Below, piece after piece: positions 1 through 29,101 of a DNA stretch of 29,101 nucleotides. The stretch is from a bacterium. Its GTDB lineage: Bacteria; UBA8248. The DNA is taken from positions 1-29,101 of the forward strand of contig CBDBZY010000039.1 in the NCBI GenBank assembly GCA_965213685.1, written 5' to 3'. The notes under the pieces are model-generated. The model did no database searches, was not told the DNA's origin, and was given only the letters and a program-made list of their open reading frames with translations. A program made the position numbers and the translations under genes. How positions within the stretch are numbered: the stretch's first letter is position 1; each line of letters begins with the position of its first letter.

Positions 1-501
1 GCGCGCTCGGCGATCTGCCGGTCGTAGCGCAGGACGCCGGAATCGCCGGGCCCCAGGTTCTCGGCCAGCCCCCTCGTGGCGCGCTTGGGGGGCATGTCGG
101 CGCGCAGTGCGCCCGATATGTCGCCCCTGCCGTCCTTCACGTGCATGGGGAGGATTTGCTCGTCGAACCCGGTGGGGTCGGAGGCGTTGCGGTAGTGGAG
201 CTTCCCGATGGAGACCACCCGGTGGCCCGCGGCCTGGAGGCGGTGCCCCCAGGAGGGGGTCCGTCCGTCATAGGGATGCGCGTTGTCCCAGTAGCCGGTC
301 TGGTGGGCGTAGCGCCCGGTGGCGAAACTCGCGCGCGCGGGGGACGCAGATGGGGCAGTTCGTGTAGGCGTTGGCGAAGCGTGTCCCCGACGCCGCGAGG
401 CGGTCAATGTGCGGCGTCCGCACCATCGGGTGCCCGTAGCAGCCGAGTGCTTTCGCGTTGTGCTCATCGGACATGATGAAGACGAGATTCTGGGGCTCCA
501 T
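1..501 (-). CDS. Sulfatase (choline-sulfatase/arylsulfatase-like), N-terminal part only, truncated by the window edge; apparent +1 frameshift in G5 run at 339-343
   Basis: MEPQNLVFIMSDEH...RTPHIDRLAASGTRFANAYTNCPICVP. Removing one base from the homopolymer restores the CxPxR formylglycine motif (CVPAR) and continues ASFATGRYAHQTGYWDNAHPYDG...VSIGKLH. Confidence 0.88.
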
Positions 502-684
502 GCCCGGGCCTCGCAAAGCGGGAACGACGCCGGTATGACGCGGCGAAACAACCATGGCGTATCACCTTTGCGCCGGGCCTGGCAACGCGAACCCCGCCTC
601 CCGCGAGGTATTTCCCGCTCGCTCGTATAGCCCGGGGCGGGCGGATGATTCCCCCTTCCCGGCAAATACGAACCCCTGCCCGGC

Positions 685-1782
685 CTACCTGCGAGAAAAT
701 TCTCCGATCGCATTGATCGAACGGGCTTCCATGGAGACGTATATCGTCGCACCTGAGTCCAGCATCGGCAACCGGTGTCCATGCACGCGGATTTTTTGGC
801 TTCCGGCAGTCAGCCAAAGCTCCAGCACGCCGCCCATATAGACCGCCTTGTCGACAGTGCACTTGATTACGTTTGCGGTCCCTTCCGGAGGTGCGTCCAG
901 GCTGGGGACGCAATCCTCGGGCCGGATCGAGAGCAAGACTTTTGCGCCTGCGCCAAGGCCTGCGGTCTCGCAAAACAACGTGATGTCGCCTATTCGCACG
1001 GCGGCCCGCGCATCGCCCGCCCCGGCGTCAACGACCTCGCCTTCGAGGAAGTTCGAGATGCCGACGAAACCGGCGACGAATGGATTGGCGGGGTTTTGGT
1101 ACACCTCGCTCGGGGCGCCCATCTGCTCGATGCGCCCGTTGTTCATCACCACGATGATGTCGCTCATGACCATGGCTTCGACCTGATCGTGGGTGACGAA
1201 TATGGTGGTGATGCCGGATTCGGTTTGCAGATCCTTCAACTCCAGGCGCATCTCCTCGCGCAGTGCCGCGTCCAGGTTGGAAAGGGGTTCATCGAGAAGC
1301 AGGACATCGGGCTCGTATATCAACGCGCGGGCGAAGGCGACGCGCTGCTGCTGGCCGCCGGAGAGCTGCGACGGGTAGCGGTCCGCCAAGCCGTCGAGCC
1401 GCACCAGGCCCAGGGCGCGCTCCACCGCCCCGGCGATTTCGCGCTTCGGTGCTTTTCGCATCTGCAAGCCGAAGGCGACGTTGTCGCGCACCCTCAAATG
1501 CGGCCAGAGCCCGTAGGATTGAAAAACCATGCCGAGGTTTCGCTTGTGCGCCGGCACGAGCACGTTTCGCGCGGCACTGGAGATCAGCCTGTCGCCGACG
1601 TGGACGTCGCCGCTGTCGGGAGTCTCGAAGCCGGCGATCATGTTCAGGGTGGTCGTCTTGCCGCAGCCGCTCGGCCCCAGCAAGGTCAGCAACTTGCCCT
1701 TGGGCACCTCGAACGAAATCCCGTCGACGGCGACCACCTCGCCGAATTTCTTGACCAGTTTCTCCACCCGCACGTTTTGCAT
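685..1782 (-). CDS. ABC transporter ATP-binding subunit (PotA/FbpC-like, C-terminal TOBE-type domain)
   Basis: Walker A GPSGCGKT, signature LSGGQQQR, Walker B LLLDEPLSNLD, VTHDQ. Start moved to MQNVRVEK, whose ATG overlaps the permease stop (TGATG). Confidence 0.93.
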   Translation of the reverse strand: MQNVRVEKLVKKFGEVVAVDGISFEVPKGKLLTLLGPSGCGKTTTLNMIAGFETPDSGDVHVGDRLISSAARNVLVPAHKRNLGMVFQSYGLWPHLRVRDNVAFGLQMRKAPKREIAGAVERALGLVRLDGLADRYPSQLSGGQQQRVAFARALIYEPDVLLLDEPLSNLDAALREEMRLELKDLQTESGITTIFVTHDQVEAMVMSDIIVVMNNGRIEQMGAPSEVYQNPANPFVAGFVGISNFLEGEVVDAGAGDARAAVRIGDITLFCETAGLGAGAKVLLSIRPEDCVPSLDAPPEGTANVIKCTVDKAVYMGGVLELWLTAGSQKIRVHGHRLPMLDSGATIYVSMEARSINAIGEFSRR

Positions 1783-3497
1783 CAGGTGAGGCCCTCCACG
1801 TCCTTCTGTTTTGTGAGCCAGCGCACCAGTCCCACCGAACCGAGCGACAAAACAACGATGATGAGCGAAAGGATGCACACGTGGGAGAAGAGGCCTTCGT
1901 CATAGAGTTGGATCAGGATCGTGCTGATTACCTCTTTGTTGGAACTGAACAACATGATCGAGGCGGACAGCTCGCGCATCATCGACACGAAAAGAATGAT
2001 CCAGCCGGCGACGATGCCCGGCATGGCCAGAGGCACCAGGATTTTCCAGAAGACGACGCCCCAGTTCGCGCCGCTGACAGCCGCGGCCCGCTCCAGCTCC
2101 TCATGGATTTGCGTGATGGAGTTGGAGACCGCCCGCACGCCGAACGGCAGGAAGCGCGTGATATAGGCGATCAGGATGATCCACAGCGTGTGATACAGGT
2201 CGAACGGCTCGCGGATATAGGCCCAGAGCATGGCGATGGCGATAACCGCCCCCGGAATGGCCACCGGGATGAGCGCCAGAAAATCGAGCGTTCCCCGGAT
2301 TTTCGAGGTGCTGCGGACCACGAAATAGGCGACGATGGCGGACAGGGCGATGCCGATCGTCGCGCCGAGGAAACTCAGCAGCAGACTGTTTTCGATGGAG
2401 CGCAGAATGACCGCGCCCCCGTCGCCGGTGATGACCTCGTGCAGGTGGTCCAGCGTAAGAAACTCCAAGGTCGGCGGGCGTCCGCGGTTGGAGATGAAGG
2501 TGCCGTAAATCAGCGTGAGCAACGGCAAAATCGCCGAAACCAGAAGGTAGGCGGCGGCGAACCCGAGCGCCACGTATTTCCACGGGCCGAGCTCCACAAG
2601 CCGCGGCCGGAAGCTCTTGCCGGCGACCGTGGTGTATTTGGCGCTTCGCCCCAACGCCTTGGTCTGTCCCCAAAGCGCCAATCCGCATACCAGCAAGACG
2701 GGGATCGACATGGCGGCCGCGTGCGAGAAGTTCGGCGGGATGCCGATCATCATGCGCCACAGCTGGGTCGAGAAAACGTATATGCCGCCGGACACGCCGA
2801 TCGTCGCCGGGATGGCGAAAATCTCCAGCGACTGGATAAACGTCAGGAGGGCGCCGGACAATATCGCCGGCGCCGCCATGGGAAACGTGATCCAGAGCGT
2901 CGTTTTCCACTGGCTCGCGCCGCTGACGTGGGCGGCGTTCTCCAGCGTCGGGTCCATGTTCTTGAACGCCGTGACCGTAAAGATGAAAACGTAGGGCGCC
3001 AAGGACAGGGCCATCACGAAGATGAGCCCGCCCATGGTGAAAATGTCGAACAGCGGCTCCCTGGTGCCGACCGCCCACTTCCAGAACAGGTTGACGAAAC
3101 CGACCCGAGGCGTCCCGAGATAGGCCCACGCCACCGCCACCACCACGGGCGGCATGATGAAGGGCAGGATCGCAATCATGTTGATATAGTTTTTGAACGG
3201 CGTGTCGGTGCGCCCGACGATCCAGGCGAGCGGAACGCCGATCAGGACGGACAAGGTCGTGACCCCGACTGACATGAAGGCGGTGTTCCACAACACTTCG
3301 CCCATATAGTCGGCCTCGTAGATGGCGACGAAGGCGTCCAGGGTGAAGTCGGAACTCATCGGGTTGGGTCTGAGGCTGCCCAGCAGCAACCAGAACAGCG
3401 GATACAGCACGATAAAGCCGATGACGAGAAGACATCCCCATTCGAGCGCCCGGGCGGCGCTCGGAGCCCGGAAGGTGGCGAACGAATGGGGACGCAT
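1782..3497 (-). CDS. ABC transporter permease (FbpB-like, two fused membrane domains)
   Basis: About 12 hydrophobic segments; two EAA-type loops (LENAAHVSGA, LERAAAVSGA); lies between the binding-protein and ATPase genes. Confidence 0.92.
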   Translation of the reverse strand: MRPHSFATFRAPSAARALEWGCLLVIGFIVLYPLFWLLLGSLRPNPMSSDFTLDAFVAIYEADYMGEVLWNTAFMSVGVTTLSVLIGVPLAWIVGRTDTPFKNYINMIAILPFIMPPVVVAVAWAYLGTPRVGFVNLFWKWAVGTREPLFDIFTMGGLIFVMALSLAPYVFIFTVTAFKNMDPTLENAAHVSGASQWKTTLWITFPMAAPAILSGALLTFIQSLEIFAIPATIGVSGGIYVFSTQLWRMMIGIPPNFSHAAAMSIPVLLVCGLALWGQTKALGRSAKYTTVAGKSFRPRLVELGPWKYVALGFAAAYLLVSAILPLLTLIYGTFISNRGRPPTLEFLTLDHLHEVITGDGGAVILRSIENSLLLSFLGATIGIALSAIVAYFVVRSTSKIRGTLDFLALIPVAIPGAVIAIAMLWAYIREPFDLYHTLWIILIAYITRFLPFGVRAVSNSITQIHEELERAAAVSGANWGVVFWKILVPLAMPGIVAGWIILFVSMMRELSASIMLFSSNKEVISTILIQLYDEGLFSHVCILSLIIVVLSLGSVGLVRWLTKQKDVEGLT

Positions 3498-3520
3498 CTC
3501 AGGTCAGCACCGGAGGGTGG

Positions 3521-4531
3521 TCATTTCTTTTTCTTCGCCTCACGGATGTGCTTGGTCATGAAAGCGCGATACTTGTTCTGCTCCCTGGACACTTTCTCCC
3601 AGTCCGCATACAGCGGCTGGAAGGGATAGGGGATGCCCTTCACGTGCGGCACGTCCGAGCGCGCGGAGTTGATCTTGACGTCCTGGGTGATGACCGTCTG
3701 GCCCTCCTTGGAGAGTATCCAGCGATACACCCTCTCCGCGTTTTTCGGGTTCGGGCCGCCTTTCACCATGCCGAACGAAGCCGGCACGACCGGGGTGCCC
3801 TCCTTCATCTTGGCAATCTTGATCTTGGCGCCCTTGTTGATGCGCCGGATCGCGATGTATTCAAACACCATCGTCACGTCGCGCTCACCGGTGGCGACGC
3901 GCTCGGTCGAGGCGCCCATGCGCGACTGCACCAGCGCGCCGTTATACAACAGGCCCTTGATGTATTTCTCGCCGAAGCCCTTCGCCCCGTAGAAGAAATC
4001 CCACAGGCCCGCCGACTGGAACGGATCGACCAGCACGAGGCGGCCCTTCCATTTCGGCTGCGTCAATTCCGCAAAGCTCTTCGGCGCCTCGCCGGCCTTC
4101 ACGTTGTCGGTGTTGTAGATGACCTGCAGGGTCGGCGCGCGCAGCCCGACCCATTGCGCCTTCTCGTCCTTGCCCCAGGCCGGGAAATGCTTCGCCTCCG
4201 GGAATTGCGTTACGTTCTTCACCCAGCCTTCCTTGGCGAGGTGATACCAGCCCGGCGTGTAGCTGAAGTGCAGCAAATCGATTTTGCCCTTGCCCACCGT
4301 CCGCTCCGCAACGAAGCGCTGGTACAAGCTGACGCCGCCGGCGGTGATGGATTCGACCTTGATGTCCGGGAATTTCTTTTCGACAGCCTTCACCAGCGTC
4401 GCCTGCGCGGCGGTGGTGAGCGATGAGTAGAAGACGAGGTTGGCGTCTTGTGCCAGGACTGCGTGGGGCGTAAGCGCCACGGCACCGGCAATAACCAAAC
4501 TCGCGAGAACGGACTTCCTGGAAAGTTTCAT
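3521..4531 (-). CDS. ABC transporter substrate-binding protein (AfuA/FbpA-like family)
   Basis: Signal peptide ending ...HAVLA-Q; IYNTDNV..APKSFAEL..PKWKG and WILSKEGQ motifs; GAGGGGGAGG RBS. Confidence 0.9.
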   Translation of the reverse strand: MKLSRKSVLASLVIAGAVALTPHAVLAQDANLVFYSSLTTAAQATLVKAVEKKFPDIKVESITAGGVSLYQRFVAERTVGKGKIDLLHFSYTPGWYHLAKEGWVKNVTQFPEAKHFPAWGKDEKAQWVGLRAPTLQVIYNTDNVKAGEAPKSFAELTQPKWKGRLVLVDPFQSAGLWDFFYGAKGFGEKYIKGLLYNGALVQSRMGASTERVATGERDVTMVFEYIAIRRINKGAKIKIAKMKEGTPVVPASFGMVKGGPNPKNAERVYRWILSKEGQTVITQDVKINSARSDVPHVKGIPYPFQPLYADWEKVSREQNKYRAFMTKHIREAKKKK

Positions 4532-4718
4532 GCTTGCCTCCCCCTCGTGGTGGAACAGACTGCCCCTGGAGCAAATCTGCCCGGGACTCCTTGCCCGTCT
4601 TTGCCTCGGGGCGAGCGCCGCACTCAGCCGAATTCTGGAATTTAATTCCGCCGATTAAAGCAGGTTTGGGCGATTGCGTCAAGCCCGCCGCGAGCCAGGC
4701 GAACGAGATGACGCCCTC

Positions 4719-6137
4719 CTAGGGGTTCGGTTTCCTCTTGCGCCATTCGCGCGTCGCCCGTTCGTAGGCGTGGCCGATGCGAAACCCGCAAGCCTCGGCG
4801 CCGGGCAGGTTCGTAATTTGCATCGCCATCGGCAATCCGTGTCGGGAATCAAAACCCGTGGGCACCGTCAGGGCGGGAAAACCGAGAAAATTTTGCACGC
4901 CCGTCAGATTTCGTCCCAGACCGATAAAATCCATCTCCCGGCCGTTGACGGTCGCCATGGTCGTCTCGATGGGCGCGGCGAGACAGGGATAGCCGGGGGA
5001 CAAGATGGCGTCGTAAGGCGCCATCAGGTCGACGACAAGGCGTTTGAGCGCTTCGCGGCGATGGAGCGCGTCGATGTACATCGCCAACGTGGTTTTCCGG
5101 GCGTTCGCTATCCGTTCCCGCAAGCGCACGCCGTAGCCGTCCGGGCTGCTGCGATAGCGCTCTCCGTGAACGCGATGGAATTCCGCGTCCGCGATGGCCC
5201 GGCGGTGGGGGTTGATCTCCTTGGCGAAGGGGCAGCGCACCTCGTCGATTTTCGCGCCCAACCCCCGCAGCACGTCGAGTGCCGCCTCGAACGCATAGGC
5301 GATCGGCTTGTCGATGTCGACGTCGATCAGGTCGGAGGAGGTCATGAAGCGCATGCCGTCGACGCCCCGTTCTAGGTCGGCGGAGAAATCGGGCGCCTCC
5401 ATGTCGGAGGAGAACGGATCGTCCGGATCGTGCCCCGCAATCGCTTGAAGCAGCAATGCGCAATCCGCCACCGTTCGCGTCAACGGCCCTACGTGATCGA
5501 GGCTGGGCGCGTTGGGGTAGACGCCGCGCACGCCGATGCGCCCGTAGGTCGGTTTCATGCCGACGACGCCGCAAATCGCCGCTGGTCCCCGCACCGACCC
5601 GCCGGTGTCGGTTCCGAGCGCACCGGGCACCATCCGCGCGGCGACCGCCGCGGCCGAGCCGCCGCTGGAGCCCCCGGGGACGCGGGCGATGTCCCAAGGG
5701 TTGTGGCACGCCCCGTGGTGCGGGTTCTTGGTCGCCGATTCCGCGGCGAACTCCGCCGTGTTGCACTTGCCGATCATGATGGCGCCGGCCTCGCGGAGCC
5801 GCCGGACGCACTCCGCATCCTCTTCCGGCACGTTGTCGCGGAAAAAGCTGGAGCCCTGCGTGGTGCGGACGCCCGCCGTATCGATGATGTCCTTCACCCC
5901 GATGGGCACGCCGTGCAACGGCCCCCGGATGCGGCCGGCCGCGATTTCGTCCTCGGCCGCCCTCGCCTCGGTGCGCGCGCGGTCGTGGGCGACGGTCGTG
6001 AATGCATTCAAAGTCGGGTTGAGCGCATCGATCCGCTCCAGATGCGCATCCGTTGCCTCCACCGGCGACAAATCCCCGCCGGCGATGCTTCTCGACAAAT
6101 CCCGGATCGTGAGATCGCAGATTTCGGTTGCGGCCAT
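4719..6137 (-). CDS. Amidase-signature family amidohydrolase (not GatA)
   Basis: [25 protein letters not shown] and GTDTGGSVRGPA give the Lys/cisSer/Ser triad. Start MAATEICDL follows a GGAGG RBS. Lacks the GatA-specific SNLARYDG and EVKRRI motifs. Confidence 0.9.
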   Translation of the reverse strand: MAATEICDLTIRDLSRSIAGGDLSPVEATDAHLERIDALNPTLNAFTTVAHDRARTEARAAEDEIAAGRIRGPLHGVPIGVKDIIDTAGVRTTQGSSFFRDNVPEEDAECVRRLREAGAIMIGKCNTAEFAAESATKNPHHGACHNPWDIARVPGGSSGGSAAAVAARMVPGALGTDTGGSVRGPAAICGVVGMKPTYGRIGVRGVYPNAPSLDHVGPLTRTVADCALLLQAIAGHDPDDPFSSDMEAPDFSADLERGVDGMRFMTSSDLIDVDIDKPIAYAFEAALDVLRGLGAKIDEVRCPFAKEINPHRRAIADAEFHRVHGERYRSSPDGYGVRLRERIANARKTTLAMYIDALHRREALKRLVVDLMAPYDAILSPGYPCLAAPIETTMATVNGREMDFIGLGRNLTGVQNFLGFPALTVPTGFDSRHGLPMAMQITNLPGAEACGFRIGHAYERATREWRKRKPNP

Positions 6138-6362
6138 TCTTGTCCTCCCCCCCTCCCCGTTCCGCATGGTCTGGCCGAGCGCGCTCCCCGCCGCGTCGGC
6201 CTCCGTCAAAGCATGGGCTTCCGCGACTCCCCCTCGTAAAAAGAGAGGAGGGAATTCCGAACCGCGCATCACCCGAAAGCCGCAGGTTCTATCCCTACCT
6301 TTTCCGCTCGGGATGGCGCGAATCGGGATGGCACCCGGCGTTTCGGGATAGATGAACCGAGC

Positions 6363-6371
6363 ATGATAGCA
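6363..6371 (-). promoter_or_regulatory. Putative extended -10 promoter (TG-C-TATCAT) for the amidase/ABC cluster
   Basis: Minus strand reads tttgcTATCATgctcgg. No good -35 is visible. A long hairpin starts just downstream. Confidence 0.35.
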
Positions 6372-6551
6372 AAGTTCGATGCGTGCGCATAGATTCAGGG
6401 CGCTTTTGAACAAGAGAAACCACAAGAGAAAGAGGAGCGTCGACGGCTCCCGGCCGCGGTCGCGAAACGCCCCGGGGGCGCCCTGGTCTCCCGACGCACC
6501 AGACGGGGCTTTTTTCTTCAGGTGCGAGACATATCGTCCAAACCGATAGAG

Positions 6552-6580
6552 TTGACACGCCTGCCCGGCATTCCTAGGAT
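6552..6580 (+). promoter_or_regulatory. Sigma70-type promoter for the cytochrome c gene
   Basis: TTGACA (6552-6557), 17-nt spacer, TAGGAT (6575-6580), about 60 nt upstream of the ATG at 6640. Confidence 0.65.
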
Positions 6581-6639
6581 GGGCGTCTCACGAGCGAGGG
6601 GATTCCGGGGCCGCCGAGAAGAGGGAAAGGAGCGCGGAT

Positions 6640-7116
6640 ATGCGGGTTGGCAAATGGATTTGCGCGGTGATGGGGGCGGTGATTTTCACGGGCTTTTTCC
6701 TGACGCCATTCTCCTCCGGCGAGGATGAGCAGACGCTGCGCGCCGTCCAGCGGGTGCGCGTGCGCACGATGCGGGGCATCAGCCGCGCCATGCGCCGCGT
6801 CAAGGTGTACGCGAAGAAAGGAAATTACAAGCGGGTGGCGGCGGCGGCGAACGAGGTGGCGCTGCTCACGGCGGCGATTCCGTATCTGAGCCCGAAGGGG
6901 AGCAATCTGGGCAAGACGCGGATCAAGGCCAGCGTGTGGAGCCAGTTCGACGATTACAGCGCCATGGCCATGGATTCGGCGCGGCTGGCGGGAAGCCTCG
7001 CGAAAACCGCCGAGGCGGAAGACAAGGACGGCGTGTTGAAGAGGCTCGCCGCCTTGGGGAAGAGTTGCGGGCAATGCCATAAACCGTACCGGGAGAAAAA
7101 GAGAAGAAGAAAATAA
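6640..7116 (+). CDS. Class II cytochrome c (cytochrome c'/c556, four-helix bundle)
   Basis: Signal peptide; single C-terminal haem motif CGQCH followed by KPYRE; R..M near the N terminus and a ..VW..F segment typical of class II; AAGGAG RBS. Confidence 0.85.
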   Translation: MRVGKWICAVMGAVIFTGFFLTPFSSGEDEQTLRAVQRVRVRTMRGISRAMRRVKVYAKKGNYKRVAAAANEVALLTAAIPYLSPKGSNLGKTRIKASVWSQFDDYSAMAMDSARLAGSLAKTAEAEDKDGVLKRLAALGKSCGQCHKPYREKKRRRK

Positions 7117-7222
7117 GGGTCGGCGGCCCCCCTGCGACGCATGCGGGCGGGCAGTATGCGCGGAGAGCGCGCCCTTTTGGATGGCGAGTGTCCGGCGGGG
7201 AGGAGCCCCCCGGGACGGCGCC

Positions 7223-8677
7223 CTATTCTCGGGTGCGCAGCTTCTCTCGCAGTATTTCCTGCAGGGTGCCGGGATTCGCCTTGCCTTGCGTCGCTTTCAT
7301 GGCCTGCCCGACGAAAAAGCCCATCAGTTTCGTTTTTCCGCCTCGGTAGGCTTCCGCTTCCCGGGGGTGTGACGCGAGGATTTCTTCCACGACGCCCTCG
7401 ATCGCGCTGGCGTCCGTGATTTGCCTCAACCCCCGCTCCTCCACGATGGCCTCCGGGTCCTTTCCGCTCGCCGCCATGGAGTCGAACACCGTTTTCGCGA
7501 TTTTTCCGCTGATGGTGCCCCGGATGATGAGCGAAATCATTTTCGCCAGCCGCGCGGGAGGGACGGGGCATCGCTCGACGGCTATTTTCCGTTCGTTCAA
7601 TATGCGCAAAATGTCGCCCATCACCCAGTTGCTCGCCGTCTTGGCGTGTTCCTCGCCAACGCCCCTGACGACGGCGTCGAAGTAATCCGCCAGTTCCTTC
7701 TCCGCCGTGAGGACTTCCGCATCGTAGAGCGGGAGGCCGAGCTCGTCCTGGAAGCGCCTGCTTTTGGCGTCGGGCAATTCCGGCATCTGCGCGCGAACCG
7801 CATCGAGCCACTTTGCGTCCACGGCGAGCGGCACCAGGTCGGGGTCGGGGAAATAGCGGTAGTCGTGCGCGTATTCCTTCGAGCGCATCCCCCGCGTCAC
7901 TCCTGCGGATTCGTCCCAAAGCCGGGTTTCCTGATGAATGACGCCGCCGGAGTCCAGGATTTCCCGCTGTCGCTTTTCTTCGTATTCGAGCGCCCGCCTC
8001 AGGTTTCGGAAGGAGTTCATGTTCTTGATTTCCACCTTCGCCCCGAACGCCTCCGCACCCCGCACCCGGAGGGAGATGTTGGCGTCGCACCGCAGGCTGC
8101 CCTCCTGCATGTTGCCGTCCGATATCCCGAGGTAGCGCACCAGGGTCCGGAGTTTCCGCATGTAGGATTCGGCGTCTTCCGCGCACCGGAGTTCGGGTTC
8201 GGATACGATTTCGAGCAAGGGCACGCCGGCCCGGTTCAGGTCGGAATAGGAGTGGTCCGGGTCTCCCATCTCCTCTCCGTGAATGAGTTTGCCGGCGTCC
8301 TCTTCCATGTGAATTCTGGTGAGGCCGACGGTCATGTCCCGCCCGTCTTTCGTCGCGAAGTGGACGCATCCCCCCGTGCAGACGGGCTCTTCGTACTGGC
8401 TGATTTGGTATCCCTTGGGAAGGTCCGGGTAGAAATAGTGCTTTCGGGCGAAACGGCAGACGGGCGCGACGTTCGCCCCCACGGCCAGCCCGAGCCGGAG
8501 CGTGTATTCCACGGCTTCTCGGTTCAGTACCGGCAGCACGCCGGGAAGGCCGAGGTCCACCGTGCAGGTATGCGCGTTGGGGCTTCCTCCGAACGCGGTG
8601 CTCGAGGCGCAAAAAATCTTGCTCTTGGTGTTGAGCTGGGCGTGTACCTCCAGGCCGATCACCGTCTCGTATGCCAT
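7223..8677 (-). CDS. gatB: Asp/Glu-tRNA amidotransferase subunit B
   Basis: YETVIGLEVHAQL, RKHYFYPDLPKGYQISQ, HMEEDAGK, LRCDANIS, YRYFPDPDL, C-terminal YqeY-like GFFVGQAMK..GKANP. Start at MAYETV. Confidence 0.97.
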   Translation of the reverse strand: MAYETVIGLEVHAQLNTKSKIFCASSTAFGGSPNAHTCTVDLGLPGVLPVLNREAVEYTLRLGLAVGANVAPVCRFARKHYFYPDLPKGYQISQYEEPVCTGGCVHFATKDGRDMTVGLTRIHMEEDAGKLIHGEEMGDPDHSYSDLNRAGVPLLEIVSEPELRCAEDAESYMRKLRTLVRYLGISDGNMQEGSLRCDANISLRVRGAEAFGAKVEIKNMNSFRNLRRALEYEEKRQREILDSGGVIHQETRLWDESAGVTRGMRSKEYAHDYRYFPDPDLVPLAVDAKWLDAVRAQMPELPDAKSRRFQDELGLPLYDAEVLTAEKELADYFDAVVRGVGEEHAKTASNWVMGDILRILNERKIAVERCPVPPARLAKMISLIIRGTISGKIAKTVFDSMAASGKDPEAIVEERGLRQITDASAIEGVVEEILASHPREAEAYRGGKTKLMGFFVGQAMKATQGKANPGTLQEILREKLRTRE

Positions 8678-8807
8678 CGTATTCCCCCATCCAACGTCCG
8701 GTGCGCCGCTTCGCTCCGGTTCCGTTTTTCCCGCAGCCAGCGCGTCCGGAGAAGACCGGCGGAGCACCCATTTCGTCCCCTCCCCCCCTCCCGAGGGGGT
8801 GCGCGCA

Positions 8808-10280
8808 TCACAATGGCGGCAACGCCTTGTGGTGTGCCGTTGCGCTTTCGTATGCCGCCGCCGCCTGGAGAATCGTCTTCTCGCCAAACGGCTTTCCGAC
8901 CAGTTGCAGCCCGATCGGCAAACCCGTCGAGGTGAATCCGCAAGGCTGGCTGATGCCGGGAAGGCCGGCCAGATTGCAGGGTATGGTCAAGATGTCGGAG
9001 AGGTACATGCTGATGGGATCGGCCAGGCGTTCGCCGATCTCAAAGGCGGGGGTCGGCGCCGTGGCGGACAGGATGAGGTCGACGTTGTCGAACGCGGCCT
9101 GGAAATCCCGGCGAATGAGCGTCCGCACCCTCTGCGCCTTCGTGTAGTAGGCGTCGTAATAGCCGGAGGACAGGGCGTAGGTGCCCAGCATGATGCGGCG
9201 CTTCACCTCCTCGCCGAAGCCGTTTTCCCGGCTCGCCGCATACATGCCGAACAACGCGCCGTATCGCGAATCCCCCTCCCTGCGCGCGCCGAAGCGCACG
9301 CCGTCGTAGCGGGCGAGGTTGCTGCTCGCCTCGGCGGGGGCGAGGATGTAGTACACGGGCAGCGCATATTCGGTATGGGGCAGGGAGATGTCGAGAATTT
9401 CCGCCCCCTGCCCCGCCAGGAGGTCGGTCGCCTCCCGAACCGCGGCCTCCACCTCCGGGTCCATCCCCTCGATGAAATACTCCCGGGGAATGCCGATTTT
9501 CAGGCCGGCGACGCCATCCTCCAGGTTTTCCGTGTAATCGGGCACCGGCGCGTTCGCGGAAGTGGAGTCGCGCGGGTCGTGGCCGCTGACGGCGCCCAGC
9601 AAAATGGCCGCGTCCCGCACGTTGGTTGCGAGGGGGCCGATTTGGTCCAGCGAGCTGGCGAAGGCGATGAGCCCATACCGCGAGATTCGTCCGTATGTGG
9701 GCTTCATGCCCACGACGCCGCAGCAGGCGGCCGGCTGGCGTATGGAGCCCCCGGTGTCCGATCCGAGGGAGACGGCACAAGAGCGCGCCGCCACCGCGGC
9801 GGCCGACCCGCCGCTGCTGCCTCCCGGAATGGTCGTCAACCTCCACGGATTGCGGGTCGGTCCAAACGCGCTTTGCTCGCAGGATGACCCCATGGCGAAC
9901 TCGTCCATGTTCAGCTTGCCGAGTATGACCGCGCCCGCCTCCTTGAGCTTCGCCACGGCGGTGGCGTCGTAGGGTGCCTCGAAATTCTCCAGGAACCGCG
10001 AAGCGCAAGTGGTTCTGACGCCTCGCATGCAGAGGAGGTCTTTCGCGGCCACGGGCACGCCCAGAAGGGGCGAATCATGATCTCCCGCACGAATCTTCTC
10101 GTCAGCGGCGCGCGCGGCCCGTATGGCTTCGTTCTCGAGAACGCTCAGGTAGGCGCGTACCCGCTCCTCCGTTTCATCGATGCGCTCGAGATACGCCCCG
10201 GTCAACTCCTCCGCGCTGAACTCCCCGGCGCGCAACTTCTCTCCGATTTCCGTGACGCTCAAAAGAAGCAGCTCGTTCAT
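8808..10280 (-). CDS. gatA: Asp/Glu-tRNA amidotransferase subunit A
   Basis: [69 protein letters not shown]. Start MNELLL follows a GGGAG RBS. Confidence 0.97.
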
Positions 10281-10301
10281 TCGCACTCCCTGGTGGTATG
10301 C

Positions 10302-10411
10302 CCACGCACGATCGCAGGCTCCCAAGAAAACCCCAATTGGCCCGTCGTGGGTGGGGGTCCCGCCGTGGAGGTAGTCCACGCACGCTCGCCGGCTCCCAAG
10401 GAAACCCCAAT
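10302..10411. repeat. Imperfect direct repeat, two 36-nt copies (33/36 identical), period 74 nt, just upstream of gatA
   Basis: ccacgcacgatcgcaggctcccaagaaaaccccaat (10302-10337) versus ccacgcacgctcgccggctcccaaggaaaccccaat (10376-10411). Flanks are also partly similar (tggNggta on the left, ggcccgtc on the right). Confidence 0.85.
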
Positions 10412-10579
10412 AGCGGCCGGCCCGTCAAACCCCGCAGTCGGCAAAGATTTCGGCGACCGGCATAGGAGCCGTCAGGCGGCCCGCTCCGGCCGTGCGCGCG
10501 ATGCCGGGGGCCGCGCCGGGGAAAGGCGCCGCCCCGTCCTTGCGAGCCGGCGCGATATGTGGCGGGAACGGGCGATGGC

Positions 10580-11332
10580 CTAGGGGCGTCGAAGCAGAAA
10601 GGTGGTGTAATGCAGCAGCTGCTTTCCGCCGCCCTCATGGTACATCTCCAGGTCCCGCTGCCAGCTGTCCAGCACCTCCTGGGCCGCCGCCGAGTCCGCG
10701 TATTCCCGGCGATTCTCGATGATGGAGCGGGCCTGGGGTGCCAGGAAACTCTCCCAGGCGCTCTGCGTTTCGCGCTCTGCGAGCGCGACGTCGTATCCCT
10801 GTTCGACGCAGCGGCCCCAGAAGTCTTCCGCGTCGAGCGGCTCGCAGGGAAGATAGCCGTCGAGCCACCTCGTCAGCCGTTCGGGGGGGACGTTTGCATC
10901 GTCCGGGCTCCAGACCAGGTCGGAATACGCAATCCACCCCCGGGGTTTTACGAGCCGGGTTATGTCCTCCAGGCGGTCTATGGTGTCGGACGGGTGCGCA
11001 GGTCCGCCCAGAAGCGCCAAATCAAAATAGCCGTCGTCAAAGGGGAGCGCACCGCCCGCATGAACCAGCAAGTCGATGAGGTGGGCCATATCCTCCAGGA
11101 GAACCCGCCTCTTGCCGTCTTCCACGAACTCCGGGCGCGGGTCCAGGCCGATGGAGGAGCAGCCGAACGCCCGCGCGAGTGCGATGACGCTCCCCGCCTT
11201 GCCGCACGAGGCGTCCAGGATCAGAGAGTCTTCCGACAAGCCGATGTGGCGGCCAATCTTCTGGAGGGTGTTTTCCGAGATGGGAGCAAGAAAATGGTTA
11301 TGTTTGAAGCGCTCGAACAGGTCGGGTTCCAT
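10580..11332 (-). CDS. Class I SAM-dependent methyltransferase
   Basis: Motif I-like ILDASCGKAG, IGLD, LPFDDGYFDL, LVKPRGWIAYSD. Confidence 0.8.
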   Translation of the reverse strand: MEPDLFERFKHNHFLAPISENTLQKIGRHIGLSEDSLILDASCGKAGSVIALARAFGCSSIGLDPRPEFVEDGKRRVLLEDMAHLIDLLVHAGGALPFDDGYFDLALLGGPAHPSDTIDRLEDITRLVKPRGWIAYSDLVWSPDDANVPPERLTRWLDGYLPCEPLDAEDFWGRCVEQGYDVALAERETQSAWESFLAPQARSIIENRREYADSAAAQEVLDSWQRDLEMYHEGGGKQLLHYTTFLLRRP

Positions 11333-11353
11333 GAAGCGAATCGGCCGTTGGTC

Positions 11354-11461
11354 CTAAAAGATGGAAAGGCCGATGAGGTCGAGCATCAAAATGATGGTGC
11401 TCAATCCCAGAATTCCGCCGATGACGAGAGCAAGCAATCCGAAAAGCTTTCCGTACACCAT
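11354..11461 (-). CDS. Small 35-aa single-pass membrane protein (below the ORF-track cutoff)
   Basis: MVYGKLFGLLALVIGGILGLSTIILMLDLIGLSIF*. GGGAG about 10 nt upstream; fills the gap between the cyclase and methyltransferase genes on the same strand. Confidence 0.6.
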   Translation of the reverse strand: MVYGKLFGLLALVIGGILGLSTIILMLDLIGLSIF

Positions 11462-11494
11462 GCTATGGTTTCTCCCGAGGATGAAGAACAAACC

Positions 11495-12418
11495 CTATTT
11501 CTTCTTTCCTTTTCCCTTCCTGGGCGCGTTGGCAGGCTGGGATTTGCTGATTTGCATGAATACCTTGCCGTCCTTGAAGACGGACACGCTTCCCGTGGAT
11601 TCGCTGATGGCGAATGAAATGGTGGTGCTCACCTCCGTTATGCCCGCCGCGGCCATGTGGCGCGACCCCAGGCCGGGAGGCAGGTCATTGTCGGGCGCCG
11701 CGTTCAGGTGTCTGCCGGCGGCCTCGATGACCCCGTCCCCCCGAATGACGAACGCGCCGTCGATGGCGCTGAATTCCTTGATGGTCTCGCGGAGGGCGGG
11801 GTCCAGGATGTTCCTTTGCTCCTCCGGGTATCCATGAAAGGGGTTTATCACGATTTGTCGGGAATACTGAAGCACCAGATCATGGTCGCCCAAAACGAAA
11901 AGCGCCCCGCGCGGCCTCCCCTCCCTCCCCTCGGCGCCCAGCTCCAGGGCGAGCGACAGGACGGTTTCAAACACTTTCGGGTCCACGCCCTCGACGGCGC
12001 TTCGCGTCTCCGATGTCTGGATCATCTCCTTCTCATGCGCGAGGTGAAAGACCATCAGGGTGTCGATCTCCTCGTTTTCCGGCAAGCCGGAGAGGCAGAC
12101 CACCGTGTCGTCCTGCGCGATGGATCCCTCGCTCAGCGCGATGACGACCCCCATCTTGATGATGTCGATTCGGTTCAGGGACAGGGCGGGCAACTGCATC
12201 GCCTTGCAATCCCGCTTTTCCAGCTCCTCATGGAGGCGGGGAGAACAGGTGGTGGCGAAACGCTCGACTCCCATCGGAAGATCCGACAAGGCGTCGAGGT
12301 CCCGCAGGGCGTCGGCGTGAATGAAAATGGCCTTGGCGTCCAGCGCATGGCAAATTTGCGCGGCCGCGGCGATCATGCTTTCGCTGAGTCCGACCTGCTT
12401 CTCGGTTGTGTTCGCCAC
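11495..12418 (-). CDS. Diadenylate cyclase (DAC/DisA_N domain, DacZ-like architecture with soluble N-terminal domain)
   Basis: EGREGRPRGALFVLGD, INPFHGY, IKEFSAIDGAF (DGA motif), GLGSRHMAAAGIT (RHR-equivalent), ISESTGSVSVFKDG. GTG start. Confidence 0.9.
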   Translation of the reverse strand: MANTTEKQVGLSESMIAAAAQICHALDAKAIFIHADALRDLDALSDLPMGVERFATTCSPRLHEELEKRDCKAMQLPALSLNRIDIIKMGVVIALSEGSIAQDDTVVCLSGLPENEEIDTLMVFHLAHEKEMIQTSETRSAVEGVDPKVFETVLSLALELGAEGREGRPRGALFVLGDHDLVLQYSRQIVINPFHGYPEEQRNILDPALRETIKEFSAIDGAFVIRGDGVIEAAGRHLNAAPDNDLPPGLGSRHMAAAGITEVSTTISFAISESTGSVSVFKDGKVFMQISKSQPANAPRKGKGKKK

Positions 12419-12420
12419 CG

Positions 12421-13899
12421 CTATCCCTTCCTTTCCAGTGCCACATAGAATGTCGCGCCCTGCCGCTCGATGACGAGCAGATTCCCCTGGTCCGTCTCCT
12501 TTTTGAGCGCCGCCCGCAGCTGATCTGCGTTGGCGACCGCCTTGCGATTCGCCTCAATGATGACGTCGCCGCGCCGCAGGCCGGCCGCGGCCGCCGGCGA
12601 ATCCGGCAACACGCCGGATATCACAACGCCCGTTTTCGTTTTTGCCCCGATTTGCTTTCTGATCTCGGGCGTCAGGTTTTGCGCCTCGATGCCCAGTTTT
12701 TCCTGGAGCGCAGGCTTCGACGCCTTCGCCAGCGGCTTCGCTCCGGGCAGCGTCCCCACCTTTAGCTGGACGCTGCGTTGCTTCCCGTCCCGAATGACGC
12801 CGATTTTCACGAGGGAGCCCGGCGCGAGATCAGCCGCCTTGAGGGAGAGCTCTCGGGGGTTTTCTATGTTCTCATCATCCAGGCGGACGATGACGTCTCC
12901 CCGCCGGACGCCGGCTTTTTTCGCGGGCCCGCCTTCCACCAAATCAGAGACGAGGGCGCCGCGGGCTTCTCGCAATCCCAGCTCTTTCGCCAGGCTTTCG
13001 TTGACGGGTTGGATGGATACGCCCAGAAATCCGCGGGTCACGACTCCTTTGCGCAGCTGGGGGATGAGCTTCTTGGCCATGTTGATCGGGATGGCGAAGC
13101 CGATGCCGATGTTCCCGCCGCTTTTGCTGAAGATGGCGGTGTTGATTCCCACGACGTTGCCCTTCAAATCGAACAGGGGCCCGCCGCTGTTCCCCGGGTT
13201 GATGGAGGCGTCGGTTTGAATGAAGTTGTCGAAGCGGCCCGAGCCGATGACGCGCCCTTTGGCGCTGACGATTCCCGTGGTGACCGTGTGCGACAACCCG
13301 AAGGGGTTTCCGATGGCCACCACCCAGTCGCCCACGCGGAGCTTTGCGCTGTCGCCGAGCTGCGCCGTGGCGAAGGCGTCCCCGGGTTTCGTCTCCACCT
13401 GGAGCAGCGCGATGTCCGTTTGGGGGTCGCGGCCCACGACCTTCGCCTTCCGCTTCCTTTTGTCCTGGAAGCGAACCGTGATCTTCCTGGCGTTTTCGAT
13501 GACGTGATTGTTCGTCACGATAAGCCCGCTGCCCGCTATGATGAAGCCCGATCCCAGGCTCGAGGTTTGCCGGCGCCTGGGTCGCGGCCGCAGGCCGCCC
13601 CTGGGCCCGGGGGCAAAGGGGCCCTCATAAAAACGCTTGAAAAACTCGTTCCACAAATCGCCGGGGATGCCCGGCGCAGCACCTCCGGGGCTTGCCCCCG
13701 TCTCCACTTCCGTGCTGATGTTCACCACGGCGGGACTCAGTTTTTCGGCGAGGCCGGCGAGGGAGGGCAGCTCGCCCGCCCTCATGGCGGATTGCGCACC
13801 CCCCGGGGCGAAGAGGACGGGGAGACCAAGCAACATCATGGCGAGGGCGAAAGTCGGTCTCATCCGCTGGGATTTTGAGAGATGGCGAGCGTCCCGCAT
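12421..13899 (-). CDS. htrA: HtrA/DegP-family periplasmic serine protease with two PDZ domains
   Basis: GSGFII, TNNHVI, DIALL, IQTDASINPGNSGGPL; two PDZ repeats; signal peptide. Start chosen after the GGAGAAGG RBS; 13863 is an alternative. Confidence 0.95.
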   Translation of the reverse strand: MRDARHLSKSQRMRPTFALAMMLLGLPVLFAPGGAQSAMRAGELPSLAGLAEKLSPAVVNISTEVETGASPGGAAPGIPGDLWNEFFKRFYEGPFAPGPRGGLRPRPRRRQTSSLGSGFIIAGSGLIVTNNHVIENARKITVRFQDKRKRKAKVVGRDPQTDIALLQVETKPGDAFATAQLGDSAKLRVGDWVVAIGNPFGLSHTVTTGIVSAKGRVIGSGRFDNFIQTDASINPGNSGGPLFDLKGNVVGINTAIFSKSGGNIGIGFAIPINMAKKLIPQLRKGVVTRGFLGVSIQPVNESLAKELGLREARGALVSDLVEGGPAKKAGVRRGDVIVRLDDENIENPRELSLKAADLAPGSLVKIGVIRDGKQRSVQLKVGTLPGAKPLAKASKPALQEKLGIEAQNLTPEIRKQIGAKTKTGVVISGVLPDSPAAAAGLRRGDVIIEANRKAVANADQLRAALKKETDQGNLLVIERQGATFYVALERKG

Positions 13900-14204
13900 T
13901 TTCCTTCTCCATACGTCCGATACCATGGCGGCGATGAACAACACCTCACTGATTTAGATATACCAAAGTTCCGTTCACAGGAAAATGGGAAAATGGGGGA
14001 GAGGGGGCCGGAGAACGCTTCGCGCGATGCCTGGATGGGGGGTTTTGCGCGGCGTGCGCGGCAAAGACGCCGTTTTCGGGCTGCTCGCATCGACCGGGCT
14101 GCGCGCATCGACGCGAGGGCGGCGGGGGGATATGCTCTCCGTCGCCCCCGACCAAACGGGAATGACGCACGGCGACGCCCGGAGTTTCCTGAACTGATGC
14201 GCAC

Positions 14205-15080
14205 ATGACCCTCGAGACCCAGACCATCGCACTCGCCATTTCGGCGGCTTTTGTGAGTGCGGCGACAAACATCACCTTTGCGCCCGCTTTGCGGCAGATG
14301 GGCTCCTTCGCCCTGGTGCAGTGGAACAATATCGGCAACGCCCTGATGCTGGGCGCCATCGGATTCTGGATGTACGCACCCGGCAGCTTCCGCTGGGAGG
14401 CCTTCGCCTGGTTCAGCGTTCTGGGCGTGATGAACTACAGCATCAACCGCTGGGTGTTCTATACCGGCATGAACGCCGTGGGCCCGTCTCGCCACATCAC
14501 CATCACGGGCATGGGACCGCTTCCCAGCTTGTTGTTGGCGGTCGTTTTTCTGGGAGAGGAGCCCGGGCGCCTGGTGTTGCTCGGGACGGTCCTCGTCGTT
14601 CTGGGCGTCGCGGCGGTGAGCTACGAGCCCTCCGGGGGCAGATGGTTCCGCGCGGGGGTCGGCTGGTCGCTCGCGAGCATGCTCATGCTCGTGGCCAGCG
14701 CCTTCATGAGAAAACAGGGCATGTCCTATATGGCGGCGCCCGCCCTGCTCACCGCCTGGTCGGCCCTGGTGGCCATCCCCACCTCCGAGGCGCTGCGCCG
14801 CTTTCTGCCCAAGCGGTATTTTGAATGGGGGTCGAGGCGGTATGTGCCGCTGCTGATCTTCGGAACGACGATAAACGGGCTGATGCAGATTCTCATCAAC
14901 CTTGCCCTCCAGGGGAAGCTCTCCCTGGCGGTGCCCATTCTGAGCAGCACCCCGATTTTCGCCCTCTCCCTCTCCGCGCTGTTCCTGCGGGATATCGAAC
15001 GCCTCGGCATGCGCGTGGTGCTGGGCATCTGCATCGCGGTGGCGGGCATCGTGGCGGTGAGCGTCGGCCGGCACGGCTAG
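14205..15080 (+). CDS. EamA/DMT-family transporter
   Basis: About 10 hydrophobic segments in two repeats; P..LLLAVVFLGE and TPIFAL.LS.LFLR motifs. Confidence 0.85.
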   Translation: MTLETQTIALAISAAFVSAATNITFAPALRQMGSFALVQWNNIGNALMLGAIGFWMYAPGSFRWEAFAWFSVLGVMNYSINRWVFYTGMNAVGPSRHITITGMGPLPSLLLAVVFLGEEPGRLVLLGTVLVVLGVAAVSYEPSGGRWFRAGVGWSLASMLMLVASAFMRKQGMSYMAAPALLTAWSALVAIPTSEALRRFLPKRYFEWGSRRYVPLLIFGTTINGLMQILINLALQGKLSLAVPILSSTPIFALSLSALFLRDIERLGMRVVLGICIAVAGIVAVSVGRHG

Positions 15081-15126
15081 GGCGACGGCGCCCCGGCGTC
15101 GTTTTGCGCAAAGGAGAGATCTGCTC

Positions 15127-16000
15127 GTGGTGGACAACGCGACGGGGATTCTCTGGGCACTGGCCGCCGCGCTCATGGCGGCGTTCACCGGGCGTTCTCG
15201 CCGCGCGCCCCCTGCGGCGCATGGGCCTGATGTCCGCCACCCTGCTCACCAACGTGTTCAACATGCTCGTCCTGGGGCTTTGCGGCTGGTGGGAATACGA
15301 GCCGGGCGACATCACCCTCGAGGGGATGCTGTGGTTCGCCCTTCTGGGGGTGAGCGCCTACAGCTATGGGCGGCTCGTGTATTACAAGGCGATTGACGCC
15401 ATCGGCCCGCCCAGGCTCATGACGCTCATGAGCGCCTCCCCCCTGCTCACCTTGCTGCTGGCCGTCCTCTTTCTGGGGGAGGAGCCGGCGCCAGCCGTTC
15501 TGGGGGGCACGGGCCTCGTCGTCCTGGGCGTCGTCCTGGTGAGCTACGAACCCGGCCGGGGCCGCTGGTTTCAGCCGCAGATTCTGTGGGGCTTCGCCAG
15601 CGCGCTATCCCTGGGGGTGAGCGTGTTCATCCGCAAGAAAGGCCTGGCCGCCATGCCGAACATCGGCCTCACCGTCGCCTGGTCGAACATGGTGAGCATC
15701 CCCATCATCTATGGCCTGAAGTGCGTCGCCCCGCCCAGGTTCTTCGATTGGGGGCCGCGCTGGGCGGTGGCGACCATCATCGCCGTGGGCGTGCTGAACT
15801 CGGGCAATCAACTGTTGTACAACCTCGCCATCATCCACGCCGACGTCAGCGTGGTCGCGCCCATCATCGCCTCCATGCCCATATTCTCCGTGGTCTTCAC
15901 CTCCCTCATGCTGCGCGACATGACGCGGGTGCGGCCCAGGCTGGTTCTGGGCGTGTGCGCGACGGCCGCCGGCATGGGCGCCATCGCCCTGGGACGCTGA
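15127..16000 (+). CDS. EamA/DMT-family transporter, paralogue of the upstream gene; apparent +1 frameshift at GGG 15190-15192
   Basis: N terminus MVDNATGILWALAAALMAAFT joins GVLAARPLRRMGL...SPLLTLLLAVLFLGEEP if one G is removed; AAGGAG RBS upstream. Confidence 0.8.
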
Positions 16001-16039
16001 GGGAGCCCGGCCCACGCGGAGGCGGGGAGACGTCGGATG

Positions 16040-16068
16040 GTGAACCCGGCACCGGATGGGGTTATACT
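16040..16068 (+). promoter_or_regulatory. Possible promoter for the restriction-modification gene
   Basis: GTGAAC, 17-nt spacer, TATACT, within a very GC-rich intergenic region. Confidence 0.3.
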
Positions 16069-16203
16069 GCCTGCGCAGGCGCCGCGGGCTGGCGCGTAAG
16101 GCGGCCCGTGCCGCCGCGTCTCACTTCGGGGAGGGTCGCGCGTGCGGGAGAACGAGGCGGGGGGTTCGCTGGCGTCGCGCGCCGTTCGCGGGAAGCCCCG
16201 GAC

Positions 16204-19200
16204 GTGAGGGACGACGGCCCTTGGGAGGGGAGCCTTTTCACGGCTGATTTCCTCGCGGAGGCCATCGCCGAGCTGGACGAGTACGCAGCCCTGGACGATG
16301 CGGCGCTCAACGCTCTCGAAAGCGCGTTGCGGGCGCGCTTCGACGCCTTCCCGGCGGACGGTTCGCCCAACGAGAGCCAGACGGAAGACGACCTCATCTG
16401 GCCCGTTCTCGAGCGCCTCGGGTGGGGGGCGTACCTTCGGCAGCAGAATCTCTCCGCCGATGGCAGGCGGGACGTGCCCGACGGCCTCCTGTTCGCGGAT
16501 GAGGAGGCGAAGGCCCGCGCCAACGACCTGCCCGAGGGAGCGAGGCGTTACGAGCTCGGCCTCGCCCTGGTGGAGTCCAAACGCTGGGGGCATCTGCTGG
16601 ACAGGCGAGCCGGGAGCGAGGAAGACGCCGCTTCTCCACAGTTGCCTCTCCGCTTTGCGGGGGGAGGGGGGGGGAGCCGCCTTGTCCGTGAGACCGCACC
16701 CTCCACCCAGATGCTCCGCTATCTCCGGCGCGCGGACGATTTGACGCAAGGCGGGCTGCGCTGGGGCATTCTCACCAACGGCGCGCACTGGCGCCTCTAT
16801 TTCTCCGGAGCCCGCTCGGTCTCCGAGCAGTTCTTCGGGGCCGACCTCGCGCGAATCCTGAATCCGCCCGGCTGTGCGGACGCCCGCCGCCACTGGCTCC
16901 GGGTGTTCGCCCTCCTGTTCGGGCGCGAGGCGTTTCTTCCCGGCCCCGGGGAGTCGCGCACGTTTCACCAGCGCGCCATCGAGGAGGGGAGGCGCTACGA
17001 AGAGCGCGTCGCCGACGATCTGCGGCAGCTCATCTTCCAGGAAATCTTTCCGGAGCTGGCGAGCGCCATCGCCGCCGCCGCACCCCGCGCGCCCCTGCCC
17101 GAGGTGCGCGAGGCCGCCCTGGTCGTCCTGTATCGCCTCTTGTTCATCCTCTACGCCGAGGATCGGGGCCTGCTGCCTGTGCGCGATGAACGCTATGACG
17201 ACTACAGCCTGCGCAACAAGGTGCGCGACGACGTGGGACGGCGCAAGGACAGCCGGGACGCCTTCTCGGCAAGTGCGCCCAACTACTGGTCGGCGTTCGA
17301 CAATCTTTGCCGGCTGATTGACGAGGGCGACGCCTCCATCGGGCTTCCGCCCTACAACGGCGGGCTGTTCGACCCTGAGCGCGCACCGCTTGTCGGGCGC
17401 GTCCGGCTCGACGATCAGATCATGGCGAACGTCGTCGACGTCCTCTCCTTCGAGAAGGCCTCCGAGGGCCGCCGCTACATCAACTACCGCGACCTCGGGG
17501 TGCAGCAGCTCGGCTCGATCTACGAGCGCCTTCTCGAGTACGAGCTCGTCCGCGACGGCGCGGAGATCGCCGTTCGCCCCAAAGCCTTCGCCCGAAAGGA
17601 TTCGGGCAGCTACTACACGTCGGACGATCTGGTCGGCCTCATCATCGAGGAGACGGTCGGGCCGCTCGTCCAAGCGCGGCTGGAAGCCTTTAATAGCAAA
17701 GTACGAGCAAAGCAAGGGCTTCGGTTACAGGGGGATGCGGGGATGGAGGCGCTGAGGGCGCTCGACCCGGCGGAGAGGATACTGGAGCTGAGAATCTGCG
17801 ACCCCGCCATGGGTTCCGGGCACTTTCTGGTGAACCTCGTGGACTGGCTCGCCGACCGCGTCATCGAGGCGGTGGCCGAGGCGGAAGCCGCCGCCTATGG
17901 CTACCTCTCCCCGCTGACGGAGCGGATCGAGAAAATCCGCAAGACGATCACCCGCAACGCGGAGGAGGGGAGATGGCGCGTGGATGCGGCCCAGCTCGAC
18001 GACCGCCACATCGTCCGCCGCATGGTGCTCAAGCGCTGCGTCCACGGGGTGGACAAGAATCCCATGGCGGTGGAGCTCGCCAAGGTCGCCCTCTGGCTGC
18101 ACACCTTCACTGTGGGCGCGCCCCTCGGCTTTCTGGATCACCACCTGCGCTGCGGCGACAGCCTGTTCGGCGCCTGGGTGCGGCGGGCGATCGACCGCGC
18201 GGAAACCCCGCTCTTCCTGCGCGAACCCGTGCGGCGGGCGATGGCCGCCGCTGCCCCCATGCGGGAGGTCGAGAGGATGACGGACGCCGAAATCGCCGAA
18301 GCGCACGAATCCGCCGCGCGCTTCACAGAGGCGGAGGAAGGCACAAGGCCGCTCGCCGCCTTTCTCTCCCTCCTCCACGCCATCGAATGGCTGAACGTTC
18401 GGAACAGGGAGGATGCGGCCGCGCTGCATGATTTTTTCAACGGTTCGTTCGGCGATCCGGTCGGGGTCGCCATGGGCGCAGCCCCGGAAAACCCGGAGAA
18501 CCCGAAAGGCGCGCGGGGAGCGCGGCGCCTCGCCGCACTCCTGGAACGGGCGCGGACGCTCATGGAGGAGGAGCGTTTTCTCCACTGGCAGGCGGCCTTT
18601 CCGGGCGTGTGGACGGCGTGGGAGCGTCCGGAGCGCACGGGCGGCTTCGACGCCGTCATCGGCAACCCGCCTTGGGACAGGGTGAAACTGCAGCAGGTGG
18701 AGTGGTTCTCCGCCCGCCGGCCCGAAATCGCCGGGGCACAGCGCGCCGCCGACCGCAAGCGGATGATCGCCGATCTCGCCCGCGCGGAGGATCCCCTCGC
18801 CGGGGAGTTCGCCGAGGCCAGCGAGCGGGCAGCGGCCGCCGTGCGCGTGGCGCGAACATGCGGCGACTATCCGCTGCTCTCGGGCGGCGACGTGAACCTC
18901 TACGCGCTGTTCGTCGAGCGGGCGATGGCGCTCGTCAAACCGGACGGCATGGTCGGCCTCCTCGTCCCCTCCGGCATCGCCTCGGACAAGACGGCGGCAC
19001 GCTTCTTCCGGGGCGTCGCGACGGAGGGCCGGCTGAGGGCGTTGTATGATTTCGAGAACCAGCGCACCCGCCACGGCCTGCCGCCCTTCTTCCCGGACGT
19101 GGCCAGCCGCTTCAAGTTCTGTGCCTTCGTCGCCAGCCCGCAGCCGGCGTCCGACCCCGCACGGTGCGCCTTCTTCCTGCAGGACGTGGCGGAACGCGAA

Positions 19201-20322
19201 GATGCGGACCGCTGCTTCCGGCTGCGTGCGGACGACTTCGCCCGCGTCAACCCCAACACCGGCACCGCGCCCATCTTCCGCACCCGCCGGGACATGGAGC
19301 TGACCACGGCTATCTACGCCCGCCTGCCCGTTCTCGTGGATCGCTCCTCAGGCGAGCCCGCCAAGGCGTGGCCGGTGAAGTACTCGACCATGTTTCACAT
19401 GACCAACGACTCCGGCCTGTTCCGCACCCGGGGTGCGCTGGAGGAGCGGGAGGGCGCCTGGCCGGTCGGCGGCAACCGATACGACAGCCCGCAGGGCACA
19501 TGGGTGCCGCTCTATGAGGGCAAGATGGTGTGGGCGTTCGACCATCGGGCGGCGCGCGTGGCGGTGAACTCCCGCAACAGGCAACGCCGCGCGTGGCCCC
19601 TGCCGGCGACCCTGGCGCAGCACCGGGACCCGAACTGGCTGCCCGAGCCGCAGTTCTGGGTGCTGGAGAGCAAGACAGCGTTTCCCTGTGCCGGATATTT
19701 GCTTGCGTTTAGGGACGTGACCGCCCCGACCAACGCACGATCCATGGTCGCAACACTGACTCCGGCCGTTGGTATCGGAAACACGCTTCCCATCGTTTCG
19801 AGCGATGGTCATGGTGCCGCGGATGCTGCGCTGCTGCTTGCCAATTTCAACGCTATTCCATTCGATTACGTCGCGCGCCAGAAGATTCAGGGGCAGCATC
19901 TCAACTGGTACATCGTGGAGCAGCTCCCCGTCGTCCCGCCCGAAGCCTACGAGACCACCCGCTTCGGGCCCAAGACCGCCGGGGAAATCATCCGCGAAGC
20001 CGTGCTGGAGCTCACCTACACCGCCCACGACATGGCGCCCTTCGCCCGCGACATGGGCTACGTGGATGCGGCGGGCGCGGCGCGGGCGCCCTTCCCCTGG
20101 GACGAGGCGCGCCGCCTGCGCCTGAGAGCCAAGCTGGACGCCGTGTTCTTCCACCTCTACGGCGTGGCCGACCGCGACGACGTGCGGTATGTCTACTCGA
20201 CTTTCCCCATCGTCGAGGACCAGGAGAGGAAGGCGCACGGGGACTATCTCTCCCGCGCCCTGTGCCTCGACTACATGAACGCGCTGGCCGCCGGCGCCCC
20301 CGACGCGGAGGTCCGCCCCTGA
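16204..20322 (+). CDS. Single-chain Type IIG (Eco57I-like) restriction-modification enzyme: PD-(D/E)xK nuclease, N6-adenine methyltransferase and target recognition region (~1372 aa)
   Basis: VPDGLLF...LVESKRW and WGILTNG.HWRLY (nuclease region); YNGGLF, LGSIYE, RKDSGSYYT, CDPAMGSGHF (motif I), GVDKN, VIGNPPW (motif IV), NLYALFVE. Start is uncertain; GTG 16204 just before GSLFTADFL was chosen. Confidence 0.88.
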   Translation: MRDDGPWEGSLFTADFLAEAIAELDEYAALDDAALNALESALRARFDAFPADGSPNESQTEDDLIWPVLERLGWGAYLRQQNLSADGRRDVPDGLLFADEEAKARANDLPEGARRYELGLALVESKRWGHLLDRRAGSEEDAASPQLPLRFAGGGGGSRLVRETAPSTQMLRYLRRADDLTQGGLRWGILTNGAHWRLYFSGARSVSEQFFGADLARILNPPGCADARRHWLRVFALLFGREAFLPGPGESRTFHQRAIEEGRRYEERVADDLRQLIFQEIFPELASAIAAAAPRAPLPEVREAALVVLYRLLFILYAEDRGLLPVRDERYDDYSLRNKVRDDVGRRKDSRDAFSASAPNYWSAFDNLCRLIDEGDASIGLPPYNGGLFDPERAPLVGRVRLDDQIMANVVDVLSFEKASEGRRYINYRDLGVQQLGSIYERLLEYELVRDGAEIAVRPKAFARKDSGSYYTSDDLVGLIIEETVGPLVQARLEAFNSKVRAKQGLRLQGDAGMEALRALDPAERILELRICDPAMGSGHFLVNLVDWLADRVIEAVAEAEAAAYGYLSPLTERIEKIRKTITRNAEEGRWRVDAAQLDDRHIVRRMVLKRCVHGVDKNPMAVELAKVALWLHTFTVGAPLGFLDHHLRCGDSLFGAWVRRAIDRAETPLFLREPVRRAMAAAAPMREVERMTDAEIAEAHESAARFTEAEEGTRPLAAFLSLLHAIEWLNVRNREDAAALHDFFNGSFGDPVGVAMGAAPENPENPKGARGARRLAALLERARTLMEEERFLHWQAAFPGVWTAWERPERTGGFDAVIGNPPWDRVKLQQVEWFSARRPEIAGAQRAADRKRMIADLARAEDPLAGEFAEASERAAAAVRVARTCGDYPLLSGGDVNLYALFVERAMALVKPDGMVGLLVPSGIASDKTAARFFRGVATEGRLRALYDFENQRTRHGLPPFFPDVASRFKFCAFVASPQPASDPARCAFFLQDVAEREDADRCFRLRADDFARVNPNTGTAPIFRTRRDMELTTAIYARLPVLVDRSSGEPAKAWPVKYSTMFHMTNDSGLFRTRGALEEREGAWPVGGNRYDSPQGTWVPLYEGKMVWAFDHRAARVAVNSRNRQRRAWPLPATLAQHRDPNWLPEPQFWVLESKTAFPCAGYLLAFRDVTAPTNARSMVATLTPAVGIGNTLPIVSSDGHGAADAALLLANFNAIPFDYVARQKIQGQHLNWYIVEQLPVVPPEAYETTRFGPKTAGEIIREAVLELTYTAHDMAPFARDMGYVDAAGAARAPFPWDEARRLRLRAKLDAVFFHLYGVADRDDVRYVYSTFPIVEDQERKAHGDYLSRALCLDYMNALAAGAPDAEVRP

Positions 20323-20439
20323 GCGGGGCGTGCGGCCATCCACGAAGGTTTGCCCGGGCGCGCGCGCGGGTGTATCGTTGTTGATGCGGATGCGCACCGC
20401 CAGTCTTTCTGAGGACGCTATGGAGTCGTGGAATATAGC

Positions 20440-20664
20440 ATGGTCAGAATACCGGTAATCTCTGGAGAGGAGGCGGTCAGGATATTTCAAAAAGCTGGTT
20501 GGGAACTCGACAGGACGAAGGGAAGTCATATGATCTACACAAAACACGGCGCAGAAAAGCACCTTTCGATTCCCAAACACAAAACGCTGAAGCGTGGGAC
20601 GTTGCGGAAATTGATAAAAGCCGCCGGACTGACAGTTCAAGAGTTTGAAGAGCTTAGGCTTTAG
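20440..20664 (+). CDS. hicA: HicA-family toxin (mRNA interferase)
   Basis: GW..DRTKGSHMIY...IPKH..LKRGTLRKLIKAAGL, with the catalytic GSH histidine. Confidence 0.93.
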   Translation: MVRIPVISGEEAVRIFQKAGWELDRTKGSHMIYTKHGAEKHLSIPKHKTLKRGTLRKLIKAAGLTVQEFEELRL

Positions 20665-20701
20665 ATAGACGATAATATGTCATAATCCTGGAGGAGGTGC
20701 G

Positions 20702-20824
20702 GTGAGCGCTGACAAGAAAGAAAATGGCAACAAGCCTGGAGAGCCGATTTTCGGCACACATCCAACGTTAAATAAATGCGAGAGTGCGTTTGGCCGCATC
20801 GTTCAGCCTGAAAGCGGAGGATAA
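20702..20824 (+). CDS. Hypothetical 40-aa peptide between hicA and hicB
   Basis: GGAGGAGG RBS, then GTG...TAA encoding MSADKKENGNKPGEPIFGTHPTLNKCESAFGRIVQPESGG. No recognisable motif. Confidence 0.35.
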   Translation: MSADKKENGNKPGEPIFGTHPTLNKCESAFGRIVQPESGG

Positions 20825-20861
20825 GGCAAATGGGGCGGAATAGCAGAAAAGGAGGGATCGA

Positions 20862-21113
20862 ATGATGGAGAGACGTGTCATAGACATATCGGGCCATGGG
20901 CCATTTCAGGTTGCTCTGGAGCCGGATGAAGCGGATGGCGGGTACGTCGTCGAATGTCTGGATTTGGAAGGCTGCATATCGGAGGGCGACACCATGGAAG
21001 GGGCCATCGAGAATATCAGGGAGGCAATAGAGGGCGTCTGCGAGTCCATGATTGCGCACCACGGGCGCGTCATTCGCTCCGCCGAGAGTCGCGCCACTAC
21101 ATATTCGGGATAG
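20862..21113 (+). CDS. hicB: HicB-family antitoxin (short form, no obvious DNA-binding domain)
   Basis: DGGYVVECLDLEGCISEGDTMEGAIENIREAI; GGAGG RBS at 20851. Confidence 0.9.
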   Translation: MMERRVIDISGHGPFQVALEPDEADGGYVVECLDLEGCISEGDTMEGAIENIREAIEGVCESMIAHHGRVIRSAESRATTYSG

Positions 21114-21258
21114 TCGGAGGAGTCGGAACAAGCATGCAGCAACACGGCTCTCGAATACGCATAAAACCCCACGTCAGAGCAGTCCCGGAAGCATAAATCC
21201 GCGGCTTGGCGGCCTGATCCCCCCCCCTCAATCCTCAAACTCTCCCCCGTCCCCCCGG

Positions 21259-21288
21259 TTGACACCGCGCGGGGCGTCGTGAAACCAT
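21259..21288 (+). promoter_or_regulatory. Possible promoter for the lectin-domain gene
   Basis: Perfect TTGACA at 21259-21264; weak TG-a-AACCAT -10 at 18-nt spacing. Confidence 0.3.
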
Positions 21289-21350
21289 CTCGGGGGAGAG
21301 CAGGTCGTCCCGGATGCCGGCGCTGGATTCTCGAGGAGAAGGAGACGAAC

Positions 21351-21971
21351 ATGGCTTGGCGGGTCGGGCCGGGCGCGTCGGCGGCGCGTCTGGCGGTGCT
21401 TTTCTTTTTGGTCTGCGCGTTCGCCGCGGCCCCTGCGGGAGCCTCCCCGGCGGCCGAGAGGGCGGGGAAGGGCGCCGTCTTCCTCAAGGCGTTCTATCCG
21501 CTGGATGAGCCGCGGTTTCACTGCGTGGACATTCCCGGACACCGCTCCCGCGTCAACACCGCAGCCGCCCTCGTGGTGCACACCTGCAAGGAGGGCATCT
21601 GGAACCTCGATGAGCGCTTCGACCCCGCCGCCCTGTCCAGGGGCGAGCTCCGAATGCCCGAATACGGGCTGTGCGTCGCCGCGGCGAGTGCGGCCGACGG
21701 GGCGCAGCTCCTCCTGCGCGAATGCGACGGCTCCGCCCTGCAGGCCTGGCGCTTCGAGAACTATCGCCTGCGCCTCGCGCGGCACCCGAACATGTGCCTG
21801 ACCATCGGCGCGGAACCCTCGAGGCTCACGCCGGGCGGGCGCCGGCTGTCGAGCCGCCACATGGCGCGCTCCCTGGCGCTCGCGGCATGCTCGGAGGAGG
21901 CGCTCGAGCGGCAGCTCTGGCGGGCGGAGCGGCCCATGGCGCGCTCCGGCTCCATCATGCCCTTCCGGTAG
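21351..21971 (+). CDS. Secreted ricin-B-type (beta-trefoil) lectin domain protein
   Basis: Signal peptide; three repeats of C-[VL]-x...C....(Q)xW/F type (HCVDIP..HTCK, LCVAA..RECDGSALQAW, MCLTI..AACSEEALERQLW); AAGGAG RBS. Confidence 0.75.
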   Translation: MAWRVGPGASAARLAVLFFLVCAFAAAPAGASPAAERAGKGAVFLKAFYPLDEPRFHCVDIPGHRSRVNTAAALVVHTCKEGIWNLDERFDPAALSRGELRMPEYGLCVAAASAADGAQLLLRECDGSALQAWRFENYRLRLARHPNMCLTIGAEPSRLTPGGRRLSSRHMARSLALAACSEEALERQLWRAERPMARSGSIMPFR

Positions 21972-21988
21972 GCGGCGTCTTCCCTCCC

Positions 21989-22820
21989 CTATCTCTTTTG
22001 CGCGTGGATGAGCCGCGCTCCCATGGGCACCTGAATCATCCCCCCGCACGCGAACTCGCCCAAGCGTTCGGCGATCGCCCGCTTGATCCTCTCGCGGGCC
22101 TCGGGCGTCTGGGCCTTCAGGCGCGCCGCCGTGCGCACGGTGGATTTTTCGATGACGTCGATGACGTGCGCGGGCGTCTGCGCCCGCAGGCAGAGGGTGA
22201 GCTCGACAGTCTCGGGGGCTGCGAAGCCCGCCGCTTGCAGGGTGCGCGCGCACGCGCGCGCGTCGTCATAAAACGGAGCCGGCGGCCCGGCCACGAGGGG
22301 GACGCCCGGCTCGCCATGCTCCCGCATCGCCCGCTCCATCAGCGTCCGGTGGCCCGCGTCGTGGTTCCACGCGGTGAAGGCGAGCCTCCCCCCCGCCCGG
22401 AGCACCCGCGCGGTTTGGGCCAGCGCGACTTCGGGGCGCGGGAAGTGGATGAACCCGAAGTTGCTCACCACGGCGTCGAAGCGCGCGTCGGCGAAGGGCA
22501 TCGCCTCGGCGTCGCAGTGCCGGGGGGAACTCGGCTCCCGGCCAGCGGCGGGCGGCCTCGGCCACCATGTCGGCGGCGAAATCCGCCCCCACCACCGTGC
22601 AGCCGCGCATGAGCGCACCCGCCGCGACGCCCCCCGTCCCGCAGGCCAGGTCGAGCAGGCGCGTCCCGAAGCGCGCGCCGGCGGCGTCGAGCAGGGGGGC
22701 GGTCGCCTGCGCCGTGACGGCGCCGAACAGGTCGGCGTATTCCGCCGCCACGCCGTTCCAGCCCGCGCGCTCGAACTCCCGGAACGCCTCCGGGTCGTAT
22801 GCGGATGCCGCGTTCTTCAT
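21989..22820 (-). CDS. UbiE-like class I SAM methyltransferase; apparent frameshift in G6 run at 22522-22527
   Basis: FERAGW...RLLDLACGTG..VVGADFAADMV continues in another frame as RHCDAEAMPFADARFDAVVSNFG..ARVLRAGGRLAFTAW. Confidence 0.82.
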
Positions 22821-22874
22821 GCTCCGGCCTCTCGCCTCCGCCTCCATGGGGGGTGATGGGCGGCTTGCGCCGCG

Positions 22875-24288
22875 TCAGTCCGCCGCGACGCCCCGCGCCA
22901 CCAGGTCCACGCCGTCCGCCCCGATGATCTCGCACGCGATGCGCTCTCCCGGGGCCGCCTCGGTTTCATGGAGGAACACCTCGCCGTCCACCTCGGGTGC
23001 CTGCAGCCGCGTTCGCCCGCGCAGGAGGCCCTCCCCCGTCATGCCCTCGACGAGCACCTCCGTCCGCTGGCCGATGAGCGCCTCGCCCTCCTCTCGCATG
23101 ATGCGCCCCTGCAGCTCCAGGAGCCGCGCCATGCGCTCTCTCGCAAGCGCCACCGGCACCTGCCCCGGCATGCGCGCCGCGACAGATCGCTCCTCCGGCG
23201 AGAAGACGAAGCCGCCCAGACGCGCGAAACGGGTCTGCTCCACGAAGTCGAGGAGGAGCTCGAAGTCCGCGTCCGTCTCCCCCGGGAAGCCGACGAGCAT
23301 GGTGGTTCTGAGGGCGCAGCCCGGCACCCTCTCCTTGATCCGCGAGACGAGGGCGCGCGTGCCCCGCTCGTCGATCCCGCGCCGCATGGCGGCGAGCACC
23401 GGCGTGGCGACGTGCTGAAGCGGCATGTCGACGTACTCGCACACCTTGGGCAGCTCGCGGTAGGCGTCGAGCAGCGCGTCCGTCACCCCCGCGCGGGTAG
23501 TTGTAGAGCACGCGGATCCACCCGAGTCCCTCCACGCGGTCGAGCGCCTCCAGCAGCCGCGCCAGCGAGACGCCCGCGCCGAGGTCCGCCCCGTAGCTCG
23601 TAATCTCCTGTGCGAGGAGGTTGACCTCCCGCACGCCGGCGTCGGCGAGGGCTTTGGCCTCGTCCACCACGAGGTCGAGCGGGCGCGAGCGGAACCTGCC
23701 GCGAAATCTGGGTATCACGCAGAATGTGCAGGGGCGCGAGCAACCCTCAGCCACCTTGAGATAGGCGCTCGGCCCCGGTTCCGAGAGGATGCGGGGCAGC
23801 CTTCTGCCGTAGTCCATCAGCGTGTCGGAGAACGCCTCCCGCGCCGCGCCCCGCTCCCCGCGCAGCAGCTCGGGGAGGCGATCGTACTCCCGGGTGCCGA
23901 TGAAAAGGTCCACCTCGGGCAGTCCCTGGGCGAGCTCCCCCCGGTAGCGCTCGGCGAGGCAGCCGGCCACCACGAGGGTTTCCAGGAGGCCCTCCTCCTT
24001 GAGCCGGGCGAGGTCGAGGATGGCGTCTATCGATTCGCGCTTGGCGTCCTCGATGAAGCCGCACGTGTTGACGATGGCGACCTGCGCCCCGGCCGCCTCG
24101 CCCACGAGCCGGTAGCCCGCGTCCGACAGGGCGGCGAGCATGATCTCCGAGTCCACCGTGTTCTTGGCGCAGCCCAGGGAGACGAGCGCCGCCGCGGGCG
24201 CACCGGGCGCCGTCGGCCCGGGCGGCGTCCCGCGCCGCACGAGGGGCGCCGGGGCGGTGGACTGTATCTGGAGGAGCTCCCCGCTCAT
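22875..24288 (-). CDS. rimO: Ribosomal protein S12 methylthiotransferase RimO; apparent +1 frameshift in C5 run at 23486-23490
   Basis: SLGCAKNTVDSE, NTCGFIEDAKRESI, VAGCLAERY, radical SAM motif EGCSRPCTFCVIP, DMPLQH, LVGFPGET, TRAM-region QAPEVDG. Deleting one base gives YNYPRGVTDAL. Confidence 0.92.
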
Positions 24289-25631
24289 CGCGCAGCGCCC
24301 GCCCGGGAGGCCCTGGGGTCGCAATGCCATTCCTCCATGGGCCGGTTGAAATAGCGGATCGCCACCCCGGGGAGTTCCTCCCGGAAGAGGTCCAGCATCC
24401 GCACCATGCCCATGGCCTCTCCCGCGTTCCCGACCCCGGGCAGGGTGTCGAGGTAGAGTTCGGGGTCGATGCACAGGTTTTTCATCTGGATCACGTGAAG
24501 GCCCGTGCGCCGCGCGAACCCGAGCATCGCCTCGACCTCGGCCTCCAGGTCCGTGACGCCGGGGAAGACGAGGTAGTTGATCTGCGTGTAGAGACCCGCG
24601 TCCACGGAGGCTTTTGCGAAATCCTCCACGTGGGCGAAGTCATACGTCTCGGGGCGATAATACGCGCGGTGCCACGCGGGCGTCGCGCTGTTCGTGCTGA
24701 TGCGGACGCTCTGCAGCCCGGCCGCGGCGAGCCTGCCCGCCCATTCGGGGCGGCTGCCGTTCGTGTTGAGGTGGAGGGTGCCGCGCGGCGTCCGCTCCCG
24801 GATGCGTCGGCAGGCACGCTCGATGACGCCCGCATGGAGCAGCGGCTCCCCCTCGCATCCCTGGCCAAAGCTCGCCATCGCCATGTCCGCCTCCTCCAGA
24901 TGGGGGACGGCGACCCCGCTCAGCTCCTCGGGCGTCGGGACGATTCCGATGCGCTGATGGCTCGCCGGAAACAGGTCGTCCGTCTGGAGCGAGATGCACC
25001 CGCGGCAGTCCGCGTTGCACAGCGGCGCGACCGGCAGGCCCATCTCCCACCGCCGGGCGAAGAAGTTTTTGGCAGCGAAGCAGTGAAACGCACTCGCGCA
25101 GCGCGCGAGGTGGGGGAGCAGCCGGTTGTTCGGGTGGGCGCCGCGCATCTGGGCGATCCGCCCGGGCAGGCCCGAGTCGTCATACTCCGCGGGCGCCCAG
25201 CGCGGGCAGTCATCGACCCGCACGGCGGCGCATACGAACCTCCCGGCCTCCTTGTCGAAGCCGAGCGCCGTGTAGGCCCACAGGGGGAGGGTCGCGGCTT
25301 CGCGGTCTCTCTCCGAGAAGGGAAGCAGGGTACGCATCCACCCCGGTGCGGGAAACGCGCAGGCCGCCTGCAGCGGCGCCGGCCCCTCGCCCCAGTCCGC
25401 CTCCGCCACGCTGATGAGCGCGTCCGCCACAGGGTCGCCCCCCACGGGGACGCTGTCCGGAATCGTGAAGAGCCTGCTTCCCCCGGGCAGCGGGGAGAGC
25501 TCCCCGGGATCGGGCGCCACGGGCACCGCCCCCTGCGCGCCCACCATTTCGAGCGCGGGGTGTTCGTATATGTTGCCGTCGCCGTCGGCGACCACCATCA
25601 ATGGGCACATGAGAAGGGGTGCTCCGCTCAT
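24285..25631 (-). CDS. Uncharacterised radical SAM protein with long N-terminal domain
   Basis: CNADCRGC (CxxxCxxC), SFGQGCEGEPL, HLNTNGS, INYLVFPG; additional CASAFHC upstream. Start is uncertain (MSGAPLL chosen). Its stop overlaps the rimO start (ATGA). Confidence 0.85.
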   Translation of the reverse strand: MSGAPLLMCPLMVVADGDGNIYEHPALEMVGAQGAVPVAPDPGELSPLPGGSRLFTIPDSVPVGGDPVADALISVAEADWGEGPAPLQAACAFPAPGWMRTLLPFSERDREAATLPLWAYTALGFDKEAGRFVCAAVRVDDCPRWAPAEYDDSGLPGRIAQMRGAHPNNRLLPHLARCASAFHCFAAKNFFARRWEMGLPVAPLCNADCRGCISLQTDDLFPASHQRIGIVPTPEELSGVAVPHLEEADMAMASFGQGCEGEPLLHAGVIERACRRIRERTPRGTLHLNTNGSRPEWAGRLAAAGLQSVRISTNSATPAWHRAYYRPETYDFAHVEDFAKASVDAGLYTQINYLVFPGVTDLEAEVEAMLGFARRTGLHVIQMKNLCIDPELYLDTLPGVGNAGEAMGMVRMLDLFREELPGVAIRYFNRPMEEWHCDPRASRAGAAR

Positions 25632-25879
25632 CGGGCGCCAAGCCGCGCGGGCTTTGCCCTCCCCCGGAAACAGATGGCCTGCGAGACGCCCCGCCTCACC
25701 CCAGGCGTCTTCGGCCCGAGCCGACACCCTAGCAGAACCCGCGCGCCCTCCGCCAGCCTCTCCGCCTGGACAGCGGCGGCGGGCTTCGGAATACTTCGGG
25801 CGCCCCTCTTCGGGCCTTGGACGCAGGAGGTTTCTGTGTCAAATTAAATTGCGGCGAGACGAAACGGAGGAGGTCCGAC

Positions 25880-26711
25880 ATGAACCCAGAGGAATATCTC
25901 GCTCGAGTCGCTTTGGTGGAATCCGAGACCGCGCGCCTGGCGGCGCACTGGCGCGGCTTTTCGGACGCGCGCTGGGAGGCGGACACGTTTTGCCCCGGCT
26001 GGCGGGCGCGGCACGTGGTCTCCCACGTGGCGACGGGGGGCGATTTCTACGCCCACTCGATTCGGAGGGCACTGGAGGGACTGCCGCCCGAGCCGCCCTA
26101 CGGGAGCGACGCCAAGGAGTTTTTTCGCCATTCGCAAGGCCAAGGGAGAGGATCTCATGGCCCTGTCCCGCGACGAGATGGTGGATGCGTTCGCGGCCTC
26201 GGCAGATGAGGTGAACGGCGCCCTCGAGGCGATAGGGGCGGATGATCTCGGCAAGCTCGGCTACCACCCCCGCGGCCTGACCCGGCTCGACGCCTGGATC
26301 GGCATGCGGCTGGTCGAGCTGGTGGTGCATGACTGGGACATCCGCTATGGCGCGGACGCCGACGCCCGCGTCGCACCCCAGGGAGTGGAGGGGATGATGA
26401 GCTTCATTCCGGCGAACCAGAGCCGGTTTTTCAACCTGCGCGAGAAGCCGCCGTTCGACGGGCGGTTTCTGTTTCGCTCCAGGGAGCCGGATCGGGAGTG
26501 GACGCTCACAGTGTCCGGCGTGCGGGCGGAGGAGTCCGCCGACGCCTCCGGCCCGCACGACGCGATCATCGCCGTGGACGGCGAGGCGCACCTGCTGTTG
26601 CTCTTCGGGCGCGCGAAGTGCGAGGCCATGGAGGAGGCGGCACGCTTGGAAATCGAGGGGGATCGGAGCCTCGCCCATCAGCTTCTGTGCGTTTTGTACA
26701 CGGTCTATTGA
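25880..26711 (+). CDS. DinB-superfamily / maleylpyruvate isomerase (MDMPI)-like protein with SCP2-like C terminus; apparent +1 frameshift in T6 run at 26120-26125
   Basis: W..DTFCPGW.ARHVVSHV and RLVELVVHDWDI metal-binding His motifs; LLLFGR...LEIEGD C terminus; GGAGGAGG RBS. Deleting one T gives EFFAIRKAKGEDLMAL. Confidence 0.82.
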
Positions 26712-26846
26712 CCTTGCCCGGGCCCGCGCGGGCGCACTTGCGGCGGGCGCGACGTTTGCCGACGTGATGCGGGGTTTCCGAGGGGCGGGGAATGCGGGGA
26801 TGGGGCGCCTGGTCTAACGGCGCGCGAGAGGAGGAGTCTGGCTCCG

Positions 26847-27740
26847 ATGACGCCAATCACCGAAGTGGACGGATACGTTTTCTATCCCGAGAGCAGAGGG
26901 CGGATTGACGCGATGCGTCCGGCGGACCCTGCGCGGACGCCCTGGACGCCTCTGCCCCGGCCGCTTTCGGAGTGCAGGGTCACCCTCGTCTCCACGGCGG
27001 GCATATTCGTGAAGGGCGACCTCCCCTTCGACTACGCGCGCGAATGGCGCGAGCCGCATTGGGGGGACCCCACGCACCGCGAGATTCCCAGGGCGGCCGG
27101 CCAGGATGATTGCGAATATTCCCACTTGCACGTCAACACCGAGTATCTGAAGCGCGACAGGAACGTGGCGTTTCCGGTGGACATTTTTCTGGACTACGAA
27201 CGCGAGGGGAGAATCGGCGCACTGGCCGATACGCTCTACTCGACCATGGGCTACACGCCCAACTTCCATCCCCTGGTGAAGAAAACGGCCCCTCTCATGG
27301 CGGAGAGGATGCGCGCGGAGGGCGTGGATGCGGCGTTCCTGATACCCATCTGACCGCTGTGCATGCGGTCCGTGAGCCTGCTGCAAAGAAAACTCGAGGA
27401 GCTGGGAGTCGCCACCGTGTCGATATGCAACCAGCCGGCCGTCTCCGAGAAGGTCTGCGTGCCGAGGGCGGTGTTCATCCAGTATCCGTTCGGGCGCCTT
27501 CTGGGGGATGTGGGCGACAGGGCGGGCCAGCGCGCGGTTTGCGACGACATGTGCGCACACCTCGAGGCGGCCGAGGCGCCCAACGCCTATCGTCATCTGC
27601 CCCATGAATGGCCGGAGGAGGCGGAGCAGACCCAATGGAAGCCGCTTGTGCCCGCTCCGATGCACGTTTTGCGGAACAGGGGCACGGCGCCCAAAGGGTT
27701 CGGGCACTATCAGGATGACGAGCGGCCCGATTTGGCCTGA
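26847..27740 (+). CDS. PrdB/GrdB-family (D-proline/glycine reductase selenoprotein B-like) protein, 297 aa, with in-frame UGA as putative selenocysteine at codon 169 (27351-27353)
   Basis: ORFs 26847-27353 and 27363-27740 are in the same frame. Read-through gives GVDAAFLIPI-U-PLCMRSVSLLQRKLEELGVATV, matching the PrdB pattern VDAVILT..UxxC.RS...QR..E..GI.T. PWTP, TAG, SH, D.N..FP.D, MG and PRAV motifs lie on both sides of the TGA. Confidence 0.88.
27360..27385 (+). promoter_or_regulatory. Candidate bacterial SECIS hairpin
   Basis: UGCA-U-GCGGUC-CGU-GAGCCUGC-UGCA can fold by eye into a bulged stem with an apical G-U 19-20 nt after the UGA. Confidence 0.5.
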
Positions 27741-27745
27741 ACGGG

Positions 27746-28081
27746 CTAGAACAATCGCCCGCCGATGACGGGGTTCTTGGCGTCCGGGGCGATGAGCACC
27801 ACCTCGCCGCGCGCGTCCGGGACGCCTAGCGTCAGCACCTCCGAGATGAAGGGGCCGATCTGCCGGGGCGGAAAATTCACCACGCCGAGCACGAGCTTTC
27901 CCGCGAGTTCCTCCTTGGTGTACAGGGAGACGAGCTGGGCGGAGGATTTCTTGACGCCCACCTCGTCGCCGAAGTCGATGGTGAGCTTGTAGGCGGGCTT
28001 TCTCGCCTCCGGGAAATCCGCAGCCTCGATGACGCGCCCCAGGCGGATGTCCAGCTTGTCGAAGTCCTTGATCGTCGCCAC
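27746..28081 (-). CDS. csaA: CsaA / Trbp111-type tRNA-binding OB-fold chaperone
   Basis: FPEARKPAYKLTIDFG, KKSSAQL, VVNFPPRQIGPFISEVLTLG; GTG start. Confidence 0.92.
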   Translation of the reverse strand: MATIKDFDKLDIRLGRVIEAADFPEARKPAYKLTIDFGDEVGVKKSSAQLVSLYTKEELAGKLVLGVVNFPPRQIGPFISEVLTLGVPDARGEVVLIAPDAKNPVIGGRLF

Positions 28082-28176
28082 CTCGGTCTTTCTCCTCTCT
28101 CTCCCCGCGCCCCGACGTCGCCTGCAGGTTCGGTGCGGGCGGTTTCATGGGGCGGCGGGACAGGCGCGCGCGCCGG

Positions 28177-29058
28177 TCAGTCTATCGGCTCGCCCTCGGT
28201 TTTTTCCATCTCCAGGATGTCGGCGCGCAACGTTTTCGTGACGCCCCCCGGCGCCGGTATGGGGCGGCCGTCCACCTCCGCCACGGCGTGCACCCGACTG
28301 AACGAGGAGGTGAGAAAGCACTCGTCCGCCGTATAGAGATCATACAGCGTGAGGTCCGTCTCCTGGGCGGGTATCCGGCGGCGCGCGGCGATCTCCAGCA
28401 CCGCCTTTCGGGTGATGCCCTCGAGGGCGCCCTGGACGCGCGGCGTTTTCAGGACGCCGTCCTTCACCAGGAAGACATTCTCGCCGGGGGCCTCCGCCAC
28501 GAAGCCCCGGACGTCGAGGAGTATCGCCTCGTCGAAGCCGGATTCTATCGCCTCGATTCGCGCCATCACGTTGTTCAGATAGTTGAGCGACTTCACGCGC
28601 GCCTCGAACGACTCCGAGGGCACCTTGCGGACGCCCGCCGTCTTGAGGCGCAGCCCCTCCCCGCCGGCCCCGTAGCTCGATCCCGTCTCGGGCGGGGGGG
28701 CAGGCTCGTGCAGGAGCACGGCGAGCGTCGCCTTTCCCGTCACCCTCGGGTCGAGCAGGGGGTAGCCCGCGCCCCTCGATATGACGAGGCGCAGATAGAC
28801 GTCGCGCCCGCCCGACCTGCGCGCGCACTCCTTGACGATCCCGGCGATGCGCCCGCGCGTCTCGGGAAGGGCTATCTGCAGCGCGCGCGCCGAGCGCTCC
28901 ATGCGATCCAGGTGTTCCTGGAACCGGAAGATGCGGCCCCCCGTCACCGTCATGGACTCGAACAGGCCGTCTCCGTAGAGAAACCCGTGGTCGAAGGCGG
29001 ACACCCTGGCCTCGGAGGCGGGCGCGTATTCGCCGTTCACGTAGCAGATCAGGGACAT
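28177..29058 (-). CDS. ilvE: Class IV PLP aminotransferase (branched-chain/D-amino acid aminotransferase, IlvE-like)
   Basis: DHGFLYGDGLFE, VKSLNY (PLP lysine), AEAPGENVF, LEGITR, ADECFLT; GGAGG RBS. Confidence 0.85.
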   Translation of the reverse strand: MSLICYVNGEYAPASEARVSAFDHGFLYGDGLFESMTVTGGRIFRFQEHLDRMERSARALQIALPETRGRIAGIVKECARRSGGRDVYLRLVISRGAGYPLLDPRVTGKATLAVLLHEPAPPPETGSSYGAGGEGLRLKTAGVRKVPSESFEARVKSLNYLNNVMARIEAIESGFDEAILLDVRGFVAEAPGENVFLVKDGVLKTPRVQGALEGITRKAVLEIAARRRIPAQETDLTLYDLYTADECFLTSSFSRVHAVAEVDGRPIPAPGGVTKTLRADILEMEKTEGEPID

Positions 29059-29101
29059 GCGCGTCCTCCGGCCGAAGCGCGCGTCCGCCCACCGATCAAA
29101 T

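Follow-up and report, generated by a model that had tools for sequence, protein, structure and literature searches.

The window analysed here, a stretch of 29,101 nucleotides, is the entire contig C39 of the 71-contig, 7.97-Mb assembly of a UBA8248 bacterium (genome G000), which is 94% complete and carries 3.7% contamination. On its forward strand, an open reading frame of 168 codons runs from the ATG at 26847 to a TGA at 27351–27353, and the same frame continues past this triplet with CCG CTG TGC and 125 further codons up to a terminal TGA at 27738–27740. Read-through of the first TGA yields a product of 297 amino acids encoded by a complete CDS (26847–27740, plus strand) and containing the motif I-U169-P-L-C172, in which the TGA stands as the Sec codon of residue U169 and the TGC at 27360–27362 encodes Cys172, the putative resolving cysteine of a UxxC motif. 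A Shine-Dalgarno-like GGAGGAG (26830–26836, plus strand), read from the sequence, precedes the ATG by 10 nt, and another ATG is present at 27363, three codons past the Cys. The original prediction had described two same-frame ORFs joined by a single TGA lying outside any homopolymer, and both the sequence and its translation bear this description out. The neighbours of the gene in the window are a DinB-like gene, located upstream, and a CsaA-like gene.

Profile comparisons relate the read-through product to the PrdB/GrdB family of reductase subunits. The Pfam GRDB model (PF07355) matched residues 38–165 with 39.9 bits, its cut-off being 22, and the N-terminal piece alone scored 42.0. The best NCBIfam hit was PrdB (TIGR04483), which gave one alignment of residues 31–256 to profile positions 18–235 of 238 with 116.8 bits and an E-value of 1e-33, well short of the 300 bits required of a PrdB equivalog. 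This alignment runs across the TGA, in agreement with the PrdB-like UxxC protein proposed at the outset. The GrdB, GrdF and GrdH models aligned through their C-terminal halves only, with 45–55 bits versus cut-offs of 65–800; TIGR01917 scored 49.9 against 65.45 and TIGR01918 44.8 against 602, the alignments being confined to profile positions 221–396 of 431. Since these scores fall far under the PrdB and GrdB cut-offs, the protein, as judged by the profiles, belongs to the GRDB superfamily as a distant member of about the size of PrdB and is not an equivalog of a characterised reductase subunit. An AF2 model built from a 10-sequence alignment consists of a single alpha/beta domain (pLDDT 88.3, pTM 0.90), with U169 in the loop between strand 162–166 and helix 172–185 and with C172 at the start of the helix. 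Redox-active dithiol motifs typically show this geometry, with a cysteine at the start of a helix that follows a beta-strand. Among PDB sequences, a profile search returned no match at E ≤ 0.01, and Foldseek returned none against the PDB at E ≤ 0.001. A wide VIA-align search listed generic SDR, LacI-type and other alpha/beta structures with a best Z of 7.8, values within background that were not accepted as a fold assignment.

With PrdB as its closest model, the protein might be regarded as a true B subunit of D-proline, glycine, sarcosine or betaine reductase whose partners lie in the 6% of the genome missing from the assembly, a reading which finds some room in the incomplete state of the G000 assembly and in the occurrence of GrdB-type and GrdE-type genes in some relatives of the same genus. 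The evidence on partners and context points the other way. Neither PF09338 (GrdE/PrdA) nor PF04723 (GrdA) had a match in the 94%-complete G000; the positive control, which was run for PF09338 only, detected 11 genes in five of five relatives chosen for their full-length GrdB-type genes, in several cases 1–2 kb from such a gene. The GrdE-type genes of the relatives adjoin GrdB-type genes of 440–490 amino acids and not the orthologue of the present gene, whose conserved neighbour is the DinB-like gene. Likewise, a Pfam scan of 85 neighbouring ORFs at 12 diverse homologous loci revealed no PrdA, GrdE or GrdA; these 12 neighbourhoods, varied in context and sharing no common partner, contained no prd or grd genes, with the proviso that the greedy choice of ORFs in high-GC DNA may hide genes. 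Considering also that 116.8 bits is far from the cut-off of 300 and that the 45–55 bits of the GrdB, GrdF and GrdH models stand here against cut-offs of 602–800, we find a true B subunit very improbable, and by its profile scores and the gene content of its genome the protein is not the B subunit of D-proline or glycine reductase. The absence of partners, originally claimed for the window, thereby extends to the genome, as far as PF09338 and PF04723 can report it. In this respect, the gene and its relatives provide a well-supported case of PrdB/GrdB-type selenoproteins for which no Stickland-type reductase partner was found.

The in-frame TGA is preserved far beyond this genome. A six-frame search of 60 relatives recovered orthologues of 84–87% identity from each of the 22 same-genus genomes, every one with a single in-frame TGA at this codon, and TGA-bearing orthologues were also detected outside the genus, both within the family and in a second family of the class. 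The window and 19 fetched orthologues have the TGA at the same codon while their terminal stops vary among TAA, TAG and TGA, and 22 more loci, with identity down to 41%, carry it at this codon as well. Among 80 loci of named public genomes, comprising Nitrospinota MAGs, Tectomicrobia, several Desulfobacterota, SAR324, Bacteriovoracaceae and others, the motif was found in 76 and was not found in four, the 77 sites being made up of 73 TGA and four TGC/TGT codons. Logan contigs from four public runs of one study all cover the gene and show no difference at 27351–27353. In two of these runs the contigs do not differ from the window at all and may have been the source of its sequence; those of the other two belong to a close strain that departs from the window at 31 of the 1301 bases compared, among them an A>G change at 27348 that leads to Val, as in other orthologues. 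As the TGA is kept both in the orthologues and in the contigs of the runs while the terminal stops are variable, it is neither a chance stop nor a sequencing error, and the comparisons strongly indicate that the TGA at 27351–27353 is a genuine Sec codon.

The exchange of Sec and Cys at this position leads to the same interpretation. An exhaustive HMMER search for homologues produced 1254 hits, and the best 150 cluster representatives were inspected. The site was spanned by 76 of these 150, with Cys at position 169 in 51 and a CxxC motif in 45, whereas in 44 of the 150 the predicted protein stops exactly before the site. Position 169 is hence aligned with Sec or Cys, both at the public loci and among these representatives, and C172 is invariant in the homologue alignment. 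The expectation that standard gene callers would split the gene also held, given that, of 69 homologues in the database, 58 are N-terminal pieces some 167 amino acids long and none extends over more than 56% of the read-through product. In terms of annotation, the gene and its relatives are systematically shortened in public protein sets, where the active-site half is either lost or labelled as a separate hypothetical protein.

A real stop at 27351–27353, arisen by nonsense mutation, pseudogene formation or assembly error, would leave a protein of 168 amino acids with or without a separate one of 125 amino acids starting at ATG 27363. The delivery of two separate halves by gene callers and the location of this ATG would fit such a reading, as would the presence of other broken genes in the assembly, namely the DinB-like gene at a T-run and selD over several frames. 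However, the TGA is kept in all orthologues and paralogues examined, spanning several phyla, full-length homologues carry Cys in its place, independent contigs agree on it, and the two halves are both conserved at the protein level and fold as one domain. Moreover, the residue at the position of ATG 27363 is M, N, I, P or V in the homologues, and there is therefore no conserved restart. A real stop is, in our estimation, very improbable, and the reading of a single selenoprotein is the one that we follow below.

The genome contains the genes on which Sec incorporation was expected to depend. The genes selA (564 bits) and selB (370 bits) are adjacent on contig C5 of G000, tRNA-Sec (selC, 78.6 bits) is encoded on C44 and selD (172 bits) on C31, all scoring above their cut-offs, so that each of the four genes proposed as a check was matched, selD in fragments split over several frames. 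The UGA at 27351–27353 would be decoded by the SelA, SelB and tRNA-Sec of the genome itself. A genome-wide reassignment of UGA to a standard amino acid (as in codes 4 or 25), under which the residue would not be Sec, could account for the many in-frame TGAs among homologues of the lineage, but its probability is negligible in view of the terminal stop of the gene itself, a TGA where orthologues use TAA or TAG, of the single TGA per gene, always at the redox-motif position, of the complete selA/selB/tRNA-Sec machinery and of Cys, the standard counterpart of Sec, as the commonest alternative residue.

The selD gene, which lies outside the window (G000:C31:101000–102300, minus strand), changes frame at least four times and has an in-frame TGA of its own in a G-G-U-G-S-K context. 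Judging from this context, selD probably encodes a selenoprotein itself, and its fragmentation could be due to assembly error or to real decay. It is also worth recording that the 7.97-Mb assembly of G000 is about twice the size of the 22 same-genus genomes (2.9–4.6 Mb); despite this size, marker contamination is 3.7% and each PrdB-like paralogue is single-copy in G000.

A candidate signal for decoding is located immediately downstream of the Sec codon. A SECIS-like hairpin (27360–27385, plus strand) extends from +7 to +32 nt after the UGA, with a 9-pair stem interrupted by two one-base bulges, a CCGUGA loop and a folding energy of −8.8 kcal/mol in the window. Across 32 distinct sequences, the homologous hairpin was paired in 83.8% of cells versus at most 58.5% for slid versions. 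Compensatory double changes occurred at four of 11 hairpin pairs, including C-G to A-U, G-C to A-U and G.U to A-U, and the covariation score of the hairpin was reached by none of 500 shuffles. Inspection by eye of loci L056, L060 and L061 showed that pairing is retained wherever the CGG of the 5' arm is altered, and five homologues fold individually to a position-equivalent hairpin. Furthermore, synonymous change appears suppressed in this region: in 20 genus orthologues, seven of the 10 usable codons between +1 and +11 are invariant versus 19% gene-wide, and the gene-wide minimum of synonymous diversity falls on codons −2 to +9.

Other results on the hairpin were negative or pointed to a different structure. 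The hairpin of the window did not stand out in stability from its shuffled versions (z −0.72), and a single-sequence fold of 27345–27420 gave z 0.21. RNAalifold favoured another hairpin, with a 4-bp GACC/GGUC stem, which takes in the GA of the UGA. Two consensus pairs of the upper stem are mismatched in this genus because the residue there is Ser instead of Gly, and an Rfam scan of 27250–27500 returned chance hits only (E ≥ 1.4). The SECIS criterion, in the available part of a survey of selenoprotein genes, is a stem-loop that closely follows the UGA and whose small apical loop contains G (PMC1088965); what was found here is such a hairpin accompanied by compensatory changes and suppressed synonymous change, its own stability being unremarkable. 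On this comparative evidence, the hairpin 7 nt past the UGA probably guides Sec decoding. Taking all these lines together, we assign a probability of roughly 88% to the reading that the region encodes one selenoprotein of 297 amino acids and not two hypothetical proteins, with the UGA decoded as Sec under guidance of the hairpin, and that this selenoprotein is an orphan.

The gene is not the only one of its kind in the genome. G000 contains a paralogue of 65% identity (L044, G000:C44:126936–127817, minus strand) and another of 42% identity (L045, G000:C33:53777–54451, plus strand), each with an in-frame TGA. L044 is located directly downstream of an MFS transporter gene, and this second paralogue lies behind MFS transporter genes in 13 of 15 genus loci, the MFS gene being about 2.9 kb off in L114 and L118. 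Within a third group of paralogues, from relatives G002–G022, the matches in many same-genus genomes show two in-frame TGAs in their aligned part, the second of which may be another Sec codon or the terminal stop read through by the search. A tandem PrdB-like copy of 48% identity, containing several TGA and TAA stops, was observed at about 5078–5809 of locus L055 (G044:C1), upstream of the intact gene at 6001–6807. This copy, apparently a duplicate in decay, still has P-V-U-P-I-C, a motif that is also present in L110 at 5498. There are thus three PrdB-like paralogues per genome, and the conserved DinB-like and MFS neighbours offer two starting points for finding the substrate.

The gene upstream of the selenoprotein gene (25880–26711, plus strand) encodes a DinB/MDMPI-like metal-binding protein (TIGR03083) and is a candidate operon partner. 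The Pfam model MDMPI_N recognised its C-terminal piece and TIGR03083 matched both pieces in the window, while an intact orthologue reached 69.9 bits with TIGR03083, whose cut-off is 50. The copy in the window changes frame at a T-run near 26120–26125, whereas each of its orthologues forms one uninterrupted ORF of about 275 amino acids; the break looks like a homopolymer indel, which may be an assembly error or a real frameshift. The protein contains an invariant Cys in an F/Y-C-x-G-W motif. Of the 80 loci, 23 have a DinB-like gene upstream of the PrdB-like one, and these include genera in which the selenoprotein is 59–67% identical. In L066 about 30 nt separate the end of the DinB-like gene from the selenoprotein gene, and the tblastn coordinates of other genus loci are similar. 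In L080, L081 and L083, seemingly unrelated ORFs on the opposite strand are inserted between both genes; the insert of L080 and L081, which come from small-genome relatives, contains an opposite-strand ORF of about 125–214 amino acids that starts MRTYIYVDGFNLYYRALK. A conserved two-gene unit with the DinB/MDMPI-like gene appears to be a new lead. In the literature covered here, which concerned the PrdB-like family itself, no paper linking that family to DinB/MDMPI proteins was found, and a search on PrdB-like and GrdB-like homologues yielded only work on fluoroacetate metabolism in Synergistota, which is irrelevant here.

On the minus strand of the window, the stretch 22966–25727 holds a radical SAM gene (24285–25727) and a MiaB-like gene, both divergent from the DinB-like/PrdB-like pair, and synteny of this arrangement extends through the genus to several other genera. 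Orthologues of the MiaB-like gene align to it in two pieces, which suggests another break.

By analogy with the chemistry of PrdB and GrdB and with UxxC redox proteins, the selenolate of Sec169 would attack an electrophilic atom of the substrate or a disulfide, Cys172 would resolve the adduct to give a selenenyl-sulfide, and an external dithiol would reduce the latter again. Our best guess for the substrate, to which the conserved upstream DinB/MDMPI-like metalloprotein gene points weakly, is a thiol-linked compound. Going one step further, we speculate that, in this orthologue group, the metal- and thiol-dependent protein of DinB/MDMPI fold might replace the pyruvoyl partner of classical PrdB/GrdB enzymes, forming with the selenoprotein a two-component selenoenzyme that acts on a conjugate of a low-molecular-weight thiol, while the second paralogue would act on an imported small molecule. 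Such a scheme is tentative and, in its full form, rather unlikely; if true, the pair would constitute a previously undescribed selenoenzyme that reductively cleaves or recycles a thiol conjugate.

Selenoproteins of this family have been on record for some time, and the novelty of the original prediction was overstated. In the accessible portions of the metagenomic and genomic surveys by Zhang, Gladyshev and co-workers, PrdB proteins with a UxxC motif are reported outside Stickland fermenters since 2005, and the orphan PrdB UxxC family is documented in all three of them (PMC1088965, PMC2398784, PMC1794560). The family named 'proline reductase PrdB' (pfam07355, UxxC) accounts for 42 genes of the Sargasso Sea, where it is the third most abundant known selenoprotein family, according to the available section of PMC1088965. 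Similarly, the corresponding portion of the GOS survey, in which the family also ranks among the most abundant, counts 235 Sec and 110 Cys forms (PMC2398784), and the part at hand of PMC1794560 names Anaeromyxobacter dehalogenans and Geobacter uraniumreducens as carriers. As described in these excerpts, the survey family shares with the window protein its Pfam assignment, the UxxC motif, the mixture of Sec and Cys forms and hosts that are not Stickland fermenters; the excerpts keep the name 'proline reductase' and make no mention of a missing PrdA or of a DinB-like neighbour. Within the lineage itself, which BSepDB shows to be rich in selenoproteins, the available part of the BSepDB report lists under UBA8248 the MAG FO_M_Nitrospinota_01, with 54 selenoprotein genes, and two more MAGs with 50 and 48 (PMC13326102). 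FO_M_Nitrospinota_01 is the source of our locus L098 and was placed in the same family as G000 in the search of 60 relatives.

Compared with characterised systems, the window protein corresponds, by its profile alignments, to PrdB and to the C-terminal half of GrdB. Its homology to the PrdB of Clostridium sticklandii and Clostridioides difficile, the proteins represented by TIGR04483, spans nearly the whole of that profile, with Sec in the equivalent UxxC. It differs from clostridial PrdB in about 30 extra N-terminal and about 40 extra C-terminal residues, in a score well below the equivalog cut-off, in a genome where PrdA was not found and in the lack of a prd operon. With GrdB, GrdF and GrdH (TIGR01917, TIGR01918, NF040794, NF040795) it has in common the C-terminal domain and the position of Sec, but unlike GrdB it is devoid of the N-terminal half, and neither GrdA nor GrdE was found in G000; genuine GrdB-type genes, where some relatives have them, are separate genes located beside GrdE-type ones. 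In UxxC oxidoreductases such as the Sec-containing thioredoxin-like proteins, the second Cys is likewise at the N-terminus of a helix after a beta-strand, as in the AF2 model, whereas the fold differs from that of thioredoxin; the fold searches returned only generic Rossmann-like alpha/beta structures (Z ≤ 7.8). The pairing with a DinB-like gene is the sole element for which no precedent was found in the literature covered, which concerned the PrdB-like family. Otherwise, the gene is of a kind already known at the family level, and represents a further well-supported member of the PrdB-like UxxC selenoproteins rather than a new kind of system.
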